A program made the position numbers and the translations under genes. Source: Chthoniobacterales bacterium (lineage in GTDB: Bacteria > Verrucomicrobiota > Verrucomicrobiia > Chthoniobacterales > UBA10450). Taken from it: 64,000 nucleotides of DNA. Shown here one piece after another: positions 1 through 64,000 of the stretch (within the stretch, counting starts at the first letter, position 1; each line of letters starts with the position of its first letter). The notes under the pieces were generated by a model. It saw only the letters and a list, made by a program, of their open reading frames with translations. It made no database searches and was not told where the DNA came from. The DNA is taken from NCBI GenBank assembly GCA_035556975.1, contig DATMEN010000004.1, positions 239,988 to 303,987 on the forward strand, read 5' to 3'.

Positions 1-1631
1 TAAATTCCGCTGGTCTGGAGGTTGAGCATCTTCGCCGCCAGCAATCCCGTGAGGCCAATCGGTCCCGGCGTGCTGATGATGATCTCGGTGAATTGTTCCC
101 GCTGAACGTAGTCGAGGATCTGAAGGATGGGCGGAAAACTCATTCGCTGCAGCTCGTATTCCGGCAGCTCGAACTCGCCGATCGGCCGGAAATTCTTGAT
201 TGGGATCTCCTCGACCTTCAGATCGCGGCGGGACGTGACGACGATCAACTCTTCGCCGGCGGCGACGCCCGCCGCCGTCATTTTCCGGATCGTGTTCGCG
301 ACGCCATTCACGTCCTCGAGCGTGTCGGTGAACCACGCCCTCTTGCGATTTTGGAGGACGGCTGGGATCGAACCCGTCATTTGCAAGAAGACCCGCCGCA
401 GCCACGACCGGGAGGGCGCCTGGCTATGGAACGCGTAAATGTAGGGCGAGAGCAGAAGCACGATCGGGGCGATGCCGCTCAAGGCCTGCATGCTTTCGAT
501 CACGTTGCCGTTTCGAAGCTGCTGCACGAATTTTTCGAAGAGGCGAAAGGCCAGTTGTTCGCAGACCATGTTCGCCATCAGGAACGTGCGCCGTTCCGGT
601 TCGGTAACGCCTTCCATTTCCTTGGCTAGCCGCGCCTTCACCCTGGGCCGGGCGAAATGTTTCGAGAGCCCTTTCCAGAGGGAGACGTTGCTAGGCTTCG
701 CCAGCTCGAAGATTTTTCCCGACATCACGCCCTGGGCGACAAACGTCGCTTTCTCGCGCAAAGTGAACTCGGTCGGGTCGCGTCCTTCCATAAAGCGCGA
801 AAACATCGTTTCGAGCAGAGGGGCGGTCGGTCCCAGGCGTTCGGTAAATCGGTCCTGGATGAAGCGGGAGAGCGTATTGTAAAAACCGTGCGACAAGGCC
901 AGGGGCGTGCCTCCTTCTCCGTGGGCGGTGCAGGCGCCTTGGCGGACATGCTGAAGAAATTCCTTCGTGGACCGCGCCGCGGGCGTCTCCGTGTAGGCGC
1001 CGGCCACAAATTTTGCCCCATGATCGTCCGACCCGCCGGTGAAGATCTTTTGCCATGGCTCGGCGTGGGTGGGCTGAAGATTGTGCCGATTCGCGAACTC
1101 CTCGATTTTCTGAGGTGTCAGTCCGGAAAAAAGGTCCCGCGCCAGGACACTCAGGAGTGCATCACGCAGACCGTTGATGCCTTCGAAGTGCTTGAAGAGA
1201 AGGATCAATCGTTCGAGGTGCGAGACTTCGAGCTTGCCGTTGATGCTATAAAGCGGGTGGGCGACGGCGTGGGCGATCGCTTCTTTTTGCAGGTAGCTTT
1301 GCAGGTCGTGGATGTTCTCTCGCAGGGTGATAATTTCAGCATGCTGAGCCTCGGAAATTCCCCAAGCCAGGACGTGAATTTTGCACGGATCATGAGGGAA
1401 ATACGTTGTAATCTCCTCGCTGATAAATGTTTGCTTTAAGTCAGATATTTGGAGACTTCCTTCGATCGTGTCGTGGTCGGTGATCGTTACGAAATCCATC
1501 CCGCGTTCCCGCAGCTTCTCGTAAAGCTCGCGCGGATCGGAATAGCTATCGGGAAAATCGAAGCGCCGGAAGAGCCATTCCTCGGAACGCGCGCTGAAGC
1601 GGGAGTGAATGTGCAGATCGCAAGTGCTCAT
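1..1631 (-). CDS. PHP-domain / group-1 glycosyltransferase fusion protein (C-terminus runs off the window start)
   Basis: Own minus-strand translation from ATG 1629-1631: MSTCDLHIHSRFSARSEEW...MDFVTITDHDTIEG (PHP metal-binding motifs). The frame stays open to nt 1, ending ...KRAWFTDTLEDVNGVANTI...IIISTPGPIGLTGLLAAKMLNLQTSGIY (GT-B N-lobe). It is absent from the ORF track because there is no stop in the window. Confidence 0.75.
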   Translation of the reverse strand, partial: MSTCDLHIHSRFSARSEEWLFRRFDFPDSYSDPRELYEKLRERGMDFVTITDHDTIEGSLQISDLKQTFISEEITTYFPHDPCKIHVLAWGISEAQHAEIITLRENIHDLQSYLQKEAIAHAVAHPLYSINGKLEVSHLERLILLFKHFEGINGLRDALLSVLARDLFSGLTPQKIEEFANRHNLQPTHAEPWQKIFTGGSDDHGAKFVAGAYTETPAARSTKEFLQHVRQGACTAHGEGGTPLALSHGFYNTLSRFIQDRFTERLGPTAPLLETMFSRFMEGRDPTEFTLREKATFVAQGVMSGKIFELAKPSNVSLWKGLSKHFARPRVKARLAKEMEGVTEPERRTFLMANMVCEQLAFRLFEKFVQQLRNGNVIESMQALSGIAPIVLLLSPYIYAFHSQAPSRSWLRRVFLQMTGSIPAVLQNRKRAWFTDTLEDVNGVANTIRKMTAAGVAAGEELIVVTSRRDLKVEEIPIKNFRPIGEFELPEYELQRMSFPPILQILDYVQREQFTEIIISTPGPIGLTGLLAAKMLNLQTSGI

Positions 1632-1641
1632 GGGCGAGGGG

Positions 1642-2484
1642 CTACGCACCGCCACGAGTGCGCCTGTCGGCAATCCAGTCTCGATACGTCGTCGGGGTTC
1701 GATTTTCGACCAGCCTGTCGGTCAGCCGCAAAACTTGCCGCCAGATCTCGGGATGATCCCGATCCGATGGGTGAATGCTCACCCGAGCGAGGGGCGCGCC
1801 GGCGAGCTGGCGGGCCAGCACGCTGTTCCAGGCCAGGCTCGCCACGCGGCGCCAGCCGCTCCGGACACTATAGACGAGCGTTCGCGCGGGAAAATTATTC
1901 CCGGACCGCAGGTCGCGCACTCCCGTCAACCGCGTCGTGTATTCCATTTCCGCTTCGGCGGCCGCTCGCTCCGCGGCGGAGCCAAGCAGCCAGGCCGGGG
2001 CGATGAAACCGCGCGGCGTTAGTCCCGCTCCGACAAACTCGTCCCGCGCCTTCGTGATTCGACGAAAAGCTTCGTCGTAGTCCAGGTCGTAAAATTCCCC
2101 CTCGTGTCTGGTATACAGTTGGGTCAGAAATTTCCCGGTTAGGTTTTCACCATTCCGGCGCGGTCTCTCGTGAAAATAGCCGTGGATCACGATTTCGTGT
2201 CCCTGTGCTTCGAGGTCCTGGAGCCAGCGCACGAAACCGCGATCTTCCGCGAACGAGCCGCCATGGTGATAGTTTGGGACCACCAGCAGGGAACAAATCG
2301 GAACGCGGTGACGGGACAACTCCGCCATAATTTCCGCCGCGGCGGTTCGAGTGGCAGGCGCGACGTCATGCACGGAAACGATCAAAGCTTCCCGCTCCGC
2401 TTCCGCCGAAAGGGCAAAGAGGGAAGGCAACGATGTCGCACTGGCGCCGGTCACGCCGGATTTTCGATGCCAGCAGCGAAGCAA
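1642..2484 (-). CDS. DUF2334-type polysaccharide-deacetylase-like protein
   Basis: 280-aa ORF with VHDVAP, VVPNYHHG, IHGYFHE and FIAPAW segments typical of DUF2334. It ends 10 nt upstream of the PHP-GT gene on the same strand. Confidence 0.6.
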   Translation of the reverse strand: MLRCWHRKSGVTGASATSLPSLFALSAEAEREALIVSVHDVAPATRTAAAEIMAELSRHRVPICSLLVVPNYHHGGSFAEDRGFVRWLQDLEAQGHEIVIHGYFHERPRRNGENLTGKFLTQLYTRHEGEFYDLDYDEAFRRITKARDEFVGAGLTPRGFIAPAWLLGSAAERAAAEAEMEYTTRLTGVRDLRSGNNFPARTLVYSVRSGWRRVASLAWNSVLARQLAGAPLARVSIHPSDRDHPEIWRQVLRLTDRLVENRTPTTYRDWIADRRTRGGA

Positions 2485-2501
2485 ACAAGCCTAATCGCTT
2501 T

Positions 2502-2526
2502 GGAGGGACGGGCGCTGTCCCGTCCC
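2502..2526. repeat. REP-B single hairpin (GGAGGGACGGGCGCTGTCCCGTCCC)
   Basis: 8-bp perfect stem GGGACGGG/CCCGTCCC. It is 25/25 identical to the copy at 40084-40108. Confidence 0.85.
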
Positions 2527-2561
2527 AAGATTCCAGGACGCCACGGAAGACGTCCCTGCAC

Positions 2562-2969
2562 TCAGCGCGCCATGCGAAGGATCTCCTGAAATTCCGCGCT
2601 CGAAAGCGGCTGAACCGACAACCGCGAGAGACGCAGAAGCGCGATGTCTTTGAGCTTCGGGTTGCCCTTGATTTCATCGAGCGTCACCGGGCGGGGCAAC
2701 GCTTTCTCCGGAGCAAGATCGACCGCGCTCCAATCGCCTTCGGTCGCGGTGGAATCCGGGTAGGCCTCCCGGCTCACTTTCGCAATCCCAACCACGGCCT
2801 TTTCGCTCACGCTGTGGTAGAACAGGACCGAATCGCCCTTGCGCATCGCGCGCAGGTTATTTCTCGCGGTGTAATTGCGGACGCCGGTCCAGCTCGTCTT
2901 GCCGTCTGCGACAAAATCCGCCCACGAATACGCGGACGGTTCCTGTTTCACGAGCCAGAATTTTTTCAT
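2562..2969 (-). CDS. EVE (PUA-like) domain protein
   Basis: MKKFWLVKQEPSAYSWADF...WTGVRNYTARNNLRAMRKGDSVLFYHS is the characteristic EVE-domain N-terminus. Confidence 0.8.
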   Translation of the reverse strand: MKKFWLVKQEPSAYSWADFVADGKTSWTGVRNYTARNNLRAMRKGDSVLFYHSVSEKAVVGIAKVSREAYPDSTATEGDWSAVDLAPEKALPRPVTLDEIKGNPKLKDIALLRLSRLSVQPLSSAEFQEILRMAR

Positions 2970-3025
2970 CTTAGAATCTCTTAGATCAGCGCGAGCGATT
3001 CGACAAGCGCGCTGGTCTGCGACCT

Positions 3026-3089
3026 CAAGGAGCGGCGGCCTCCAGACCGCCGTGGGAAGGCGGGCGGTTTGGAAAGCGCCCCTCCTTGG
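3026..3089. repeat. REP-A palindromic doublet (degenerate second arm)
   Basis: CAAGGAGCGGCGGCCTCCAGACCGCCG ... GCGGGCGGTTTGGAAAGCGCCCCTCCTTGG. Confidence 0.8.
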
Positions 3090-3166
3090 GGCTCCCCTTG
3101 GCGCGTAGGTTTGTAGTTACGCACGCGGATTCGACAACTGTGCTCCTTTGTTTCACACTCGCTCAG

Positions 3167-3850
3167 ATGTCGCGCGGCGCGTTTATCACATTCGAGGGAT
3201 CGGAGGGTTGCGGCAAATCAACGCAGGCGAAGCGGCTGGCGGCGCGGCTGGAGGAGATCGGTGTGCCCGTTCTCATCACCCGGGAACCCGGCGGCACCGC
3301 GATAGGCGAAAAAATTCGCGACCTGCTTCAGTTCGCTCCGGAAAGCCTGGCGATGGCCCCGGAGACGGAGCTGTTGCTCTTCGAGGCCAGCCGGAGCCAG
3401 CTCGTGCGCGAAATTATCCGACCGGCCCTCGAGCAGGGAACTGTGGTGATTTCCGATCGGTTCTTCGATTCGACGACGGTTTACCAGGGCGTTGCGCGCA
3501 AGCTCGATCCTGAAATTGTCGAGAAGCTTAATGATTTTGCCGTGGGCGCCGATAAGCCTGACCTCACTTTCGTGCTCGAAGTCGATATCACGACGGCCCG
3601 CGAGCGCCTGTTGCGGCGCGTGCGCCCGGTCCAGGCTGTCGATCGCATGGAACAGGAGCCGCTCGAATTCTACGAGCGAGTTTGTGAAGGGTATCGCGAG
3701 CTGGCGCGGCGCGATCCGGCGCGGATGCGTCTGCTCGATGGCTCGCAGTCGCCCGATGAAATCGAAAATGAAATCTGGCGGGAAGTGTCGGAGCGTTTTC
3801 CCGCCATGAGGGCGCGCCGGAAAAACGAGGACGAGGGGCGCGCTTCGTAA
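3167..3850 (+). CDS. tmk: Thymidylate kinase
   Basis: ORF 3086..3850 trimmed to ATG 3167: MSRGAFITFEGSEGCGKSTQ (P-loop), ITREPGGT, DRFFDSTTVYQG. Confidence 0.9.
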   Translation: MSRGAFITFEGSEGCGKSTQAKRLAARLEEIGVPVLITREPGGTAIGEKIRDLLQFAPESLAMAPETELLLFEASRSQLVREIIRPALEQGTVVISDRFFDSTTVYQGVARKLDPEIVEKLNDFAVGADKPDLTFVLEVDITTARERLLRRVRPVQAVDRMEQEPLEFYERVCEGYRELARRDPARMRLLDGSQSPDEIENEIWREVSERFPAMRARRKNEDEGRAS

Positions 3851-3857
3851 AAACAAA

Positions 3858-4832
3858 ATGGCTTTTACCCGCGCCGGCGCCTTCGAATACCTGAGCCGCG
3901 CCCATGAAAATGGCCGCCTCGCTCATGCTTACCTGATCTCTGGACCGCCCGGCAGCGGCAAGCGCGGACTCGCCACCGACCTTTCCAATCTCGTCACGAC
4001 GGGAAAGGCGCCTGATGTCTTTGCTTCCCAGCCGCCCGGGGTTTACCTGGCCGAACCGGAATCGAAATCGCGCCGCATCGTGATCGATCAAGTGCGCGGG
4101 CTCGAGCATGCCCTCCAGATGCGGGCCGCGGGCGGACGGCGGAAAGTGGCGATTGTGGCCGAGGCGGACCGGCTCCAACCCCAGGCGGCCAACGCTTTTC
4201 TCAAGACCCTGGAAGAGCCGCCTAACGACTCGCTCCTGCTCCTCTTGAGTTCGATGCCGGAGGTTCTGCCGGACACGATTCTCTCCCGTTGCATCGCTAT
4301 TCCCCTGGTGGCGGAAGAGAAGGCGGCGCCTTCGCGGGAAGAAGAAGAATTGGTTGAGCTGCTCGGCACCGTCGCGGCTCCCGAAGCGCAGGGCGTTCAA
4401 CACGCCTACCGGCTCGCGCGCGGCTTTCATCGCCTGCTGGCCCAAATACGGGAAACGATCCAGCTCGAGAACGCGGCCGCTTTGAAGCGCGACGAGGCGC
4501 GCTACAAGAACACCACGGATGGAGCCTGGCTCGACGAACGCGAGGACTATTTCAAGGCCCTGACGGAAAGCCAGTACGTGCGCCAGCGCTCCCGGCTTCT
4601 CGAAGTGCTCTTTCTCTGGTGGTCAGACGTCCTTCGCGCCAGCACGAATGTGGCGCGGCGTGAACTGCCTTCCGCGAGCGATCGGACGCGCCTCCTCGCG
4701 CAGAAACTGTCGACCGCGGAAATTCTACGGCGAATCCGGCGCCTCGAGGAATTGCGGGATCATCTCGGGCGAAACATCCAGGAAGCTCTTGCGATCGAAG
4801 TGGCCTTCCTGAGCGTGTTTACATTTCAATAG
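3858..4832 (+). CDS. holB: DNA polymerase III delta-prime subunit
   Basis: GRLAHAYLISGPPGSGKRGLA, AANAFLKTLEEPP, ILSRC. It starts 8 nt after tmk, which is the classic tmk-holB pairing. Confidence 0.85.
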   Translation: MAFTRAGAFEYLSRAHENGRLAHAYLISGPPGSGKRGLATDLSNLVTTGKAPDVFASQPPGVYLAEPESKSRRIVIDQVRGLEHALQMRAAGGRRKVAIVAEADRLQPQAANAFLKTLEEPPNDSLLLLLSSMPEVLPDTILSRCIAIPLVAEEKAAPSREEEELVELLGTVAAPEAQGVQHAYRLARGFHRLLAQIRETIQLENAAALKRDEARYKNTTDGAWLDEREDYFKALTESQYVRQRSRLLEVLFLWWSDVLRASTNVARRELPSASDRTRLLAQKLSTAEILRRIRRLEELRDHLGRNIQEALAIEVAFLSVFTFQ

Positions 4833-4919
4833 AGCGCACACACCGCGGCGCTCAACCATGCTCGACCTGTGAAGGATTTAGGGCGCCTGCGCATCCAGGC
4901 GATTAGCGCCCGCTCTCGG

Positions 4920-5195
4920 TCATTGCGTAACCCAATCCGCGCACAGCACCTCGGCTTGGGCGAGAACGGTCTTGGTAGCCCCTTCCTTGAGGTCCGGGGG
5001 ATAGCCGTGTTTACGGAGGATGCGTGTCACTCGATGGCCGCGCGCAATCGCGCGGAAAGAATTACGCCGCCAAAAGATGCGCGTTCGGCCGCGCCCCCCG
5101 TCCGGCGGCAGTTTCAGCGCCTGTTCGACGGTGTATCCGAGCTCTCTGAACCACGTCAGCGCAGCTTCTTCGACGACAGATTCGGTGAAACTCAT
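4920..5195 (-). pseudogene. hsdR: Type I restriction subunit R relic (N-terminal ~57 codons joined to C-terminal ~30 codons)
   Basis: [23 protein letters not shown] is an HsdR N-terminus. Removing one G from the homopolymer at 5094-5099 gives [25 protein letters not shown], the next HsdR segment. The tail [28 protein letters not shown] is the HsdR C-terminal (DUF3387-like) motif. The nuclease/helicase core of roughly 900 aa is missing. Confidence 0.75.
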
Positions 5196-5208
5196 TACGT
5201 CTCGCGTC

Positions 5209-7044
5209 TTATTTCGTCATCGACATCGAAAGTCCGAGCTTCCATCGAGTATTCGCGACTTCGGATACGACCGTGTAGTAGGTCGAATCACTCGAGAGAA
5301 CAAGAACGTCATCGTCTTGCTGAACCGGCACAACGCTCTTTGTAATATGCCGCACCAGTTGATCCCGACGGCTCAAGCCAAGCAGTTTCTGATACGGATA
5401 ACCTGCGTTGCATTCGGGTGGCTCATGGCTGTCCCCGTCCCACGCTACTGACGAAACCCCAAATTCGCCGAATGCAGGCAGAAGACATACACCATTGCTG
5501 TCTGTTAAGATGAACCCGCGTTTGCTTTGCCATGCTGCTTCTGCCAACTCGATCGGGACTCGCCACTGGCCTATTTGAGCCGCCGCAAACATTAAGCCCG
5601 CGAATGTTCCGTTCGGATTTAGGAGTGGCTGGCAGAGAAAGAATGTGCCGTGTTTGTTGTAAAGCGACGCTACTTGGTCAGAGACAAATGCCTTCCTAAA
5701 TGAGTTGGCTATTTGAAAGTATGGGCGCTCGGAAACTCCACGGCTTGTGATATCCGCCTTCCGAGCAACTGATAGTCCTTTTGGCAATGAGCACGCGAGG
5801 ATTTGCCCGGCTTCGTTTGCGACATATAGGCCTTGGGCAGCCAGAGGACCGAGGCTCGTTTGAAGGCGATCGAGCCAGTCCGCGGGTCCGCTTTCGTGGA
5901 TGAGCTTGAGAGCATTCCCATTCTCTCGCGCGAGGGCGTCGAGTCCCTCGTTCAAAGGGTCTTCAATCTGTGAAATGACCGACGAGAGATCCACATCGAG
6001 CCTTGCTTCAGTATCGGTGTGAAGAGCTAACGTTTTTGAAAGGATCAGGTCTGAGAGAGCCGCCGCCAACGCATGTGAACGGATTGTGGCTGGATCGGCC
6101 GGCAACACGGACGGAGGTGTCAAAGCAACAATTCCGCGTGCGGCAAAGATTTCTGGGGTATGCGAGCGCATATCAAACTGCAGGCTGTAGAATTGAGGCC
6201 ACTCCGTTGTTCGATGATGCGGATTGTTTTCGAACTGGTGAATGGCATCATCCACCAGGCGCGACACTTCTGGATCGCGGTGGCTGAATCCGACAAACAA
6301 CGTGTGCCTCTTCCGCAATAGTTCGATCAACAGGTTGAAGAATTCCGCATTAGCGCGGTAGTGGTGGCGATAATCCCGTCTGGTCAGGATGAGATGTTCG
6401 TCGAGACGCGAAACACAGCCATGGATCTTGAATAGGACCGAGCCCGGCCGGCGCCCCCCAATGATCTCGCGAGCAGTGGGTAGATGCGTATCATTCGTTG
6501 CGATAAATAACTCAGAACGCCCTAGCGACGACCACGCTTTTTCGAAAAGCGCGTCATAGTTAGTAGTGACGTAGATTTTGCAACCCAGTTCCGCCAATAG
6601 TCTGTGACTAGTCGTAGGCAGTTTGTCGCCCCCGAAGACGTCTCTCAACCTCTGTTGCAGAGTTTCATTTCCGAGAACCTGGGCTGCGAGCTCGGCCAGA
6701 GTAAGCGGATCGTTCTTTAGGTCCTCATCGTCCACAAGGTTCCTGTCCAACTGGAAGTAGTCGACGAGAAGGCTCTGCCATGACGGAAAGCCTGCCGGAA
6801 GCGAAACTCCCGCCCCGAAAAAAGCCGTCGCATTGTTCGTGCTGAAGCCTTGGACGCAGCGAGGCGGCCAGAACGTGGAAATATCTCGCCAACTGACTTC
6901 GTCTTTTCGGAATCGTTTGAGAGACTCGTCAATCCACGAAGCCGATTCCTTCGCTACAAGAGGGTCGGAGAATCGGTCGCTTCTTTCCTTTAGGTTTTTG
7001 GCCAGCAGGACGGCAGGGGCGGCTTGAGCCGGAGTCGTCTTCAT
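5209..7044 (-). CDS. SIR2-like (SIR2_2 type) NADase domain fused to a C-terminal Cache/PDC-like sensor domain
   Basis: 611 aa. The N-terminal part has [47 protein letters not shown] and [11 protein letters not shown]. The C-terminal ~210 aa has [64 protein letters not shown] and [18 protein letters not shown]. There is no TM segment or signal peptide. Confidence 0.7.
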
Positions 7045-7148
7045 ATGTGGGGGCCAATTGTTGAAGGGCAGCGAAGTTCGCCGCTCAGTAGCTTTGGCAG
7101 CAGCGTGTCGCGCAGCGTAGCGAGGGTGCGGGATTCGGTGGCACTCAT
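7041..7148 (-). pseudogene. hsdS: Type I specificity subunit C-terminal relic (35 codons)
   Basis: Own translation (below the ORF-track cutoff): [35 protein letters not shown]. RDxLLPKLLSGEL is the conserved HsdS C-terminal helix. Its TGA overlaps the SIR2 gene ATG (ATGA), and its ATG shares one nt with the stop of the upstream gene. Confidence 0.7.
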
Positions 7149-7996
7149 CATGAGATTGGCGCGACCATACTGCGCTTTGCTTTTAGGCCGACAAGAGCCG
7201 CCCTCAAAACTTGTAGGCAAATTTGTGCCGTATGCTCGTCCGGTTGGAAACCTGATGCCATCTGTTCATACGGGTGGATGTAGTTCCTGAAGTCCCGGAC
7301 AGCGTGCCCGAACTTTTTCACATCAAGACGCAGCACTCCGACTTCGTGGGCAACATCAATAAGGTTCGCGAGGGTCCATTCATGAAATGCACGGACCTTC
7401 CCTGTTTCCTTTTCTTTTGGGCTTGCCGCAGCCCGATTGAACTCAGCGGGATTCTTCAAAGCTACGGCCAAAAGGATTCCTTCAAGAATGCTCCCGCACA
7501 TGAAGACTGTTGAAAGCGGAGCACCACCGCCAACGCACTCCACCGCTTCTTTCACCCTTGCCGTTAGTATGCGTTCAATGCTGTGGTCCAAATCCAACCC
7601 TTCAACGGAGATCGCGCCGAAATCTCGCTTGAGGAAATCGGACTCTGTTTCCTGCTTTAGCTCCCTCCCCAGAAGGCGCGCCGCCGTTCGACTACACTCT
7701 TCATATTGCCGGTCAGCACGCTCGTTCTTGCCAGGGTCATTGAGGTATCGCCATACCTCCAGAAGTTGTTCCAAAGCCCTCCCGACATTTGCAGGCGTTT
7801 CGATTTCCCAGAACGCTCGAAGTCGCTTTGCCTTCGATGTGCCGTTGAAAGCGTAGCGCGGATCATAAATGTTTGTTCCTACCTCTTGTCGGAAGAACTC
7901 GGCGAACGTCCTATCAGAAAAGTTTAGGACATATCCACTGGTCATGCCGAATAGGTCTTCGAATCTTTGCTTCTCGATCGTTGAAAGAGCACTCAT
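7148..7996 (-). CDS. Hypothetical protein with a HEPN-like C-terminal four-helix region (283 aa)
   Basis: ORF 7148..8242 trimmed to ATG 7994-7996: [35 protein letters not shown].... The C-terminus reads [16 protein letters not shown]...[14 protein letters not shown]...[16 protein letters not shown] (an R-x6-H / RNxxH motif). The upstream 82 codons of the long ORF are an alternate frame over the hsdS relic. Confidence 0.6.
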
Positions 7997-8334
7997 GCAG
8001 AGATCTCTTTTCCTACTCCGATTACCCAAAAGTCTTTGTCGCACAATTCGATGCCCCGCGGTCCTTGTCCTTTTCTTCCGAGGATTAGACCAGGCGCTTC
8101 GGCTAGCGGTGCGTCGTGCCAGCCACATTGCCCGTTGGTGCCGAACACGGGCACCTTTCCCAGACTTCGCGTGTCGGCTTTCAACGCGCGTCCGTAGTTC
8201 AACGAGACAAGCTTCCGAGCCGGGACTAGAGGCCATCGCCATTCAGTGTCTCTTGCGAGACCGCCAGGGTAGGTGGTTCCGGGCTGCGACGAATCTTCAA
8301 TCGTCGATGGGCTGATTTTAGGAGAAGATCGCAT
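7993..8334 (-). pseudogene. hsdS: Type I specificity subunit 5' relic (first target-recognition domain only)
   Basis: MRSSPK...[21 protein letters not shown]...[47 protein letters not shown] is the HsdS TRD pattern. It breaks off after FWVI, where the embedded gene starts. Confidence 0.7.
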
Positions 8335-8559
8335 CGTCAACGTCTGCCGTTGTAACGGGTCTGCCTCGTTCAACTGCCAAGAGCAAGAGCAAGAGTCTTC
8401 AAACGTGTCCGAGATGTACTTGAGGAAGATCAGGCCGAGGACGACGTGCTTGTACTCCCCCGCGTCCATGTTGCTACGGAGCCTGTCCGCGGCGAGCCAC
8501 AGCTTGGCTTCGAAGCCGAGATCAGCGGAGGAGTTCTTGGAGGAGCGAGCGCGAGCCAT
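8335..8559 (-). pseudogene. hsdM: Type I methyltransferase subunit relic (N-terminal 54 codons plus short tail)
   Basis: [54 protein letters not shown] is the HsdM N-terminal domain. It is followed by (CTCTTG)3 and about 20 more codons. The methyltransferase core is absent. Confidence 0.75.
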
Positions 8560-8640
8560 GGAGGTAGATGTTTCTACCGCAATGCCTGCCGAAATCGAGG
8601 CGAATTCCTCAACGCCCGTTAGCCCGAGGTCGCCGCAAAC

Positions 8641-8704
8641 CAAGGAGCGGCGGTTTGGAACCGCCGACCTAACAAAACGGCGGTTTCAAACCGCCGCTCC
8701 TTGG
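8641..8704. repeat. REP-A palindromic doublet
   Basis: CAAGGAGCGGCGGTTTGGAACCGCCG acctaacaaaa CGGCGGTTTCAAACCGCCGCTCCTTGG. Confidence 0.9.
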
Positions 8705-8745
8705 CATTGTTCTCCGCGCGCCCACGGCATATCATCCCGAACTCT

Positions 8746-9489
8746 ATGAGATTCGAAAATCAGGTTGCGGTGGTCACGGGGGCGGGGCGGGGAATCGGGC
8801 ACGCCATTGCCGTGCGCCTCGCGAGCGAGGGCGCGCGTGTCGCCTCGGTGAGCCGAACCGAAGCAAACGCCAATAAAACCGCGGCGGAGATCAACGGCGC
8901 CTGCGCGGATGCGTCGAAGGCTTATGCCGTCGATGTGGCAGACCATGCCGCCGTCCAAAAAATTGGGGCCCAGATCCTGGAAGACTTCGGTCGCGTCGAC
9001 ATTCTGGTGAATAATGCCGGCGTCACCCGCGATGGCCTCAGTATGCGGATGTCGGTCGAAGATTGGGACACCGTCCTGAACACGAACTTGAAAGGCGCCT
9101 TCAGTTTTACGCAGGCCTTGATGCGGCCGATGATCAAGCAGCGGAGCGGCCGGATCATCAACATCAGCTCGATCAGCGGATTGATCGGCAACGCGGGCCA
9201 GGCGAATTACGCTGCGAGCAAGGCGGGGCTGATTGGGCTTACGAAAACCCTGGCCCGAGAGCTGGCGAGCCGTGGGATCACGGTGAACGCCGTCGCTCCC
9301 GGGTTGATCGAGACGGACATGACCACCGTGCTTTCCGACGAAATTCGTCAATCCATTTTGCAGAAGGTCCCGCTCGGCAAATTGGGGCAACCGGACGATA
9401 TCGCCGGCGCTGTCGCCTATCTCGCTTCCGCGGAGGCGGCCTATATCACCGGCCAAGTGCTGGCCGTCGACGGCGGCATGGTGATGTAA
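8746..9489 (+). CDS. fabG: 3-oxoacyl-ACP reductase
   Basis: Trimmed to MRFENQVAVVTGAGRGIGHAIA. Also NNAG, YAASKAG (YxxxK) and GITVNAVAPG. Confidence 0.85.
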   Translation: MRFENQVAVVTGAGRGIGHAIAVRLASEGARVASVSRTEANANKTAAEINGACADASKAYAVDVADHAAVQKIGAQILEDFGRVDILVNNAGVTRDGLSMRMSVEDWDTVLNTNLKGAFSFTQALMRPMIKQRSGRIINISSISGLIGNAGQANYAASKAGLIGLTKTLARELASRGITVNAVAPGLIETDMTTVLSDEIRQSILQKVPLGKLGQPDDIAGAVAYLASAEAAYITGQVLAVDGGMVM

Positions 9490-9497
9490 TTCTTTCC

Positions 9498-9563
9498 CAA
9501 GGAGCGGCGGTCTCCAGACCGCCGACCTAAAAACAACGGCGGTTTGTAAACCGCCGCTCCTTG
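9498..9563. repeat. REP-A palindromic doublet
   Basis: CAAGGAGCGGCGGTCTCCAGACCGCCG ... CGGCGGTTTGTAAACCGCCGCTCCTTG. Confidence 0.9.
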
Positions 9564-9650
9564 AGGCTGAATGCCCTCGGCAGCGCCCACGCAGCCGAAC
9601 GAGCACCAAAATTGCTGTTTTGAGTCCCAGCCTAGCCAGGCAGTCCGCGA

Positions 9651-10283
9651 ATGAAAACTCTCTCAGCACTGTTCGCGATTGGGCTCGCAATTCTTGGCTA
9701 CACCTATCTTCAGCGCCCGATCAGTTATCCGGCCGGCGTTCTCGTCGAGTCGGAGCCAGCCCAGATCGCGATAGCCGAAGGCCACGCGCCGATCGAGCAT
9801 GGCGAGTATCGCCTGAAACCGCTCGCCCGCTTTTCGCTCGATGGGCGCATCTTGCACCGGAAGGTTTATCGCTACGATCGGGAAGCGAAGCTCGTCCCCA
9901 TCGATCTTGCGGTTGGCTGGGGGCCGATGTCCGATCAGGCAGTGCTCGATCAAATCAAGATCACTCAGAGCATGCGCTTCTACTGGTACGAATACCGGTT
10001 GCCACCGCCGATTCCCCAGGACCGAATCATTTCGCACAGCACCAATCTGCATGTCATTCCGGCGACATCCGTGGTTCTGTCCTTCTGCAAATCGTTGCGC
10101 CAGGGTGAGCTGGTTCATCTTGAGGGCGAACTGGTCGAGGCGACCGGTCCGGAGATCGGCGCCTGGCGCAGTTCACTCAGCCGGACGGACACCGGAAAGG
10201 GCGCGTGTGAATTGATGCTGGTGCAAGATTGTTCGAAGATCAGTCGCACGGAAGCCAAGTCCGCCCGACTCGTCACGCGCTGA
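9651..10283 (+). CDS. Hypothetical exported/membrane-anchored protein
   Basis: 210-aa ORF with an N-terminal hydrophobic segment [20 protein letters not shown]. No family recognised. Confidence 0.5.
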
Positions 10284-10287
10284 TCCT

Positions 10288-10382
10288 GGTGGACCGGGCG
10301 CTCCGCGCGCGATGCTTTGGAGTTGGCCCGAGAGCTTTCGGGGCCATTATTGTCATCGCGCGACGGAGCGCGCGATCCACCT
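10288..10382. repeat. PAL-G long palindrome (~95 bp)
   Basis: GGTGGACCGGGCGCTCCGCGCGCGATG ... CCCGAGAGCTTTCGGGG ... CATCGCGCGACGGAGCGCGCGATCCACC. It is a homologue of the element at 39363-39461 and starts 5 nt after a stop codon. Confidence 0.8.
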
Positions 10383-10419
10383 ATTTGCACCGCCGCTCTT
10401 CCCGTTTCATGGTGAAACC

Positions 10420-10896
10420 ATGGCGACAGAAAAAGCGACATTTGGGGCCGGTTGTTTCTGGGGCGTCGAAGCGACCTTCCGGGCCACGCCCGGTGTGACC
10501 AATGCAACCGTCGGATACGCCGGCGGCACGACGGAGAACCCGACTTATGAGGCTGTGTGCAGCCACGACACCGGACATGCCGAAGTGGTGCAGGTGGAGT
10601 TCGATCCGGCCATCGTCAGTTACAATCAGCTCCTCGATGTTTTCTGGGCCAATCACAATCCGACCACGCTGAATCGTCAGGGGCCGGACATTGGGGACCA
10701 ATATCGTTCAGTGATTTTTTATCATTCGCCGGAACAGCGCGTCGCGGCGGAAGAGTCGAAATCCAGCCTGGACCAGAGTGGGCATTTCAAGCGGCCCATC
10801 GTGACTCAGATCGAACCGGCGCCGACATTTTACCCCGCGGAGGATTACCACCAGCGCTACCTGGAGAAGCGCGGCTTGTCGCATTGCGCGGTTTGA
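10420..10896 (+). CDS. msrA: Peptide methionine (S)-S-oxide reductase
   Basis: Trimmed to [20 protein letters not shown] (GCFWG active site), followed by [12 protein letters not shown]. Confidence 0.9.
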
Positions 10897-10914
10897 TGCG
10901 CCGCCGTCGCCCCG

Positions 10915-11610
10915 ATGAAGCGCGAAGTCATTCGCTCCAGCAACTTCGTGGCGGACGCGGCCGAGTTCATCCTCCAGCACGCGCGCACGGCGCTGGCGGA
11001 ACGCGACCAATTTCGAATCGCGCTCTCGGGTGGAAACACTCCGCGCCCGGTCTACACCGAGCTGGCCAGGATTGGGCGGGACCTTCCGTGGGACCGGATC
11101 TATTTTACCTTCGGCGACGAGCGGTGTGTGCCGCCGGAGGATGAGCAAAGCAATTACCGCATGGCCCGCGAAACACTTTTCGCTCCCGCGGCCGTGCCAG
11201 AGAAATCGATCGCGCGGATCCGGGGCGAGAGCGAGCCGCAGATCGCGGCCCAGGAATACCAGGACGGGCTGGACCTTCTCGCTGCTCAAGGCGGCGAAAT
11301 GATCTACCGGCACGACCTGATCCTCCTGGGGATGGGAGACGACGGGCACACGGCTTCTTTGTTTCCGGGAACGGCGGCGTTGGAGGAAAAAACACGCAAG
11401 GTGGCGGCCAACTTCGTTCCAAAATTCGACGCCTGGCGGATCACTTTCACCTTCCCGCTCATCAGCCAGGCGCGTCACATTTGTTTCCTGGCGAACGCGA
11501 ACAAAAACAGGGCGCTGCTCGAGAAGGTGCTGCAAGGCGACCGCCAGTATCCCGCGGCCCAGGTCGAACCCTCGAACGGCGGCCTGACCTGGATTCTCGG
11601 TGAGTCATAG
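10915..11610 (+). CDS. pgl: 6-phosphogluconolactonase
   Basis: [12 protein letters not shown] and [15 protein letters not shown]. Confidence 0.85.
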
Positions 11611-11642
11611 AACCCGGCACGACTCCAGCTTCGAGCTTTCCC

Positions 11643-12707
11643 ATGCGTAAGATTATCGTGACCGGTTCCGCGGGCCTGATCGGCTCCGAGACGGTCAAGC
11701 ATTTCGCGGGCGAAGGATATCGCGTGGTCGGAATCGATAACGATATGCGAAGCCGTTTCTTCGGAGCGGAGGCCTCGACCCAGAAGACGCGCGAGCAGCT
11801 CGTCCAGACAGTCCCGGAGTATGAACACCGCGACCTCGATATCCGGGATGCGAGTGGGGTGCTGGAATTATTCAAAGCGCATCGCTCCGATATCGCAGCC
11901 GTGGTTCATACCGCGGCGCAGCCTTCCCACGATTGGGCCGCGCGCGATCCGCAGACCGATTTTACCGTCAACGCGAACGGCACCCTGAACCTCCTCGAAG
12001 CCGCCCGCGAGGTCTGCCCGGAAGCGCCGTTCGTCTTCACGTCGACCAACAAAGTTTATGGCGACACGCCAAATCGGCTGCCGTTATCGGAGCTGCCTTT
12101 GCGTTGGGAAATTGCCGAGGGCCACGAATACGAACCGGGCATTTCCGAGACGATGAGCATCGATTACACAAAGCATTCGCTCTTCGGCGCGTCGAAGGCG
12201 GCCGCGGATATCCTGGTGCAGGAGTACGGGCGTTACTTCGGAATGCCGACCGCCTGTTTTCGCGGCGGCTGCCTGACCGGACCGGCCCATGCCGGCACCG
12301 AGCTGCACGGTTTTCTTTCCTATTTGATGATCTGCACCGTGACCGGACGGCCTTACCGCGTCTTTGGCTACGGCGGAAAACAGGTGCGCGATAATATTCA
12401 CAGCGCCGATCTCGTGGATGCCTTCGCCGCCTTCCTTCGCGCGCCGCGCGCGGGGGAAGTTTATAACATCGGCGGCAGCCGCCACTGCAACTGCTCCATG
12501 CTCGAAGCGATCGACCTCTGCGAGGAAATCAGTGGCCGGAAGCTAACCTGGAAATACGAGGAAGATAACCGTATCGGCGACCACATTTGGTGGATCAGCG
12601 ATGTCCGAAAATTCCAGGAGCACTATCCCGAATGGAAGTTTCGTTACGGCCTGCGGGAAATTCTCGAAGAGATCTACGGAGCGGTGATGGCGGGCCAAAA
12701 CAGGTAG
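11643..12707 (+). CDS. NAD-dependent epimerase/dehydratase family protein
   Basis: [13 protein letters not shown] (GxxGxxG) and FGASKAAAD (YxxxK region), 354 aa. Confidence 0.75.
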
Positions 12708-12716
12708 GGGCGTCGA

Positions 12717-12797
12717 CTTGCACCTGCACTTTAACTTTCACCTGCACACCTTTGTCGCAACGAAGCGTGCAAGTTAAAGTGAAAGTGTAAGTGCAGG
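12717..12797. repeat. HEX-F hexamer-periodic hairpin (probable bidirectional terminator)
   Basis: Left arm CTTGCAC CTGCAC TTTAAC TTTCAC CTGCAC and right arm GTGCAA GTTAAA GTGAAA GTGTAA GTGCAG. About 17/19 bases pair in the best register. It lies between convergent genes. Confidence 0.7.
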
Positions 12798-12825
12798 ACA
12801 GCGCGCTGTCCCTGCCAGGCAAGCC

Positions 12826-13233
12826 TCAATACTCTTCGCCTTCGTCCTTCACGGTCGGCGCGACTTTGTCTTCCACTCCGTAGACGTGGAACATGACGCC
12901 AAACCAATAGATCGGGATCAAGGCGAGCCCGAATCCGGCGGTGGCCGTCGCCGCCAGCGCGCCGGCCAGAATCGCGCCAAACGCGCCGGTCACGAAAAGG
13001 AGGCCGAGCAGCTTGTATCCTTTGTAAACATGGCCGAGCCCGGGGACCACGCTCAGCATGACCGCAACTAAATCGCTCGCCTGGCCTTCCGCGGTGTCTG
13101 TGTCGGGCGTGCGCACCCAATCACAACGATCGCAGTTTGCCGCATCTTTGGGCAGCACCTGTCCGCAGAGCGGGCAGTTGATGATGTCGGCCGATATGGT
13201 GGGTTCTGAAGTTGGCGCGTCAGTGTATTCCAA
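12826..13233 (-). CDS. Zinc-ribbon membrane protein
   Basis: CPLCGQ...CDRCDW zinc ribbon followed by two hydrophobic helices. Confidence 0.55.
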   Translation of the reverse strand: MEYTDAPTSEPTISADIINCPLCGQVLPKDAANCDRCDWVRTPDTDTAEGQASDLVAVMLSVVPGLGHVYKGYKLLGLLFVTGAFGAILAGALAATATAGFGLALIPIYWFGVMFHVYGVEDKVAPTVKDEGEEY

Positions 13234-13314
13234 GATTTTCTCCTCGGTTAAGTCGGGGATGCGAGACGCCTAACGGTCACAAGACGCAAAGATTTCGTCA
13301 AGTAATCTAATCTC

Positions 13315-13372
13315 GGAGGGACGGGCTTCTGCACGTCCCATTATTCAGGGACATGCGGAAGCATGTCCCTCC
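13315..13372. repeat. REP-B doublet
   Basis: GGAGGGACGGGCTTCTGCACGTCCC attattca GGGACATGCGGAAGCATGTCCCTCC. Confidence 0.85.
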
Positions 13373-13435
13373 GGGGGAATGCTTTCACGTTTTCTGCGCG
13401 TGCATTCTGGTTTTTCTCCGCTCAGAATGCGCGGC

Positions 13436-14191
13436 ATGCCGCAGCTCCGCCAGCTCGTCGATTACTGCAACGACCTCCTGCGGATTGGCGAGATCGCCGA
13501 TTGGCCCAATGCGATGAATGGCTTGCAGATCGAGAATTCCGGCAAGCTAACCAAGGTCGGCGCCGCGGTCGATGCATCAACGCGGACGATGGACGGGGCG
13601 ATCGAGCGCGGGATCAATCTCCTCATCGTGCACCACGGATTGTTCTGGCCGGGCCTGCAACCAATTACCGGTGGCCGGCGCCGGATGCTCGAGCGCGCCT
13701 TCGAGCATGACGTCGCGCTCTACAGCGCCCATCTCCCGCTCGATGTGCACTCGGCCCTCGGCAATAACGCGCAGCTCGCCGGCGCCCTGGGCTTTCAAAA
13801 CACCGAACCGTTCCTCGAGCAGAAAGGGCAACCTGTTGGCCTGAAGGTGAACGCTCAAATTCCGCGGGCGGAACTTGCGGGCAACCTCGAGCGCGCGTTA
13901 GGCGGCCCGGTCAAATTGTTCGCCAGAGGACCCGAGCAAACGCAGACGATTGCCCTAATCACCGGAGGCGCTGGCGCTGAAATCTACGCGGTCGCCCAGG
14001 AAGGCATCGATACCTTCATTACCGGCGAAGCGCCTCATTGGGCCGCCGTGGCCGCGGAGGAAATCGGAATGAACCTGCTGCTCGGCGGGCATTACGCGAC
14101 TGAAACTTTCGGCGTGAAAGCCCTGGCGGCCCATTTGTCGGATCGGTTCGGTTTGCCGTGGGAATTTTTGGATTTTCCGACCGGACTATGA
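13436..14191 (+). CDS. Nif3-like dinuclear metal centre protein
   Basis: WPNAMNGLQIEN, INLLIVHHGLFW and the C-terminal GHYATE. The start is uncertain (13379, 13427 or 13436). Confidence 0.75.
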   Translation: MPQLRQLVDYCNDLLRIGEIADWPNAMNGLQIENSGKLTKVGAAVDASTRTMDGAIERGINLLIVHHGLFWPGLQPITGGRRRMLERAFEHDVALYSAHLPLDVHSALGNNAQLAGALGFQNTEPFLEQKGQPVGLKVNAQIPRAELAGNLERALGGPVKLFARGPEQTQTIALITGGAGAEIYAVAQEGIDTFITGEAPHWAAVAAEEIGMNLLLGGHYATETFGVKALAAHLSDRFGLPWEFLDFPTGL

Positions 14192-14217
14192 ATTCGCTTT
14201 CAACCAGTGTGCCTTTC

Positions 14218-14294
14218 CAAGGAGCGGCGGTTTTCCAACCGCCGACGCGCCATAACTGGCCACGGTGGGCGGTTTGGAAACCGCCCCTCCTTGG
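14218..14294. repeat. REP-A palindromic doublet
   Basis: CAAGGAGCGGCGGTTTTCCAACCGCCG ... GGGCGGTTTGGAAACCGCCCCTCCTTGG. Confidence 0.9.
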
Positions 14295-14330
14295 TCCGCG
14301 GTCACCATTCCCTAAGCGAACTCTCTTTAT

Positions 14331-17276
14331 ATGAATGCGGATTCATTCGCCTGTCTCGGCCTCGTCATCCTGTTGGTGCCGATCCTTTTGATCGTGGTCG
14401 GCGTGGTGGAGATCCACAAACTGAAGAAAACCGTGCGCGAGCTCGCCAGTCGCATCGGGGCGCTGGAATCGCGTGATCGCGGGTTCGCCGCGCCAGCGGT
14501 CTCGGTTCAGCCACCGGCGAGTGCACCCGCGCCCGAGGCTGTTTCGCCGCCGGGCCCGACCATCCCGCGCGCAGTTCCGCCGCAGGGTTCAACGCCTGCG
14601 GTCGTTCCGGAACCGGCGCGGCCAAAGGCAGGTCCCAGCGTGCCACCGCCGTTGCCCCCGCCAATGCCCGCTGGCCCGCCACCGCCTCCTCCATTTCTGC
14701 CGCGTCCCGCCCGCGCGGCGATCGACTGGGAAGCATTCCTGGGGGTCAAACTCTTCGCCTGGATCGGAGGCTTCGTTCTTTTCCTCGGGATCGTTTTCCT
14801 GGTAAAATACTCCTTCGAGAACAACCTCATCACTCCCGCAATGCGGGTGGTGATCGGCACAGCCATCGGGCTCGCGCTTATCGTGACCGGCTGGTTGACG
14901 GCGACCCGGCGCTACCGCGTCTCCGGCCAGAGCCTCTGCGCGACCGGAGTGTTGGTTCTCTACGGAAATATTTTTGCGGCCCACGTTTTCTATCATTTGA
15001 TCGCGCTCGTTCCCGCGTTCGCTTCCATGGCGATCGTCACGGCCGCGGCGTTTTTCCTGGCCGTCCGCATGAACGCCCAGGTCATCGTCGTCCTGGGCTT
15101 ATTGGGCGGTTTTCTCACGCCGGGACTTCTTTCCACCGGAGTCGACAATCCGATCGCGCTCTTCGGCTACATCGCGGTCCTCAACGTCGGCATCGCCGCC
15201 GTCGCCCTGCGCAAGCGCTGGGATTATCTCATCCTGCTCGCGGCGGCCGGCACGGCGCTGACGGAGTTCGCCTGGGGCTGGAAGTTCTTCGAACATTGGA
15301 AGGCAAACATCGCGTTCGTCGTTTTTCTCGGCTTCGAAGCGCAGTTCCTCGCGATTTTCGCGGCGCAACGCCGAACCAATCCGAAGGCGGACTGGGCGGC
15401 GGGTGGGGTTGTCTTGCTTGGTTTCACGGCCCTGGCCGCGGCCTTCTCGTTCCTCGGCTATTCCGAGCTCGGTCGCCGGCCCGGCTTCATTTTCACGTTC
15501 GCCTTTCTCGCCGAGGCGGGCCTCCTCGCCCTGGTTATCCTTCGATCGAGATCTACGGCCCTGCTCGCACCCGCCGGCGGCCTGGCCGTCTTTGCCTTCC
15601 TGGTCATGTGGACGGGAATTTACCTGAACGACGCGTTGCTGTGGTGGGGGCTGGGCGGGTATATCGCGTTCGCTCTCTTCCACGCGGGTTTCGCATTCTG
15701 GCCAAAAGAGGACGCGACCGCTTCCACAGAAGGCGCATGGCACAGTTACGTGCCGTTGCTGCCGCTCGTGCTCATTTGCGTTTGCGTCGGGAAAAGCGAA
15801 ACATCGGCGGCCGTCTGGCTTTGCGTTCTCCTTCTCAATGTCATCGCGGTCGGCGTGGCCTTTGCGCGGCGTTCTCTTCCAGCAGTTGCCATCGCACTGG
15901 TCGTAACCATCTTCGCCGCCGCATTGTGGATTTTGACGGCGCCGCCCGAAATCGATCTCCGCTGCTTCTTGATCGTAGCGGCCGGAGCCGGGGCCTTCTT
16001 TTTCTCCGCCGCCCTCTTCGCGGCCCGAAGGTTTTTCCCCGATTCGGAAAATGTGCGGCGCAACCTCCCCGCGCTCGCGGCTTCGATGCCATTCCTGCTC
16101 CTGCTCATGGCGATCGCCAAGCTGCCGATCGTGAATCCGACGCCCTTTTTCATTACGGCGTTTTTCCTCGCGGTCCTGCTGCTCGGCCTTGGCGTTGTTA
16201 CGCGGACGAGCTGGATCGCCCTGATCGCGCTCACTTTCACCTGGGCCGTCGAACGCGAATGGCAGGCGCTCCATTTCACGGAGAGTTACGGCGCGCTTGC
16301 GATTGGGTGGCAGGTCGCGTTTTTCCTGCTTTTTCTGGGCTATCCGTTTTTCACGGCGGAAGAACGCAAGCCCTTGCCATGGGCCATCGGCGCACTGTCC
16401 GGCCCTCTGCATTTTTGGCTGATCTACGAAATCATTCGGATGACATTTCCGGACCTGGACAACGGATTGGTCCCGGCCGCCTTCATTCTCCCGTACGCGA
16501 TCGGCGCACTCTTTCTGGTGAAGAAAAAGCAAGTGATCCCCGCCTCGGGGGATGCGCGCCTCGCCTGGCAAGCGGGAGCCGCGTTGTTTTTCGTCAGCCT
16601 CATCTTCCCGATCCAATTCGAGCGCGAATGGATCACCATAGGCTGGGCCCTCGAGGGCTTCGCTTTGCTTTGGTTGTTCCGCGTCGTGCCGCACCGGGGT
16701 CTGCGTTACGTCGGCGTGGGACTGCTCTGTGTGGCCTTCGTCCGTCTCGCTTTGAACCCCGCGGTGCTCGAATATCATCCCCGAAGCGCGACTCCGATCT
16801 GGAACTGGTATCTCTACGGCTACGGCCTTCCGATCTTGTGTCTGTTCGGCGGCGCCTGGCTCTGCCGCCCCACGCCGCAATCCGCTTTCGAACGAACGGC
16901 GCCCACCCTCCTGAACTCGTTAGGCGCGATCCTCACCTTCCTGCTCCTGAACATCGAGATCGCGGATTATTTTTCGATTGGACCCACGCTCACCTTCTCG
17001 TTCTCGGGCAACTTCGCCCGCGACATGACGTATTCCATTGCCTGGGCCCTCTTCGCCTTCGTGCTCCTTCTCGTCGGCATGAAACAAAAGACAGGCTGGG
17101 TGCGTTACGCGGGCGTCGTTCTCCTGCTGGTTACGCTCCTCAAACTCTTCCTGCACGACCTGGGGAATCTCAGTCAGCTTTATCGCATCGGCGCGTTCAT
17201 CGGTGTCGCCGTCATTCTCATCGTCGCCTCGTTCGTTTATCAGCGCTTTCTGGTCCCGAAGAGCAAGGATTCATAA
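14331..17276 (+). CDS. DUF2339-like large polytopic membrane protein
   Basis: 981 aa. It has an N-terminal TM, a short coiled segment, a proline-rich linker and then more than 20 hydrophobic helices. The long ORFs in other frames here are GC-driven artefacts. Confidence 0.7.
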   Translation: MNADSFACLGLVILLVPILLIVVGVVEIHKLKKTVRELASRIGALESRDRGFAAPAVSVQPPASAPAPEAVSPPGPTIPRAVPPQGSTPAVVPEPARPKAGPSVPPPLPPPMPAGPPPPPPFLPRPARAAIDWEAFLGVKLFAWIGGFVLFLGIVFLVKYSFENNLITPAMRVVIGTAIGLALIVTGWLTATRRYRVSGQSLCATGVLVLYGNIFAAHVFYHLIALVPAFASMAIVTAAAFFLAVRMNAQVIVVLGLLGGFLTPGLLSTGVDNPIALFGYIAVLNVGIAAVALRKRWDYLILLAAAGTALTEFAWGWKFFEHWKANIAFVVFLGFEAQFLAIFAAQRRTNPKADWAAGGVVLLGFTALAAAFSFLGYSELGRRPGFIFTFAFLAEAGLLALVILRSRSTALLAPAGGLAVFAFLVMWTGIYLNDALLWWGLGGYIAFALFHAGFAFWPKEDATASTEGAWHSYVPLLPLVLICVCVGKSETSAAVWLCVLLLNVIAVGVAFARRSLPAVAIALVVTIFAAALWILTAPPEIDLRCFLIVAAGAGAFFFSAALFAARRFFPDSENVRRNLPALAASMPFLLLLMAIAKLPIVNPTPFFITAFFLAVLLLGLGVVTRTSWIALIALTFTWAVEREWQALHFTESYGALAIGWQVAFFLLFLGYPFFTAEERKPLPWAIGALSGPLHFWLIYEIIRMTFPDLDNGLVPAAFILPYAIGALFLVKKKQVIPASGDARLAWQAGAALFFVSLIFPIQFEREWITIGWALEGFALLWLFRVVPHRGLRYVGVGLLCVAFVRLALNPAVLEYHPRSATPIWNWYLYGYGLPILCLFGGAWLCRPTPQSAFERTAPTLLNSLGAILTFLLLNIEIADYFSIGPTLTFSFSGNFARDMTYSIAWALFAFVLLLVGMKQKTGWVRYAGVVLLLVTLLKLFLHDLGNLSQLYRIGAFIGVAVILIVASFVYQRFLVPKSKDS

Positions 17277-17359
17277 GGCCGCGCCCGGCGGCAATCTTAC
17301 TGAGCCATTGCGCATTGGCGCAAAAGAGAAAATGGTAAGCCGCAGTCATCCGACCGCTT

Positions 17360-18304
17360 GTGCAAAATTCTGACAAAATATTCGTCGCCGGTCATCGCGG
17401 TCTCGTCGGGAGCGCGTTGATTCGGAGGCTGGAGCGGGACGGGTTTGCCAATTTAGTCACGCGGGATCGCTCTCAGCTCGATCTGATGAATCAGGCGGGA
17501 GTCGACCGCTTTTTCGCGGAAGAGAAGCCGGCCATTGCGATCCTGGCGGCGGCAAGGGTGGGGGGGATCAAGGCAAATGACGATCTTCCCGTCGAGTTCC
17601 TGCTCGAAAACATTCAGATCCAAAACAACGTCATCCGCGCCGCGCACGAAAGCGGTGTTCGGAAACTTTTGTTCATGGGCAGTTCTTGCATTTACCCGAA
17701 GCACGCTCCGCAACCGATCCCGGAATCGGCGCTGCTGACCGGGCCGCTCGAACCTACGAATGACGCGTATGCGATCGCGAAAATCGCGGGGATCAAGCTT
17801 TGCCAGGCCTACGCCCGCGAGTACGGCGCAAACTTCCTCTCGGTCATGCCGACGAATCTGTACGGGCCTAACGACAACTTCGATTTGCTCTCGTCCCATG
17901 TTTTGCCCGCGCTTCTGCGCAAGGCGCACGAAGCAAAAAAGAAAGGAGCGCGCGAGATGCCGGTCTGGGGCTCGGGAAAGCCGCGCCGGGAATTTCTCCA
18001 TGTCGACGACCTGGCCTCCGCCTGCCTCTTCCTGCTCGAGAAATATGACAGCGCCGAAATCATTAATATTGGCTGCGGCGAAGACATCTCCATTCGTGAG
18101 CTGGCCGAACTGATCTGTGACGTCGTGGGATTCCAGGGCGACCTGGCCTGGGACGCGGCCAAACCCGACGGGACGCCGCGCAAACTCCTCGATGTCTCCA
18201 AACTGCACGGCCTGGGCTGGCACCACACCATCGGACTGCGCGAAGGCATCGCGCGGACCTACGAATGGTTCTTGCATAATGGCGCGCCGGAGGCCGCGAA
18301 ATGA
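17360..18304 (+). CDS. fcl: GDP-L-fucose synthase
   Basis: IFVAGHRGLVGSA, GSSCIYPK, YAIAKIAGIKLC. GTG start. Confidence 0.85.
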   Translation: MQNSDKIFVAGHRGLVGSALIRRLERDGFANLVTRDRSQLDLMNQAGVDRFFAEEKPAIAILAAARVGGIKANDDLPVEFLLENIQIQNNVIRAAHESGVRKLLFMGSSCIYPKHAPQPIPESALLTGPLEPTNDAYAIAKIAGIKLCQAYAREYGANFLSVMPTNLYGPNDNFDLLSSHVLPALLRKAHEAKKKGAREMPVWGSGKPRREFLHVDDLASACLFLLEKYDSAEIINIGCGEDISIRELAELICDVVGFQGDLAWDAAKPDGTPRKLLDVSKLHGLGWHHTIGLREGIARTYEWFLHNGAPEAAK

Positions 18305-19215
18305 AGAAGCTGCGCGTTGGCGTGGTCGGCGTGGGACACATCGGGAAAAACCACGCCCGTTTGTATGCCGAACTTTCCGGTGCGCAATTTGCCGCCATTT
18401 ACGACACGGATCAGGCCAGAGCGCTTCAACTCGCCGGCGAATTTGGAGTCGTGGCCGCCGGCTCCCTTCAAGAGTTTGCCGAGCAAGTCGACGCCGCTTC
18501 GATTGCCACTCCGACGAACACGCACTTCGAAATCGCGCGCGAACTGCTGGCCCAGGACAAACATCTCCTGATCGAAAAGCCGATCGCGGAAAACACGGCG
18601 CACGCCAGCGACTTGGCGGAACTCGCGGCCGATCGTCGGCTCGTCCTTCAGGTTGGTCACGTCGAACGTTTCAATCCCGTGTTAAGCGCGCTGGAAAAAC
18701 GCCTGACGAATCCGCGTTTCATCGAGGCGCATCGGCTTTCGCCCTATCCGAACCGCAGCACCGATATCGGGGTCGTGCTCGACCTGATGATCCACGATCT
18801 CGAAATTATTTTGCATCTCGTCCGTTCGCCCGTGCAAACGATCGACGCCGTCGGCGTGCCGGTCTTGAGCCGCGGCGAGGACATAGCGAACGCGCGGCTC
18901 CGTTTCGAAAATGGCTGCGTCGCCAATATTACCTCGAGCCGGATCAGCCCCGAGCAGATGCGAAAGATTCGTGTCTTCCAGGAGAACGCCTATCTCTCGC
19001 TCGATTACCAAAACCAAACTGGCGAGATCTACCGGCGCACGGCGGAAGGCTTGACGAAAGAAGCCGTCGAAATCGAGCGCGAAGAACCGCTCAAGCGCCA
19101 GCTCTCCTCGTTTCTCGAATGCGCGCAAACCGGCCGCGCCCCGAAAGTCTCCGGCTTTCAAGCCGCCGCCGCTCTGGAGTTGGCCGTGGAAATCACAAAA
19201 CGGATCGCCGCATGA
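18301..19215 (+). CDS. Gfo/Idh/MocA family oxidoreductase
   Basis: VGVVGVGHIGKNH Rossmann motif and LIEKPIA. ATGA overlap with fcl. Confidence 0.8.
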   Translation: MKKLRVGVVGVGHIGKNHARLYAELSGAQFAAIYDTDQARALQLAGEFGVVAAGSLQEFAEQVDAASIATPTNTHFEIARELLAQDKHLLIEKPIAENTAHASDLAELAADRRLVLQVGHVERFNPVLSALEKRLTNPRFIEAHRLSPYPNRSTDIGVVLDLMIHDLEIILHLVRSPVQTIDAVGVPVLSRGEDIANARLRFENGCVANITSSRISPEQMRKIRVFQENAYLSLDYQNQTGEIYRRTAEGLTKEAVEIEREEPLKRQLSSFLECAQTGRAPKVSGFQAAAALELAVEITKRIAA

Positions 19216-19234
19216 AGAGCGCTGATCCCCGCTC

Positions 19235-19317
19235 GGAGGGACGTGCTTCCGCACGTCCCAAGATTCAAACAGCCGCGCCGAAGCAGAAGAATGGGACGTG
19301 CGAAAGCACGTCCCTCC
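19235..19317. repeat. REP-B doublet
   Basis: GGAGGGACGTGCTTCCGCACGTCCC ... GGGACGTGCGAAAGCACGTCCCTCC. Confidence 0.9.
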
Positions 19318-19352
19318 GAGGTGAGTCGGATGGGCGCAAGCACCCCATTCAT

Positions 19353-19781
19353 TTGTCGTCATTCGAAGCGCGCAACCGGCCAGTCATAATTTTCGTTACG
19401 GCCTGCACCGCGAAGCGACGGAAGGTCCTCGCCTCACTTTCGACCCACGCAGCCATCCTGGCGGCTTGGGTCGCCGCGTCAGAATGGCTAATCGGCCGCT
19501 ATGTCATCATGCCCGATCACATCCATCTGTTCTGTGCCCCAGGCGTCCACGATGCGCCGTCACTCGAACGCTGGATGCGGTTTTGGAAGTCCCTGGCCAC
19601 GCGCGGCATGGGCGAAAAGGCGGGCACCGTCTGGCAGCGTCATCATTGGGACCGCCAGCTCCGATCAGGCGAAAGTTACGACGAAAAATGGGAATACGTG
19701 CGCAATAATCCAGTTCGCCACGGCTACGTGAGCAAGGCCGAGGACTGGCCATATCAGGGTGAACTAAACGAGTTGCGATGA
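19353..19781 (+). CDS. REP-associated tyrosine transposase (IS200/IS605 Y1 family-like)
   Basis: VIIFVTACT..., HUH motif MPDHIHLF, and the catalytic Tyr region WEYVRNNPVRHGYV. There is no in-frame ATG. TTG 19353 is my proposed start, and the true start is uncertain. Confidence 0.7.
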   Translation: MSSFEARNRPVIIFVTACTAKRRKVLASLSTHAAILAAWVAASEWLIGRYVIMPDHIHLFCAPGVHDAPSLERWMRFWKSLATRGMGEKAGTVWQRHHWDRQLRSGESYDEKWEYVRNNPVRHGYVSKAEDWPYQGELNELR

Positions 19782-19794
19782 TAACCCCATGTTC

Positions 19795-19872
19795 GGAGGG
19801 ACGTGCTTCCGCACGTCCCAAATTTCCAATCTTGCTGGGCCATAACACGGACGTGCGGAAGCACGTCCCTCC
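19795..19872. repeat. REP-B doublet
   Basis: GGAGGGACGTGCTTCCGCACGTCCC ... GGACGTGCGGAAGCACGTCCCTCC. Confidence 0.9.
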
Positions 19873-19878
19873 GATGAA

Positions 19879-21003
19879 ATGACCATTTACCTTATCGCGG
19901 GCGAAGCGAGCGGCGACGAACACGGCGCCGCGTTGATGCGAGCGCTTCGCGGGATTGCTCCCAATCTGGCCTTCTCTGGCCGCGGCGGCCCGAAAATGCA
20001 GGCAGTGGCCGGCGAAGCCTTCATCAATTGGAGCGACTCGGCCGCCGTGGTCGGGCTTTGGGAAGTGGTGAAACGGTATCCCTATTTCCGGGAGCAATTT
20101 CAACGCGCGCTGAATGAGATCGCGTCGAGCAAGCCCGACGCCGTCGTCCTGATCGATTACCCTGGATTCAATTTGCGCCTGGCCCGGACCCTGCGGAAGA
20201 AATTCCCTGCGCTCAAAATCATTTACTATATCAGCCCCCAGGTCTGGGCGTGGAATCGCGGACGAATCGCCCAGATGGCGCGTTTTCTGGATTTGATGCT
20301 CTGTATCTTCCCGTTCGAAGCAGAGCTCTACAACAAGTCCGGCTTGCGCACGGTCTTCGTTGGCCATCCGATGATCGAGAATCTCGCCGCGCTCCGAACC
20401 GGCGAAGAACGCGATCCGAATTTGATCGGCCTTTTCCCCGGCAGCCGGCTTCGCGAAGTCCGCAAGATTTTCCCGATTATGGTGAAAGCCGCGCGCGAAA
20501 TTGCCGCCGAGCGGCCGGAGATTCATTTTGAATCCGCCGCAGCCTCGGAACCGCTCGCCTTGGAGAGTCAGCAAATGTTAGCGTCGTCGCCGCTGCGGGA
20601 ACGCATGCGGATCGTCACCGGAGATGCCGCAGGAATAATGCAACGCGCCTTCGCCGCCATGGTCGCCTCAGGCACCGCGACCCTGGAAGCGGCGTATTTC
20701 CGGTTGCCATTCGTCCTCGTCTATAAGGTGTCGTGGCCGACCTATTTTGCGGCGCGCCTCGTCCTGAAGACCAAACACCTCGGCATGCCGAATGTCCTGG
20801 CCGGGCGCGAGATCGTCCCCGAGTTCATCCAGCATGAAGCCCGCCCGGACACGATTGCCAAAGCCGTCTTGAATTTGAAGACCAATCAAGCTGCGCGTGA
20901 CGTGATGACCTCGGAGTTCGATGCGATTATCGTCAAACTCGGTGAGAGCGGTGCGAGCGTGAGGGCGGCTCGAGTAATTATCGCTGAGCTGAACCAGAAG
21001 TAG
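19879..21003 (+). CDS. lpxB: Lipid-A-disaccharide synthase
   Basis: IYLIAGEASGDEHGAALMRAL and LIDYPGFNL. Confidence 0.9.
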   Translation: MTIYLIAGEASGDEHGAALMRALRGIAPNLAFSGRGGPKMQAVAGEAFINWSDSAAVVGLWEVVKRYPYFREQFQRALNEIASSKPDAVVLIDYPGFNLRLARTLRKKFPALKIIYYISPQVWAWNRGRIAQMARFLDLMLCIFPFEAELYNKSGLRTVFVGHPMIENLAALRTGEERDPNLIGLFPGSRLREVRKIFPIMVKAAREIAAERPEIHFESAAASEPLALESQQMLASSPLRERMRIVTGDAAGIMQRAFAAMVASGTATLEAAYFRLPFVLVYKVSWPTYFAARLVLKTKHLGMPNVLAGREIVPEFIQHEARPDTIAKAVLNLKTNQAARDVMTSEFDAIIVKLGESGASVRAARVIIAELNQK

Positions 21004-21089
21004 TCACGGATGAAGATGGATTTTCACGGATGGAGGACAGGGTCGTATCATCCGCATGAATTCGTGGCTCAATAGCGAAACCGGATCTA

Positions 21090-21749
21090 ATGAAAGTTTT
21101 CGATATCTCGCGTGCTCTTTCGAACGACCTAGCGCCGTGGCCCGGTGACACGCCATTTCGTTTTGAGTTGAAATGGAAGATGGCGGAAGGGGCGACGGTG
21201 AACGTGGGCGCGATCAACATGGGCGTGCACAACGGGACGCACGCGGACGCGACGTTCCATTTCGACGAGAGCGGTGATCCGATTGATCGGATGCCGCTCG
21301 ATGCCTACATCGGCGACGCGATCGTGGTCGATCTGACGGAACTTTTCGGCCGCGCAGGGGATAAGGTCGATAGGACGCGGCAAATTGGCGTCGCGGATCT
21401 CGAAGCGTGTGCCGACTCGATTGAGCAAGCGCCGAGGCTTCTGTTCAAGACCGGTGTTTGGAAAGATTCGAAAGTTTTTCCGGACTGGATTCCGGTGATG
21501 GGGCGTGACGTGCCGGAGTGGTTGGGAAAGCGGAAGGTGAAATTGATTGGACTGGATCTGCCGTCGGTTGATCCGATCGAGGCGAAGAAGTTAACGAATC
21601 ATCACGCGCTGGCGGCCGCGCGCATCGCCATTGTTGAGTCGCTCGATTTGAGTGAAGTCGAGGCGGGCATCTACCACTTTTCGGCGCTGCCATTGAAGAT
21701 CGCGGGGGGCGATGCCGGACCGGTGCGCGCTATCCTTTGGCGGGATTGA
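21090..21749 (+). CDS. Cyclase family protein / kynurenine formamidase-like
   Basis: VHNGTHADATFHF (HxGTHxDxPxH-type motif), 219 aa. Confidence 0.75.
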   Translation: MKVFDISRALSNDLAPWPGDTPFRFELKWKMAEGATVNVGAINMGVHNGTHADATFHFDESGDPIDRMPLDAYIGDAIVVDLTELFGRAGDKVDRTRQIGVADLEACADSIEQAPRLLFKTGVWKDSKVFPDWIPVMGRDVPEWLGKRKVKLIGLDLPSVDPIEAKKLTNHHALAAARIAIVESLDLSEVEAGIYHFSALPLKIAGGDAGPVRAILWRD

Positions 21750-21763
21750 TCAAATAATCGGAC

Positions 21764-23266
21764 TTGCGGAAGCAATTCCCTCCGAGCAGGAATCATCGCG
21801 CACTTGTGACTGACCTTCTAGACCGTCGTGCCACCTATTGGAGCGTCCTTGCTCTAACGCTTGTCCTGTTCGCGATTACAAATCTTCCCTGGCACCTGGA
21901 TGATTACGACCAGGCGAAGCAGGCGTTCACCTCCTTTGAGATGGTGGAGCAGGGACACTGGATTTATCAGCACACGCCGAATGGGTGGATCGCGACGAAG
22001 CCGCCGCTCGTTGGCTGGATCTCGGCTGGACTTTTCGCGGTGATTCGGTCCTGGGAGCTGGCTTGGCGGCTGCCGTCTTTCCTCGCGGGCCTCGCGCTTC
22101 TTTTCCTCATCATGCGGGCGGCTTCGGTCTACGGCCGCGCGGCCGCCTTGGTCGCGGCGGCCGCCTTCGGGCTCAATTTGTTCTCTCCGCGCCTGGCTTC
22201 GCTGGTGCGGACCGACATGCCACTCGCGTTGATCTTGTTCGTGATCGGGTGGCTGATCCTGGTAAAAATTCGGAAACGCGAAGGCTGGAACGACCTGGAT
22301 CGCTTTTGGATGTTTCTCCTGCTCAGCGCGGCCATGTTGATCAAGGGCCCGATCATCTACGCGTTTTTGCTCCCGGGAATCGTGGCCTCCGCCTGGCGGG
22401 CCCGAGCGACGGGCGAGAAGGTGACGGCATGGTGCGGATGGTGGCCGTGGCTGGCGTCGCTCGCGATATTTCTGCTTTGGGCCGGGGCTGGAATCCTTTT
22501 CGTACCTGAATTCCTGGAGCACGTCGTGACGCGGGAATTCGCCGGACGATTCAGCGAAGCGATGCATCGCTCGCAGCCGATTTATTTCTATTTGCCGCAT
22601 CTGCTGCATCGGTTCGCGCCCTGGAGCATTTTGCTAATTTTGCTGGCGGTTCTCGGGGCCAGAGAGCAACGGCTGAAAATTCGCGATTGGCTGCGCGCGA
22701 TGTCGCCGGAAACGTTCTGGCTCGTGGCCTGGAGTCTCGGGGGTTTGCTGGTCATGTCCTTCGTTCCGTCCAAACGGATCGATCGTGTCTTTCCGATCGT
22801 GCCGCCGCTTTGTTTGTTGCTGGCCGCCCAAATCTCGGCGCTTGGAAAAACCGAAAAGTCGCGAGCGGCGACGGTGCGGTTCTCCGCGATCGCGCTTGTC
22901 ATTGCGTGCCTGCTTACCACGGGTTACGCCGCCGGAAGAATCAGGGTGGCCTATCGCGAGCACCGGGATGCATTTGCCACCTTCGGCTCAGCGGTCCGGG
23001 AGGAAGCGGCCGCCCACGGCTGGAGGTACGGCGTGGTCGGGCGGGACGACGAAGGGGTCCTGTTGTATCTCCGCGGGACCGAGTTTCTTGATGCGGACCA
23101 GGCCGCGGAGGAATGGAACAGCGGGAAGCTGGACGGCCTGGTATTGCCCGAGGACCAAGCGGCCGAGTTGCTTCCCCATCTGCCCGGAGCTGTCCCTTCA
23201 AGCATCGGGCCGTCCGGGCCGGCGGGACGCTACCGAAGGCGTTACCTCTTTCTGGTGCGGTCGTGA
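21764..23266 (+). CDS. ArnT/PMT_2-like (GT39/GT83) membrane glycosyltransferase
   Basis: Polytopic, with N-terminal DDYDQAKQAF and ATKPPLVGW. The start is uncertain: TTG 21764 lies in a degenerate REP-B half-site, and GTG 21806 is the alternative. Confidence 0.7.
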   Translation: MRKQFPPSRNHRALVTDLLDRRATYWSVLALTLVLFAITNLPWHLDDYDQAKQAFTSFEMVEQGHWIYQHTPNGWIATKPPLVGWISAGLFAVIRSWELAWRLPSFLAGLALLFLIMRAASVYGRAAALVAAAAFGLNLFSPRLASLVRTDMPLALILFVIGWLILVKIRKREGWNDLDRFWMFLLLSAAMLIKGPIIYAFLLPGIVASAWRARATGEKVTAWCGWWPWLASLAIFLLWAGAGILFVPEFLEHVVTREFAGRFSEAMHRSQPIYFYLPHLLHRFAPWSILLILLAVLGAREQRLKIRDWLRAMSPETFWLVAWSLGGLLVMSFVPSKRIDRVFPIVPPLCLLLAAQISALGKTEKSRAATVRFSAIALVIACLLTTGYAAGRIRVAYREHRDAFATFGSAVREEAAAHGWRYGVVGRDDEGVLLYLRGTEFLDADQAAEEWNSGKLDGLVLPEDQAAELLPHLPGAVPSSIGPSGPAGRYRRRYLFLVRS

Positions 23267-23317
23267 TGGCCAAAAGCCGCTCGACTTTGCGGCTGCGATT
23301 TGTAGGCTCGCCTGCGA

Positions 23318-23854
23318 TTGAACGACCTGATGGAGTTTCCGAAAGCAGAAATCGAAGCGCTTTGGTGTCCCTGGCGCGTCGAGTATTTCGAGCAGGAAAC
23401 GCCCAATCCACACTTCCTTTCCGAGGCGGCCCAGGCGAGCGACGACGCCGCGCATCTCGTGATCACGCGCCGGAAGAATGGCTTTCTGATGATGAATCGC
23501 TATCCCTACAGCGTGGGCCATTTGATGGCCGTGCCTTATCGGAAAACGGCGGACGCCTCTTCGCTGGGCGAAAACGAAGCGCTCGAGCTTTGGAACCTCG
23601 CGATGCATGGACAAAAGCTGCTCCGTGAAACGGTGAGGGCGCAGGGTTTCAATATCGGCTTGAACCTGGGGCAATGCGCCGGCGCGGGCGTGCCCGATCA
23701 CTTGCATCTCCATATCGTGCCGCGGTGGAACGGCGACACGAATTTCATGCCGGTCCTTTCCGGGACGCGCTTGCTCTCGGAAGGGTTGCGCGGCCTCTAC
23801 GATAAATTAATCGCGACGCAGGAACGGATCGCGGATAAGACTTCTCATCCATGA
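23318..23854 (+). CDS. HIT family protein
   Basis: NRYPYSVGHLMAVP and the histidine triad VPDHLHLHIVPRW. Confidence 0.8.
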   Translation: MNDLMEFPKAEIEALWCPWRVEYFEQETPNPHFLSEAAQASDDAAHLVITRRKNGFLMMNRYPYSVGHLMAVPYRKTADASSLGENEALELWNLAMHGQKLLRETVRAQGFNIGLNLGQCAGAGVPDHLHLHIVPRWNGDTNFMPVLSGTRLLSEGLRGLYDKLIATQERIADKTSHP

Positions 23855-24546
23855 CCAGCTGGATCGAACCGCCGCCAAAGCGCAAGGGAATGGGTTGTCT
23901 CGGCAAAGGTTGTTTGCTCACCATCGTGTTGCTCGTCCTGCTGGCCGTCGCGTTTTTTATCGGTCTCTACACTGGGACCAAGCCGGTCGAAATTCCCCAG
24001 GTGGAAACTTCGGAGGACGAACAGAATGCCGTCCGCGCGCGTTGGAGTGAATTTGAAGCCGCGAGCCGAAACGAACCCGACCTGACTCCTGACGTTCCCA
24101 CGCCTCCGCCGGCATCCGAGGAAGCGCCGGCTCCAGACGTGGCGCCGAGTCCGGTCCCATCGCCCCCTTCAGCGAATCGGATCGAGCTGACGGCCAACGA
24201 CATCAACCAGTTGATCGCCGGCAGCCGGAGGGCCCGGGGCAAGGCTTTCGTTTCCATCGACAATAATGTCGCCCGCGTCCGGATCAGCGTGCCGCTGGAC
24301 AAAGTTGGGTTCGCGGGCCGTTCTTTAAATGGGGAGTTTGCCGTGACCCCCTCGCCGGACCGCAGCCCCAGGAATCTTCAAGTTTCGCAAATGTCGCTCT
24401 CGGGTCTCCCGGATGGAGTGGTCGGGTCGCTGCTGGGCTCCCGCTCGGTCCAAAGTTATGTGGACGAATTTGCCAGCGAGCACGGCATCACGTCGTTCAA
24501 CATCGAGAACAATAGAGTGATCCTCGAGACGACCGGCCGCCGTTGA
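23851..24546 (+). CDS. Hypothetical membrane-anchored protein
   Basis: ATGA overlap with the HIT gene. It has one TM (LLTIVLLVLLAVAFFIGLY) and a proline-rich linker. Confidence 0.5.
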   Translation: MTSWIEPPPKRKGMGCLGKGCLLTIVLLVLLAVAFFIGLYTGTKPVEIPQVETSEDEQNAVRARWSEFEAASRNEPDLTPDVPTPPPASEEAPAPDVAPSPVPSPPSANRIELTANDINQLIAGSRRARGKAFVSIDNNVARVRISVPLDKVGFAGRSLNGEFAVTPSPDRSPRNLQVSQMSLSGLPDGVVGSLLGSRSVQSYVDEFASEHGITSFNIENNRVILETTGRR

Positions 24547-26091
24547 TCACTGCATGATCTCGCGCACGAAGACGTTCAGCTGACCGTCGGCCTGCTTGCG
24601 CACTTCCGTGATCTCATAAGGACGCGCTTCATCACGGGTAACGGTGGTCCCGCGCGCCGGGGGAGTGTACCCGGCCGGAAATTCCACGACGATTCGGACC
24701 GATTGGCCACCGCCGAGCGGGTGCAAAACGGCATCGGTCAGACCTTTTTTCGGCCGCAGGACGGCGCGGTTCGGTTCGGTGAAATTGACGACGAACTGGC
24801 CTCTCAGATAAACGCGCTCGCCGGCGAGTCCGCGCGCCGCGAGATCGGCCAGGTCGGAAGTCTGGATGAGCCGGCCCACCGGCATTTTGCCCGGTGGAAA
24901 GGTCTTCCAGGTTCCGCCACCGGCGGTAGAGGCCAGCGAATCGTCGATCGATGCCGCCGGTGAAGCCGCCGGCGGGGCAACCACGGGCGAAGCCGCCGCG
25001 ACAACGAGCGGAGTGGACGCGGCGGCGGGAGAAGCGGAGGGAGATTTCCGCGGCGGCGGCCAGGGAGGGATCGCCGGTGGATTTTGCGCGACCACCGGAG
25101 GGCCGGCTGGGCTGGGGGCCGCGGGCGTCGGGGACGGCTTCTTGTTCTTCGCCAGCTTCCCGCTTTTTGGCGTAGGGCTCGGCTTCGGCAAGGGCGACGG
25201 CGAAACTGCCGCGAGTTCGACCTGCTGCGCGGGCTCCACGCGAATCAAGGCGTTTTCAGCCGGAGGCGGCGGAGTGGGGGCGAGTCCCGCGACCACGGTG
25301 TTCTGACGCGGCGCCACCCGTTCGCGATAGCGCGTCTCCGCGGCAATGCGGGCGGGTTCCTTGGTAAGCGGCCAGCCGGCTTTCAGGTTCATCTCGAGCG
25401 GGGGCTCGAGCGTGAACGTCCCCGCTCCCCGCATGACGGTATAACTTCCGTAAAGAAGAGGCATCGCCGTGATCATGATGCGGCCATCCGACAATCGTTC
25501 CGCGTGAATCACAGCGGAGAGATCATGGGTGCGGTCCAACTTGATTTCCAAACCGGTGACCAGCATTTGTTTCATCAGCGGCAGAGCGATGGGGTCGGAT
25601 GGGTAGACATGCTCCAGCAATGTTTCACCGTGATCGACCGCGCCCGTGAGCGCCACCATCCCGGACGTGAACACATCATTCGGCGTCAGCTCGCGGGCTT
25701 CCATGATATTGAAGCGGCCCACCACATACGGAACGAGGCCGTGGACCCGTTGGAAATTTCGAATGTAGTTTCGGGCGAGCGTGGCATTGGTTTTCTCCAG
25801 CTCGGTCGGGCTCAAACCGATGTAGCGGTCGTAGAGTTGTTTCGGGGTGAGAAATTCTCCCGGGGGCGCCGCCGTCAGGGCGAAGCGTTTGGTCGGATCG
25901 ATTTTGTTCAGCTTCTTTAGAATGCGGTAGCTGTCCGGGCGCTCCGGCTGGCCGAAGATATAGAAACTGCCGAGCCAGGCGGCGAAGGCGGCGCCAGTGA
26001 GGAGAAGGATGGCGATCGACCACCCGAACATGTTGCTTTTCCGCCGCGGCCGTCCGTAGGACTCCTCGTAGCGAAAATAATCTCGATCCAT
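24547..26091 (-). CDS. Hypothetical membrane-anchored, proline-rich protein
   Basis: 514 aa with an N-terminal TM (WSIAILLLTGAAFAAWLGSFYIF) and a long P/A/S-rich middle region. Confidence 0.5.
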   Translation of the reverse strand: MDRDYFRYEESYGRPRRKSNMFGWSIAILLLTGAAFAAWLGSFYIFGQPERPDSYRILKKLNKIDPTKRFALTAAPPGEFLTPKQLYDRYIGLSPTELEKTNATLARNYIRNFQRVHGLVPYVVGRFNIMEARELTPNDVFTSGMVALTGAVDHGETLLEHVYPSDPIALPLMKQMLVTGLEIKLDRTHDLSAVIHAERLSDGRIMITAMPLLYGSYTVMRGAGTFTLEPPLEMNLKAGWPLTKEPARIAAETRYRERVAPRQNTVVAGLAPTPPPPAENALIRVEPAQQVELAAVSPSPLPKPSPTPKSGKLAKNKKPSPTPAAPSPAGPPVVAQNPPAIPPWPPPRKSPSASPAAASTPLVVAAASPVVAPPAASPAASIDDSLASTAGGGTWKTFPPGKMPVGRLIQTSDLADLAARGLAGERVYLRGQFVVNFTEPNRAVLRPKKGLTDAVLHPLGGGQSVRIVVEFPAGYTPPARGTTVTRDEARPYEITEVRKQADGQLNVFVREIMQ

Positions 26092-26123
26092 CTACGCGCG
26101 CCCGCTTTGCGAACGATTCGTTT

Positions 26124-26459
26124 TCAAGCAGGGCGCGCTGCTTCGAACGACGTCCCGCAGCCGCAGGTCCGGGCAGCATTCGGGTTTTCGATATGAAAGC
26201 CGGTCCCGGTCAGCCCGTCGCGATAATCGAGGGTCGAGCCGCGCAAATAATCCGCGCTTTCGCTGTCGACCAGAAATTCGACCCCTTCTTTTTCGACAAT
26301 CGAATCGCCGGCTTTTTGGCTGTCGAGCGACATTTCGTATTGCAGGCCGGAGCAGCCGCCCTTGGCGATCTGCACCCGCAATCCTTTTCGTTCCTGCGGG
26401 GCCTGGGCCTCGAGGAGCAGGCGAAGCTGGCGCACTGCGTTATCCGTCACGGTGATCAT
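26124..26459 (-). CDS. HesB/IscA/ErpA-type iron-sulfur cluster insertion protein
   Basis: KGGCSGLQYEM and the C-terminal CGCGTSF. Confidence 0.85.
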   Translation of the reverse strand: MITVTDNAVRQLRLLLEAQAPQERKGLRVQIAKGGCSGLQYEMSLDSQKAGDSIVEKEGVEFLVDSESADYLRGSTLDYRDGLTGTGFHIENPNAARTCGCGTSFEAARPA

Positions 26460-26523
26460 CGAATGGTACCGAAATTATCGCTCCGGCAGGGCAAGTCAAA
26501 CCGGGCGTCCTTTAGTGGCCCCT

Positions 26524-26589
26524 CAAGGAGCGGCGGTTTACAAACCGCCGTCGTTCCTGGTTCGGCGGTTTGTAAACCGCCGCTCCTTG
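26524..26589. repeat. REP-A palindromic doublet (followed by a REP-B half-site at about 26596-26609)
   Basis: CAAGGAGCGGCGGTTTACAAACCGCCG ... CGGCGGTTTGTAAACCGCCGCTCCTTG, then GAAGCATGTCCCTCC. Confidence 0.9.
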
Positions 26590-26674
26590 TTTGCGAAGCA
26601 TGTCCCTCCGGAAGAATCCAGACAAAGCCGCATTTTAGTTCGCTCAATTCGAGGGAAAATCTAGATTGCTGGAG

Positions 26675-28459
26675 ATGAGCCGCATTCGCCTGCTTCCGGA
26701 AATTCTTGCCAGCCAGGTGGCTGCCGGCGAAGTGGTCGAGCGGCCGGCCTCGGTCGTCAAAGAGCTGGTCGAGAACAGCATCGATGCCGGCGCGGGAAAG
26801 ATCGAAGTCAGCATCCGGCGCGGTGGGATCTCGCTCGTTCGCGTCGTCGATGACGGTTGCGGAATGGAGCGCGATGACGCGCTGCTTTCCCTGGAACGGC
26901 ACGCGACCAGCAAGATCCGCACGGCCGCGGACCTGGCGGCGATCGCCACACTTGGCTTTCGGGGCGAAGCGCTCCCGAGCATCGCGAGCGTGTCGCGGTT
27001 CCGCCTGACCACGCGCGAGCCCGCGGCGATTGCCGGCACGGAAATCCTCGTCGCCGGCGGCCGGATCGAAACCGTGCGCGACGGCGGAGAAGCGCCGGGA
27101 ACGCAGGTGGAAGTGCGCTCCATTTTTTACAACTTGCCGGCGCGCCGGAAATTTCTGCGCTCGGAAAATACCGAGAGCCGCAATATCGAGCACCAGCTTC
27201 ACTTGCAGGCGATCGGTCATCCCCGGATCGCTTTCGCTTATGTCCGGGACGACCGGATCGTGTTCCAGCTCCCCGCCGCCGCCAATTTGCTCGAGCGCGT
27301 TCGCGATCTGCACGGCAACGAACTCGTCCAACGCCTCCTCGTCGTGGAGGAGCCCGTCGCCTCCGCCCCGATCCGGATCCGCGGGTTGATCGGACGGGCG
27401 GGCGTAAGCCGCCCCAGCCGCGCCCAGCAACTCGTCTTCGTCAATGGCCGTGCAATTGAAAGCCCGGTCCTCACGGCCGCGCTGCGCGAGGGATATCACA
27501 CCGCGCTAATGAAAGGCCAATTTCCGGTGACGTTTCTCTTTCTCGACCTGGATCCGGCCGCGGTGGACGTGAATGTGCACCCGGCAAAACGCGAAGTTCG
27601 TTTTCGCGATCCCGCCGCGGTGCGCGAAGGGATCGTGAAAGCGATCCGCAAAACGCTCGAAAGCGGACGGGGCGATTGGCAGCAGCAATTTCAGAAGCCG
27701 GTCACGCCTTCTGGCCAACTCCCAGAGCCCACCTCACCGGCGCCGATCGAACAGCGGCAATTCCCCGAGCCCGCGGCATCGCGCGTCATCCCGAGCCCCG
27801 AAAGCGTTCGGGGCGAGGGACCCCGCAAACAACCGGACGCGTTGCCTGCCGAAGAAGCGATCCATCTCGCCGGCTCGTCCCAGCAATTCCAGATCATCGG
27901 GGTCCTGAACAAGCTCTATGTCTTGATGGAGAATCAGGACGGCCTTGTTCTGGTCGACCAGCATGCGGCGCACGAGCGGATCTTGTTTGAAGAATTGCGC
28001 CGGCGCATGGAAGAACAGGGCGTTCCGTCGCAGCGATTGCTCCTGGCCCAAACTTTCGAGCTGGCGCCGCGCGATGCGGAATGGGTGGAGCGCAACGCCG
28101 CGATCCTGCAAAAGATGGGCATTGGCATCGAGCCCTTCGGCCAAAACGCCTTCAAGATCGACAGCCTTCCGACGTTTCTCGACGTCTCCGATCCGGTGAC
28201 TTTCATTCGGAAGGTAATCGACGGCCTCAAGAGCGCGAGCAACGGCAGCTCCCCGCTGCGGTTGGGCGAGGATATGATCGCCAAGACAGTCTGCCGGCAT
28301 GCGGTCAAGGCGAACGATCAGCTCGGTTACCTGGAGGTTGAGAAACTGATCAGCGACTTGCTCGAGTGCGAATTGCCCTACTGCTGTCCGCACGGCCGGC
28401 CGACGATGATCCAGATTTCGCTGGCCGAACTGGAGAAAAAGTTTGGACGGAAAGTGTAG
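26675..28459 (+). CDS. mutL: DNA mismatch repair protein MutL
   Basis: MSRIRLLPEILASQVAAGEVVERPASVVKELVENSIDAGA and the C-terminal CPHGRP. Confidence 0.9.
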   Translation: MSRIRLLPEILASQVAAGEVVERPASVVKELVENSIDAGAGKIEVSIRRGGISLVRVVDDGCGMERDDALLSLERHATSKIRTAADLAAIATLGFRGEALPSIASVSRFRLTTREPAAIAGTEILVAGGRIETVRDGGEAPGTQVEVRSIFYNLPARRKFLRSENTESRNIEHQLHLQAIGHPRIAFAYVRDDRIVFQLPAAANLLERVRDLHGNELVQRLLVVEEPVASAPIRIRGLIGRAGVSRPSRAQQLVFVNGRAIESPVLTAALREGYHTALMKGQFPVTFLFLDLDPAAVDVNVHPAKREVRFRDPAAVREGIVKAIRKTLESGRGDWQQQFQKPVTPSGQLPEPTSPAPIEQRQFPEPAASRVIPSPESVRGEGPRKQPDALPAEEAIHLAGSSQQFQIIGVLNKLYVLMENQDGLVLVDQHAAHERILFEELRRRMEEQGVPSQRLLLAQTFELAPRDAEWVERNAAILQKMGIGIEPFGQNAFKIDSLPTFLDVSDPVTFIRKVIDGLKSASNGSSPLRLGEDMIAKTVCRHAVKANDQLGYLEVEKLISDLLECELPYCCPHGRPTMIQISLAELEKKFGRKV

Positions 28460-28492
28460 CGGTAGCTGCTTTGGCAGGGCGAGGCTGCTTTT

Positions 28493-28561
28493 GGTAGGGC
28501 GAGACTCTGTCGAGCCGCGGGTGAACGCGCGATCCCCGGCTCGACAGAGTCTCGCCCTACC
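28493..28561. terminator. REP-C palindrome between convergent genes
   Basis: GGTAGGGCGAGACTCTGTCGAGCCG cgggtgaacgcgcgatcc CCGGCTCGACAGAGTCTCGCCCTACC, with 25-bp arms. It lies between the mutL stop and the hydrolase stop. Confidence 0.75.
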
Positions 28562-28570
28562 GAGACTGGA

Positions 28571-29644
28571 TCAGCGTTCAACTTTCCAGTGCTTCGCGAT
28601 CAGGGCTTTGATCGGGGCGGTCTGCAAACGGTAGTTTTCCTGTTCGTCATCCGGCACCTCGGGAAACCATTTCCACCAATACATCCCGGCGATGAACGAG
28701 TGTTTGGCTGGCAACCCCAGGGCGATATCGATGCAACGCCCCTGGATTTCCGCCGCGTGGTCGCCGCCAGTCTTGAATCCCCACGGCTCGGCCGCGGCCC
28801 GCGCGCTTTCGTTGTAACCGATCTCGGCAAAAAGAAATTGTTTGCCGTTTTGTTTTGAGAACTTCTCGAGCTCCCGGCACCGCTTGTCCCACGCCGCCAC
28901 GATTTCAACGACACTCGGGTTCGTTGATTTCGACAGGGGGAAGTAAGCGAGCACGCCGATGTAATCGAGCGCATCCCAAAATTTTACCTCGGCATATTCA
29001 TTCCAATTCGCCCCGTAGGTGACTTTCCCTTTATAAACAGCCCGCACGGCCGCGATGATCTTGCGCCAGCGTTCCTCGTACTTCTGCGCGTAAGAGAATT
29101 CGAGCCCGACGCAAAAGATCGCGGCGTGTTCGGCTTCTGCCAGCGTCGCCATTTGCACGATCCAGGCTTCGTAGTCGGCGAAGAAGGTGTCCCATTCCGC
29201 CGGGGTGGCAAAATCGATCTCGCCGCGCCACGAAAACTTCGTGCCCCAGTAAGCGATGTGCGGAATGAGCATGACCGTTATTCCGCGTTCATGGGCCCAG
29301 CGCAGCGGCGTCGTGATGTGGGCGGTGCTGGCGCCCGACCGGCGTCCGGTAATGACGTGTCCGTCCTCGCGGATTTGCGCGTAGGGATGGATGGCAATGC
29401 TGTTCACGCCTAACGACTTCAATTCATCGAGCGCCGCCTTCATTTCCGGCGTCTGCCATTCGATCCCCCACGTCTGGCACGACACGGTCACGCCTTTGAA
29501 AAACGGCAGGGGCGCCGGTGGTTCAGCTGACGAAGTGATCGCTCCGCCGATCATGAGCAACCCGCCAGCCGCCAATGAGGAAAGCGAAGGTGATCGTCTC
29601 ATAAGGAACAGTCCGCGAACCTTAGCCGGGAAACTGTCTCGCAC
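28571..29644 (-). CDS. Putative secreted TIM-barrel glycoside hydrolase-like protein
   Basis: Signal-like N-terminus. It shows an alternating beta/alpha pattern with candidate catalytic Glu motifs (VGLEF, FAEIGY). The family is not firmly recognised. Confidence 0.45.
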   Translation of the reverse strand: MRDSFPAKVRGLFLMRRSPSLSSLAAGGLLMIGGAITSSAEPPAPLPFFKGVTVSCQTWGIEWQTPEMKAALDELKSLGVNSIAIHPYAQIREDGHVITGRRSGASTAHITTPLRWAHERGITVMLIPHIAYWGTKFSWRGEIDFATPAEWDTFFADYEAWIVQMATLAEAEHAAIFCVGLEFSYAQKYEERWRKIIAAVRAVYKGKVTYGANWNEYAEVKFWDALDYIGVLAYFPLSKSTNPSVVEIVAAWDKRCRELEKFSKQNGKQFLFAEIGYNESARAAAEPWGFKTGGDHAAEIQGRCIDIALGLPAKHSFIAGMYWWKWFPEVPDDEQENYRLQTAPIKALIAKHWKVER

Positions 29645-29741
29645 AAAGCAGCGGGGTTCTTCTTGTGCGGAAGATGGCCTTCGCTGATTGGTCCCGGCAG
29701 AAAGTTGAGACGGTGAGCCGTGCTGGCCGTCCCGCCGAATT

Positions 29742-30608
29742 ATGAATGATTATCTTATTTCCGTCCTGCTCGGGGTTGTCGAAGGTCTGACTGAATTCCT
29801 CCCGATCAGCTCGACAGCCCACCTGCGGGTCGTCGAAGCGCTTCTCCATCTCGATCTGCGCGACAGTTTTTGGAAAATGTACACGATCGTGATTCAGCTC
29901 GGCGCGATTCTGGCGTTGCCGGTCTATTTTCGAGGAGCCATCGCGCAATTTCTTTCCACCTTTCCCAGGGGGGCACGAGGAGACCGCACTGTTTTCACGC
30001 ATCCGCTGAGCCTCACGCTCATCGCTTTTGTCATCACCGCCATCCCGACGTGGCTGCTGAAAAAGCAGATCGGCCAGAACCTGGAGAGCCTGACGGTGAT
30101 GGGATGGTCCATTCTCCTCGGGGGCGTGATCATGTGGATCGTGGATGCCGTTTTTTCGCGGCCGCGAACGGCCAAGATGGAAGAAATGAGTTTGATCCAG
30201 GCGGCATGGATCGGGGCGGCGCAGATTCTTTCCGCGGTGTTCCCCGGCACTTCGCGCTCCATGTGCACGATCGCCGCGGGCCAAACCGTGGGATTGTCCC
30301 GAGCCGCGGCCCTGGAATTTTCGTTTTTCCTGTCGATGCCGACGATGGCCGTGGCGACCGGCTACGATTTGCTCAAGACAATCCTGCCGCATCGCGGCGC
30401 AACAGACGCCGGCCTGGCCCCCCTCGCGATGGATGCCCACCGATGGATCGTTCTCGGGATCGGCTTTGCCGTGTCCTTCGTCGTCGCGCTCGGTGTCGTC
30501 GCCTGGTTCATGCGCTGGGTGCGCGCCCGCGGTTTCGTTCCGTTTGCCGTTTACCGAATCGTGCTGGGGATCGGCTTGCTTGCGGCAATTGCCCTGGGTT
30601 GGATCTAG
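29742..30608 (+). CDS. uppP: Undecaprenyl-diphosphate phosphatase
   Basis: GVVEGLTEFLPISSTAHL and FPGTSRS. Confidence 0.9.
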   Translation: MNDYLISVLLGVVEGLTEFLPISSTAHLRVVEALLHLDLRDSFWKMYTIVIQLGAILALPVYFRGAIAQFLSTFPRGARGDRTVFTHPLSLTLIAFVITAIPTWLLKKQIGQNLESLTVMGWSILLGGVIMWIVDAVFSRPRTAKMEEMSLIQAAWIGAAQILSAVFPGTSRSMCTIAAGQTVGLSRAAALEFSFFLSMPTMAVATGYDLLKTILPHRGATDAGLAPLAMDAHRWIVLGIGFAVSFVVALGVVAWFMRWVRARGFVPFAVYRIVLGIGLLAAIALGWI

Positions 30609-30704
30609 GCGAAAAGGGGAGTCGGAGCCCTCCCGTAAGTTTCGGAAAAAATCGGAAGGGAGCGCTTGCCAGGGGAGAGCGAAAAGTCTAAAAAGGACGC
30701 TCCC

Positions 30705-32813
30705 ATGCTCCGAGCGCTTCCGACCGCCCTGTTCCTTTCGCTGTTTTTTCTCGCGCAAGTTCGGGGCCAGGACGTGTTCGTGCCCCGCGAATTGAAGGCA
30801 ATTCCGGTGACACAATCCGACAGGGAGCGCCCGTCTGAAGCTCCCGTGCCGAAGGCCCTTCCCGTGGACGAACCCGCCCCAGTGCGATCGACGAAGGCGC
30901 CGGCAAAGGAGCCAGCGGCGAAAAATCAACCAGCTAAGGCAGAAGCCGTAAAGCCGGCGGAGGTCAAGGAACCCACGGCGAAAACGAGTTCGGAGAAAGT
31001 CCGATCAGTAAAAACCGAGCCGGTAAAAGAACCCGCGGCGAAACCTGTTTCGGAGAAGGTCCAGTCGGTGAAAGCGGAGTCGGTAAAGGCACCGCCAGCG
31101 AAGGAGCCCGCGCCGGAGCCTTCGGAGAAAGTCCGGTCAGTAAAAACCGAGCCGGCAAAAGAACCCACGGCGAAGCCTGTTTCGGAGAAGGTCCAGTCGG
31201 TGAAAGCGGAGCCCGTAAAGGCACCGCCAGCGAAGGAGCCCGCGCCGGAGCCTTCGGAGAAAGTCAGGTCAGTAAAGGCCGAGCCGGTGAAAGAACCCGC
31301 AGCGAAACCGGTTTCGGAGAAGGTCCAGTCGGTGAAAACGGAGCCGGTAAAGGCACCGCCCGTGAAGGAACCCGCGGCGAAACCGAATTCGGAAAAAGTC
31401 CAATCCGTGAAAGCCGAGCCGGCGAAAGCGCCATCGGTGAAAGAACCAGCGGTGGAAGCGCCTTCGGAGAAAGCCCGGTCGGCGAAGGCCGAGCCAATAA
31501 AGGCGGTGAAGCCGACTTTGGAAATAGTCCAGTCGGTGAAGACGGAATCGGCGAAGGCACCGCCAGCAAAAGAACCCGCGGCGAAACCGAGTTCGGACAA
31601 GCTCCAGTCGGTGAAAGCCGAGCCGGCAAAGGCACCGCCGGTGAAAGAACCTGCGGCGGAACCTTCGGAGAAAGTTCGATCGGTGAAGGCCGAGCCGAAG
31701 AAGGCGGTGAAGCCGACTTTGGAAATCGTCCAATCGGAGAAAGTCGAGCCGGCAAAAGAACCCGCGGCCAAACCGAGCTCGGAAAAAATCCAATCGGTAA
31801 AAACCGAGCCGGTCAAGGCACCCCCGGTAAAAAAACCAGCAGTCGAGGCGCCTTCGGAGAAAGTCCGGTCGGTGAAGGCCGAACCAGGGAAAGCGCCACC
31901 AGTGAAAGAACCCGCGGTGAAGCCGGCTTCGGAGAAAGTGCAGTCGGTTAAGGTCGAGCCGGTGAAGGAGCCCGCCACGAAGCCCAACTCTGAGAAAATC
32001 CAGTCGGTCAAGACGCCTTCGGTTGAACCGGTAAAGGTAGCATCGGTGACCGAACCACCGGCGAAACTGCAGTCCATAAAAATCCAGCCGGTCAAGATCG
32101 AACAAGTGAAGATGCCCTCGGTGCAAGAAACCGTAAACGTTCAGCTAACGAACGGGCCGATGGAAACAGCCTCCACCAAGCTCGCGGATGGTTTCGATTT
32201 CCCGGTAGGCAAACCGGACGCCCAGGGCTACTACAAGGCCCGCGGATTCCGTTCGGGCGGCCATATGGGTGAAGACTGGGATGGCGTGGGCGGCGGCGAC
32301 ACGGACCTCAAAGATCCGATTTACAGCATCGGCGATGGGATTGTGGTCTTCGCGCGCGATGTGCACCTGGGCTGGGGAAATGTGGTGATCGTGCGTCACG
32401 CCTATAAGGAAAATGGCACCGTGAAACATATCGACGCGCTCTACGGTCACTTGCATTCAATCCTGGTGAAGCGAGGCCAAAGGGTGGCGCGGGGACAACA
32501 GGTCGGGACGATGGGGACGGCCCATGGCCAATACGATGCGCATCTGCATTTGGAGATTCGCAAGAATATCGAGATCGGAATGAGCCGGGCGAAATTTCAG
32601 AAAAACCTGAGCAACTACCACGATCCGACCCAATTCATCGCTTCACACCGGCGTCTCTCTGGCGGCGGAGCCAGTTTTCAAGTGGCGATGAACACGTTTA
32701 CGCATGACGCCGCGCGCCGCTTCGATAACGCGCCAAATTATTCCGCGCGAAAACGCAGCACCGCGCAGTCTTCGGCTGCGCTAAGACGAGCGGTCTCCAG
32801 CGCGACTCGTTAG
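30705..32813 (+). CDS. Secreted M23 metallopeptidase with a long K/P/E-rich tandem-repeat region
   Basis: Signal peptide MLRALPTALFLSLFFLAQVRG. The C-terminus has GGHMGEDWD, LYGHL and HLHLEIR (M23 motifs). Confidence 0.8.
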   Translation: MLRALPTALFLSLFFLAQVRGQDVFVPRELKAIPVTQSDRERPSEAPVPKALPVDEPAPVRSTKAPAKEPAAKNQPAKAEAVKPAEVKEPTAKTSSEKVRSVKTEPVKEPAAKPVSEKVQSVKAESVKAPPAKEPAPEPSEKVRSVKTEPAKEPTAKPVSEKVQSVKAEPVKAPPAKEPAPEPSEKVRSVKAEPVKEPAAKPVSEKVQSVKTEPVKAPPVKEPAAKPNSEKVQSVKAEPAKAPSVKEPAVEAPSEKARSAKAEPIKAVKPTLEIVQSVKTESAKAPPAKEPAAKPSSDKLQSVKAEPAKAPPVKEPAAEPSEKVRSVKAEPKKAVKPTLEIVQSEKVEPAKEPAAKPSSEKIQSVKTEPVKAPPVKKPAVEAPSEKVRSVKAEPGKAPPVKEPAVKPASEKVQSVKVEPVKEPATKPNSEKIQSVKTPSVEPVKVASVTEPPAKLQSIKIQPVKIEQVKMPSVQETVNVQLTNGPMETASTKLADGFDFPVGKPDAQGYYKARGFRSGGHMGEDWDGVGGGDTDLKDPIYSIGDGIVVFARDVHLGWGNVVIVRHAYKENGTVKHIDALYGHLHSILVKRGQRVARGQQVGTMGTAHGQYDAHLHLEIRKNIEIGMSRAKFQKNLSNYHDPTQFIASHRRLSGGGASFQVAMNTFTHDAARRFDNAPNYSARKRSTAQSSAALRRAVSSATR
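30990..32045 (+). repeat. About 16 tandem copies of a ~60-69-bp coding repeat (SEKVQSVKxEPxKxPPxKEPAxxP)
   Basis: 16 occurrences of the SEK(V/I/A)(Q/R)S or LEIVQS motif were counted in the translation. The 389-aa minus-strand ORF here is a repeat artefact. Confidence 0.85.
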
Positions 32814-32821
32814 CGGACGGA

Positions 32822-32843
32822 GGCGTTCGCCGCGGCGAACGCC
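32822..32843. terminator. Perfect 22-nt GC-rich palindrome after the M23 gene
   Basis: GGCGTTCGCCGCGGCGAACGCC, 9 nt after the stop. No U-tract follows. Confidence 0.4.
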
Positions 32844-32891
32844 CTGCAATTGCGTCAAGAACGCCGGCCTGCGTGAATCGTCGGGCGTTTT

Positions 32892-33044
32892 CTACAACCG
32901 CCCCGTGAGCGCCAGAATCAGGACGATCAGCAGAATCAGGCCGATCCCACCGAACGGATAGTAGCCCCATCCGGAACTGTAACCCCAACCGGGAAAAGCT
33001 CCGATGAGGAGCAGAATGAGGATAATGAGGAGGATATTGCGCAT
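32892..33044 (-). CDS. DUF3309-like small membrane protein (50 aa)
   Basis: Own translation: MRNILLIILILLLIGAFPGWGYSSGWGYYPFGGIGLILLIVLILALTGRL*. It is below the ORF-track cutoff. Confidence 0.65.
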   Translation of the reverse strand: MRNILLIILILLLIGAFPGWGYSSGWGYYPFGGIGLILLIVLILALTGRL

Positions 33045-33096
33045 ATGGCCGAGCGTAGGGCGACGGGCTGCCGCCTGACAATGCTTTTTTTACATT

Positions 33097-33196
33097 CTCT
33101 TGTTCCTGATCTTGATCTTGCTCCTGATCCTCTCAACTGGCGGTCCGGCCGACTGAGAGCAAGAGCAAGATCAGGAGCAAGAGCAGGATCAGAAGG
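33097..33196. repeat. HEX-F hexamer-periodic hairpin
   Basis: Left arm CTCTTG TTCCTG ATCTTG ATCTTG CTCCTG ATCCTC and right arm GAGAGC AAGAGC AAGATC AGGAGC AAGAGC AGGATC. There is a ~20-bp stem in the best register. It lies in a divergent intergenic region. Confidence 0.7.
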
Positions 33197-33201
33197 CGTA
33201 A

Positions 33202-34575
<1,374 letters not shown>

Positions 34576-34582
34576 CCAAAGT

Positions 34583-35302
34583 ATGGCGGCAGCTGCCAAA
34601 TTAGTCCCTCGCCACATCGCGATCATCATGGACGGCAACGGCCGCTGGGCGCGAAACCGCGGCCTGCCCCGCATCAAAGGCCACGAAAAAGGCGCCGATG
34701 CGGTGCGGGCCTGCGTGGAGGCTTGCGGCGAACTGAAGGTCGAGTTCCTGACCCTTTACGCCTTTTCGGCGGAGAACTGGCAGCGGCCGAAGACGGAGGT
34801 CTTTGCCCTGATGCGGCTCCTCGAGCGTTTTCTGAAAGAGAAGACCCCGGAGTTATTGGAGAAAAACGTCCGGCTCCAGGCGATTGGGCGTTTGACCGAC
34901 CTGCCGGAGCGCTGCCAAAAACAGCTGCACGATTCGATCGAACGCACGGCGGGGAACACGGGATTGACCCTGATCCTCGCGCTGAGTTACGGAGGCCGGC
35001 TGGAGATCATCGATGGAATCAAGAGCCTGCTCCGCCAGATCGATTCGGGCCACATCGATCGGGCCATGATCGACGTCGACATGTTCAGCAAACATCTCTA
35101 CACGCGTTATTACCCCGACCCGGACCTGCTCGTCCGCACCTCAGGCGAAATGCGCCTGTCGAATTTTCTTCTCTGGCAACTTTCCTACACGGAGATGTAC
35201 GTGACGCCCAAGCTTTGGCCGGATTTTACCAAGAAGGATCTTTTCGACGCGGTGGAAGACTTTGGGCGGCGCAACCGGCGCTACGGCGCGGTCGAGCTGT
35301 AA
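34583..35302 (+). CDS. uppS: Isoprenyl transferase (undecaprenyl diphosphate synthase)
   Basis: HIAIIMDGNGRWA and RTSGEMRLSNFLLWQ. Confidence 0.9.
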   Translation: MAAAAKLVPRHIAIIMDGNGRWARNRGLPRIKGHEKGADAVRACVEACGELKVEFLTLYAFSAENWQRPKTEVFALMRLLERFLKEKTPELLEKNVRLQAIGRLTDLPERCQKQLHDSIERTAGNTGLTLILALSYGGRLEIIDGIKSLLRQIDSGHIDRAMIDVDMFSKHLYTRYYPDPDLLVRTSGEMRLSNFLLWQLSYTEMYVTPKLWPDFTKKDLFDAVEDFGRRNRRYGAVEL

Positions 35303-35322
35303 TTGCCGGCGGTAATCTCCCT

Positions 35323-35347
35323 CGTTCCGAAGTTGCACTTCGGAACG
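35323..35347. repeat. REP-E hairpin (a degenerate second copy follows to about 35378)
   Basis: CGTTCCGAAGT tgc ACTTCGGAACG, an 11-bp stem. Confidence 0.85.
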
Positions 35348-35380
35348 CATACGTCTGTTCCCGCAGTTGCACTGCCTCGC

Positions 35381-35914
35381 TTACCTCCAAGGATCGCTCC
35401 GTATAGCAATCGTCGCGCCCGGTAACCATTCATGCGCGGATGAATATCTCCAGTGTTCTGGCGACGCGACCAACCCGCGCTTGACTGGGTTGTTGTGCAA
35501 ATATTCCAACTTCTGAAGCATGATCTCATCGCTCATGATCGCCTGCGGATGCGATCCTTCCTGCCAGACTTGGTGCTCGCTCTCAGTCTTGTGCGGCGCC
35601 CGCTGATCGCGCAACTGGCGCAGGAGCCAATCGCAGTGTTCGGCTTTGAGTTGTTCGATTATGCGCCGGGCGGTGTGGCGCTTTAGGTCGGCAAGAACTC
35701 GGGCAAGCTCCGGCGCGGCGACGACAGCGTGGAGGTGCGTATCGAGGATGACCCAGGCGTAAAGCTTGAGAGCTTTATGCTGCCGGCAATATTCGAAGGC
35801 ATCGACCAAAATATCGCAGCGCGCGGCGGTGGTGAAGATGGGAAGCCAGGCGACTGTTGTGGCGGTGATGAAGTGGGATTGATCGCGCTCGAGGATTCGG
35901 TAGCGGTTGCGCAT
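35381..35914 (-). CDS. REP-associated tyrosine transposase (IS200/IS605 Y1 family-like)
   Basis: 177 aa. HFITATTVAWLPIF, HUH motif LDTHLHAVV, and the catalytic Tyr region LEYLHNNPVKRGLV. Confidence 0.8.
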   Translation of the reverse strand: MRNRYRILERDQSHFITATTVAWLPIFTTAARCDILVDAFEYCRQHKALKLYAWVILDTHLHAVVAAPELARVLADLKRHTARRIIEQLKAEHCDWLLRQLRDQRAPHKTESEHQVWQEGSHPQAIMSDEIMLQKLEYLHNNPVKRGLVASPEHWRYSSAHEWLPGATIAIRSDPWR

Positions 35915-35962
35915 GGGGGAGGCTTCGGGGGTTTAGGTCTAGAACGAATGATAGCGGATGGG

Positions 35963-36016
35963 CGTTCCCAAGTTCAACTTGGGAACGAGGAGAGTGAATG
36001 ATTGGGAACGAGGAGA
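35963..36016. repeat. REP-E hairpin plus partial second copy
   Basis: CGTTCCCAAGTTCAACTTGGGAACG AGGAGAG tgaatga TTGGGAACGAGGAGAG. Confidence 0.85.
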
Positions 36017-36074
36017 GTGTGCGGGGCGGTCGTGCTGTAGCCGCGCATCAAGGAGCGTCCTTTCGTTTGATGCG

Positions 36075-37250
36075 TCAAACAAACGCCGCCGCCACGGAGT
36101 CGGCCAGCAATTTTCCCTGGCGCGTCAGGACAAGATTTCCATCAGCTTCCTTCAGCAGACCAAGCTCCTCGAATTCGTGGCGTTCCTCAGGCCATGGATC
36201 TAACTCCGCTGAGGCAATCCCGCTTCCCGTCCGCAAAGACAACGCAATCCGCTCGGACCGTTTTATCTGAGACGTGAGAACTTCGGTGGATGCTACAGCC
36301 GTGGTCCCAGCAAGAACGCGGTTGGTATACTCGCGGTAATCCGAAATATTCTGGCATCGCTCCAAACCCACCGTGGAAAATGCGCTTGGCCCAATCCCCA
36401 GGTAATCCTCGCCCGCCCAATATCCGCGATTGTGCGCGGAGGCGTATCCGGCGCGCGCATAGTTTGAGATTTCGTAATGCTCGAAGCCGGCGCTCTCGAG
36501 CATTTCCATGGCGCTCTCGAGAAACCTCGCATCGGAGTCGGGATCTTCGCGGAATTCGCCGCGGGCCTGTCGCGCGAAGAATTCCGTGTCTTCCTCGTAG
36601 GTGAGGCAGTAGGTCGAGATGTGCTCGGGCCCAAGCGCGATGGTTTTCCGGAGCGTGGCTTCCCACGCCGCCAACGTCTGCCCGGGGAGACCGAACATCA
36701 GGTCGATGTTCACATTGGCGAAACCAGCGTCGCGCAAGATTTGGAATGACGCTTCAGCCTGGGCGGCGTTGTGTTCCCGGCCCAGCAGCGTGAGTAATTC
36801 GTCATCCCAGGATTGAACGCCGAGGCTGATGCGATCGACGCCCACGCTTCGAAGCACGGCAGCTTTGCGCGGCGAAACGCTGCCCGGATTTGCTTCCACG
36901 GCCCACTCCCGCAACGCGGACAGGTCCAGCCGATCCCGAAAACCGCCCAGAAGATGTTGGAGCTGCGTGGTAGTCAGAGCGGTGGGTGTGCCGCCTCCGA
37001 CGAAGAGGGTCTCTGGCTCAACGTGCAACCGGGTGCGCTGCTCATCCAGCTCAGCCAGGAGCGCTTCGCAGAAGCGTTGCGTTTGCGAGCTGTCAGCGCG
37101 CTCTTTATAAAAGGCGCAGTAAGGGCAAATCCGCGCGCAGAATGGAATGTGGACGTAGAGGTGCCGGACGGCCTCGGCCGTCGGAATGCCTGCCCCGAGA
37201 GTTTTTCGGGGTTGGACGTTCCCCTGTTCCCTCATAAAGTCCGTCTCCAC
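36075..37250 (-). CDS. hemW: Radical SAM heme chaperone HemW-like (oxygen-independent coproporphyrinogen oxidase family)
   Basis: YVHIPFCARICPYCAFY (CxxxCxxC) and the HemN_C-like tail. Confidence 0.8.
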   Translation of the reverse strand: METDFMREQGNVQPRKTLGAGIPTAEAVRHLYVHIPFCARICPYCAFYKERADSSQTQRFCEALLAELDEQRTRLHVEPETLFVGGGTPTALTTTQLQHLLGGFRDRLDLSALREWAVEANPGSVSPRKAAVLRSVGVDRISLGVQSWDDELLTLLGREHNAAQAEASFQILRDAGFANVNIDLMFGLPGQTLAAWEATLRKTIALGPEHISTYCLTYEEDTEFFARQARGEFREDPDSDARFLESAMEMLESAGFEHYEISNYARAGYASAHNRGYWAGEDYLGIGPSAFSTVGLERCQNISDYREYTNRVLAGTTAVASTEVLTSQIKRSERIALSLRTGSGIASAELDPWPEERHEFEELGLLKEADGNLVLTRQGKLLADSVAAAFV

Positions 37251-37261
37251 CGCTCAATATC

Positions 37262-38308
37262 TTGCCGATTCGAATCTTAGCTCTGTTTTTTTTCTGCGGC
37301 CTCGCTTCAGCCCTGGCGCAGAGCGGGCAAACTCAGCCGGCCCGCTCGATCGTCTACACCGTCCACAATCCCGCTGCGATCAAGGATTACCGGACCGATC
37401 CGGCGGTCGTCCGTGCCATGGTGGACCGGCTGCTGCTGGCCGTGACCGGCCAAAGCGATCGGGCGCGCGCCTGGCGTTCACTCGTTTCGCCTGACGACAA
37501 GATTGGCATCAAGATTTCCGCCGCCGGCGGCGAGCTTTTCACCACCCATCGCGACGTGGTCAATGCGCTCGTTGATGGCCTGGTCGTAGCCGGGCATTCG
37601 CGCAGCAGCATTATCGTTTGGGATCGCAGCCTCGGAGGAATGAAAGAGGCGGGTTACCGCCCGGAGACGGAGGGGTATCGGATCAAGTCCATCGCGCCAC
37701 GGGATGGATACGATCCACAAGCGGTCTTCACCGCGCCCGTCACCGGGAAATTAATCTGGGGCGACCTCGCTTATCGGACCGATCGAGGCACCATCCCGCT
37801 GCTTTCCGATCAGGAGGAAACCAGCGATGAGAGCCATTTCGCGCGAATCGTCTCCAGCGAAGTTACGAAAATCATCAACGTTCCAGTGATGAGCGACAGC
37901 TCGACCAATGGATTGGCCGGCTGCTTGTACAACGTCACCATCCCGAACATCGACAACTGGCGGCGCTTCACTCAGGTCCACGGCTACGGCGGCGCGGCGA
38001 TTGCCGGTCTTTACAGCGATCCCTTGATCGGCAAGAAAGTGGTTCTCAATCTTATGGATGGACTGGCCGCGCAATATGCCGGGGGCCCGCAATCTCAGCC
38101 CAATTACGCCGTGCACCACGCCACGCTTCTGGCGAGCAAGGATCCTGTCGCTCTCGATGCCATCGCCCTGCAACGGATCGAGCAATGGCGCGAGAAGGCG
38201 AAACTTCCTCCGATCGGCAGATTGGCGGCCCACGTGCCGATCGCCGAGCAAGTTGGGATCGGCAACGCGGACCTCGCGCGCATCGAAGTCAGGAACGTCC
38301 GTCCGTGA
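37262..38308 (+). CDS. DUF362-like secreted protein
   Basis: Signal peptide MPIRILALFFFCGLASALAQ, then KIGIKISAAGG...HRDVVNALVDGL and DPVALDAIAL. The family call is tentative. Confidence 0.5.
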   Translation: MPIRILALFFFCGLASALAQSGQTQPARSIVYTVHNPAAIKDYRTDPAVVRAMVDRLLLAVTGQSDRARAWRSLVSPDDKIGIKISAAGGELFTTHRDVVNALVDGLVVAGHSRSSIIVWDRSLGGMKEAGYRPETEGYRIKSIAPRDGYDPQAVFTAPVTGKLIWGDLAYRTDRGTIPLLSDQEETSDESHFARIVSSEVTKIINVPVMSDSSTNGLAGCLYNVTIPNIDNWRRFTQVHGYGGAAIAGLYSDPLIGKKVVLNLMDGLAAQYAGGPQSQPNYAVHHATLLASKDPVALDAIALQRIEQWREKAKLPPIGRLAAHVPIAEQVGIGNADLARIEVRNVRP

Positions 38309-38319
38309 ACGCGCGCGAG

Positions 38320-39362
<1,043 letters not shown>

Positions 39363-39366
<4 letters not shown>

Positions 39367-39461
39367 GTGGATCGTGCGCTCCGCGCGCGATGGCAAGTTC
39401 AACCCCGAAAGCTTTCGGGCTACCTTTTAGCATCGTGCGACGGAGCGCACGATCCACCTAC
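39363..39461. terminator. PAL-G 99-bp palindrome between convergent genes
   Basis: The 21-bp arms are GTAGGTGGATCGTGCGCTCCG and CGGAGCGCACGATCCACCTAC, with an inner hairpin CCCGAAAG/CTTTCGGG. Both neighbouring stop codons lie inside the arms. Confidence 0.8.
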
Positions 39462-40240
39462 CGAAAGTAATTTCGCTGCTTCTCAGTGATCGGGCGGCCG
39501 AGCCGCTCCAGAACTTGCAGCATGTCTTCCCACACTTTCCGCTTCTCCGACGGCGCCTGGTTCCGGAGCAGATAGGACGGGTGATACGTGATCATGAGCG
39601 GAGTGTCCTGATGTGAGTGCCACCTTCCGCGCAGCTCTCGCATCACTCCGCGAGTTCCGAGCAGTCCCTCGACCGCCGTGGCGCCGAGGGCGATCAAGAC
39701 CTTCGGTTGAATGATGCCGATCTGCTCCGCCAGATAGGGCAGGCAGGTCTGCATCTCGACGGGCGTGGGCGGCCGGTTGCCCGCGCTGCCCGGCGGCATG
39801 TCCGGCCGGCACTTCAGAACATTCGCGATATAAACGTCACTGCGCTTAAATCCCATGGTTTCGATGATCTTCGTCAACAACTGCCCGGCTCGTCCGACGA
39901 ACGGTTCGCCGCGTGCATCCTCGTCCGCGCCCGGTGCTTCCCCGATGAACACCAACTCGGCCTCCGGGTTGCCCACACCAAAGACCGTTTGCGTGCGCGT
40001 GCGCGCAAGGTGCGGGCATTTGATGCAAACCGCGACTCGCGCCCGAATCGCATCGAGGCTGGCCACTTTGTCCACGGCTCCCTGGAGGGACGGGCGCTGT
40101 CCCGTCCCTGACTCCGCTGGACGTCCGCTTCGAAGTTCCACCAGCGCACTCCGCGAGGCCCTCGGAAGTTTCTCTCCCCGGTCGCGAATCTGTTCGAGCG
40201 CGCCCATGACGAGATCGAGGGCCGAAGGAAATTCGCTCAC
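39458..40240 (-). CDS. Uracil-DNA glycosylase, family 4
   Basis: [37 protein letters not shown] and [12 protein letters not shown]. Confidence 0.85.
40084..40108. repeat. REP-B single hairpin inside the UDG coding region
   Basis: GGAGGGACGGGCGCTGTCCCGTCCC is identical to 2502-2526. On the minus strand it encodes the TGQRPSLQ linker. Confidence 0.85.
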
Positions 40241-40302
40241 TGCCCGACCATCTGAGGTTTTGCGCCGGAGAGCAATTCCTTTGATGCTGTAAGGAGGCTA
40301 CA

Positions 40303-40369
40303 ACAGGAGATCGCAGAGGGCACAGACTCGTAAGAAAAGAATTGCTCTGTGGCCTCTGCGACCTCCTGT
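40303..40369 (+). promoter_or_regulatory. 23-bp inverted repeat in the queA leader
   Basis: ACAGGAGATCGCAGAGGGCACAG ... CTGTGGCCTCTGCGACCTCCTGT. The right arm ends 8 nt before the queA ATG. Confidence 0.4.
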
Positions 40370-40377
40370 GATTTGAT

Positions 40378-41358
40378 ATGAGTTCGCTGCTTTCCGATTA
40401 CGATTACGTTTTGCCGGAAGAGCTAATCGCACGCCGGCCACTTCCGCGCCGGGAAGATTCCCGCATGATGGTGCTGCATCGGCGTGACCAGCGAATCGAA
40501 CACCGGAAGTTCGCCGACCTGGGCGAATTTCTCGCGCCGGGCGATTTACTCGTCTTGAACAACACCCGTGTGATGAGCGCGCGACGATTCTCCGACGATG
40601 GAAAAATCGAATTTCTCTTCCTCGAACGGCTTGGTCCTGCGCGTTGGAAATGCCTGGTCAAACCTGGCCGGAAAATGCGTCCTGGCGCCGTGGCGACGAT
40701 TAACGGCGCGACGGCGCGCGTGGAAGAAATCTGCGCCGGCGGCGAGCGAGTAATTTCATTCGGAAGCGAAGAGAATTTTTTTGAAGGAGGTTTGGTTCCG
40801 CTTCCGCCGTACCTGCGACGGCAAAGCGATCCCAGCGATGTCGAGCGGTATCAAACCGTTTTCGCGGAAATACCGGGCGCCATTGCCGCGCCGACCGCCG
40901 GGTTGCATTTCACTCCGGAAATTCTGGCTAAGCTGCCGCACGCTTTCCTTACGCTTCATGTCGGCACGGGGACTTTCCAGCCGGTTAAGACGGAGGAAAT
41001 CGCCAATCACCGGATGCACGAAGAGCAATTCTCCATTGCCGACTCAGCCGCGGCCGCCATCAATGACGCGACCCGGATCTTTGCGGTCGGAACAACGACT
41101 GTTCGGGTGCTGGAGGCCGCCGCTCGTCACGACGGAAAACTGGTCGCGCAGAATGGCTTGACGGACATCTTCATTCATCCACCCGCAAAGATCCGACATG
41201 CCGATTGCTTGCTAACGAACTTCCACCTGCCGCGCTCAACCTTGCTGATGCTGGTGAGCGCGTTCGCCGGCCGGGAATTTCTGCTGGCCGCGTATGCCGA
41301 AGCGATTCGGGGGCGCTACCGCTTCTATAGTTACGGCGATTGCATGCTTATACTGTAG
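40378..41358 (+). CDS. queA: S-adenosylmethionine:tRNA ribosyltransferase-isomerase
   Basis: YDYVLPEELIARRPL, VGTGTFQPV, AVGTTTVRVLE. Confidence 0.9.
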   Translation: MSSLLSDYDYVLPEELIARRPLPRREDSRMMVLHRRDQRIEHRKFADLGEFLAPGDLLVLNNTRVMSARRFSDDGKIEFLFLERLGPARWKCLVKPGRKMRPGAVATINGATARVEEICAGGERVISFGSEENFFEGGLVPLPPYLRRQSDPSDVERYQTVFAEIPGAIAAPTAGLHFTPEILAKLPHAFLTLHVGTGTFQPVKTEEIANHRMHEEQFSIADSAAAAINDATRIFAVGTTTVRVLEAAARHDGKLVAQNGLTDIFIHPPAKIRHADCLLTNFHLPRSTLLMLVSAFAGREFLLAAYAEAIRGRYRFYSYGDCMLIL

Positions 41359-41451
41359 TCACGCCGCTGCGAGCCGTGTTTGGTAATCTTCGGCAAGAAA
41401 CGCGGGCCACAGGGCCGTGGCTACGGCGAAATCCGTGTGCTATTCTCGCGC

Positions 41452-41841
41452 ATGGATTCCGTGGATGAACCGAAGGGCGAGCTCGTCATTCGCACGATCG
41501 CGATGCCGGCGGACACCAATCCGAATGGGGATATTTTCGGCGGGTGGATCATGTCGCAAATGGACTTGGGCAGCGGAATTCTGGCGGCGAAAACGGCGAA
41601 GACCCGCGTGGTGACCGTCGCGATGGAAGGGATGTCGTTTCTCCACCCGGTGCGCGTGGGCGACACCGTGGCCTGCTACGCGTGGGTCGAAAAAATCGGC
41701 CGCACTTCGATGACGATCCCGGTCGAGGTCTGGGTGCAACGCTACATGAGCGGGGAACAGGTGCGCGTCACGCGTGGAGTTTTCATTTACGTGGCGGTCG
41801 ACAGTGAAGGGAAACCGATTCCCGTTCAGCGAAGCATTTAA
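41452..41841 (+). CDS. Acyl-CoA thioesterase (YciA-like hotdog fold)
   Basis: PADTNPNGDIFGGWIMSQMD. Trimmed to ATG 41452. Confidence 0.8.
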   Translation: MDSVDEPKGELVIRTIAMPADTNPNGDIFGGWIMSQMDLGSGILAAKTAKTRVVTVAMEGMSFLHPVRVGDTVACYAWVEKIGRTSMTIPVEVWVQRYMSGEQVRVTRGVFIYVAVDSEGKPIPVQRSI

Positions 41842-41868
41842 GGTGGATCGAGCTCTCCCCGAATGCTT

Positions 41869-41948
41869 GGTGATCGGTGAATTGTGAATGGTCTCTTCCA
41901 TTCACTTATCACTAGTCACTATTCACGCTCTCAAACTTCACTCACTTG
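41869..41948. repeat. HEX-F hexamer-periodic hairpin (preceded by a PAL-G half-site at 41841-41860)
   Basis: GGTGATC GGTGAAT TGTGAATGG tctctt CCATTCAC TTATCAC TAGTCAC TATTCAC. The core is a perfect 8-bp stem. Confidence 0.6.
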
Positions 41949-42279
41949 CCAGATCGCCTGGAACAGCCATCGGACCTTCCGATATCTCCACCATTTCCTG
42001 CGGCTCAGATGGGACCATCACGTCGGGGGGTGGAAGCTCCGGCGCGGCTTTGCTCCATTGTGCCCTCCGCCGATCGCGTTCGACGCGCATTTTCTTCAAG
42101 TGCCAGGCGTAGGTGCGGTCGACGCGCACTTTCTTCAAGTGTTTGGCGTAGGTGCGATCGAGCCGCATTTTCTTCAAGTGTTTGGCGTAGGTGCGATCCG
42201 GCCGTCCGCCGCCGGAGGAATGCGAACAGGCGGGGATGCTGCTCAGGGCCAGGAAGAGAATGAGGCAAAGCGATTTCAT
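41938..42279 (-). CDS. Small lipoprotein with three 13-aa tandem repeats
   Basis: Lipobox LSSIPAC, then DRTYAKHLKKMRL / DRTYAKHLKKVRV / DRTYAWHLKKMRV. Confidence 0.6.
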   Translation of the reverse strand: MKSLCLILFLALSSIPACSHSSGGGRPDRTYAKHLKKMRLDRTYAKHLKKVRVDRTYAWHLKKMRVERDRRRAQWSKAAPELPPPDVMVPSEPQEMVEISEGPMAVPGDLASE

Positions 42280-42294
42280 AAAGGACGCTGCTGG

Positions 42295-43317
42295 TCAGGC
42301 AACTTTCTGGCCAGAGCCAACCGACGACAGATCGAGCTGTTGCGACTCGATGAGTTCGTCCACGGCCTGGTAAATCTTCAACTCGTTGAAGGAACACTCT
42401 CGAAACAAACTGGAAAATAGGACTGGCCCGCTACCGACGAATCTCCAAATCTGTTCCGCCACGGGTTGCAGCCAGGCGGGCGCACCCGCCGGCCAGGCAA
42501 GGTTCGACCCTCGCCGGTGAAGCGTCGCCGAGCCATCGGGCATGCGACGTTTCAGGTCGTTTAGTTCGTCCCGACTTTGCAACGCGCTGATCAGCATCTC
42601 ATCTGGATTTCGGGCGAACTCTTCCTCCTGCATTCCGGCCCGCAGCACCCGGTCGCCGGAGGAGAAGGAAAACGTGCCCGCCAGGGCTTCGCTCAGGAAG
42701 AGCTGGGAAAAGGCCTCTTCGCCCGCCAGATGCTCGAATTGGCCGCAGCGCGGCTGGCCTTTTTCGAAGTAGAACGCGGAAATCAGCTGGGAGCTTTCGT
42801 TCGAGATACGGAGCTCGCCGGTTTGCGACGAATTCACAATGGTCTGGTAGACGGTGACCAAATCGAAGTTCGAGAGGCTGCCGCTCAACTCCAGGCAGTG
42901 ACTCTGGGACAGCGTGAGATCTCTTGCTTGCGCGAGCCGGAAGGCGAGTTGTTCGCTGAGATATTGAAAAAACGACGGGACCCGCCGGACCAGTTCGGGA
43001 AAATTCTCGCGGTGGAAACATTGGAGACTCACCGGTTCGCGCGTGCGCACGAGGTATTTACGCGGGCGCTCGGTCAGAATCTCGACGTCGCCAAAGATAT
43101 CTCCGCGGGAGAGATAGGTGTCCGACACATTCTTGGCGCTGCTGCGGACTGCTTCGACCACGCCACGGTTGATGATGAAAAAGGCGTCGCCGGGGTCGCC
43201 GGGGGCGTAAATCGTCTCGCCCGCGGCCAGATGCCGGGTCTGCGAAAGCTCGCCGATCGCCTTCAGCTCAAGGGGCTTAAGCGTGGTGCAAAAGCCAAAA
43301 AAGTCCCTGTCCACCAT
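42295..43317 (-). CDS. Cyclic-nucleotide-binding domain protein with a DUF4388-like domain
   Basis: GDPGDAFFIINRGVVEAV...FGDVEIL...PRKYLVRT (cNMP-binding), then LSGSLSNFDLVTVYQTIVNSSQTGELRI (DUF4388-like). Confidence 0.7.
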   Translation of the reverse strand: MVDRDFFGFCTTLKPLELKAIGELSQTRHLAAGETIYAPGDPGDAFFIINRGVVEAVRSSAKNVSDTYLSRGDIFGDVEILTERPRKYLVRTREPVSLQCFHRENFPELVRRVPSFFQYLSEQLAFRLAQARDLTLSQSHCLELSGSLSNFDLVTVYQTIVNSSQTGELRISNESSQLISAFYFEKGQPRCGQFEHLAGEEAFSQLFLSEALAGTFSFSSGDRVLRAGMQEEEFARNPDEMLISALQSRDELNDLKRRMPDGSATLHRRGSNLAWPAGAPAWLQPVAEQIWRFVGSGPVLFSSLFRECSFNELKIYQAVDELIESQQLDLSSVGSGQKVA

Positions 43318-43414
43318 GCCATTTCTATAGCAGGAGTCGTGCTCCGTAGCGCAGGCAAGATGCCTGCGCTCGGCCGGGAGTTGCAACTACGGCTTGGGCC
43401 GCTCAGACTTCGCC

Positions 43415-44617
43415 ATGCGCGAAGTCGCCTACCTGCTCGAGCGATTTCCCTCCTTCGGCCAGACTTTCTGTTATCGCGAGGTGGTGGAGCTGGAGCGCCA
43501 GGGCACAAGAGTTCACGTTTACTCGATCCGGCGGCCGGTCGATGAACCGAAACAGGATTGGGACGAGCAACTCGTCCGCCGGGTGCATTACCTGCCCGAG
43601 GAAGATGCTCTGGTGCGTGAGGTCGACCGGTCGTTGCGCGACGGGAGGGTGTCAGGCGCCACGCGGGAAACGATCGAGAAATGGGGCCGGCAATCGGACT
43701 TTCTGCGGCTTTATCAGGCCGTTTATCTGGGAACGCGCATGCAACAAGACGGTGTGCGGCGCCTTCACGCGCATTTTGCCGGAATGGCGGCGCGAACGGC
43801 ATTTTGGATCAATCAATTCTTCGGAATTCCTTACAGCTTCACCGCGCACGCGAACGACATCTTTGCGCCGCGGGATTTCGCCGTTTCACTGGCGAAATTG
43901 CTGGAAAACGCGGCGGCGATCGTGACGGTGAGCGATTACGCGGCGGAGTTTCTTCGGAACCGTTTTCCCGAAGCGGCCGCGAAAGTGCATCGAATCTACA
44001 ACGGGGTGGATCTATCTCGTTTCCATCCGGTTGACTTTGGCAGCGGAACTCCAGCGATCGTCTCCATCGGCCGATTGATCGAGAAAAAGGGGTTCGCCGA
44101 TCTCATCAGCGCCTGTCGCCTCCTCAAGCCGCGTGGGCGTCCGTTCATTTGCGAAATTGTCGGCGAAGGCCCGCTCGAGCCGGCGCTGCGAGCTCAGATC
44201 GTTCGGGACGGTCTGGAATCGTGCGTGAAATTGGCCGGGCCCCAGACCCAATCCCAGATCGCGCTGCGCCTCGCGCACGCCACGATCTTTGCCCTGCCCT
44301 GCACGCGGGAAGAGAGTGGGGGGATGGACAATTTGCCGACCGTTATCATGGAAGCCATGGCCGCGGGGTTGCCGGTTATTTCGACGCCAATCGCGGGCGT
44401 TCCGGAAATGGTCGAGCACGACTCGAGCGGAATCCTGGTTCCAGAACATGAACCCGGGGCGGTTTGCGCTGCGCTCGAATATTTGATCGCCAATCCTGAG
44501 CAGGCGCGAAGATTCGGCGACCGGGGCCGGCAGATCGCGAGGGACAAATTCTCGATTGAAGCAAGCGGCCGTGCTTTGCGCGCGCTTTTCGTCAACATTC
44601 AAGGAGCGGCGGTTTGA
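43415..44617 (+). CDS. Group 1 (GT4) glycosyltransferase
   Basis: REESGGMDNLPTVIMEAMAAGLPVISTPIAGVPEMVEH (E-x7-E region). The last 6 codons and the stop lie within a REP-A element. Confidence 0.8.
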   Translation: MREVAYLLERFPSFGQTFCYREVVELERQGTRVHVYSIRRPVDEPKQDWDEQLVRRVHYLPEEDALVREVDRSLRDGRVSGATRETIEKWGRQSDFLRLYQAVYLGTRMQQDGVRRLHAHFAGMAARTAFWINQFFGIPYSFTAHANDIFAPRDFAVSLAKLLENAAAIVTVSDYAAEFLRNRFPEAAAKVHRIYNGVDLSRFHPVDFGSGTPAIVSIGRLIEKKGFADLISACRLLKPRGRPFICEIVGEGPLEPALRAQIVRDGLESCVKLAGPQTQSQIALRLAHATIFALPCTREESGGMDNLPTVIMEAMAAGLPVISTPIAGVPEMVEHDSSGILVPEHEPGAVCAALEYLIANPEQARRFGDRGRQIARDKFSIEASGRALRALFVNIQGAAV

Positions 44618-44662
44618 AACCGCCGTTTACATTGTCGGCGGTTGCAAACCGCCGCTCCTTGG
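44600..44662. repeat. REP-A palindromic doublet
   Basis: CAAGGAGCGGCGGTTTGAAACCGCCG ... CGGCGGTTGCAAACCGCCGCTCCTTGG. Confidence 0.9.
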
Positions 44663-44720
44663 GTTGCTGTCGCTCACTTTTCGTCTTGCCCTGACAATCG
44701 CCGGAGTGCGAAATAGAGAC

Positions 44721-45449
44721 ATGAAATTACCCCTGCGCGTTCTCTTTGCGGCCGCACTCTGTGTCGTTTGCGCCGCGCCTTCCCAGGCCCAGAGCTGGAT
44801 GGAACCCTATAATCGACTCCTCGGGAAGTACGTCACCTCCGGTGGGGTGAAGTATGCGGCCTGGAAAAGCAACGCTGCCGACATGCAGGCACTCCAGACC
44901 GTGGTGGATGGAATCGCCAAGGAGAGCATATCCGGGCTGGATAAGAGGCAGCAGCTCGCGTTTTACTGCAACGCCTATAACGCCTGGATTCTGCACGAAG
45001 CGCTCGGAAAATACCCGACCGCGAGCGTAAAGGACACGCTCTACACGTTCTTTACCAGCAAACGGATTACCGTGGCCGGGCAAAAGACCAGCTTTAAGGC
45101 GCTGGAAGATAATGTGATTAGAAAACTCGGCGAGCCGCGGATCCATTTCGCGCTCAATTGCGCCAGTCGAAGTTGCCCGCCGCTCAATCGCGAAGCGTTT
45201 AGCGGTCCAAAACTGGAGGAGCAATTCGAAAAAATGGCCAAGGGCTACGTGAATTCGGACCGGGGAGTCCGGTATTCCGCCGAGAGCAAGACAGCGCAGC
45301 TCTCGAAAATTTTCGATTGGTACAAGGATGACTTCGGAGGCGCGGGCGGCGCGCTGGCCTTCATCAACAAGCGCCGCTCCACGCCGATACCGGCGGATGC
45401 GAAGATCAGCTATCAGGAATACGATTGGGGTTTGAACGAAGTGAAGTAG
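44721..45449 (+). CDS. DUF547 domain protein (secreted)
   Basis: Trimmed to MKLPLRVLFAAALCVVCAAPSQA. Also FYCNAYNAW and RIHFALNCASRSCPPL. Confidence 0.8.
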   Translation: MKLPLRVLFAAALCVVCAAPSQAQSWMEPYNRLLGKYVTSGGVKYAAWKSNAADMQALQTVVDGIAKESISGLDKRQQLAFYCNAYNAWILHEALGKYPTASVKDTLYTFFTSKRITVAGQKTSFKALEDNVIRKLGEPRIHFALNCASRSCPPLNREAFSGPKLEEQFEKMAKGYVNSDRGVRYSAESKTAQLSKIFDWYKDDFGGAGGALAFINKRRSTPIPADAKISYQEYDWGLNEVK

Positions 45450-45458
45450 TGTCAGGGA

Positions 45459-46910
45459 ATGGTGTCGCTCGCGCACGTGGAAGAAGTGAACCAGCAGCCA
45501 CGCTGGCGCGCGCGCTGGAACGCGTTTCGTCATCCCATTGCCGAAGAAAAAGCGCGCGTGTTGAGGGAGCGCTGGGAATCGCTCCCGCTCGAGCTCCGCA
45601 CGAATAATCAGATCTCCGGCCGGCACCTGACCCACTGCGGTTTCACGCTCGGCGCCAGTTATTGCTCGTTTCATTGCACGCATTGCTATCTCCCAAAAAA
45701 CGCGAACGAAATCCCGATCCCGTCTCTCGCGCAGGTGAAGGAGCAGATCGACGCGAACCGTCGTTTGCAAGGTCCAGGCGGTGGCCTCCAGATCACGGGC
45801 GGCGACGTGGCCGACGCCTATTGGAAATCGGGACGCGGCGACGAGCTGATCGAGATTGTCCGTTACGCGATCTCTGTCGGCTCCATCCCGATGCTCATGA
45901 CGCACGGACAAACCTTGATCGAGCATCCGGAATTTCTCGAGCGGCTCGTGGTCGAGGGCGGATTGCGGCAGATCTCCGTGCATGTCGACATGACCCAGGC
46001 CGGCCGCCACGGCTTTCCGATCGGCCGGATCAAATGCGAAGCCGATCTGCACCCGGTGCGTCAGGCGTTCACCGATCTCGCTTTCCGCGTCCGCGAGAGC
46101 ACCGGGTTGCTCCTCGAATACGCGCTCAGTTTTACGGTGACGCGCCGCAACATCGACGACGTGCCCGAAGTGATTCGGTGGTACCTGGCCGATCCGAAAC
46201 GGAGTTACATCTGGCGCATGCTCAGTTTCCAGCCGGAGGCCGACACCGGGCGCACAATTTTTTCCCAGCGCCCGATCACGTCCGCCGATGTGTGGGAAAA
46301 AATTCGCGAGGGCGTCGGGTTGCCGCTCCGCCGCGACGTCTCGATCTTCGGTCACCCGGATTGTAACAGTTGGGCCTCGCTCTTGATCGCGCGGCCGTCT
46401 GGCAAATTTTTCCCTCTCCTGCCGGACGAGAAGAAATTCGATGCGCTCCTGGGTGAAGTGCTGCGAAAAATTGGCGGCCTCTCCCTCGTGAATGACGATG
46501 CCGGGACGCCGCCCTATCGCCTTGCCGGGGTCTTGTTTCAACATCCGCTCCTCGCCGCCAAACTTGTCTACAAGCTTTTGCGCTATGTCACCTCACGGAA
46601 GGCGCCCCCGGAAATTTTGCGGTCGCTGTTGCGCGGCCAGGTCCACACGCTTGGCGTGGGCATGCACAATTTCATGGATGCCAAGCAGGTGGCCCAGGCC
46701 GATACCGATCCGGTCATCCGGGCGCGGCTCGATTCCTGTGTGTTCAAGGGAGCGGTGAAACGCGATGGCGAATGGGTCGCCGTGCCGATGTGCTCGATGA
46801 ATCAACAGACCTGGTCGGAGGTTTACGACGGCCGGCTGAATGACCCCGAGCTCCTGAAACAGCCGCAGGTTTTCAATAGGGCGGAAACAGTCGCGGCCTC
46901 GGGAGCGTAA
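45459..46910 (+). CDS. Radical SAM domain protein
   Basis: CSFHCTHCY (CxxxCxxC), 483 aa. It starts 9 nt after the DUF547 gene. Confidence 0.7.
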   Translation: MVSLAHVEEVNQQPRWRARWNAFRHPIAEEKARVLRERWESLPLELRTNNQISGRHLTHCGFTLGASYCSFHCTHCYLPKNANEIPIPSLAQVKEQIDANRRLQGPGGGLQITGGDVADAYWKSGRGDELIEIVRYAISVGSIPMLMTHGQTLIEHPEFLERLVVEGGLRQISVHVDMTQAGRHGFPIGRIKCEADLHPVRQAFTDLAFRVRESTGLLLEYALSFTVTRRNIDDVPEVIRWYLADPKRSYIWRMLSFQPEADTGRTIFSQRPITSADVWEKIREGVGLPLRRDVSIFGHPDCNSWASLLIARPSGKFFPLLPDEKKFDALLGEVLRKIGGLSLVNDDAGTPPYRLAGVLFQHPLLAAKLVYKLLRYVTSRKAPPEILRSLLRGQVHTLGVGMHNFMDAKQVAQADTDPVIRARLDSCVFKGAVKRDGEWVAVPMCSMNQQTWSEVYDGRLNDPELLKQPQVFNRAETVAASGA

Positions 46911-46916
46911 CGCTCT

Positions 46917-46995
46917 CGGCTCGACAGAGTCTCGCCCTACCAGAAGAGGTGACTACGCGACTTTCAGCCTGGTAGGGCGAGACTCTGTCGAGCCG
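46917..46995. repeat. REP-C pair (arms in the opposite order to 28493-28561)
   Basis: CGGCTCGACAGAGTCTCGCCCTACC ... GGTAGGGCGAGACTCTGTCGAGCCG, followed by GATGAACGCGCG. Confidence 0.85.
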
Positions 46996-47042
46996 GATGA
47001 ACGCGCGAAAAAACTCCCACAACGTTGGAGGTTTGTAAGCTT

Positions 47043-47105
47043 CAAGGAGCGGCGATTTTCAATCGCCGATCAATTAAAACGGCGGTTTCAAACCGCCGCT
47101 CCTTG
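47043..47105. repeat. REP-A palindromic doublet
   Basis: CAAGGAGCGGCGATTTTCAATCGCCG ... CGGCGGTTTCAAACCGCCGCTCCTTG. Confidence 0.9.
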
Positions 47106-47118
47106 TCAGAAACCGCCG

Positions 47119-48207
47119 CTACAATAAATCTCGCACGCAACTCATGGCGCGCAGATAAACGCGATGCGGGCCGCCACGCATCAATTCTTCGCTCATCAGC
47201 CGCACCGGATCGTTGCTGCCGGCCGGCATCAGACATTTTCGTTCCGAATTTGACCCTTCCACGGACACATCGAGCAGGTCCGCATTTGCCGAATGCGCCA
47301 CGTGAAATGCGGTGGACCCGCATTTCACTGCGCAGCGACTGATCGGTTCGCCGACTTTTTCGGTCAGCGAAACGCGAATCGCCTTTTCCGCCCGATCGCG
47401 AAAAGCCAGCGCGGCGTCTTTCGAGCTTTTTTCGAGTGTCCAATGAAGCTGCGCGGCCAGCCAGCCCGCCAGGAGCAACGCCGTCGAACGATATCCGGGC
47501 GCGAAATCGATCTCAACGCTTTCGATTTCCTCGAGGTCCTGATGCGACGCCGGATGATCGAAAAATTGCGCAAGCCCCAGCCGAAACTGCACCAGCCGGG
47601 TCCAGTTGAGATCGCAAAGCACGATGCGTTGTTTTGCATCCGCTTGAGCGGTTTCGACGCGTTGCATCTGCGTGCGGAAATCGCTCCAGGTCTGGCTGTC
47701 GTAGATCACGCGGTCCACCCAGGCCCAAAGCTGGGGGTCCATCGGTTCGTGAAATTCCCCCTGCCACCAAAGACATAACGGAAGATCGGAATCGAGATGG
47801 GAGAAGACAATGTTCGGCAGCAATCTCGCTGAAGGACCCTCCAGCAGGAAGGAAAGCTGTTCGGAGCAGATCTGCTTGCCGCCGGCGCGGCTGACGTGGC
47901 AATGCGCGCTGATCCAGGCCTCGACCCGGTTCTCTTTCGCGCCGGGGTTCGCGCCGATCACGATGGCACGGCAGGCGTGGTCTTCGGTGATCTTGAAAAT
48001 AATTTCTGTGTTCCGAGGGAGCGAACCGGGCGCTTCGCTGTAAACCGCGAGGTTCATGAGAGAGGCGCGCGTCATTGCGCTGCCGCTCTCAGCCCAAAGC
48101 TTTTTCAACTCGCGATCGATCTTCCCGATCTCGACCGGCAGGCCGGGGGAGATGGAGTGCTGGAGTGATGGAGTATCGGTCGTCGTCATCGTCATCGTCA
48201 TCGTCAT
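47119..48207 (-). CDS. opcA: Glucose-6-phosphate dehydrogenase assembly protein OpcA
   Basis: IGKIDRELKKLW...TRASLMNLAVY. It lies immediately downstream of zwf. The N-terminus MTMTMTMTTT is encoded by (ATGACG)4. Confidence 0.8.
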   Translation of the reverse strand: MTMTMTMTTTDTPSLQHSISPGLPVEIGKIDRELKKLWAESGSAMTRASLMNLAVYSEAPGSLPRNTEIIFKITEDHACRAIVIGANPGAKENRVEAWISAHCHVSRAGGKQICSEQLSFLLEGPSARLLPNIVFSHLDSDLPLCLWWQGEFHEPMDPQLWAWVDRVIYDSQTWSDFRTQMQRVETAQADAKQRIVLCDLNWTRLVQFRLGLAQFFDHPASHQDLEEIESVEIDFAPGYRSTALLLAGWLAAQLHWTLEKSSKDAALAFRDRAEKAIRVSLTEKVGEPISRCAVKCGSTAFHVAHSANADLLDVSVEGSNSERKCLMPAGSNDPVRLMSEELMRGGPHRVYLRAMSCVRDLL

Positions 48208-48240
48208 CGTCTTCCCATTACTCCATCACTCCACTACTCC
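48154..48240 (-). promoter_or_regulatory. HEX-F-type hairpin spanning the opcA translation start
   Basis: The 22-nt arms GGAGTGCTGGAGTGATGGAGTA (48154-48175) and TACTCCATCACTCCACTACTCC (48219-48240) are 20/22 complementary. The loop contains (CATCGT)4, which gives four in-frame ATGs. Confidence 0.6.
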
Positions 48241-48242
48241 AA

Positions 48243-49790
48243 TTAGAGCCTCCGCCAGGCGCGGCCATCGCGGGCCAGAAGCTCATCCGCTTCCTCCGGG
48301 CCCCACGAGCCAGCGGGATATTCGAACAGGCCCGGCTGATTCTCCTTCGCCACCCAAGCCTCTTCGATCGGGTCGATGAACGCCCACGCTTCCTCGACTT
48401 CGTCGCGGCGCGCGAAAAGCGTGGCGTCGCCGCTCATGGCATCGAGTAACAGCCGTTCGTAAGCTTCGGGACTCGCCTTGCCGAACGAGGTCCCGTAATG
48501 AAAATCCATCTTCACCGGTTCGATTCGGAACGTGGTGCCGGGCATTTTCGCCTGCATCCGCAGCGAAATTCCTTCATCCGGCTGGATCCGAATGACGAGG
48601 ACATTTTGGTCGAGCGAAACAGATTCCTTGTTGAACAAGACCGGCGGCGCCTTTTTGAAATGAACGGAAATTTCCGTGCCCGATTTCGGCAGCCGTTTGC
48701 CGACCCGGATGTAAATGGGCACGTCAGCCAAACGCCAATCATCGACCCGGACGCGCAGGGCGACGAAGGTCTCGGTCTTGGAATCCGGTTTGACGCCCTT
48801 TTCGCTCCGGTAACCGGGCACATCTTTTCCGTTAATCGCGCCCTCGGCGTACTGGCCGCGCACGACGTTTTCGGCGATCTCCTCATGCGTCATGCGCCGA
48901 AGCGATTTCACAATTTTGACCTTCTCACCCCGGATGCTGTCCGCTCCGAGATCCGTCGGTGGCTCCATCGCGACGAGACAAAGGAGCTGGAGCAAATGGT
49001 TCTGCACCATGTCGCGCAGGGCGCCTGCGCCCTCGTAGTAGCCAGCGCGCCCCTCCACGCCGAGCGTTTCCGCGGCGGTGATCTGAATGTGATCGACGTA
49101 GCGGCCGTTCCAGATCGGCTCGAAGATCGCGTTCGCGAACCGAAGCACGAGAATGTTCTGCGCGGTTTCTTTCCCGAGGAAGTGATCGATCCGGTAGGTT
49201 TGGTCCTCGGAAAAGGCCTGGCGTACAATCCGATTCAGCTCTTTCGCGGAATCGAGGTCGGTCCCGAACGGTTTCTCGACAATGACCCGCGCCCAGCTTC
49301 CTTCGCCCGCCTTGTTCAAGCCCGCTTCCTTCAGATTTTTCAGGATCGGCTCGAACTGGTCCGGCGCGACCGCGAGATAGAAGAGCCGGTTCCCGCCCGT
49401 GCCGCGTTCCTTATCAATCTTCTCGAGGCGCTCCACCAGACTCTTGTAGCCAGACGCATCGTGGAATTCGCTCTGGTGATAGAAAAGAGATTGGGCGAAG
49501 CCGTCCCAGATTTCGTCGCGCACCGTTTGCCGCGAGAACTTGCGCGTCGCCTCTTCCTGTTCCTTGCGAAATTGCTCGTCCGTCTTGGGCCGTCGCGCGA
49601 ATCCGACCACCGTCAAAGCCGGCGGCAATTCGCCATCGGCCGCGATATTGTAGAGGGCGGGAATCAATTTCCGCATCGTCAGGTCCCCGGTAGCCCCAAA
49701 GATCACCACGGTACACGCCTGTGGCACCGTCCGGGTCGCGAGCCCTTCACGGAGCGGATTGGTTTGCTGGGTTTCCGAAGTCTTGCTCAT
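48243..49790 (-). CDS. zwf: Glucose-6-phosphate 1-dehydrogenase
   Basis: VIFGATGDLTMRKL and RIDHFLGKE. Confidence 0.9.
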   Translation of the reverse strand: MSKTSETQQTNPLREGLATRTVPQACTVVIFGATGDLTMRKLIPALYNIAADGELPPALTVVGFARRPKTDEQFRKEQEEATRKFSRQTVRDEIWDGFAQSLFYHQSEFHDASGYKSLVERLEKIDKERGTGGNRLFYLAVAPDQFEPILKNLKEAGLNKAGEGSWARVIVEKPFGTDLDSAKELNRIVRQAFSEDQTYRIDHFLGKETAQNILVLRFANAIFEPIWNGRYVDHIQITAAETLGVEGRAGYYEGAGALRDMVQNHLLQLLCLVAMEPPTDLGADSIRGEKVKIVKSLRRMTHEEIAENVVRGQYAEGAINGKDVPGYRSEKGVKPDSKTETFVALRVRVDDWRLADVPIYIRVGKRLPKSGTEISVHFKKAPPVLFNKESVSLDQNVLVIRIQPDEGISLRMQAKMPGTTFRIEPVKMDFHYGTSFGKASPEAYERLLLDAMSGDATLFARRDEVEEAWAFIDPIEEAWVAKENQPGLFEYPAGSWGPEEADELLARDGRAWRRL

Positions 49791-49873
49791 CGCGCGAGGA
49801 GTGCTCTCAGGATTTAGGCAGATTCGCCCCGATTAGGTAAGAGGAAAATTTTGGAAAACGTTTCGGTCCCCGA

Positions 49874-50368
49874 TCACTGAATCCAGGGAGCAAGGATGAG
49901 AGACCACATTACAATGCCGATAACTAAGCAAACGATGTGTCCAGGAGACCACTCGTAGTAGGGTGGTCGAGCAACCGACGCTTCGTTGATAGCATTGATG
50001 TAATTTTGAACCGGCAGAAGAAAAGCAAACGAAGAGCAGGAAATAAGGATTCCAACTAGATTCGTGCCGGGTTCGGGGCCACGTGAAAGCGCTCTCCCCA
50101 GGAGATTTACGATAATCCAGCCAGCAGCGAGACTACCAGGTGAGAATGTGGCCTTCTGGATACGGTTCACGGCGTCATCGGTCTCTATTGTTTTGAGGAG
50201 TGAGTGGAAGAAGAAAAGACCGAAAATACCTCGCCAGAATGGTTGAATTGGGAGGCCGTCGCGCTCCTTAAGGTAGCGCCAGTTGCGGTAAATCCAGTAT
50301 GCGTCGTAAAGACCGAGCGAAACGACGCTCATGCAAATTAGGCGGTCAGTAGGGATGTAAAGGAACAT
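49874..50368 (-). CDS. DUF4234-like membrane protein
   Basis: SVVSLGLYDAYWIYRNWRYLKE plus 3-4 further hydrophobic helices. Lower-GC region. Confidence 0.55.
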   Translation of the reverse strand: MFLYIPTDRLICMSVVSLGLYDAYWIYRNWRYLKERDGLPIQPFWRGIFGLFFFHSLLKTIETDDAVNRIQKATFSPGSLAAGWIIVNLLGRALSRGPEPGTNLVGILISCSSFAFLLPVQNYINAINEASVARPPYYEWSPGHIVCLVIGIVMWSLILAPWIQ

Positions 50369-50464
50369 CGCACTCGACTTTGGGGGCGATGGAATTGAAA
50401 GAGGCTCTGCTTGTAGGGCCGGTTTGGTCGGCGTGGATACGTCAATAATTCGATGTAAGGGTAG

Positions 50465-50593
50465 TCAGAAGGGCAAACCTTCGTGCCATGCGGAATCGGT
50501 AAGAGCGATCATACCGGCGTTCAGCATGGACTGGATTTGCTCTTCGGAAAACGGGCCTATCTCTTTTCCGGATTTTACCAAGAAGATTCGCAT
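50465..50593 (-). CDS. Stand-alone GYF_2 (DUF4339)-like mini-protein (42 aa)
   Basis: Own translation: MRIFLVKSGKEIGPFSEEQIQSMLNAGMIALTDSAWHEGLPF*. It is below the ORF-track cutoff. Confidence 0.55.
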   Translation of the reverse strand: MRIFLVKSGKEIGPFSEEQIQSMLNAGMIALTDSAWHEGLPF

Positions 50594-50714
50594 CAATAAG
50601 TTGGGGTTAGGGAGAGGGACGTAGACACGCTAACAAGATCATTATGCCGACAAAAAAATCAGATATCGAAGTATTGCCCGACAAGAGCGGCAAATCTTCA
50701 AGACAAAACTGCCA

Positions 50715-51443
50715 ATGAAAGATCGACCACATCTTCTTTATCGCTACGTGAATACATCAACCGCTTGGAAATGTCTGAAGAACGCTTCTCTCGCCTTCAT
50801 CCCACCGACTCGATTCAATGACCCGTTCGACACCAATCCAGCGTTGGACTTCAGCTTCCGTGAAGAACAATTAAGGGCATTGGAAAAGGAATGCCCCCCT
50901 GGGATGACGTTCGATCGCGAGAGCATCAAAGGTGCAATGCTGGAGAGTCGCAAAGCGTTCATGGAAACGCAAATCGGTGCGGCCTGCTTCTCGTCGAAGG
51001 GTAATGATCCATTAATGTGGGCGCATTACGGCGATCGTCACAGGGGAGTAATGATCGGTTTTGATGCTACTCACTCCGAATTCTCCGGTGCCGAGCCGGT
51101 GAGCTATTCCAAAGATCGTCCTCGTGTCTATGTCGATGATCAGGAAGTCGGCAAAAAGCTGTTAGTGAAGAGCGGGATTTGGGAGGGGGAAGGTGAGTGG
51201 CGCATGATCGCCAATCTTTCGCAATGCGAAGTCAAAATAGTCAATGGTACTCCCGTTTACATCCAGCAATTGGAACGGAACTGTTTCGCTTCAATCACAT
51301 TTGGCTGCAAAGCGGAGGAAGCGTTCGTGGTGGCAATTTCGAATAGCTTACATCGATGGCAGTTAACGCATTGTGAAGTATGGAGGGTTCGGCTCTGTGA
51401 CGCGACTTACAATTTGATACAGGAACCGATCGACATCACGTAG
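50715..51443 (+). CDS. DUF2971 family protein
   Basis: LLYRYVN...LAFIPPTRFNDPFD, CFSSKGNDPLMWAHYGDRHRGVMIGFD, WEGEGEWR. Confidence 0.7.
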   Translation: MKDRPHLLYRYVNTSTAWKCLKNASLAFIPPTRFNDPFDTNPALDFSFREEQLRALEKECPPGMTFDRESIKGAMLESRKAFMETQIGAACFSSKGNDPLMWAHYGDRHRGVMIGFDATHSEFSGAEPVSYSKDRPRVYVDDQEVGKKLLVKSGIWEGEGEWRMIANLSQCEVKIVNGTPVYIQQLERNCFASITFGCKAEEAFVVAISNSLHRWQLTHCEVWRVRLCDATYNLIQEPIDIT

Positions 51444-51510
51444 CGGCTGGAGAGAGTTGATTGACACGCAGACGCTACGTCCACAGGGCGACGGCTACAG
51501 TTAGTAGAGG

Positions 51511-51530
51511 AGCGGGAAGCGGCTGGTCAG
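51511..51530. repeat. Direct repeat copy 1 (duplicate of the glyA 3' end)
   Basis: AGCGGGAAGCGGCTGGTCAG is identical to 53691-53710. On the minus strand it reads ...ELTSRFPLLY*, compared with the GlyA terminus ...[10 protein letters not shown]. Confidence 0.9.
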
Positions 51531-51541
51531 TTCGGATTGTG

Positions 51542-52946
51542 TCATTTCGCTTGGGAAGCGACAGCGGCATTCAAGAGCGCGTCGAGATCGGCGCGCTGCA
51601 ACAATCGCCCATCAAGGACGACCGCGCGGATACGCTGAGTGTGGCTGATGCGGGAAAGCGGATTGGCGTCGAGCAACAAAAGATCGGCGCGCTTACCCAC
51701 AGCGATCGAGCCGTTGCTGTCGCTCAGACCGAGAAACTCGGCCGGCCAGATGGTGGCGGCGCGAAGCGCGTCGACTGGACTCAATCCGGCTTCGACGAGC
51801 AGCTCCAGCTCCTTGTGCAAGGCGAATCCTGGATAGACGAGCGGCATGGGGGCATCCGTTCCGGCCAGAATGCGCACCCCGGCGGCATGCAGCGTCTTGA
51901 CGATTTGCCGGGAGATTTCCCAACGGCAGGCGCTCAGCTTCTTGCCCCCGGGCGGGTAATCGTTGAGTATCCGCTCCCATCGCGCCTGTTCGTCCGAGCG
52001 CAGGTAACGCCAGCGTGGGTCATCGCGAAAATTCGCCGGCGATCCGTGCGCTTCGAAATGCGACAGGACAAGTGTTGGCACCTGTACCTGGTTGGTCTTC
52101 ACGAGGGCGGCGGCGGTCCGATCACAAACTCGCTGGTCGAAACTTTCCAGCACCTCCGGCTCCTGCGCATCGCGAAGTTTGACGATCTCCTTGCCCTCCA
52201 GTCCCTTTCGAGCGCGGAGTAATTCTTTTTCCCTGGGGGGAGCATGCTTCGTAGATCTGGGTGAGATGTTCGTTGCTCCGTTGCCCGGCCGTCGCAGCGT
52301 CCAGCAGACTCACCTCGCCGGGAATGTGTCCGCAGACAGGCATGCGCTGCGCGCGCGCTTCTTCGAGGATCGTGCGCCACTGCGGCTCCCGCGCCTGCGA
52401 AAAGATTTTCAGAAAATCCACGCCGGCTGCTTTGGCTTCACGCACTTGCCGGCGCGTCTCCTCCACCGACTCCGCGCCCACGGACGCGCCTGCGGCCAGC
52501 ACGCGCGGAGCGACGAGTTCTCCTCGAGCAACCTGGGTGCGCCAACGGTCCACCACTGTCATCGCCGCGGGCTCTGTCAGCATCTCGCGGACGCCGGTGA
52601 CGCCATTGGCGACGAAGAGGGGGAAAGCCCACTCATTAGGCGGCCGGCGCGAAGCGTTGTTGAAAAGATGAACATGCATGTCCACCAGCCCTGGCATGAG
52701 ATAACGGTCGCGACCATCCACTCGCACAGCAGCTGACGGAATGTCCATCGTGTCCAGCTCGCCGATCGCCGTAATTTGTCCATCGACGATCAGCATAGTC
52801 CGGGGACTTACGATCTCGCCGCGGGCCACATCCACTACCGCGACTCTTTCGATCGCGATAGCGGGACGCCTGGGTGTTTCGCCTGAGTCCTGCGACAGGG
52901 GCGAGGTGCGGGGAACCCCATGCAGCAAATGTCGCAGCCGTCGCAA
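51542..52946 (-). pseudogene. Amidohydrolase family gene split by a frameshift
   Basis: ORF 52122..52946 carries LMPGLVDMHVHLF. ORF 51542..52153 carries ILAGTDAPMP...GKRADLLLLDANP. Removing one G from the G6 run at 52235-52240 joins them (…EACSPPREKELLRARKG…). Confidence 0.75.
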
Positions 52947-53003
52947 GCAGGGCGCTCGCGCGACCCATACGCGGAAGCCGCATCGAAACTTGCGCGGCTT
53001 CCT

Positions 53004-53456
53004 TCACTTATCGCGATCCAGAGACAGCAAGTGCTGCACATCCACCTGGTCCTGGCCGCGCTGAGTGCGCTTGCTCGTAATCAACGCTTTCAGGTCGAGA
53101 TACGGAATCTCCACATCCTGGATTGTGGCCTTCAACGCTGTGCCAACGGCGTCGGCATAACTGACCGTCCAGGCGCGCGTGCTGACATCGACTTCCACCT
53201 CATCGGCGATTTTTACGACGACGTTCTCGACAAGGTCTTGCGGCGTGAGTTCAGCAGCGGCCCGGTCCTCCAGCTCGGAAAGGGCGGCGATAATTCGCGC
53301 ATGATTCTCCAGATCCTCCGGGACCAGAATGTCCACATCAATGGTGGCGCGAACATAGCCGTGCAGCCAGCACGCGCGCGCGCCCACGACGAGATAACGG
53401 ACGTTATGTTGATTCAGAAGCGAGCAGACACGCAACAACGGCGCCTGTTCGCTCAT
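53004..53456 (-). CDS. Nucleotidyltransferase-fold protein (toxin/antitoxin-module-like)
   Basis: YLVVGARACWLHGYVRATIDVDILV (G...DxD minimal NTase motif), 150 aa. Confidence 0.55.
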   Translation of the reverse strand: MSEQAPLLRVCSLLNQHNVRYLVVGARACWLHGYVRATIDVDILVPEDLENHARIIAALSELEDRAAAELTPQDLVENVVVKIADEVEVDVSTRAWTVSYADAVGTALKATIQDVEIPYLDLKALITSKRTQRGQDQVDVQHLLSLDRDK

Positions 53457-53662
53457 CGCTGGCGCGCCGCACGCTGTCGGGCCAGAAGACGCTGGGCTTG
53501 AAAACGCTCCAATTCATCCCAGGTGCGCGCCTTGAAAACGAAACGTTCGCGTGGCGACGAACGCAGCGATTCTATTTCGCGATCCAGTGTCGCTCCCAAG
53601 TCATGAAATTCCGCCGGTGTTTGCGGCTGTTTGCGCTTGCCTACAGTTTTTAGCGCGTTCAT
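53453..53662 (-). CDS. Small basic protein, upstream partner of the NTase gene
   Basis: 69 aa. Its stop overlaps the NTase ATG (ATGA). No family recognised. Confidence 0.45.
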   Translation of the reverse strand: MNALKTVGKRKQPQTPAEFHDLGATLDREIESLRSSPRERFVFKARTWDELERFQAQRLLARQRAARQR

Positions 53663-53680
53663 TGCGACGATAAGACCTTG

Positions 53681-55489
53681 CTATGAGGGCAGCGGGAAGC
53701 GGCTGGTCAGGTCCCGCACTTTGGCGCGAATCTGTTCCAAGGCGGCGGCATCATCGCGACGGTTTAGGGCGTCGTTGATCAGGTCGGCGATCTCGAGCAT
53801 TTCTTCTTCTTTCATGCCGCGGGTGGTGACGGCAGGAGTGCCGATGCGGATGCCGCCGGGCTTGAAGATCGGGTAGGTGTCGAAGGGGATGCCGTTTTTG
53901 TTCACGGTGATGCCGGCGAGATCGAGGACTTCCTGCGCTATTTTTCCGTTGATGTCCTTCGGACGAAGATCGACCAGCATGAGATGGTTGTCGGTGCCGC
54001 CGGAGACGATGCGGTAACCGTGATTGGCCAGGCCGGCGGCGAGCGCCTTGGCATTCACTACGACCTGCCGCTGGTAATCGCGGAATTGCGGCTGGAGCGC
54101 TTCGTGAAAGCAAACGGCCTTGGCGGCGATGACATGCATGAGCGGGCCGCCCTGGACACCCGGGAACATGGTCGAGTCGATTTGTTTGGCGAATTGGGCC
54201 TGGCACATCACGATGCCGCCGCGTGGTCCGCGAAGACTCTTGTGGGTGGTGGTGGTGACGAATTGCGCGTGCGGGATCGGGGTTGGATGCTGGCCGCCGG
54301 CCACGAGCCCGGAAATGTGCGCCATGTCGATGAACAAAAGCGCGCCGACGGAATCGGCGATTTGGCGCATACGCGGGAAATCGATGATGCGCGGATAGGC
54401 TGAGGCCCCGGCGGTGATCATGGCCGGGCGAAACTCCTCGGCTTGTTTCTCCAAGGCGTCGTAATCGATCCGCTCCGTGTCCGCGCTGACGCCGTACTGC
54501 GAGACCTGGTAAAATTTGCCGGAAAAATTCGCGGGATGGCCGTGGGTGAGATGGCCTCCGTGCGCGAGGTTCATGGCGAGAATTTTGTCGCCGGGCTTTA
54601 GCATGGCGAAGTAAACGCCCATGTTCGCCTGCGCCCCGCTGTGCGGCTGGACGTTGACATGCTCGGCCCCGAAAATCTGCTTGGCGCGATCGATGGCCAG
54701 TCGCTCGACGGTATCGACGTGCTCGCAACCGCCATACCAGCGTTTCCCAGGGTAGCCTTCGGCGTACTTGTTTGTGAGCACGCTGCCCTGGGCTTCCATC
54801 ACGGCGCGGCTGGTGAAATTCTCCGATGCGATCAGCTCGATGTTCTCGCGCTGCCGGTTTTCTTCGGCGGTCACTGCCGCGAAAATCTCGGGATCGACTT
54901 TGTTCAGGCCACCGCCGGCCGGCGCGGTCGGAGTGGGGGAGGAACTGGAGCTCGTCGGAATGTCAGGCGGCTGGTCTGCCATGGTATAGGATGAACTTCC
55001 GCCGGCACGCGACTTCGCCGGCACCGCGAGTTCGCTCTGTTCTACGAATGCGAGCACGGTCGGTAAAGCGTTTTTAATCGTGGCGGCGCAAACGCTGTAA
55101 ACATCGCGGCTGCACCCGATCGGGTCGGGCACATCGCGCCAGACGGTCATGCCCGGCTCTTCAAATTCCCGGAGGAGATACGCCTTCTCCGCGCCGTGAG
55201 GGAAGAGCATGTGAATCGTGTCGAGATGGCCGCCCGTCATGGCGAAAATGTGCGTCGCGCGTTCGACCAGCGCCGCGGTCAGGGGCTGGCTGCGGATCGC
55301 CCGGATGTCCACCCCTTCCTGTTCGCAGACATGGACCGCGTGCATGCTCGGAGGCTGCCCGCGCACCGCGTGCACTCCGGCGGATGCGACCTCGATGTCC
55401 TTCCGATTGCCCAAAAGGCGGTGGAAAAGCCCTTCCGCCATCGGGCTCCGGCAAATATTTCCTGTACAGACGAAGAGGACGCTTTTCAC
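53681..55489 (-). CDS. glyA: Fusion ORF: low-molecular-weight protein phosphatase domain plus serine hydroxymethyltransferase
   Basis: N-terminus [20 protein letters not shown] (CX5R(S/T) P-loop) ...DVPDPIG, then an S/P-rich linker, then [28 protein letters not shown] ... [14 protein letters not shown] (SHMT PLP-Lys motif). There is no stop between the two parts. Confidence 0.8.
53691..53710. repeat. Direct repeat copy 2 (authentic glyA 3' end)
   Basis: AGCGGGAAGCGGCTGGTCAG, 2180 bp from copy 1. Confidence 0.9.
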
Positions 55490-55575
55490 GATGCAAAGCC
55501 GGCGCGCTGCCGACTTGGCAACGTAAAATCAAACCGAATCAAGTCAACGCGCACTCGCGCTTGAAGCGCGCCGAT

Positions 55576-56910
55576 TCAGGTGACCAGCTGATAAAGGAAT
55601 CCAGCCAGCCCACTGCCGATTACGACTGGGATCACGTTCCAATTCCACCTCAACATGCCGATGAAGGCGATCAAGCACGCGATGAGGGCAAACCAATCGA
55701 GCGTGTGGCCCACGGGGAAAAGCGCGTGCAGACCGAACCAGACCGCCAGGTTCAAAATCACTCCGACAATGGCGGCCGTGACGGTGGAGAGCGCGGCAGT
55801 CAACTTTCGGTTGCCGCGGAGTTGTTCGATATGCGGCGCGCCGAGCAGGATCCAGAGAAAACAAGGAACGAAAGTGACCCACGTGGTGATGAGCGCCCCC
55901 AGGGTCCCGGCGAGAAGCTGAGGCAAAAGGCCGGGTTGGTTCCATCCGCCCATGAAACCGACAAACTGGAGCACCATGATCAAAGGGCCCGGAGTTGTTT
56001 CGGCCAATCCAAGGCCGTCCATCATCTGGCCGGTCTGGAGCCAGCCAAAATTCTCCACCGCCTGTTGCGCGACATACGGCAGCACGGCGTAAGCGCCGCC
56101 GAAAGTGACCACCGCGGCTTTGCTAAAGAAAAGGCCTTCCCGAAAAAGCGTGTGGTCCCATCCCAGCCAGAGGCCGACGAGAAAAATCGGCATCCACCAA
56201 AGTGTCAGGCAAACCAAGGAGATTCGCGCCGCGCGAGCCCACGAAGGCCGGGCATGCCGCGGGGATTCCTCGTCATCACTGAGGACGCTGTCTTTCCCAT
56301 TTCCTTCGCTCACCGGGACGACGACGAACTTGTCCGGCCAAAACCGTCCTCCGATGAACCCCAGGAGGGCCGCCACGAGCACAATCGCCGGGAACGGAAT
56401 TTCGTACCAGAAAATGCCAATAAAGGCGGCCGCGGCGACGCTCCACATGACCGGGTTCCGCAACGCCTGTCGCCCGATCCGAATTAAAGCAACGGCGACG
56501 ATCGCCATGACTGCCGGCTTCAATCCGTAGAAAACCGCCGCGATCCAGGGAATGTTGCCATAGGCGGCATACAGGAAGCTAAGCGCCCAAAGCACAAACA
56601 CCGAGGGAATGACAAAGAGAGCGCCGGCGACAATGCCGCCCCAGGTCTTATGCAGGAGCCAGCCGATGTAAATGGCGAGCTGTTGCGCTTCCGGTCCCGG
56701 CAGCAGCATGCAAAAATTCAGCGCATGAAGAAAGCGCGACTGACTGATCCATCGCTTCTTCTCCACCAACTCCGTCTGCATGATCGCGATCTGTCCCGCC
56801 GGTCCTCCGAAACTAATGAACCCAAGCTTGAGCCAGAACCGAAAAGCTTCGGAGAAACCTGGGCTGGGGCCTGCCTTTTCGGCAAGCTGAGGTTTCTCCG
56901 GGAGCGTCAT
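55576..56910 (-). CDS. chrA: Chromate transporter ChrA family
   Basis: FGGPAGQIAIMQ...LLPGPEAQQLA, with a duplicated CHR half. Confidence 0.85.
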   Translation of the reverse strand: MTLPEKPQLAEKAGPSPGFSEAFRFWLKLGFISFGGPAGQIAIMQTELVEKKRWISQSRFLHALNFCMLLPGPEAQQLAIYIGWLLHKTWGGIVAGALFVIPSVFVLWALSFLYAAYGNIPWIAAVFYGLKPAVMAIVAVALIRIGRQALRNPVMWSVAAAAFIGIFWYEIPFPAIVLVAALLGFIGGRFWPDKFVVVPVSEGNGKDSVLSDDEESPRHARPSWARAARISLVCLTLWWMPIFLVGLWLGWDHTLFREGLFFSKAAVVTFGGAYAVLPYVAQQAVENFGWLQTGQMMDGLGLAETTPGPLIMVLQFVGFMGGWNQPGLLPQLLAGTLGALITTWVTFVPCFLWILLGAPHIEQLRGNRKLTAALSTVTAAIVGVILNLAVWFGLHALFPVGHTLDWFALIACLIAFIGMLRWNWNVIPVVIGSGLAGFLYQLVT

Positions 56911-57230
56911 GGTCTTCGATCAAGAACCCGCTGGCGCAGGTACAGAAAAAGAGGAAACCCGAGCGACACTCCCGCCAAAACAGTGGCCAGGACCGGCAAC
57001 CAGAGCTGGCGTATGGCCAGGCGGCGGCCCTCCAGCCAGATAAAGACGAAGAGAACCATGGCCGAGACGATCACATCCATCCCAAAGAATGCGCCGATGC
57101 GCGTGGCAAATAGCTCTTCGAAAAATAAAGGCAGATCCAGACCATGTGCTCCGAGCCATGGAATGAGATGAAGGTAAGGCAAGAGAAAGCCTGGGACGCA
57201 CAAGCCGAGATAAACGTGGCGTATCTTCAT
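56907..57230 (-). CDS. DUF2834-like small membrane protein
   Basis: 107 aa with 3-4 TM helices. ATGA overlap with chrA. Confidence 0.55.
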   Translation of the reverse strand: MKIRHVYLGLCVPGFLLPYLHLIPWLGAHGLDLPLFFEELFATRIGAFFGMDVIVSAMVLFVFIWLEGRRLAIRQLWLPVLATVLAGVSLGFPLFLYLRQRVLDRRP

Positions 57231-57269
57231 CGAGTCCCTTCCAAACCCAGCCCTCGTTCTGGTGTCTAG

Positions 57270-57563
57270 CTAACGAGCAGCGAGTAAGTAAAGCACCACC
57301 GAGGCAATGATAATCAGGATCGCGGTGAGCCACCAGATCGTTTTAATTCCGGCTGGCTTAATGGAAGACCCGAACTCTTCCCGGACGAACTGATCGTAGT
57401 CGAAATTCTCGTTCGGCAAATCAAGTGCTTCATAAGTGTCAGCGTCTTCCCGCCAGCCGGAGTTGTGGTCCGCGCCGCACTCCGGGCAGGCCAACGCGCC
57501 AGGTGGGACCTGTTCGCCGCATACGGGACACACGTCAGGTGTCTTCAGTTTTCTTTTCGCCAT
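57270..57563 (-). CDS. Zinc-ribbon protein with a C-terminal TM anchor
   Basis: CPVCGE...CPECG and the C-terminal TIWWLTAILIIIASVVLYLL. Confidence 0.55.
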   Translation of the reverse strand: MAKRKLKTPDVCPVCGEQVPPGALACPECGADHNSGWREDADTYEALDLPNENFDYDQFVREEFGSSIKPAGIKTIWWLTAILIIIASVVLYLLAAR

Positions 57564-57682
57564 CGGTTAGGCTCGGGCTCCGATAGCTACGACCAGGAAG
57601 AAGCGCATGAGTCGTGTCGCCGATAAAGCTGCTTACTTTGAATCAGCTCCTCCCAATTCAGGGAGGGTTATCGCCGGAACCG

Positions 57683-58129
57683 TTATGCCGGCGGAGCCTT
57701 CGAAGTCGCAATCTTGGCGCTCCCAATGAAGGTAGCAGCCTCGTCCACGACCAGCCGTGGCGATTCGATATCTCCGTTGACCGTGCAGCCAGCTCGCAGC
57801 TCACAACGCTCCGCCGCCGTGATGTTGCCTTCGACCGTGCCGTCCACTACCACGGATTTGGTCCGGATCTCACCCTTGATCATGGCATGTTCGCCAATAG
57901 TAAGGCGGCCATTAGAATCGATCTTCCCTTCGACGGTGCCGTCAATCAATAGCTCCTTCTGGAACTTAACCGAACCTTTGATGGAAACGCCGCTCGACAA
58001 AATGCCGCCGGCTCGCGGCAACTCCGCCGCACCGTTTGACGTTGGCTCGGATCGGACCGGCGCGGGTGGTGGCGTTGGGGCCATCGGCGTTACGGGTTCT
58101 ACTTTTCGGCTGCCTGAAAACATCTGCAT
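57683..58129 (-). CDS. Bactofilin family cytoskeletal protein
   Basis: Beta-helical repeats IKGSVKF...IDGTVEGKIDSNGRLTIGEHAMIKGEIRTKSVVVDGTVEGNI. Confidence 0.8.
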   Translation of the reverse strand: MQMFSGSRKVEPVTPMAPTPPPAPVRSEPTSNGAAELPRAGGILSSGVSIKGSVKFQKELLIDGTVEGKIDSNGRLTIGEHAMIKGEIRTKSVVVDGTVEGNITAAERCELRAGCTVNGDIESPRLVVDEAATFIGSAKIATSKAPPA

Positions 58130-58327
58130 GTGCGCTGATCTCCTTACTGACTACGGTTGGTGTAATGGGATTGATTCCCGCAGACAGCGCCCGGTCAGTT
58201 TACTCCACTTCCGCTTCGTTCCGGTCGAACGTTATCCGTCCAGCTATCTTGGGAGATAAGTCGCGAAAGGTCAACCGTTTGTTTGGGCCAGCCGGGTGCG
58301 CGGGCCAAGGGCAGCTGGAAAAACGTC

Positions 58328-59548
58328 CTAGGAAGCCGAACCCGCCGGAGCGGAGCGACGGGTCGAGGAAAAGTAATACAGCGTGCCGCAAAGGCCGAGG
58401 GCGGCGGCGCCAAGGAAGTTCGTGGCTGGTCCCAGCTTCCAGAGGTAGGCGCCGAGGATCGCGGCGGCGCTGACCAGAAGATCGCGCACGAGATAGTAGG
58501 CGCCAATCATCTGGCCGCGGCGTTGAGGCTCGCAGTAGCCTATGATCAAAGCTTTGCGCGACGTATCGCCAAATTCTTTCAGCCCGCGGATCGCGAAGGC
58601 GACCAGGAGCATGGCGAAGCTGCCCGAGATCCAAAGCGCCAGCGGGAAGAGAGTGAAGAAAACGAAGGTCGCGAGGATGAAAGGCTCGCGGCGATTTTTG
58701 TCGGCAAAATGCGACGCGGGAATGATGCACAGGGTGGCGGTCAACATTTCCACCGTGGTCAGGATGCCAAACTGTTTCGCGCTGACGCCGATGTGATCCA
58801 TCGCATAGATGACCACCCACGCGAATGGGATGCGTTCGCAAAAGCGGATGAGAATATCGCTGAGCAAAAGCCGGCGGAGCGGAAGGTCGAATCCCCGCAG
58901 GCTCCGCCAGAACGTCCAACGCTCAACCGCTTCGACCGGTTGAGGGGGCGCTTCATCCACCCGGCGCTGCACCAGGATCGTGGCGCCGGAAAGTAGGATT
59001 GAGACGATCAAACCGATCCGCACGCCGTCGATGATGCCGAAACGATCGATCAGGATCCCGCCGAGAAGCGGCGCGACCATGATCGGCAACCTCTTGATGA
59101 CTGAATTAAGGCCAACGCCCATGGCGTGGCGATTCGCGCCGAGGGTAGCGCCGATCAGGGAGAAGGTTGCGGGCAAGGAGAAGCAAGTCCACGAAAGAAA
59201 AAGAAACATGCCGGCGATGACCGCGCCCCAATGGGGCACGAGAAGGACGACCGAGTAGCCGACGATCGAGAAGACGTTGAAGGCGAGAAAAGCGCGACGA
59301 TGTCCCCAGCGGTCGACCAGGACGCCGCCGGGATAGGCGTAGACCGCACCCAGCAAAGTCCGGATCCCGTCGAAAAGCCCAATGACGAAAATTGTTGCGC
59401 CGAGGGCCTGGAGGTATTTCGGGACGAAACGCATCCAGAGTTCTTCCCCGATGCCGATCACGAACGTCGCCACGAGCAGGACGACGAGGTTGCGCTTGAG
59501 ACCGAGGAAATCGGCGGTCCTGCGCCAGAAGTTCACGATGGGTTCCAA
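58328..59548 (-). CDS. MFS transporter
   Basis: 406 aa with about 12 TM helices and a GVLVDRWGHRR loop motif. Confidence 0.75.
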   Translation of the reverse strand: MEPIVNFWRRTADFLGLKRNLVVLLVATFVIGIGEELWMRFVPKYLQALGATIFVIGLFDGIRTLLGAVYAYPGGVLVDRWGHRRAFLAFNVFSIVGYSVVLLVPHWGAVIAGMFLFLSWTCFSLPATFSLIGATLGANRHAMGVGLNSVIKRLPIMVAPLLGGILIDRFGIIDGVRIGLIVSILLSGATILVQRRVDEAPPQPVEAVERWTFWRSLRGFDLPLRRLLLSDILIRFCERIPFAWVVIYAMDHIGVSAKQFGILTTVEMLTATLCIIPASHFADKNRREPFILATFVFFTLFPLALWISGSFAMLLVAFAIRGLKEFGDTSRKALIIGYCEPQRRGQMIGAYYLVRDLLVSAAAILGAYLWKLGPATNFLGAAALGLCGTLYYFSSTRRSAPAGSAS

Positions 59549-59619
59549 TTCACGGCCATTGCATGATCTTATCGAAATCGGATGGTCACAATCGAGTCAT
59601 ATTGGTTAGGAAAGAGCGT

Positions 59620-59788
59620 GTCATCCCGAGTCGCGCAGACGGCGAGGGACCTCGCAGTCGCAGAGAAACACACACAAAACCGCTTTCGCGATCCACGAAG
59701 TGAGCACTTACGAACATTGCGGTTTCTTGTTTGAGTAATGTGTGAGCGTCTGGGAGGTCCCTCGCCGTCCGCGCGGCTCGGGTGACAG
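59620..59788. repeat. REP-D inverted pair (~170-bp imperfect palindrome)
   Basis: GTCATCCCGAGTCGCGCAGACGGCGAGGGACCTC ... GAGGTCCCTCGCCGTCCGCGCGGCTCGGGTGACAG. Confidence 0.85.
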
Positions 59789-60924
59789 CGCGCCGTCATG
59801 CCTCGACACTCGCAGCCAACACGAAGCGTGCTTACACTGGCGCCGTGCGCGCAGCCTGGAAAAAAATTCGTTATCGGCTCGAGTGGCTCGCTCTCAAGAG
59901 CGCGGCGGCGATCGTTCCGCTCCTTTCTCGAAAGGCGTGTTATCGGCTGGCGCTGTTTATTGGCGCGGTGGCCGCCACCTTGGATCGAGCCGGCCGGCGA
60001 GTGGCCTTAAGCAATCTCGAGGCGGCCTTCGGCGATGAACTTTCGCCGGGCCGCCGAGCCGAAATTGTCCGCGAATCCTACCAGCATTTCGCCAGGACGA
60101 TGATCGACCTTTTCTGGAGCCCGCGTCTGACCAGGGAGAACTACTCGCGCCATATCGAGGTCGAAAATCTCGATCTCTGGCAGGCAGAAATAAGACCCGG
60201 GAACCCCGTCATCTTCGCTTGCTGCCACTACAGCAACTTCGAATGGATCGCCAATGCGGCCAACTATTTCGGCGTGGAGAGCGCACTCGTTACCCAGGAA
60301 TTCAAAAATCCCTTGCTCAACCCGATCTTTGTCGGCCTGCGGGAATGCAGCGGTCAACGGGTCATTCATCGGGGAGGAGCGGTTCTCCAACTTTACAAGA
60401 CGCTCCATCGCGGAGGGCGCGTGGCCATCCTGACCGATCTGACCATTCCCGCTCAATTGCCCACGGTGGCGATCGATTGTTTTGGAATGAAGACGAGCGT
60501 CACGTTCGCGCACGCGTGGGCGCACCGGCGCGCCGGCGCGACGGTGATCAACGTACACGCTGAGCCCCTGCCGCAAGGCCGTTACCGGATTGTTTTTCAC
60601 TCTCGGATCGAGTTTCCGCCGGAGGCATCCTTTCAGGAGATCGCGCAGGCGTGCTGGGACCAGTTCGAGCCATACGTTCGGGCGAACCCCGCGCCGTGGC
60701 TTTGGATGTACAAACATTGGCGTTATCGCCCCATCGCCGCGGACCCGGCGGCATATCCTCCTTACGCGAATGTCTCCCCGGAATTCGAGCGCCGGCTCGA
60801 GGAAAGTGCGAAAAATCTCGAGCCGATGTCTTCCACTTTGTCCTTCGACCTGACCCCGGACGGCAGGCTCCAGCCCACAGCAACTATTGACAAAAGCCCG
60901 CCGATGCGCTTTTCCAGTGATTAA
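59782..60924 (+). CDS. Lysophospholipid/lipid A acyltransferase (LpxL/HtrB family-like)
   Basis: NLEAAFG and CCHYSNFEW (H-x4-E acyltransferase motif). The start is uncertain: GTG 59782 lies inside REP-D, and GTG 59842 is the alternative. Confidence 0.7.
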   Translation: MTARRHASTLAANTKRAYTGAVRAAWKKIRYRLEWLALKSAAAIVPLLSRKACYRLALFIGAVAATLDRAGRRVALSNLEAAFGDELSPGRRAEIVRESYQHFARTMIDLFWSPRLTRENYSRHIEVENLDLWQAEIRPGNPVIFACCHYSNFEWIANAANYFGVESALVTQEFKNPLLNPIFVGLRECSGQRVIHRGGAVLQLYKTLHRGGRVAILTDLTIPAQLPTVAIDCFGMKTSVTFAHAWAHRRAGATVINVHAEPLPQGRYRIVFHSRIEFPPEASFQEIAQACWDQFEPYVRANPAPWLWMYKHWRYRPIAADPAAYPPYANVSPEFERRLEESAKNLEPMSSTLSFDLTPDGRLQPTATIDKSPPMRFSSD

Positions 60925-60926
60925 CT

Positions 60927-61532
60927 ATGCAACATCTCTCCCGTCTTTTTCTGTTGTGCATCGGCGCCACGGCCGCCCTTTTTCTGACGAGCTGCGGAAC
61001 GCCCGCTGTGTCCTCCGGCAGTTATCGCGTCACCGCGCATCGCCCCCACGATCCGTCCAAAGTGGAAGTGAAGCTCTCTACCTCAACGCAGAATGTCTAC
61101 GTCATGGAAGGCGACCGCCTGCTCATGGCGGTGCAAGGCAACGTCGGCAAGGCCGGCTCGGAGACCCCGAAAGGCCGTTTCACCATTTATAACAAGATCA
61201 AGAACAAGCGCCGGATCAGCCATCCCGATGCCGGCTATCCCATGGCCTATTGGTGCGAATTCAAACCCGCGTATGGGTTCCACGAAGGCTTCGTCCATGG
61301 CAGCCCGCGCACGCATGGCTGCATCCGGCTTCACCGCGAGGCCGCAGCCCGGCTTTACGCCCTGACCAGGATCGGCACGCCTGTCTACATCGCCACGTCG
61401 CTTCCCGAAGACCGCGAGTACGGCAGCCAGGTTCGCAAGCTCGATCAAAGCCGCGATCCAGACCCCCCTCGCTCGGCCATGATGTCGGAGAGCTGGTTCA
61501 AGGATCCTCCGGGCCCACTGCTGGTGGATTGA
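60927..61532 (+). CDS. L,D-transpeptidase (YkuD) lipoprotein
   Basis: Lipobox FLTSCG. Catalytic HGSPRTHGCIRL. Confidence 0.85.
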   Translation: MQHLSRLFLLCIGATAALFLTSCGTPAVSSGSYRVTAHRPHDPSKVEVKLSTSTQNVYVMEGDRLLMAVQGNVGKAGSETPKGRFTIYNKIKNKRRISHPDAGYPMAYWCEFKPAYGFHEGFVHGSPRTHGCIRLHREAAARLYALTRIGTPVYIATSLPEDREYGSQVRKLDQSRDPDPPRSAMMSESWFKDPPGPLLVD

Positions 61533-61610
61533 TCTGAACCCAAAAATGAGAAGTTTCGGCGGAGGTCGCTGTCCGCTGGAAACGGGTGTAATGTCTCGCC
61601 GACCAGAGCC

Positions 61611-62849
61611 ATGAGCACGAATCTTATCTCCAGCGGCACCACGGCGCGCGAGAAGGTGAACTTGCGCACGCCGGAGGTGATGACCGCCGTGCAGGAGCAA
61701 GTCGAGTCCCATTACCGGAGCGATATTGTCGACAAGGTCCGGCGGGCGGGGGGAATCCTGACCTTTGGCGACGTGACGGTGCGGCTCGCGAAGCAATTCG
61801 GATTTTGCTACGGCGTCGAGCGCGCGATCGATCTGGCGTATGCCGCGCGCAAGGTCTTCAAGGACCGCCGGCTGTTCATCGTCGGCGAGATTATTCACAA
61901 CCCGGAGGTCAACGACCAGATCTCCTCGTTGGGGATCAAGAATTTAATGGGGAAAAACAAGCAGGCGGACATCGAGGATCTAAAGCCGGAAGACGTCGTC
62001 ATCGTCCCCGCCTTCGGCACGGAGCTTTCCACCCTCCAGCAAATCAAAGAGCGCGGCTGCCAGATTGTCGACACGACCTGCGGCGATGTCATGAGTGTGT
62101 GGAAACGGGTGCGCAAGTACGCGAGCGAATCCGCCACCTCGATCATCCATGGCAAGGCTGAACACGAGGAAACAAAGGCCACCAGCTCCCGCGCGCTTGG
62201 CGATGGCAAAGGGCATTATCTTGTCGTCCTGACGCTGCCGGATACCGATTATGTCTGCGAGTATATCCGGCACGGCGGCGATAAGCAGGCCTTCCTCGAG
62301 AAATTCCGGAACGCGCATTCGCCCGGCTTCGATCCCGATTTGCATCTGCGAACGATCGGGGTGGCGAACCAGACCACGATGCTGCGCGGCGAGACCGAGG
62401 AAGTGCAGCGGCGTATTCGACAGGCGATCATGGATCGCGACGGGCCGGAGCTGGCGGCAACGAACTTTCGTTTCTTCGACACGATCTGCGGAGCCACCCA
62501 GGAGCGGCAGGATGCCTTGCGCGAACTGCTCGATATTAAAATGAATCTGCTGCTGGTCGTCGGCGGCTATAACAGCTCGAACACTTCGCACCTGGCGGAG
62601 ATGGGCGAGGAGAAGCTGCCAACCTATTTCGTGCGGAATGCATCCCGGTTGTTATCCGAAACGGAGATTTTGCACTACGATCTCCACGCGCGAGAAGAAG
62701 TGGTGGCAAAAGACTGGTTGCCGCCCGGCCCGATTGTGGTCGGCATTACCGCCGGGGCGTCCTGCCCGAATAATTTGATCGAGGAAACGCTGGTGCGGCT
62801 CTTCGAGTTGCGCGGGATCAAACGGGAAGAGCTCGAAGCGGCGGCGTAG
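61611..62849 (+). CDS. ispH: 4-hydroxy-3-methylbut-2-enyl diphosphate reductase (long form)
   Basis: FGFCYGVERAI, IIHNPEV, VANQTT, YNSSNTSHL. Confidence 0.85.
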   Translation: MSTNLISSGTTAREKVNLRTPEVMTAVQEQVESHYRSDIVDKVRRAGGILTFGDVTVRLAKQFGFCYGVERAIDLAYAARKVFKDRRLFIVGEIIHNPEVNDQISSLGIKNLMGKNKQADIEDLKPEDVVIVPAFGTELSTLQQIKERGCQIVDTTCGDVMSVWKRVRKYASESATSIIHGKAEHEETKATSSRALGDGKGHYLVVLTLPDTDYVCEYIRHGGDKQAFLEKFRNAHSPGFDPDLHLRTIGVANQTTMLRGETEEVQRRIRQAIMDRDGPELAATNFRFFDTICGATQERQDALRELLDIKMNLLLVVGGYNSSNTSHLAEMGEEKLPTYFVRNASRLLSETEILHYDLHAREEVVAKDWLPPGPIVVGITAGASCPNNLIEETLVRLFELRGIKREELEAAA

Positions 62850-62858
62850 CGATTTTTT

Positions 62859-62961
62859 GTCATCCCGAGCGAAGCGAAAGCGAAGTCGAGGGACCCCGCT
62901 GCACCACGTTGGCCCAGTCTCTCATTAAACGACGGGGTCCCTCGGCTCCGCTCGGGATGAC
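62859..62961. repeat. REP-D palindrome (103 bp)
   Basis: GTCATCCCGAGCGAAGCGAAAGCGAAGTCGAGGGACCCCG ... CGGGGTCCCTCGGCTCCGCTCGGGATGAC. Confidence 0.9.
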
Positions 62962-63001
62962 GACAGACACGCGATCAGGACCTCAGGCGCGAAGCTTCAG
63001 T

Positions 63002-63841
63002 ATGCGTGCAATCTGGAAGGGCAGTATCAGTTTCGGCCTGGTCAATATCCCGATCGCTCTTTATCCCGCGACGCGGAGAGAAGAACTGAAGTTCCGATTG
63101 CTTCGGGCGAAAGACCACAGCCCGGTCAATTACAAGCGCGTCGCGGAGAAGGATGGCAAGGAGGTTCCCTGGGACCAAATCGTGAAGGGTTACGAGTACG
63201 AGAAAGGGAAGTTCGTCGTGCTGGATGAAAAAGATTTTCAGCGCGTCGATCTCGAGGCGACGCAGACCGTGGACATCCAGGACTTCGTCGATCTCGAGGA
63301 GATCGACCCGATGTATTTTTACAAACCGTATTACCTCGAGCCGCAAAAGGGCGGAGACAAGGCGTATGTGCTGCTGCGCGAGGCCCTCGCTGATGGCAAA
63401 AAGGTCGGGATTGCAAAAGTCGTGATCAAGACCCGGCAATACCTGGCCGGGGTGAAGGCGCTAAAGCACGCGCTTGTCCTCGAGTTAATGCATTTCGCCG
63501 AGGAATTGTTGGATGCGGAGAAGCTGAAAGTGCCGAAAAAGCTGGAGGTAGGGAAGCGGGAGAAGGAGATGGCCAAAGCGCTGGTCGAGAGCATGAGCAC
63601 AAAGTGGAATCCCGAGAAATATCACGATGATTATCGCGAGGCGCTGATGGAAGTGATTGAGGAGAAAGTGGAGTCGGGCGGCAAGGAAATCGAAGAAAAG
63701 CCGAAGGCGAAGAAGGAATCGACAAAGGTCATCGACCTGGTGGCGGTGTTGCAGGAGAGCCTGGCGAAATCGCAGGGCGCGAAGAAGAAAAAGAGCACGC
63801 CAAAGCGGACCGCAAAGCAGCACGCGAAGAAAGCGGCGTAA
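63002..63841 (+). CDS. ku: Ku protein (non-homologous end joining)
   Basis: Trimmed to MRAIWKGSISFGLVNIPIALYPAT, with a lysine-rich C-terminal tail. Confidence 0.9.
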   Translation: MRAIWKGSISFGLVNIPIALYPATRREELKFRLLRAKDHSPVNYKRVAEKDGKEVPWDQIVKGYEYEKGKFVVLDEKDFQRVDLEATQTVDIQDFVDLEEIDPMYFYKPYYLEPQKGGDKAYVLLREALADGKKVGIAKVVIKTRQYLAGVKALKHALVLELMHFAEELLDAEKLKVPKKLEVGKREKEMAKALVESMSTKWNPEKYHDDYREALMEVIEEKVESGGKEIEEKPKAKKESTKVIDLVAVLQESLAKSQGAKKKKSTPKRTAKQHAKKAA

Positions 63842-63874
63842 GCTCCGAACTGATCCGGGCGGCGCGAAATCGCT

Positions 63875-64000
63875 GTCATCCCGAACTGCGCAGACGGCGA
63901 GGGACCTCACAAGTGCTCAACCGCTTCCGCGTTGTATTGGGCGTGTTCATCGGATAACGCCGGCTCATTTTCCGGTGATGCGCCTTGCGACTGTGAGGTC
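63875..64000. repeat. REP-D element (the right arm is cut by the window end)
   Basis: GTCATCCCGAACTGCGCAGACGGCGAGGGACCTC ... TGCGACTGTGAGGTC at the window edge. Confidence 0.7.

Follow-up and report, generated by a model that had tools for sequence, protein, structure and literature searches.

Two intact candidate defence genes in the remains of a Type I restriction-modification operon of a soil Verrucomicrobia genome

The window, a 64-kb stretch of a metagenome-assembled genome (MAG) of a soil Verrucomicrobia, contains a 3.8-kb island (4855..8640, unstranded; ~3.79 kb) between holB, the gene for DNA polymerase III delta' (3858..4832, plus strand; Pfam DNA_pol3_delta2), and a fabG-like SDR gene (8746..9489, plus strand; Pfam adh_short_C2). 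The island is foreign and was acquired horizontally: homology to relatives stops at 4854 and picks up again at 8641 (L010) or 8740 (L007, L008), the GC content is 52-56% vs 60-63% in the flanks, and the island is missing in 80 related genomes. The fabG-like SDR, which begins at ATGAGATTCGAAAAT in relatives, probably starts at ATG 8746. Adjoining the island is a host REP-like palindrome (8640..8704, unstranded; inverted repeat I2), found in the same place in L010 and present in seven paired copies in the window. An earlier note on this DNA had called the site a defence-island hotspot and proposed comparing the holB-fabG interval across related genomes. Of the 13 closest relatives for which both genes could be located, 12 have next to nothing in that interval, a gap of only 13-183 bp, and L011 alone has a different cargo; its status as a hotspot is weakly supported.

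Six elements occupy the minus strand from 8559 to 4920, sited as first described: remnants of hsdM and hsdS, a HEPN-motif gene, an hsdS-derived mini-ORF, a SIR2 gene, and a remnant of hsdR. The claim that the restriction-modification (R-M) genes had lost their cores holds as well, in that no N6_Mtase, second TRD, ResIII or helicase domain is left, and no other hsd genes were found in the window. What survives of hsdM and hsdS is a single 188-codon frame, hsdM'-linker-hsdS' (7993..8559, minus), which is bounded by the original start of hsdM and the original stop of hsdS and whose product NCBI names HsdM N-terminal domain-containing protein (P0241). Its hsdM part (codons 1-55; 8395..8559, minus; ATG at 8559) is HsdM_N only, covering Pfam positions 2-41 of 135 and matching residues 1-57 of the 537-residue HsdM of the intact operon L001 at 89% on the amino acid level (tblastn); the N6_Mtase catalytic domain of a functional HsdM is absent. 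The linker that follows (8299..8394, minus) does not significantly match the ends of hsdM or hsdS in L001/L002; it probably consists of an hsdM 3' end that has diverged and an hsdS 5' leader. It leads into an hsdS first-TRD fragment (residues ~4-96; 8020..8298, minus) that matches residues 4-96 of the L002 HsdS at 72% and positions 3-74 of PADLOC Specificity_I. At a GGGTRATYG microhomology this fragment is joined in frame to the native last eight codons and stop of hsdS (7993..8019, minus), which match the native 3' end of the L001 hsdS; blastn homology to L001 begins at 8011, in this 3' end. A functional HsdS has two TRDs plus conserved regions in its centre and at its C-terminus, a set that this frame does not encode; the stop of the frame overlaps the ATG of the next gene (ATGA), likewise in intact L001. 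At the other end of the island, hsdR' (4920..5195, minus) is a 91-codon N+C chimera of a 162-nt 5' remnant (5034..5195, minus), with a +1 frameshift in a G-run at 5099-5094, and a 3' remnant of ~110 nt (4920..5030, minus) holding the last ~35 codons (Pfam T1RH-like_C 287-328 of 329; 85% on the amino acid level to L001 HsdR residues 1013-1045). Of the nuclease, ResIII/helicase and C-terminal domains of a functional HsdR, nothing beyond these two pieces survives.

The deletion junctions lie at 8396, 8019-8011 and 5034-5026. In principle they could be artefacts, produced by the collapse of a full-length R-M operon or by the joining of hsd segments from different community members. The sequence does come from a MAG, and an independent Logan contig (SRR7976076) ends at 8436 and 5148, both of them points in conserved sequence that codes for the N-termini of HsdM and HsdR, which suggests that the assembly graph branched there towards other Type I loci; the hsdR junction falls outside its span, and no record was found for the 91-aa product of hsdR', which was looked up to check this third junction. 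Yet that contig, from a different assembler, is 100% identical to the window over 8436-5148 and covers the hsdM/linker and hsdS junctions. Moreover, the junctions connect non-homologous positions, an outcome that repeat collapse would not give, the microhomology at the hsdS junction is typical of real deletions, and the contig, 392 kb long, continues on both flanks with host genes in synteny. An assembly artefact is therefore exceedingly improbable.

The first intact gene (7148..7996, minus) encodes a putative DUF4145-like HEPN protein of 282 aa; the length of 283 aa given earlier counted the stop, which is one of its 283 codons. The HEPN motif RDFRNYIH (R234...H241) is of the Rx6H form, within the Rx4-6H range, and invariant in 32 sequences. 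Pfam DUF4145 matches 22 of these 32 family members (best E 5.3e-6) but not the window protein at E <= 10; for the latter, no Pfam model reaches threshold, and sequence searches of PDB, NCBIfam and PADLOC returned no match. AF2 predicts an all-alpha structure (pLDDT 87.5) with no significant structural match in PDB or BFVD; the best HEPN structure match, 1wol, is weak (Foldseek probability 0.69, TM 0.62 on target, E 2.7). The family comprises >3,500 homologues, and no model in Pfam, NCBIfam or PADLOC is dedicated to it. DUF4145, one of the HEPN families, is tied to R-M operons (PMC3710099), and we posit that the 282-aa protein acts as a HEPN RNase and would detect its trigger through an N-terminal helical domain.

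The second intact gene (5209..7044, minus) encodes a 611-aa protein with a ThsA/DSR-like SIR2 NADase domain and a dCache-like C-terminal domain. The match to Pfam SIR2_2 is strong (E 2.3e-24; 86.5 bits against a cutoff of 24.5). Residues N162 and H208, both invariant in 35 sequences, align to BcThsA N112 and H152, which we take to be the catalytic residues of ThsA, and the Asn and His expected of SIR2_2 defence NADases are present. Pfam dCache_1 matches 25 of the 35 family members (best E 4.2e-8) but not the window protein at E <= 1; there is a weak match to KinD (NCBIfam E 0.0012), the C-terminal half of the AF2 model is alpha/beta, and Foldseek gives a match to 5ere. The protein has no TM segment and its dCache-like domain is cytoplasmic, whereas a typical Cache domain has flanking TM helices. 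Matches to the sensor domain form only 63 clusters at 50% identity among 1.84 billion representatives, and a literature search found nothing on SIR2 joined to Cache/dCache. SIR2-dCache is a small undescribed variant of SIR2 defence effectors. By analogy to ThsA and DSR, it could act as a single-protein abortive-infection effector in which the dCache-like domain senses a cue, the SIR2 domain is activated, and NAD+ is depleted.

Linking the two genes is a 35-codon mini-ORF (7041..7148, minus), a duplicate of the hsdS 3' end with ATGA overlaps at both of its ends, which matches the C-terminal ends of PADLOC Specificity_I models (best E 2.6e-9). The earlier note took it for an hsdS relic left by the decay, but it is the inherited scar of a duplication, carried along with the 282-aa gene and found in intact L001 as well. 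Decay of the same local hsdS was rejected as its source, since the upstream hsdS' still ends in the native hsdS stop and the relic has its homologue in the L001 stub. In L001, whose order is hsdM-hsdS-282-aa gene-51-aa stub-PhoD-like-hsdR, a 68-nt direct repeat lies on either side of the 282-aa gene. Direct-repeat scars occur in the window, L001, L002 and L147; as a general mark of 282-aa gene insertions they were discarded, being found at only 4 of 62 testable loci. The hsdR 5' remnant may be an inherited scar too: its endpoint is that of a 166-nt hsdR 5' scar in intact L002, which shares with L003 the order hsdM-hsdS-SIR2-56-aa hsdR stub-RhuM-hsdR.

Being adjacent, on the same strand and ATGA-linked via the mini-ORF, the 282-aa gene and SIR2 might be thought to form one obligate two-gene defence system, and they had been described as a two-gene cassette. 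This description does not survive comparison with the intact operons. The window maps by DNA homology onto both L001, where the 282-aa gene occurs but SIR2 does not, and L002/L003, where the reverse is true. The 5' part of the mini-ORF runs on from the 282-aa gene as in L001, its 3' part joins SIR2 as in L002, and this recombination joint within the mini-ORF parts the two genes. Their nearest relatives are unequally close (92% on the amino acid level for the 282-aa protein, in L001, vs 69% for SIR2), and the 282-aa gene is found in none of eight SIR2-dCache contexts outside the window's own contigs. Its family also has many different downstream neighbours, and the genes nearby are varied (DUF3644, SIR2-Piwi, AbiJ_NTD3-TIR, UvrD-like, DUF6119 and PhoD-like). 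The two cargo genes have separate histories, and an obligate pair is very hard to credit.

The observation that dead R-M genes accompany intact cargo stands: the 282-aa and SIR2 proteins deviate at 0 of 82 and 0 of 104 family columns conserved at >=95%, respectively, with the Rx6H motif and the SIR2 Asn and His kept. The further claim, that selection maintained the cassette after R-M loss, is not demonstrable in this genome. A dN/dS comparison, proposed beforehand as a check, is uninformative: the stubs (0.02-0.13) are constrained like genes (0.087 for the intact 282-aa gene), and for SIR2 the comparison with its nearest relative in an intact operon is saturated. Because the stubs have no excess of amino-acid change, the deletions must be recent, and intact cargo, which would be expected even without selection, is therefore weak evidence for selection after R-M loss. 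Further copies of the 188-aa fusion, sought to date the deletion, were found in the window's own contig only.

Could the whole island be dying neutrally, the very recent deletions having merely missed the cargo? Stub dN/dS at the level of functional genes does indicate a short time since inactivation, and hsdR has a frameshift on top of its deletion. Type I operons commonly undergo large deletions, which can take everything, as in the HsdM_N-HsdR_C fusion P0276, and stubs of HsdM_N alone are numerous on long contigs. In the window, however, the two upstream deletions each preserve the reading frame (odds of ~1 in 9 if neutral, not significant), and the ATGA overlap chain hsdS'/282-aa gene/mini-ORF/SIR2, including the native hsdS stop/ATG overlap, is intact; the cargo is free of deviations at conserved positions. 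Cargo has also outlived R-M independently elsewhere. L170 has an in-frame hsdM(14-104)-hsdS(25-138) fusion and an hsdR cut down to residues 2-94, while its RhuM is intact. In L006, a solo SIR2-dCache gene is followed, 13 nt past its stop, by an 11-codon vestige of the hsdR start, MSFSESIVEQA, with spacing identical to that of the window. Solo SIR2-dCache genes persist in four other lineages, those of L004/5, L168 and L169 in defence-type neighbourhoods. We thus consider decay without retention of the cargo by selection unlikely. L170 and L006 support autonomous cargo, and of the autonomous module proposed in the earlier note one part holds: cargo of such kind is autonomous elsewhere (solo SIR2-dCache in L004/5, L006, L168 and L169; L170), though not as a two-gene cassette.

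Alternatively, the stubs may themselves be functional, in which case the HEPN protein would have its partner or inhibitor in the HsdM'-HsdS' fusion or the mini-ORF peptide, a minimal form of EcoprrI-PrrC masking. The fusion is in frame, an analogous one arose independently in L170, dN/dS is low in stub codons, and the mini-ORF is open and overlapped at both ends in the window and L001. Yet the fusion breakpoints are unlike (HsdM residue 57 in the window vs 104 in L170), no homologue of the window architecture was found beyond its own contig, the mini-ORF has a dN/dS of 0.32 over just 26 codons, and at most loci of the 282-aa family the downstream stub is absent, with flanking repeats at just 4 of 62. 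A role for the stubs therefore seems highly doubtful.

We consider it probable that a Type I operon, hsdM-hsdS-[cargo]-hsdR, was acquired horizontally, gained two independent cargo genes, and then lost its R-M cores by deletion. Before the decay, the hsdS-hsdR slot would have taken up two independent defence genes, the DUF4145-type HEPN gene, which arrived with a duplicated hsdS 3' end, and the SIR2-dCache NADase gene. Three illegitimate deletions, of which at least that in hsdS would have occurred at a microhomology, and one frameshift would then have stripped the hsdM, hsdS and hsdR cores. The dead operon may still give the cargo a promoter, a start site and translational coupling, and the cargo would function without R-M; a promoter scan found no sigma-70-like site but may not suit Verrucomicrobia and is uninformative. 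More speculatively, embedded defence genes might regularly outlive their Type I R-M hosts and their needs might shape the remains of the operon, with the hsdM start and the in-frame hsdM'-hsdS' leader kept as a scaffold for expression and translational coupling, SIR2-dCache acting as a single-protein immune sensor that links cytoplasmic Cache-type ligand binding to NAD+ depletion, and the DUF4145-type HEPN protein working without an R-M partner, unlike PrrC. As a corollary, cargo may move between R-M operons via recombination at conserved hsdS 3' and hsdR 5' ends, leaving direct-repeat scars.

If the cargo is functional, the locus is a natural experiment in which self-sufficient genes embedded in a Type I R-M operon were left behind when the host system was lost. 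Such loci are relevant to the assembly and erosion of defence islands and would be missed by surveys that discard pseudogenised systems. Two candidates are nominated, a small SIR2-dCache family and a very large 282-aa DUF4145-like HEPN family, neither of which has its own PADLOC v2 model. Current views are not overturned: R-M decay, embedded defences, SIR2 NADases and the linkage of HEPN to R-M are all established.

Several known systems resemble parts of the locus. PrrC of EcoprrI is a HEPN anticodon nuclease whose gene is embedded in a Type Ic operon, flanked by hsdS and hsdR, and the HEPN-motif gene of the window likewise directly follows hsdS in a Type I operon, in line with the logic of a second-line RNase beside R-M (PMC3710099). 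Unlike PrrC, the 282-aa protein has no ABC-ATPase and falls into a DUF4145-like branch rather than the PrrC/RloC branch; the R-M partner by which PrrC is masked is also gone, and therefore PrrC-type latency cannot operate as described. The SIR2 domain is best matched, in sequence and structure, by the SIR2-SLOG NADase ThsA of Thoeris (PADLOC ThsA E 2e-33; PDB 7uxt, 8wc0, 6lhx and 8bto, Foldseek E ~1e-12), with which it shares the conserved catalytic Asn and His. The PADLOC ThsA match is confined to positions 14-216 of 478, however, the C-terminus is dCache-like and not SLOG, and no ThsB/TIR gene was found in the island; Thoeris is defined by a SLOG/STALD domain and an adjacent ThsB, and SIR2-dCache is therefore not classed as Thoeris. 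Like DSR1 and DSR2 (Foldseek DSR2 E ~1e-12), it is one polypeptide with the SIR2 NADase at its N-terminus and the sensor at its C-terminus, but it has 611 aa vs ~1000-1200 aa and a putative PDC/dCache fold vs the helical-repeat sensor of DSR, and its NCBIfam scores of 42.8 bits (Dsr2) and 21.6 bits (Dsr1) fall far below the cutoff of 1400. Finally, the locus recalls defences embedded in Type I R-M operons, such as TgvAB in V. cholerae VPI-2, the HEC-08/DUF3644 HEPN proteins and the 'guilt by embedding' systems (Payne et al. 2024). Accessory genes between hsd genes can protect without HsdR and are often autonomous (PMC11411939; bioRxiv 10.1101/2024.01.29.577857), and DUF3644 genes often neighbour the 282-aa family. 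Those studies, however, dealt with intact hosts and filtered out pseudogenised systems, whereas in the window the host operon is dead and nothing but its embedded genes is left intact.

The six elements that the earlier note had read on the minus strand between 8559 and 4920 are borne out by the ORF list, Pfam, and PADLOC, and Hsd proteins from two intact relatives served to fix the residues that each Type I restriction-modification (R-M) gene retains. The hsdM stub (8559-8395) keeps HsdM residues 1-57 of 537 and the hsdS stub (8298-8020) HsdS residues 4-96 of 437; together they make up a single 188-codon ORF (8559-7993), which terminates at the native hsdS stop codon, overlapping the next ATG. 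The gene for a 282-aa protein (7996-7148, minus strand), a separate 35-codon hsdS 3′ mini-ORF (7148-7041, minus strand; HsdS residues 410-436 of 447), and the SIR2 gene (7044-5209, minus strand) are chained by ATGA overlaps. In the hsdR remnant, residues 1-31 are in frame; past the G-run at 5099-5094, which is one G too long, residues 35-67 lie in the +1 frame, and the last ~35 residues return to the ATG frame; DNA alignment places the hsdR junction at ~5034-5026. The locus is left without any methyltransferase or helicase-nuclease domain and without a second TRD, and no further hsd genes are present elsewhere in the 64-kb window. The SIR2 protein has an identical NCBI entry, encoded on a 392-kb contig of a Chthoniobacterales MAG. 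The hsdM/linker and hsdS junctions are backed by a second assembler, since a Logan contig from SRR7976076 that covers them is 100% identical to window positions 8436-5148; the hsdR junction falls beyond its end, and a database look-up of the 91-aa product of the hsdR remnant gave no record.

The two intact genes had been taken for one cassette, a view that comparison with intact operons overturns: they are separate modules, each found alone in a different Type I operon. One such operon (L001) reads hsdM-hsdS-282-aa gene-51-aa ORF-PhoD-like-hsdR, and another (L002/L003) reads hsdM-hsdS-SIR2 (616 aa)-56-aa ORF-RhuM-hsdR. Window positions 8011-7078, spanning the last 19 nt of hsdS, the 282-aa gene, and part of the 51-aa ORF, match L001 at 89.6% nucleotide identity, and positions 7135-5033, from the hsdS 3′ end through SIR2 and the 56-aa ORF, match L002 at 65%. 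At the protein level, the top relatives share 92-93% identity with the 282-aa protein vs 69% with the SIR2 protein.

The same operons explain the mini-ORF. The 51-aa ORF of L001 duplicates the hsdS 3′ end, so that a 68-nt direct repeat (78% identity; L001:7907-7974 and 8862-8929) lies on either side of the 282-aa gene; because of this duplicate, and because the window maps onto both operons, the hsdS "relic" is an inherited scar and at the same time a recombination joint between L001-like and L002-like sequences. Its origin as a product of local decay is ruled out, the duplicated end being already present in intact L001. In L002, the 56-aa ORF is likewise a second hsdR 5′ copy, giving a 166-nt repeat (90%; L002:9865-10030 and 11176-11341) around RhuM, and at a third locus (L147) a 130-nt repeat of a methyltransferase 3′ end (82%; L147:1795-1924 and 2839-2968) encloses a 282-aa homologue. 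These repeats suggest that embedded cargo was inserted via recombination at conserved R-M gene ends, but significant flanking repeats occur at only 4 of 62 testable loci with 282-aa homologues, plus L147. The window hsdR 5′ remnant stops at 5034 (codon ~55), the same endpoint as the duplicated hsdR 5′ scar of intact L002 (L002:10025-10030). The shared endpoint may be coincidental, mark a site prone to recombination, or go back to a scar that was inherited.

Each module also has its own wider distribution. A metagenome scan for 282-aa homologues yielded 80 further loci, in the majority of which the gene begins on the hsdS stop codon; one subgroup has a large methyltransferase upstream and a DEAD/ResIII helicase downstream, and downstream neighbors include hsdR, DUF3644, a SIR2-Piwi protein, AbiJ_NTD3-TIR, a UvrD-like helicase, and DUF6119. 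At one of these sites (L118:7001-10969), a gene for a 1041-aa SIR2_2 protein lies downstream of the homologue; with its weak Piwi match (E 1.6e-4), the product is a fused short-Argonaute-like protein, here within an R-M setting. Homologues of the SIR2 protein, whose C-terminal half resembles dCache (SIR2-dCache), follow hsdS in Type I operons in the window, in L002/L003, and on one Chlorobium contig; solo genes lie beside RadC and a TIR-STAND protein (L004/5), beside GmrSD (L168), in an integrase island with TIR-KAP and Hen1/Pnkp (L169), and on a Planctomycetota contig (L006).

Did selection maintain the two genes after the R-M function was lost, as the earlier note held? In favor, both cargo proteins show no deviations at family columns at least 95% conserved, and both upstream deletions are in frame (chance, ~1 in 9), the one in hsdS sitting at a GGGTRATYG microhomology. 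The dN/dS of the 282-aa gene vs L001 is 0.087, but the stubs are equally low (0.02-0.13), implying that inactivation is very recent and that cargo intactness alone proves little. Two other loci speak for retention. An independent reduced Type I locus (L170:3472-5810) carries an in-frame fusion, hsdM(14-104)-hsdS(25-138), together with an intact RhuM that is 83% identical to that of L003, and its hsdR is cut down to a stub (residues 2-94). In L006, the solo SIR2-dCache gene is intact, and 13 nt past its stop codon lies MSFSESIVEQA (L006:9853-9885), an hsdR-start vestige spaced as in the window. Against retention, a large deletion can also take out everything, as illustrated by P0276, an HsdM_N-HsdR_C fusion. 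It is one of many 100-230-aa proteins with HsdM_N only that are encoded on long contigs (others are P0258, P0259, and P0305), so Type I operons in environmental genomes seem often to have undergone large internal deletions.

The island itself is foreign DNA. Homology with host relatives ends at 4854 and restarts at 8641, and GC content is 52-56% inside vs 60-63% outside. The palindrome at 8640-8704 is a host REP-like element that a relative (L010) likewise has at this site. This intergenic palindrome (AAGGAGCGGCGGTTT ... inverted copy), which relatives also have, occurs as seven paired copies in the window (3027-3087, 8642-8702, 9499-9562, 14219-14292, 26525-26588, 44601-44660, and 47044-47104), one adjoining the island; 15 half-sites are observed vs 0.36 expected. 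The mechanical fabG ORF start, TTG at 8701, falls within the element, and relatives begin at ATGAGATTCGAAAAT, the ATG at 8746 in the window. A holB scan of GTDB species representatives gave 80 loci from Chthoniobacterales and related Verrucomicrobiota, and in none of them does the site contain any hsd gene, 282-aa gene, or SIR2 gene. Among the 13 closest relatives (holB 76-88% aa identity) in which both holB and fabG were located, 12 have a gap of 13-183 bp. In the exception, L011 (holB 85%), a 3.45-kb insert of different content (L011:10973-14418) fills the site; it encodes three proteins (T5orf172, DUF2971, and DUF559 endonuclease-like) and a methyltransferase-like stub of 61 aa with a DPPF motif, whose Pfam match is weak (E 0.009). 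In more distant relatives, a housekeeping GFO/IDH/MocA oxidoreductase occupies the gap. The site has therefore been struck at least twice yet stands empty in most relatives, and the proposed defense hotspot is only weakly supported.

The 282-aa protein of the window has no match in Pfam, NCBIfam, PADLOC, or PDB, and its family lacks a model of its own in the first three. DUF4145, which is assigned to the HEPN superfamily and occurs in R-M operons (Anantharaman et al., PMC3710099), is matched by 22 of 32 family members; an RDFRNYIH motif is invariant, the AF2 model is all-alpha without significant fold matches, and >3,500 homologues (E <= 1e-3) reach identities of up to 85% across phyla, e.g., in Thiobacillus.

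SIR2 NADase effectors are established, and the SIR2 gene product matches Pfam SIR2_2 (E 2.3e-24). Its top PADLOC and PDB match, confined to the SIR2 domain, is ThsA; N162 and H208 align with N112 and H152 of BcThsA, and Foldseek searches with the AF2 model (pLDDT 87.8) find ThsA and DSR2 at ~1e-12. In the C-terminal half, dCache_1 is matched by 25 of 35 family members, the KinD match is weak, and no TM segment was found in the protein; among 1.84 billion representatives, matches to this half are limited to 63 clusters (50% identity), nearly all of them ~600-aa proteins of the same layout or their fragments. Literature searches found no paper on this architecture, and no dedicated model was found. 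Thoeris has ThsB and SLOG, whereas SIR2-dCache occurs without either and is therefore not Thoeris; it also scores far under the DSR cutoffs. Embedded defenses in Type I operons (PMC11411939; bioRxiv 10.1101/2024.01.29.577857) and the HEPN-R-M linkage (PMC3710099) are established; less familiar are the SIR2-dCache architecture, the direct-repeat scars at cargo boundaries, and the presence of live embedded genes in a host operon that is itself dead, a class that a systematic survey of embedded genes filtered out.

Follow-up and report, generated by a model that had tools for sequence, protein, structure and literature searches.

A soluble SIR2-double Cache fusion protein in the cargo slot of a decayed type I restriction-modification operon: a candidate single-protein anti-phage effector

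The window analysed here, a 64,000-nt stretch of a Chthoniobacterales metagenome-assembled genome (MAG), carries on its minus strand an intact, ATG-started gene of 611 codons plus a stop (5209..7044), which we refer to as SIR2-dCache. An earlier note, made from the DNA letters alone, had described an uninterrupted 611-aa ORF here, and the reading frame as well as all of the motifs that it quoted were recovered in our translation. The encoded protein is exactly P0001, a record from a Chthoniobacterales MAG named 'SIR2 family protein', and we regard the ORF as a real gene because more than 190 full-length homologues with 40-69% identity are conserved throughout their length. The AF2 model of the whole protein was of high quality (pLDDT 90.2, pTM 0.87). 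Since the peak Kyte-Doolittle hydropathy was only 1.19 in a 19-residue window, the protein has neither a TM helix nor a signal peptide and is soluble, in agreement with what had been claimed. Its architecture is therefore an N-terminal ThsA-type SIR2 domain and a C-terminal double Cache domain with no membrane anchor. The gene is 53.6% GC (GC3 57.7%) and lies in an island (4900-8660) of 54.9% GC, compared with 60.5% in each flank and a GC3 of 68-77% in flanking core genes; the lower GC content of the gene had been recognized, but the hand counts behind it (45-50% versus 73%) exaggerated a contrast that is actually 53.6% versus 60.5%. A promoter and terminator scan of 4700-8900 yielded no signal exceeding the shuffled expectation.

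The island holds the remains of a type I restriction-modification (R-M) operon, all on the minus strand. Farthest upstream, a relic ORF (7993..8643) joins a 5' fragment of hsdM (HsdM_N, residues 39-85) to an N-terminal fragment of hsdS (residues ~135-208); both were identified with Pfam (HsdM_N, E=8e-12) and PADLOC (MTase_I and Specificity_I), and nucleotides 8396-8560 match the beginning of hsdM at 83% identity in L029, a homologous R-M operon that is intact. It is followed by an R-M-embedded gene for a 282-aa protein (7148..7996), which homologue and Pfam searches place as DUF4145/HEPN-like: 15 of 20 members of its family weakly match PF13643 (DUF4145). This protein carries an invariant R234..R237-N-Y-x-H241 motif and has over 3500 homologues, with identities reaching 93%, and no sequence relative in the PDB. 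The gene sits between hsdS and hsdR in L029 and in two further loci (L030 and L031). We considered it as a partner of SIR2-dCache and rejected it: none of the other SIR2-dCache loci contains it, it bears no similarity to the neighbours of the homologues, and it is found in R-M operons that lack SIR2-dCache. Next comes a mini-ORF of 59 codons (7041..7220) derived from the 3' end of hsdS ('...LATLRDTLLPKLLSGEL...'), whose TGA overlaps the ATG of SIR2-dCache, exactly the ATGA overlap that had been noticed previously. In L029 this mini-ORF likewise stands after the 282-aa gene, and there it duplicates the hsdS 3' end (blastn, 53 bp, 87% identity). On the other side, an internally deleted hsdR of 91 codons (4920..5195) begins 14 bp downstream of SIR2-dCache and keeps the first ~25 and the last 33 HsdR codons; in BLASTP against the L029 HsdR (1047 aa), residues 1-25 correspond to the N-terminus and residues 56-88 to residues 1013-1045 (85% identity), and blastn aligns 94 bp at 79% identity.

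With the hsdS 3' relic immediately upstream and the hsdR remnant downstream, SIR2-dCache lies in the hsdS-hsdR cargo slot of what used to be a type I R-M operon. In L029 this slot holds a different cargo gene. The decayed R-M locus proposed from the sequence can thus be described more specifically, with relics of hsdM, hsdS and hsdR all remaining. The operon would have decayed around its SIR2-dCache cargo, and the locus clearly shows that a cargo gene can persist after the R-M operon around it has fallen into decay, with the conserved 3' end of hsdS and 5' end of hsdR bounding a slot in which cargo can be exchanged. This setting also raises the possibility of a PrrC-like guard of type I R-M, which would be kept inactive by the R-M complex and freed once an anti-restriction factor of a phage acts against this complex. 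SIR2-dCache shares its operon slot with PrrC-type embedded genes, is translationally coupled to an hsdS-derived ORF and adjoins R-M genes in three lineages, and PrrC is almost exclusively type I R-M-embedded (bioRxiv 10.1101/2024.01.29.577857). Nevertheless, we consider such a guard highly improbable: hsdM, hsdS and hsdR are destroyed in the window while the SIR2-dCache ORF is intact, at least 30 of the 33 informative homologous loci are without nearby type I R-M genes, and the protein has a sensor domain of its own.

The N-terminal half of the protein begins with a two-helix extension (residues 1-65, 6850..7044, minus strand; DSSP helices at residues 5-20 and 28-47), which ends in a near-invariant W59-P60-P61-R62 and is specific to the SIR2-dCache family; alignments to ThsA begin only at residue ~66-69. 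The SIR2_2 (ThsA-like) predicted NADase domain then covers residues ~66-320 (6085..6849, minus strand), as defined by Pfam, PADLOC, Foldseek and alignment to BcThsA. As had been anticipated, Pfam PF13289 (SIR2_2) was matched at residues 157-306 with 86.5 bits against a cutoff of 24.5 (E=2e-24). The PADLOC ThsA1 profile gave E=2e-33, with the ThsA1 models matching through the SIR2 part only (profile positions 14-216 of 478), and the best PDB matches of the domain, by sequence and by fold, were the ThsA and DSR2 NADases (Foldseek E ~1e-13). The GAGxS NAD loop (G77/G79/S81, nt 6802-6816) and the catalytic-position residues N162 (nt 6559-6561) and H208 (nt 6421-6423), whose codons were checked, are invariant in 41 aligned homologues. 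When the protein is aligned residue by residue with 6lhx, N162 falls on N112 of B. cereus ThsA and H208 on its H152, in keeping with the Asn and His that the earlier note had named as catalytic-position residues. The N112A and H152A mutants of B. cereus ThsA have been studied (PMC7272460). The seven Cys residues are scattered and form no CxxC pair; the protein therefore lacks a Zn ribbon, the absence of which had also been pointed out, and canonical deacetylase models scored merely E=0.11. A conserved loop of low model confidence at about residues 287-296 (6157..6186, minus strand) belongs to the stretch S287 L288 Q289 F290. M292.. H295. P297 E298; residues 291-299 have a pLDDT below 50, yet their columns are invariant or nearly so in the homologue alignment, and the loop may form an active-site lid. 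Judged from its sequence, the SIR2 domain is predicted to be an NAD+ hydrolase.

The C-terminal part (residues 340-611, 5212..6027, minus strand) is a dCache_1-like double Cache sensor domain according to its AF2 model, Foldseek, a family profile and Pfam. The model of this region (pLDDT 92.7) shows the succession typical of the dCache fold, with long N-terminal helices (residues 349-402) leading into two tandem PAS-like modules, one distal (residues ~405-530, nt 5455-5832) and one proximal (residues ~531-611, nt 5212-5454). In Foldseek against the PDB, the best 49 matches were all dCache ligand-binding domains (LBDs), with ~275 aligned columns and TMt of 0.6-0.7; the top match was Mlp24 (6ioq; E=3.9e-10, 274 columns, TMt 0.68), and the uric-acid-binding McpH dCache (8bmv) was also among the fold matches. 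The family profile matched the KinD sensor 4jgo at E=2.2e-9. The Cache assignment made in the earlier note is therefore supported by fold and profile, but the domain extends over ~270 rather than ~210 residues and is a double Cache; the SLOG fold, which would have made the protein a ThsA variant, was not matched in the model comparison and is ruled out by Foldseek in favour of dCache. The Pfam match expected for this region was seen only in the family: no Cache family reached threshold on the window protein, and 13 of 15 family members matched PF02743 (dCache_1) at E<=0.1. The scores of family members, 27-38 bits, stay below the gathering score of 45. PF02743 is present in the precomputed annotation of ~15 homologues. 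The intracellular Cache families YkuI_C and Diacid_rec gave no Pfam match in the protein or in the family members scanned. The dCache of this protein does not lie between two TM helices and ends at the protein C-terminus; among Cache domains in general, 78% are extracellular (PMC4822843).

The best-conserved portion of the dCache domain is its distal-pocket signature (R-P-Y-F, FVSD and DSNG). The invariant R440-P-Y442-F443 motif (5716..5727, minus strand) is the equivalent of the dCache 'RxWY', and R440 aligns both on R131 of KinD, the ligand-binding residue of the pyruvate site (R131A in 4jgq and 4jgr), and on the Arg of the Mlp24 'RPWY'. For amino-acid-sensing dCache domains (dCache_1AA) we take the motif to be Y-R-W-Y-Y-D; in a weak HMM alignment to Mlp24 (E=0.013), the R and an aromatic residue are kept, and the positions for the amino group of the ligand read D456 and Ala/Ser. 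The proximal module contains a D577-D578-D579 triplet (5308..5316, minus strand; codons checked) that is invariant in 41 of 41 sequences, together with an LSRRD motif. Both could be an interface, and the dCache could instead act as a protein-binding or oligomerisation module. SIR2-dCache might accordingly be a defence NADase whose dCache detects a protein or peptide of the phage, much as the C-terminal domain of DSR2 does with the tail tube, or only scaffolds oligomers; the stand-alone SIR2 defence proteins DSR2 and Avs5 are triggered by phage proteins (PMC10981675; PMC11897194). We regard this as unlikely, as it is the distal pocket that is most conserved, including the Arg that contacts the ligand in KinD, and the structural neighbours are all small-molecule receptors.

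An exhaustive phmmer search with the C-terminal region (1.84e9 representative proteins) retrieved ~65 representative clusters, and all nine of the clusters that were Pfam-scanned carry SIR2_2; on this basis the dCache subtype appears to be an obligate SIR2 fusion. Other effectors fused to it were sought in the same search, which gave SIR2 fusions or fragments only, and a word-indexed profile search with the dCache alignment (3 matches) added nothing. The family has a patchy spread over at least seven phyla, with members in Verrucomicrobiota, Planctomycetota, Acidobacteriota, Actinomycetota, Chlorobiota and Bacteroidota, in Methylomonas and in one Promethearchaeota MAG, and a pattern scan matched only 18 of ~185,000 species genomes. 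No full-length relative was found among IMG/VR or INPHARED phages, and the PLSDB plasmids gave matches to the SIR2 domain only. Both this patchiness and the foreign GC content of the gene speak for its horizontal transfer.

When neighbouring ORFs were clustered, first for 23 loci and later for 67 (56 of them non-redundant), no conserved partner gene emerged, and no neighbour family recurred in more than 4 of the 56 non-redundant loci; recurring two-component regulators and SDRs (at most 5 loci, ~8 kb away) were dismissed as chance paralogues. SIR2-dCache is thus a stand-alone gene with no conserved partner. Several homologues have defence genes next to them: one directly follows hsdS of a complete type I R-M system that also holds PDC-S22 (L008), another directly follows hsdR of an R-M system holding Gabija-like OLD and UvrD genes (L023), and a third adjoins GmrSD (L024). 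Of the 33 loci whose flanks reach 3 kb or more, only 3 contain type I R-M genes. Published work uses embedding in type I R-M ('guilt by embedding') to predict a role in defence (bioRxiv 10.1101/2024.01.29.577857; PMC11411939). About two-thirds of the informative loci have no recognisable defence neighbour (e.g. L003, which lies in a RiPP-like cluster, L004, and L026 and L028, which adjoin urate-catabolism genes). The defence context put forward in the earlier note is therefore upheld by the R-M slot and by R-M, GmrSD and TIR neighbours in several lineages, but it does not extend to the many homologues outside recognisable defence islands.

The TIR neighbours occur in two unrelated loci, in one of which a TIR_2-KAP NTPase gene lies 226 bp upstream on the same strand, with an integrase also nearby (L001), and in the other a CAP12-PCTIR TIR gene adjoins SIR2-dCache (L025). 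They are what would be expected if SIR2-dCache were the effector component of a Thoeris-like system, in which a TIR or other enzyme, encoded elsewhere or at a variable position, makes an ADPR-derived messenger upon infection and dCache senses it in place of the SLOG domain of ThsA; the SIR2 domain is indeed nearest to ThsA, and the order of an N-terminal SIR2 and a C-terminal sensor is the same. This proposal too has a low probability in our estimate, given that such neighbours are confined to 2 of the 33 informative loci with no partner family conserved, that a scan of the genes flanking the island (window positions ~1640-12700) found no TIR and that the C-terminal domain is not SLOG.

Metabolic surroundings point in another direction. 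Two homologues with an identity of only 53% (P0015 and P0031) both adjoin urate-degradation genes (allantoicase, HIU hydrolase, OHCU decarboxylase and DUF6986); at many loci the neighbours are housekeeping genes alone. Together with the McpH fold match, these surroundings might indicate a non-immune, metabolite-gated regulator (an NAD-dependent deacylase, an ADP-ribosyltransferase or a controller of the NAD pool) that senses a compound of the cell's own metabolism, for instance an intermediate of purine catabolism. Several observations make this somewhat less probable still than a Thoeris-like system: the SIR2 domain belongs to the SIR2_2/ThsA type and scores poorly with deacetylase models, the family is rare and patchy, the gene is compositionally foreign in the window, SIR2-dCache lies within or abuts R-M operons in three lineages, and no metabolic neighbour is conserved.

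Because a predicted NADase-sensor fusion lies where a type I R-M operon carries its cargo, we propose SIR2-dCache as a credible single-protein anti-phage candidate. In the reading that we prefer, to which we assign a probability of about 0.5, this single soluble protein is a ligand-gated SIR2 NADase sensor-effector that aborts phage infection and moves as cargo of defence loci. The mechanism that we infer, from the NADase activity and its gating to the type of ligand and the role against phages, is as follows. The SIR2 active site would be kept off in an uninfected cell. A small, probably anionic molecule (a carboxylate or phosphate) that appears or accumulates during phage infection would bind the distal Cache pocket built on the invariant R440, Y442 and F443, and the signal would travel through the long N-terminal helices of the Cache domain and a linker helix (residues 321-338) to the SIR2 domain, probably along with a ThsA-like shift in oligomeric state. 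The activated SIR2 would then hydrolyse NAD+, and the resulting NAD+ depletion would abort the infection. The protein would act without a dedicated partner gene and would travel horizontally as cargo of defence loci. A more far-reaching version, in which SIR2-dCache is the first Cache-domain immune receptor, its cytosolic dCache reading an infection-specific metabolite that is either phage-made or a perturbed host compound, with no cognate synthase, and switching on the fused SIR2 NADase, and thus a one-protein 'metabolite pattern-recognition' abortive-infection system that passes between genomes as type I R-M cargo, is a tentative proposal that we think possible rather than probable. If it is true, SIR2-dCache adds a new sensing logic to bacterial immunity, in which an infection-associated metabolite is read directly, with no signal synthase, and Cache biology gains a rare soluble and readily assayed output, NAD+ consumption, for ligand discovery.

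Known SIR2 defence effectors respond to a dedicated second messenger (ThsA-SLOG) or bind a phage protein or nucleic acid (DSR2, Avs5, SPARSA and SIR2-HerA), and Cache is the commonest extracellular small-molecule sensor of bacteria. The sensor of SIR2-dCache is of a type not yet reported in immunity. [quoted passage not shown] Among defence genes embedded in R-M operons, PrrC, TgvAB and the PADLOC PDC and HEC candidates share the hsdS-hsdR niche (PMC11411939; bioRxiv 10.1101/2024.01.29.577857), but these are unrelated proteins, and most SIR2-dCache homologues are not R-M-embedded. The closest counterpart of the N-terminal half by sequence, profile and fold is ThsA of type I Thoeris (SIR2-SLOG; PDB 6lhx, 7uxt and 8bto), with which SIR2-dCache has in common the catalytic Asn and His, the GAGxS loop, the lack of a Zn ribbon, the arrangement of SIR2 followed by a C-terminal ligand sensor, and a similar size (476-497 aa for ThsA, 611 aa here). 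In contrast, the ThsA sensor is a SLOG/STALD domain that binds gcADPR whereas that of SIR2-dCache is a double Cache, the 65-residue N-terminal extension is found in SIR2-dCache, there is no adjacent thsB (TIR) or conserved partner, and the SIR2 domains are only ~24% identical in the Foldseek alignment. DSR1, DSR2 and SIR2-STAND (Avs5) likewise combine a SIR2 NADase effector and a C-terminal sensor in one protein, and their SIR2 folds match at E ~1e-12; however, they are 770-1270 aa long and have alpha-solenoid or STAND sensors that bind phage proteins, whereas the sensor here has 270 aa and is of the small-molecule type. The NCBIfam equivalogs gave only 42.8 bits (Dsr2) and 21.6 bits (Dsr1) against cutoffs of 1400, and a 611-aa protein falls outside DSR1/DSR2 when these are defined as having a length of 1000 aa or more and an alpha-solenoid C-terminal domain. 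With the dCache_1 LBDs of Mlp24, Mlp37, PctA, Tlp3, DctB and KinD, SIR2-dCache shares the fold over the full domain length and the pocket Arg; these LBDs are extracytoplasmic and flanked by two TM helices, the second of which leads to kinase or MCP outputs (PMC4822843), whereas SIR2-dCache has no TM segment, its sensor stands at the extreme C-terminus and its SIR2 output lies on the N-terminal side. Precedent for cytoplasmic domains of the Cache superfamily comes from YkuI_C and Diacid_rec (PMC4822843); those are small, distinct families on EAL or transcription-regulator outputs, unlike the dCache_1-like domain described here, which is joined to a predicted NADase.

The SIR2-dCache gene occupies 5209..7044 on the minus strand as a 611-codon ORF with an ATG start, and all motifs quoted in the earlier note, which had proposed a SIR2-Cache defence sensor-effector, are found in its translation. 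Judged by sequence comparison, the ORF is a real, conserved gene, because an identical protein is deposited in the database ('SIR2 family protein', Chthoniobacterales MAG), full-length homologues from metagenomes (~600 aa, 40-69% identity) form more than 190 clusters and a 41-homologue alignment is conserved end to end. The protein contains no CxxC pair and therefore no sirtuin zinc ribbon, and mean Kyte-Doolittle hydropathy stays at or below 1.19 in every 19-residue window, so there is no TM or signal segment; the earlier note was right on both counts.

The N-terminal half matches the Pfam family SIR2_2, as had been expected (residues 157-306; 86.5 bits against a cutoff of 24.5), and the top PADLOC models are ThsA1 (E=2e-33), with weaker matches to Dsr2, Dsr1, LmuA and PDC-S25/S65, in each case over the SIR2 part only. 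A PDB sequence search ranked ThsA proteins (7uxt, 8wc0, 6lhx, 8bto) first and DSR2 and KomC after them, and the full-length AF2 model (pLDDT 90.2, pTM 0.87) matched the SIR2 domains of ThsA and DSR2 at E ~1e-13 to 1e-11. In a residue-level alignment with B. cereus ThsA, N162 falls on N112 and H208 on H152, the residues mutated in PMC7272460; 8bto carries Ala at this Asn position. Both residues, together with G77, G79 and S81, are invariant in the 41-sequence alignment. Two features are specific to the family: a 65-residue N-terminal extension of two helices with W-P-P-R at its end, and an invariant or nearly invariant loop, S-L-Q-F-x-M-x-x-H-x-P-E (residues 287-300; window 6145-6186, minus strand), which alone in the AF2 model is predicted with low confidence (pLDDT ~43) and may form a mobile active-site lid.

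The window protein itself matches no Pfam Cache model; precomputed PF02743 matches exist for about 15 homologues. Family members score 27-38 bits against this model (cutoff 45) over profile positions 70-216, and in a separate scan 13 of 15 members matched it at E<=0.1. As modelled by AF2, residues 340-611 (pLDDT 92.7) resemble double-Cache ligand-binding domains in all of the top 49 PDB structure matches, including Mlp24, Mlp37, rpHK1S-Z16, DctB, KinD, Tlp3, PctA, McpH and PctD (~270-290 aligned columns, TM up to 0.70, E down to 3.9e-10), and a sequence profile of this region alone matched the KinD sensor at E=2.2e-9. On these fold and profile matches the C-terminal region is assigned as a complete dCache of ~270 aa, so that the Cache fold of the earlier note stands and its single Cache of 210 aa does not; a SLOG identity is ruled out by the same 49 structures. 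In the profile alignment, the invariant R440 ('RPYF') lies on KinD R131, the residue exchanged in the R131A structures, and on the Arg of Mlp24 'RPWY'. An invariant Asp-Asp-Asp triplet (D577-D579, window 5308-5316, minus strand), in 'VPxxQDDDVL' at a strand start of the proximal Cache module, may bind a metal or a basic ligand, or may lie at a domain interface. As a group, Cache domains are mainly extracellular, a location assigned with confidence to 78% of them, and YkuI_C and Diacid_rec are the only families that are mainly intracellular (PMC4822843); a soluble dCache_1-like domain at the extreme C-terminus, with the output domain on its N-terminal side, is unusual.

The most likely reading, to which we give a probability of about one half, is that SIR2-dCache is a single-protein abortive-infection NADase gated by a ligand of its cytoplasmic dCache. 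Ligand binding would gate the ThsA-type SIR2 domain, whose predicted NADase activity would then lead to abortive infection and hence to the putative phage protection. The conserved Arg-aromatic pocket suggests a small, anionic ligand; that the dCache senses a protein, not a metabolite, seems unlikely.

The decayed type I R-M locus noticed earlier around the gene was confirmed by relics of hsdM, hsdS and hsdR, all on the minus strand. An hsdM 5' fragment fused to an hsdS N-terminal fragment (7993-8643; Pfam, PADLOC), the former with 83% nucleotide identity to the hsdM start of the intact homologous R-M operon L029, is followed by an intact 282-aa gene (7148-7996), a mini-ORF copying the hsdS 3' end (7041-7220), SIR2-dCache, and a 91-codon hsdR remnant (4920-5195). 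The mini-ORF is the hsdS relic whose stop (TGA) had been reported to overlap the SIR2-dCache ATG, as it does; the hsdR remnant begins 14 bp past the SIR2-dCache stop and joins the first ~25 to the last 33 HsdR codons (85% identity to L029 HsdR). Internal deletions removed all three R-M genes, leaving in-frame mini-ORFs. These losses came after cargo insertion, and both embedded genes are intact, so the cargo outlived its host system. The island has 54.9% GC against 60.5% in its flanks, and its genes have 54-58% GC3 against 68-77% in flanking genes; core genes lie on either side (tmk and holB; SDR, msrA, pgl and an epimerase). A protein with an EVE domain (PF01878, E=7e-45) is encoded 2 kb from the island beside tmk/holB (2562-2969, minus strand) and is probably unrelated. 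Elsewhere in the window, AT skew is strongly negative at 14.5-16 kb (to -0.35), coinciding with a plus-strand 981-aa ORF (14331-17276) whose translation, judged by eye, suggests a polytopic membrane protein in which the N-terminal region is rich in Pro; this looks ordinary.

L029 has the order hsdM, hsdS, 282-aa gene, the same mini-ORF, a PhoD-like gene and hsdR, and RhuM takes the cargo position in two further R-M loci (L030 and L031). Because the window and L029 cease to be homologous at the nucleotide level within the mini-ORF, ~35 bp ahead of the SIR2-dCache start codon, and are so again from the hsdR 3' end, SIR2-dCache fills, as read from this alignment, a slot for exchangeable cargo that has conserved hsdS 3' and hsdR sequences as its borders. 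The hsdS 3' end, encoding 'ATLRDTLLPKLL', is directly duplicated on both sides of the 282-aa gene (window 7041-7220, minus strand; L029 7912-7964 and 8846-9001), and the stop of its downstream copy overlaps the next cargo ATG, SIR2-dCache here and PhoD-like in L029, which suggests exchange by recombination at this conserved end. The 282-aa gene itself (L029 8001-8849; L030 8001-8846) lies between hsdS and hsdR in 3/3 loci examined. Its family has more than 3500 matches, at 85-93% identity in unrelated contigs including Thiobacillus (P0178); no curated Pfam family matches the gene above threshold, DUF4145 is matched weakly by 15 of 20 members, and the invariant motif R234..R237-N-Y-x-H241 looks HEPN-like. 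This gene is probably a defence or toxin gene in its own right, embedded in R-M loci.

At other loci, SIR2-dCache follows hsdR ... hsdM, PDC-S22 and hsdS in a Chlorobiaceae locus (L008), where PDC-S22, a PADLOC candidate (7726-8577, E=6e-131) embedded between hsdM and hsdS, makes two cargo genes in the operon as in the window, and it follows hsdM, hsdS, OLD-like, UvrD-like and hsdR genes in L023. Embedding in type I R-M has been published as a predictor of defence function, and type I R-M genes, present at 3 of 33 informative loci, look more frequent than random by our own judgement rather than by a computed expectation; that the protein guards an R-M enzyme in the manner of PrrC is very improbable. 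GmrSD adjoins the gene in L024, and an MzaA-like gene occurs in L016. TIR-domain genes directly adjoin it in two unrelated loci, as a 1186-aa TIR_2-KAP NTPase (L001 4215-7775, with an integrase and an Rtc/Hen1/Pnkp cassette) and a CAP12-PCTIR type (L025 12102-13109, with Endonuclease_NS); this adjacency is not conserved at the other SIR2-dCache loci, and a Thoeris-like effector served by an unlinked TIR signal source is an improbable reading. Metabolic or nondescript neighbours only were found at L003, L004, L026 and L028, and the 100 pooled neighbour ORFs (PADLOC and Pfam) are mostly housekeeping families, with a minority of defence genes. Two 53% identical homologues (P0015 and P0031) adjoin genes of urate/purine catabolism (L026 14162-21827; L028 1-9121), namely xanthine dehydrogenase, allantoicase, HIU hydrolase, OHCU decarboxylase, DUF6986 and urate oxidase, which may reflect shared synteny in related Acidobacteria or hint at the ligand. 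They also hint at a non-immune, metabolite-gated NAD enzyme, a reading that we consider quite unlikely; the abortive-infection NADase remains our preferred reading.

The gene is a stand-alone unit: clustering of neighbour ORFs across 56 non-redundant loci (33 of them flanked by 3 kb or more) gave no conserved partner and no neighbour family common to more than 4 loci, the recurring ones being response regulators and histidine kinases. When residues 340-611 served as query in an exhaustive phmmer search, 1.84 billion representatives yielded only 65 matches, all ~600-aa proteins or fragments, with SIR2_2 in 9/9 scanned. With one genome taken per species, a pattern scan detected 18 loci, which belong to Planctomycetota, Acidobacteriota, Actinomycetota, Chlorobiota, Bacteroidota and a single Promethearchaeota MAG, and Methylomonas and Chthoniobacterales are two further lineages; IMG/VR, INPHARED phages and PLSDB plasmids hold no full-length relative. 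The Promethearchaeota homologue (42% identical), on a 5.7-kb contig binned to this Asgard archaeon (L012), is explained either by transfer between domains or by contamination of the bin.

No PADLOC 2.0 or NCBIfam model covers SIR2-dCache, and no paper pairing SIR2, ThsA or NADase with Cache was found in the literature searched. The protein is predicted to work like ThsA but lacks its two defining features, the SLOG domain and a thsB neighbour, and it falls outside DSR as that system is defined; it has the dCache fold, although below the Pfam threshold and in an unusual topology. Many SIR2-sensor fusions are already known and the function here is a prediction, whereas the architecture is both solid and unusual. 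We class SIR2-dCache as a SIR2 sensor-effector with a class of sensor not yet seen in immunity.

Follow-up and report, generated by a model that had tools for sequence, protein, structure and literature searches.

We propose that an intact, strongly conserved gene in the window (the 64,000-nucleotide stretch of Chthoniobacterales DNA analyzed here) probably encodes an autonomous, single-polypeptide abortive-infection RNase, predicted from its two domains, that travels in restriction-modification (R-M) islands. The gene, called the HEPN gene below, and the parts of its product lie as follows:

7148..7996, minus strand: HEPN gene (ATG 7996-7994, TGA 7150-7148), encoding a 282-aa protein plus stop
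7625..7996, minus strand: N-terminal all-helical domain, residues 1-124, defined by AF2 helices and homology to plasmid Abi_C proteins
7151..7624, minus strand: C-terminal DUF4145-like HEPN domain, residues 125-282, defined by Pfam PF13643 matches in homologues, a domain model and Foldseek
7271..7297, minus strand: predicted catalytic motif R234-D-F-R237-N238-Y-I-H241-P242, defined by sequence and conservation

The full open reading frame containing the HEPN gene runs from 8242 to 7148 on the minus strand (364 aa). The preliminary description of this DNA had placed the credible start at ATG 7994-7996 and had regarded the 82 codons upstream as an alternate frame, and both proposals were confirmed. 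Almost all homologues in a 28-sequence alignment start at the same Met, and the 82 codons 5' of it are Arg-rich and overlap, in another frame, a stub ORF (7993..8643) that matches the HsdM N-terminus and contains the head of HsdS. The protein length of 283 aa given earlier is corrected to 282 aa, the stop having been counted as the 283rd codon. Searches with the protein recovered 3,544 homologues at E<=1e-3 from a 90%-clustered collection (best 3e-171), 4,656 50%-cluster representatives, and at least 546 matches in species-representative genomes, with most bacterial phyla represented; a phage collection gave no match. The family is annotated only as 'hypothetical', falls below Pfam thresholds and is absent from PADLOC. 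Domain HMMs detected no paralogue of either domain elsewhere in the window or in 84 loci. The HEPN gene is under purifying selection, with a dN/dS of 0.087 against its closest relative, L001, although this value averages both lineages since their split and is thus no proof of selection after the decay of the R-M genes described below.

The C-terminal half of the protein is a divergent DUF4145-type HEPN domain, in agreement with the HEPN-like C-terminus recognized at the outset. DUF4145 is an established HEPN family that is found in R-M operons (PMC3710099). Matches to PF13643 (DUF4145) fell on this region, at profile positions 1-71, in 19 of 28 homologues, and most of them were weak. Only P0096, a 56% identical homologue, passed the gathering cut-off (26.8 bits vs 23.1), and the others scored 12-20 bits, so the family appears to be a divergent DUF4145 sister that straddles the Pfam threshold. 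The window protein itself matched nothing in Pfam at E<=1, PF13643 included, and nothing in NCBIfam. PADLOC-DB v2.0.0 yielded no match at E<=1 for this protein or any of the 28 homologues, and PDB sequence searches with the protein and the family profile returned nothing relevant. The AF2 model of the C-terminal domain alone is all-helical (pLDDT 83.5, pTM 0.80). Its only Foldseek matches in the PDB with TM of ~0.45-0.6 and rmsd of 5-7 Å were HEPN proteins, namely 1ufb (probability 0.92), 3o10, 7bxo, 8xdj, 1wol, 1o3u and 2q00; all E-values were non-significant (0.8-4). Foldseek with the full-length model was uninformative, giving a single weak HEPN match (1wol), and a BFVD structure search found nothing.

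The putative catalytic residues are located in the segment spanning residues 229-244, in which RDFRNYIHP is encoded at 7297-7271. Alignment of 144 diverged representatives of 50%-identity clusters showed R234 in 137, R237 in 143, N238 and H241 in 142 each, and P242 in 139; R237, N238 and H241 are thus at least 98.6% conserved and R234 95%, while E172 is present in 100%. The R and H of RDFRNYIH, whose invariance had been proposed as a check, are therefore near-invariant (95-99%). The R-x6-H spacing with an embedded RN..H was also verified. R234-x6-H241 lies within the canonical HEPN motif Rx4-6H, in which a polar residue follows R, whereas R237-N238-x2-H241, the most invariant combination, has a spacing of 3 and lies outside the canonical range. 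The helical bundle does not end at this segment as had been stated, since a further long helix (residues 254-275) follows in the AF2 model. Judged from sequence, the near-invariant R/N/H triad and E172 favor catalysis.

The N-terminal domain, in which AF2 helices span residues 6-123, showed 43% identity over 110 aa (E 2e-21; hhalign 99.7%) to plasmid-encoded 'abortive infection family' proteins. Homology to the N-termini of Abi_C proteins covers the first ~110-146 residues, and three proteins that share the domain carry a C-terminal Abi_C scoring 48-50 bits (cut-off 24). The resemblance to AbiJ-type N-terminal modules, put forward in the preliminary description, was thereby substantiated: by homology the domain is an AbiJ-type module, and we presume that it is the sensor or regulatory part of the protein. 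It differs from the AbiJ N-termini modeled in Pfam, as AbiJ_NTD3, NTD4 and NTD5 gave no match. In other proteins the C-terminal domain is joined to different N-termini, TPR included; such modular pairing of sensors and effectors has been described for AbiJ-like proteins (PMC3710099).

The closest known counterparts are single-gene abortive-infection HEPN proteins of the AbiJ/Abi_C (PF14355) family, such as Lactococcus AbiJ (Abi-859) and S. aureus SadR, for which Abi_C RNase activity has been reported; WP_058657685.1 and WP_105224171.1 are plasmid 'abortive infection family' examples of this group. Among phages, escape from AbiJ maps to ssDNA-annealing proteins. These proteins share with the window protein a length of ~270-280 aa, a two-part layout, a homologous N-terminal domain, an HEPN-type C-terminus and, among relatives, placement of the gene right after R-M genes. 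They differ in the HEPN family at the C-terminus: homologues of the window protein match DUF4145 instead, and Abi_C was absent from it and its 28 homologues even at E<=10. The motif reads RDFRNYIH in the window protein and RNNKSLAH in the L090 relative. Anantharaman et al. 2013 include an architecture of AbiJ-NTD1 plus DUF4145 in their HEPN census (example gi 113972064) and place DUF4145 'in operon with R-M' (PMC3710099). By description, the window protein resembles this architecture in having a mostly helical, AbiJ-shared N-terminus of ~125-140 aa fused to a DUF4145-type HEPN domain.

RAZR (PD-T7-4) is a fusion of a zinc finger and a DUF4145 HEPN domain and a proven RNase that cleaves ssRNA and aborts infection, with R and H essential (PMC13017515). 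Like the window protein, it is a small single-gene system with a DUF4145-clade HEPN at its C-terminus, and its R-to-H spacing is also non-standard (R146...H154; PMC13017515). The N-terminus of RAZR is a Cys4 zinc ribbon, however, and not an AbiJ-type helical domain, and the PADLOC models, which may include PD-T7-4, gave no sequence match between the two. RAZR is activated by assembly around phage ring proteins, which is not implied for the window protein. BxaP (BREX-associated) and Ishtar1 are likewise single-gene systems with a DUF4145-type HEPN and ties to defense islands, but in both the HEPN domain is N-terminal and fused to HEAT-like or beta-rich C-terminal domains, and their contexts and targets differ.

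An alternative is that the HEPN-fold protein is not an abortive anti-phage toxin but is directed chiefly at plasmids or other mobile DNA, or serves the operon as a non-lethal RNA-binding protein or regulator. DUF4145 and DUF3644 HEPN proteins (Ishtar1/2) cause plasmids to be lost at little cost to viability, the clearance being by cleavage of replication primer RNA; DUF3644 genes recur as neighbors of the HEPN gene; plasmids, like phages, are restricted by R-M operons; and some HEPN domains are non-catalytic (PMC3710099). The near-invariant triad and E172 point the other way, as does the different layout of Ishtar (N-terminal HEPN, beta-rich C-terminus), and the shared N-terminal domain ties the window protein to AbiJ-type phage-defense proteins. 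We regard this alternative as unlikely.

The surroundings of the HEPN gene in the window are the remains of a type I R-M locus with a second cargo gene:

7993..8643, minus strand: stub ORF joining the N-terminus of HsdM, the TRD head of HsdS and the final codons of hsdS (PF12161 HsdM_N at residues 45-84; local hsdM HMM match)
7041..7151, minus strand: hsdS-tail ORF of 36 aa, downstream of the HEPN gene
5209..7044, minus strand: SIR2-Cache gene, 611 aa (PF13289 and ThsA-like PADLOC matches; dCache in homologues)
4920..5195, minus strand: HsdR stub, a head of ~25 aa plus tail (translation; local hsdR HMM match)

Comparison with L001 supports this assignment, as the DNA at 8560-8396 corresponds to the 5' end of L001 hsdM, that at 8011-7997 to the 3' end of its hsdS, and that at 5024-4931 to the 3' end of its hsdR. 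The HsdR stub marks the 3' end of the decayed operon. The TGA of the upstream stub ORF overlaps the ATG of the HEPN gene (ATGA), and the 36-aa tail ORF overlaps both the HEPN-gene stop and the SIR2 start, again as ATGA-type overlaps. L001 carries the same hsdS tail 3' of its HEPN gene, although the hsdS upstream of that gene is full-length (447 aa) and ends in a tail of its own; hence the downstream tail is a duplicated scar accompanying the HEPN gene. Consequently, the earlier view that the gene lies between the two halves of a broken hsdS is correct only in that pieces of hsdS occur on both sides; the downstream piece is the scar, and the upstream remnant also includes the head of hsdM. GC content is ~0.52-0.55 across roughly 5100-8400, compared to 0.60-0.64 in the flanks, in line with the lower GC noted before for the HEPN and SIR2-Cache genes. 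A promoter and terminator scan of 4700-9000 found nothing above shuffles.

Residence of the HEPN gene in type I R-M loci, which had been suggested from the window, proved to be usual: a type I R-M gene was present in 48 of 80 species-representative loci. The conserved order is hsdM-hsdS-[HEPN gene]-variable cargo-hsdR, with hsdS upstream on the same strand in 41/42 loci (abutting the HEPN gene in 30) and hsdR downstream in 39/41. The upstream stop and the HEPN-gene start overlap by 4 nt (ATGA) in ~29 of 73 loci, often with hsdS as the upstream gene. Genes for plasmid relatives with the same N-terminal domain immediately follow R-M genes of type II and type ISP. Among the 17 well-flanked loci without type I genes, at least 14 had no R-M of any kind nearby, and these loci had no common neighbor. 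Neighbors of the HEPN gene include Abi_C, RhuM, DarT, Schlafen, DUF3644 and DruA. One such neighbor with Abi_C, in the Thiobacillus loci, was considered as a relative of the HEPN protein and rejected, as it has no similarity to it and consists of an N-terminal Abi_C and a T1RH-like C-terminus.

The stereotyped slot and the ATGA overlaps speak for a PrrC-like guard, a protein that would dock on HsdS/HsdM through its N-terminal domain and be held inactive until a phage anti-restriction protein (Ocr, Stp, ArdA-like) disables the R-M enzyme and the HEPN RNase fires. The PrrC/EcoprrI anticodon nuclease offers a precedent, being an HEPN RNase-type gene inside a type I hsd operon that acts as a second line of defense; Anantharaman et al. 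extended it to R-M-linked HEPN clades (PMC3710099), and the plasmid relatives located after R-M genes fit the same idea. PrrC, however, carries an ABC-ATPase at its N-terminus and is kept inactive by the R-M enzyme, whereas the 282-aa window protein has an all-helical N-terminus and no ATPase domain by Pfam and NCBIfam, and so lacks the regulatory ABC-ATPase of the PrrC/RloC type. Unlike PrrC, the HEPN gene occurs without R-M genes in many genomes, as in the 14 or more loci above, and its R-M partners are of varied type (type I, MmeI-like, type II and ISP), which speaks against a single dedicated protein-protein interface. In the window, hsdM, hsdS and hsdR are all mere stubs and the HEPN gene is intact; if the toxin relied on the R-M complex as its antitoxin, it would not be expected to outlast such decay, and the intactness of the embedded genes argues that cargo of this kind acts alone. 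We consequently view a guard of this type as unlikely. The ATGA coupling to hsdS in ~29-30 loci could nevertheless reflect a functional tie to R-M closer than the word 'autonomous' suggests. A broader form of the idea, which we also doubt, is that the family is a widespread ATPase-less PrrC analogue whose AbiJ-type domain docks on and senses R-M systems of various kinds (type I, MmeI-like, ISP, type II) and whose RNase would be unleashed when that complex is disturbed, either by failure of R-M or by phage anti-restriction proteins; the scars of the hsdS tail and hsdR head would then mark R-M operons as platforms for swapping guard cassettes.

The preliminary description had also suggested that the HEPN protein might be a second effector or regulator working with the adjacent SIR2-Cache gene. 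Such a pair would form a two-gene system with an NAD-depleting SIR2 enzyme. The two genes share a strand and a low-GC island, and the 36-aa tail ORF links their frames by overlaps of 4 nt. Co-occurrence across genomes was analyzed from both sides and none was found. No SIR2 homologue was present within +/-10 kb of the HEPN gene in any of the 80 species-representative loci, and SIR2 was not one of the 25 Pfam families seen most often in the next gene downstream. The closest homologues are followed by other genes, PhoD-like after the 92%-identical homologue and RhuM after the 85% homologue. Conversely, neither domain of the HEPN protein was present in three loci with SIR2-Cache homologues, which occurred in the order hsdM-hsdS-SIR2-RhuM-hsdR, beside TIR-KAP, or alone. 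At the level of conserved linkage the partnership fails, since genomic linkage elsewhere, on which the idea was made to depend from the start, was absent from these loci. The SIR2-Cache gene is independent cargo and not a conserved partner, and a joint system is highly improbable.

We therefore return to the autonomous abortive-infection RNase as the preferred explanation. The AbiJ-type N-terminal domain (~1-124) would act as a sensor or autoinhibitory module, and the C-terminal HEPN domain (~125-282) would be a latent metal-independent endoribonuclease. Its putative active site would be formed by R234/R237-N238-H241 together with the invariant E172 and would probably be completed between the subunits of an HEPN dimer or a larger oligomer. 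A cue from a phage or another invader would trigger the RNase to cleave cellular and/or invader RNA, so that translation would stop and the infection would be aborted. The favored home of the gene is the slot between hsdS and hsdR, where it is probably co-transcribed and often translationally coupled, providing a second line of defense, and the protein would depend neither on R-M nor on its SIR2-Cache neighbor.

The proposal introduces no new principle, as HEPN toxins embedded in R-M loci and modular proteins resembling AbiJ are already known kinds and a protein of this type was anticipated in the 2013 HEPN census (PMC3710099). The window nevertheless represents a natural experiment in which the R-M genes have decayed to stubs and the embedded genes remain intact. 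In addition to its fixed slot in R-M operons, the family displays a sensor-like head that is swapped between two different HEPN effector families. This large family, whose 90%-identity clusters number more than 3,500, shows the features typical of a compact anti-phage RNase toxin, as predicted here, and would be a useful addition to defense-system catalogues.

The gene at 7996..7148 on the minus strand (the HEPN gene) opens at ATG 7996-7994, the start named in the preliminary description, and ends at TGA 7150-7148. Its product has 282 residues; the 283 given earlier is the number of codons with the stop included. It lies within a longer frame:

8242..7148, minus strand: listed ORF holding the HEPN gene, 364 aa

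The same methionine opens nearly all of 27 homologues (53-92% identity) aligned with the window protein and conservation begins at residue 1, so the start is right. As described before, the 82 codons 5' of the ATG are an alternate frame across an hsdS relic: they encode Arg-rich filler over a stub ORF (7993..8643) with an HsdS head and HsdM_N. The HEPN gene is not a chance ORF. Homologues at E<=1e-3 numbered 3,544 in a 90%-clustered collection (best 3e-171), and when 1.84 billion 50%-cluster representatives were searched with a profile, 4,656 reached E<=1e-3 and 421 of them E<=1e-30. Compared with the 92%-identical relative at locus L001, dN/dS was 0.087 and dS 0.40. One homologue (L008 9842-10840, Phycisphaeraceae MAG) occupies two ORFs, 9842-10159 and 10163-10840, and is likely a pseudogene or a sequencing error; R-M genes were not found near it.

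Three kinds of evidence, independent of one another but each modest, give good support to the proposed HEPN-like C-terminus: matches to PF13643 (DUF4145), HEPN fold neighbors and motif conservation. The window protein alone matched nothing in Pfam, NCBIfam or PADLOC. In a one-by-one Pfam scan, 19 of 28 family members matched PF13643, always over the same region (profile positions 1-71 of 88, aligned to residues ~150-242), and P0096, a homologue 56% identical to the window protein, was the sole member passing (26.8 bits vs a gathering score of 23.1). Remoter relatives with other N-termini gave the same weak match. Judged by its sequence, the HEPN protein is related to Pfam DUF4145 but falls below its threshold. 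This recognized HEPN family has been recorded in R-M operons and fused to AbiJ-NTD1 (PMC3710099). In RAZR/PD-T7-4, DUF4145 is an experimentally proven RNase domain with R146 and H154 essential (PMC13017515).

The full-length AF2 model was all-helical (pLDDT 87.4) and returned nothing useful from Foldseek. When residues 125-282 were modeled separately (pLDDT 83.5, pTM 0.80), every Foldseek E-value was non-significant, and the PDB matches at TM ~0.45-0.6 (rmsd 5-7 A) were, at those non-significant E-values, all HEPN proteins, in line with the fold suggested before:

1ufb: TT1696, Foldseek probability 0.92
3o10: sacsin HEPN
7bxo and 8xdj: HEPN toxins
1wol, 1o3u and 2q00: HEPN matches

The predicted catalytic motif had been placed at the end of the C-terminal bundle. 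The motif is there, but the bundle does not end with it, as a long helix (254-275) still follows in the AF2 model:

7297-7271, minus strand: RDFRNYIHP, within the motif stretch (residues 229-244)

Both arginines and the histidine are retained among 144 aligned 50%-cluster representatives, as the earlier reading required: R234 in 137 (K in 6 more), R237 in 143 and H241 in 142, together with N238 in 142 and P242 in 139. The second-helix residue E172 was present in 148/148. The triad that varies least, R237-N238-x2-H241, is shorter than the canonical R-[polar]-x3-H by one residue; canonical x6 spacing to H241 is provided from R234 only.

The N-terminal domain had been likened to an AbiJ-type module, and this proved correct in substance. 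No Pfam model, AbiJ_NTD3/4/5 included, matched residues 1-124 in any of the 28 members. In tblastn against plasmids, residues 1-109, 1-119 and 1-146 matched the N-termini of 'abortive infection family protein' entries from Pseudomonas, Aeromonas, Klebsiella and Paraburkholderia. BLASTP aligned 110 residues of the domain to these plasmid Abi proteins at 43% identity (E 2e-21), and in hhalign the family profile matched the Paraburkholderia protein with 99.7% probability. The plasmid proteins carry a C-terminal Pfam Abi_C, the AbiJ-type HEPN (48-50 bits vs a cut-off of 24), so one module is joined to either an Abi_C HEPN or a DUF4145-like HEPN. The DUF4145-like domain is also found on other N-termini, including TPR repeats (homologue P0242), an unrelated Prevotella head (L091) and others. 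Such swapping of heads and tails is the modular layout known for AbiJ-like proteins and fits the 'AbiJ-NTD1 + DUF4145' fusion, an architecture in the 2013 HEPN census (PMC3710099).

The C-terminal domain bearing RDFRNYIHP sits on the Prevotella head at L091 3620-4489 (MIISQKTIEKLRELINEETEYRSG...) on a Paraburkholderia head at L089 3560-4456, where a PIN-domain gene adjoins, and on the TPR repeats of P0242. Plasmid Abi_C proteins sharing the N-terminal domain also lie immediately 3' of R-M genes: an Eco57I-type methylase and a BsuBI/PstI endonuclease in P. aeruginosa pPae-13 (L087 480-4825), and a type ISP enzyme in a plasmid from P. syringae (L088 1-4816).

We surveyed loci from 80 species-representative genomes across many phyla for type I genes within +/-10 kb. 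The reported residence in a type I R-M locus was borne out in 48/80, and the closest relatives occupy complete type I operons, hsdM-hsdS-[gene]-51-aa ORF-PhoD-like gene-hsdR at L001 and hsdM-hsdS-Abi_C gene-[gene]-86-aa ORF-RhuM-hsdR in Thiobacillus (L002-L005, 85% identical). The hsdS gene was upstream on the same strand in 41/42, abutting the HEPN gene in 30; hsdR was downstream in 39/41, and in 31 the interval held additional cargo of >300 nt. The upstream stop and the HEPN gene start shared an ATGA overlap in about 29/73. In Pfam scans, immediate upstream neighbors matched HsdS (29/73), MmeI-type enzymes (5), N6_Mtase (4) and Abi_C (4), and downstream neighbors HsdR (~10/77), followed by DUF3800, DUF3644, RhuM, Schlafen, DarT and others.

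The fixed operon position and ATGA coupling are what a PrrC-like guard, kept inactive by the R-M complex, would show. This is the main rival explanation, but the diversity of R-M types alongside the gene and the loci without R-M speak against it. Among 17 loci with >=4 kb on each side and type I genes absent even by profile search, three had MmeI-type enzymes; the other 14 had no R-M and no common neighbor, so the HEPN protein can exist on its own. PrrC has an ATPase, whereas the HEPN protein has none. A further point against a guard is that the HEPN gene outlived R-M decay in the window, and we consider that role unlikely. DNA comparison with L001 and the ORFs of the window identified these remnants:

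8560-8396, minus strand: hsdM 5' end, first 171 bp (DNA comparison)
8011-7997, minus strand: last 15 nt of hsdS (DNA comparison)
5024-4931, minus strand: hsdR 3' end (DNA comparison)
7993-8643, minus strand: HsdM head plus HsdS head stub, one 216-aa ORF (Pfam HsdM_N match, HsdS TRD head)
4920-5195, minus strand: HsdR head plus tail stub, one 91-aa ORF
7041-7151, minus strand: short hsdS-tail ORF 3' of the HEPN gene, also in L001

All three hsd genes are stubs, while the HEPN and SIR2 cargo genes are whole and 4-nt (ATGA) overlaps are kept along the chain of stub, HEPN gene, tail ORF and SIR2. The stretch 8011-7078 (hsdS end, HEPN gene, tail ORF) is 89.6% identical to L001. From its sequence, the locus seems to be an L001-syntenic operon that underwent three clean internal deletions. 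The gene had been placed between two halves of a broken hsdS; hsdS pieces do flank it, but the downstream piece is a duplicated scar travelling with the gene, since L001 has the same tail ORF while its upstream hsdS is complete with its own tail. Short duplicated hsd ends also lie 3' of cargo at L001 10846-11001, L002 10849-11109, L085 7852-8031, L051, L059 and L075, and HsdR-head mini-ORFs lie 3' of HEPN or SIR2 cargo in other loci. These duplicated tails and mini-ORFs suggest cargo exchange via recombination within hsd gene ends.

As noted before, the HEPN and SIR2-Cache genes share a lower GC (~0.52-0.55 across roughly 5100-8400 vs 0.60-0.64 outside). This island is wedged between housekeeping genes at 3086-4832 and 8701-9489. 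Judged from their translations, those on one side are likely to encode thymidylate kinase and DNA polymerase III delta', and the other side has a FabG-like short-chain dehydrogenase.

The SIR2-Cache gene (5209-7044, minus strand) encodes 611 aa with a ThsA-like SIR2 domain (PADLOC 2e-33); several homologues have dCache_1 in the C-terminal part. The protein has a match at 100% identity in a Chthoniobacterales MAG, so the window is probably verrucomicrobial. The HEPN protein had been proposed as its partner, second effector or regulator, and co-occurrence was absent from both sides. By tblastn the SIR2 protein had no match in any of the 80 HEPN-gene loci, and SIR2 was not among the top Pfam families of immediate downstream neighbors. 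Neither domain of the HEPN protein occurred in the three SIR2-Cache homologue loci examined, arranged as hsdM-hsdS-SIR2-RhuM-hsdR (L085), beside a TIR-KAP NTPase (L086) and isolated (L093). With linkage at 0/80 and 0/3 we rejected the partner model as highly improbable; the two genes are independent cargo, in one operon by happenstance. At L086, the SIR2-Cache homologue and TIR-KAP NTPase gene are followed directly by an RtcA-Hen1-Pnkp RNA-repair cassette (8456-13540), with a phage integrase near.

We favor, as the probable explanation, an autonomous single-protein abortive-infection effector. The domains, conservation, selection and linkage were demonstrated here, and activity, trigger and outcome are inferred. 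The AbiJ-type domain would sense an invader cue or act as an off-switch for the enzyme, and the DUF4145-like HEPN domain, probably once dimerized or oligomerized, would cleave RNA without metal, with a translation halt as the presumed outcome. The hsdS-hsdR slot, its usual home, would have it co-expressed as a further layer of defense after restriction. A role against plasmids, as in Ishtar, or one that is non-lethal is possible but unlikely. The proposed effector would work in the same way as the single-gene HEPN systems AbiJ, SadR and RAZR; it shares its head with the AbiJ family, yet is not a member of Abi_C. The family had no match in PADLOC v2 or the phage collection, and our literature search found no study of it, the nearest description being the architecture in the 2013 census. 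Its kind is already known and it brings no new principle; as an uncharacterized family, it is a good candidate to add to defense catalogues and to put to a simple laboratory test.
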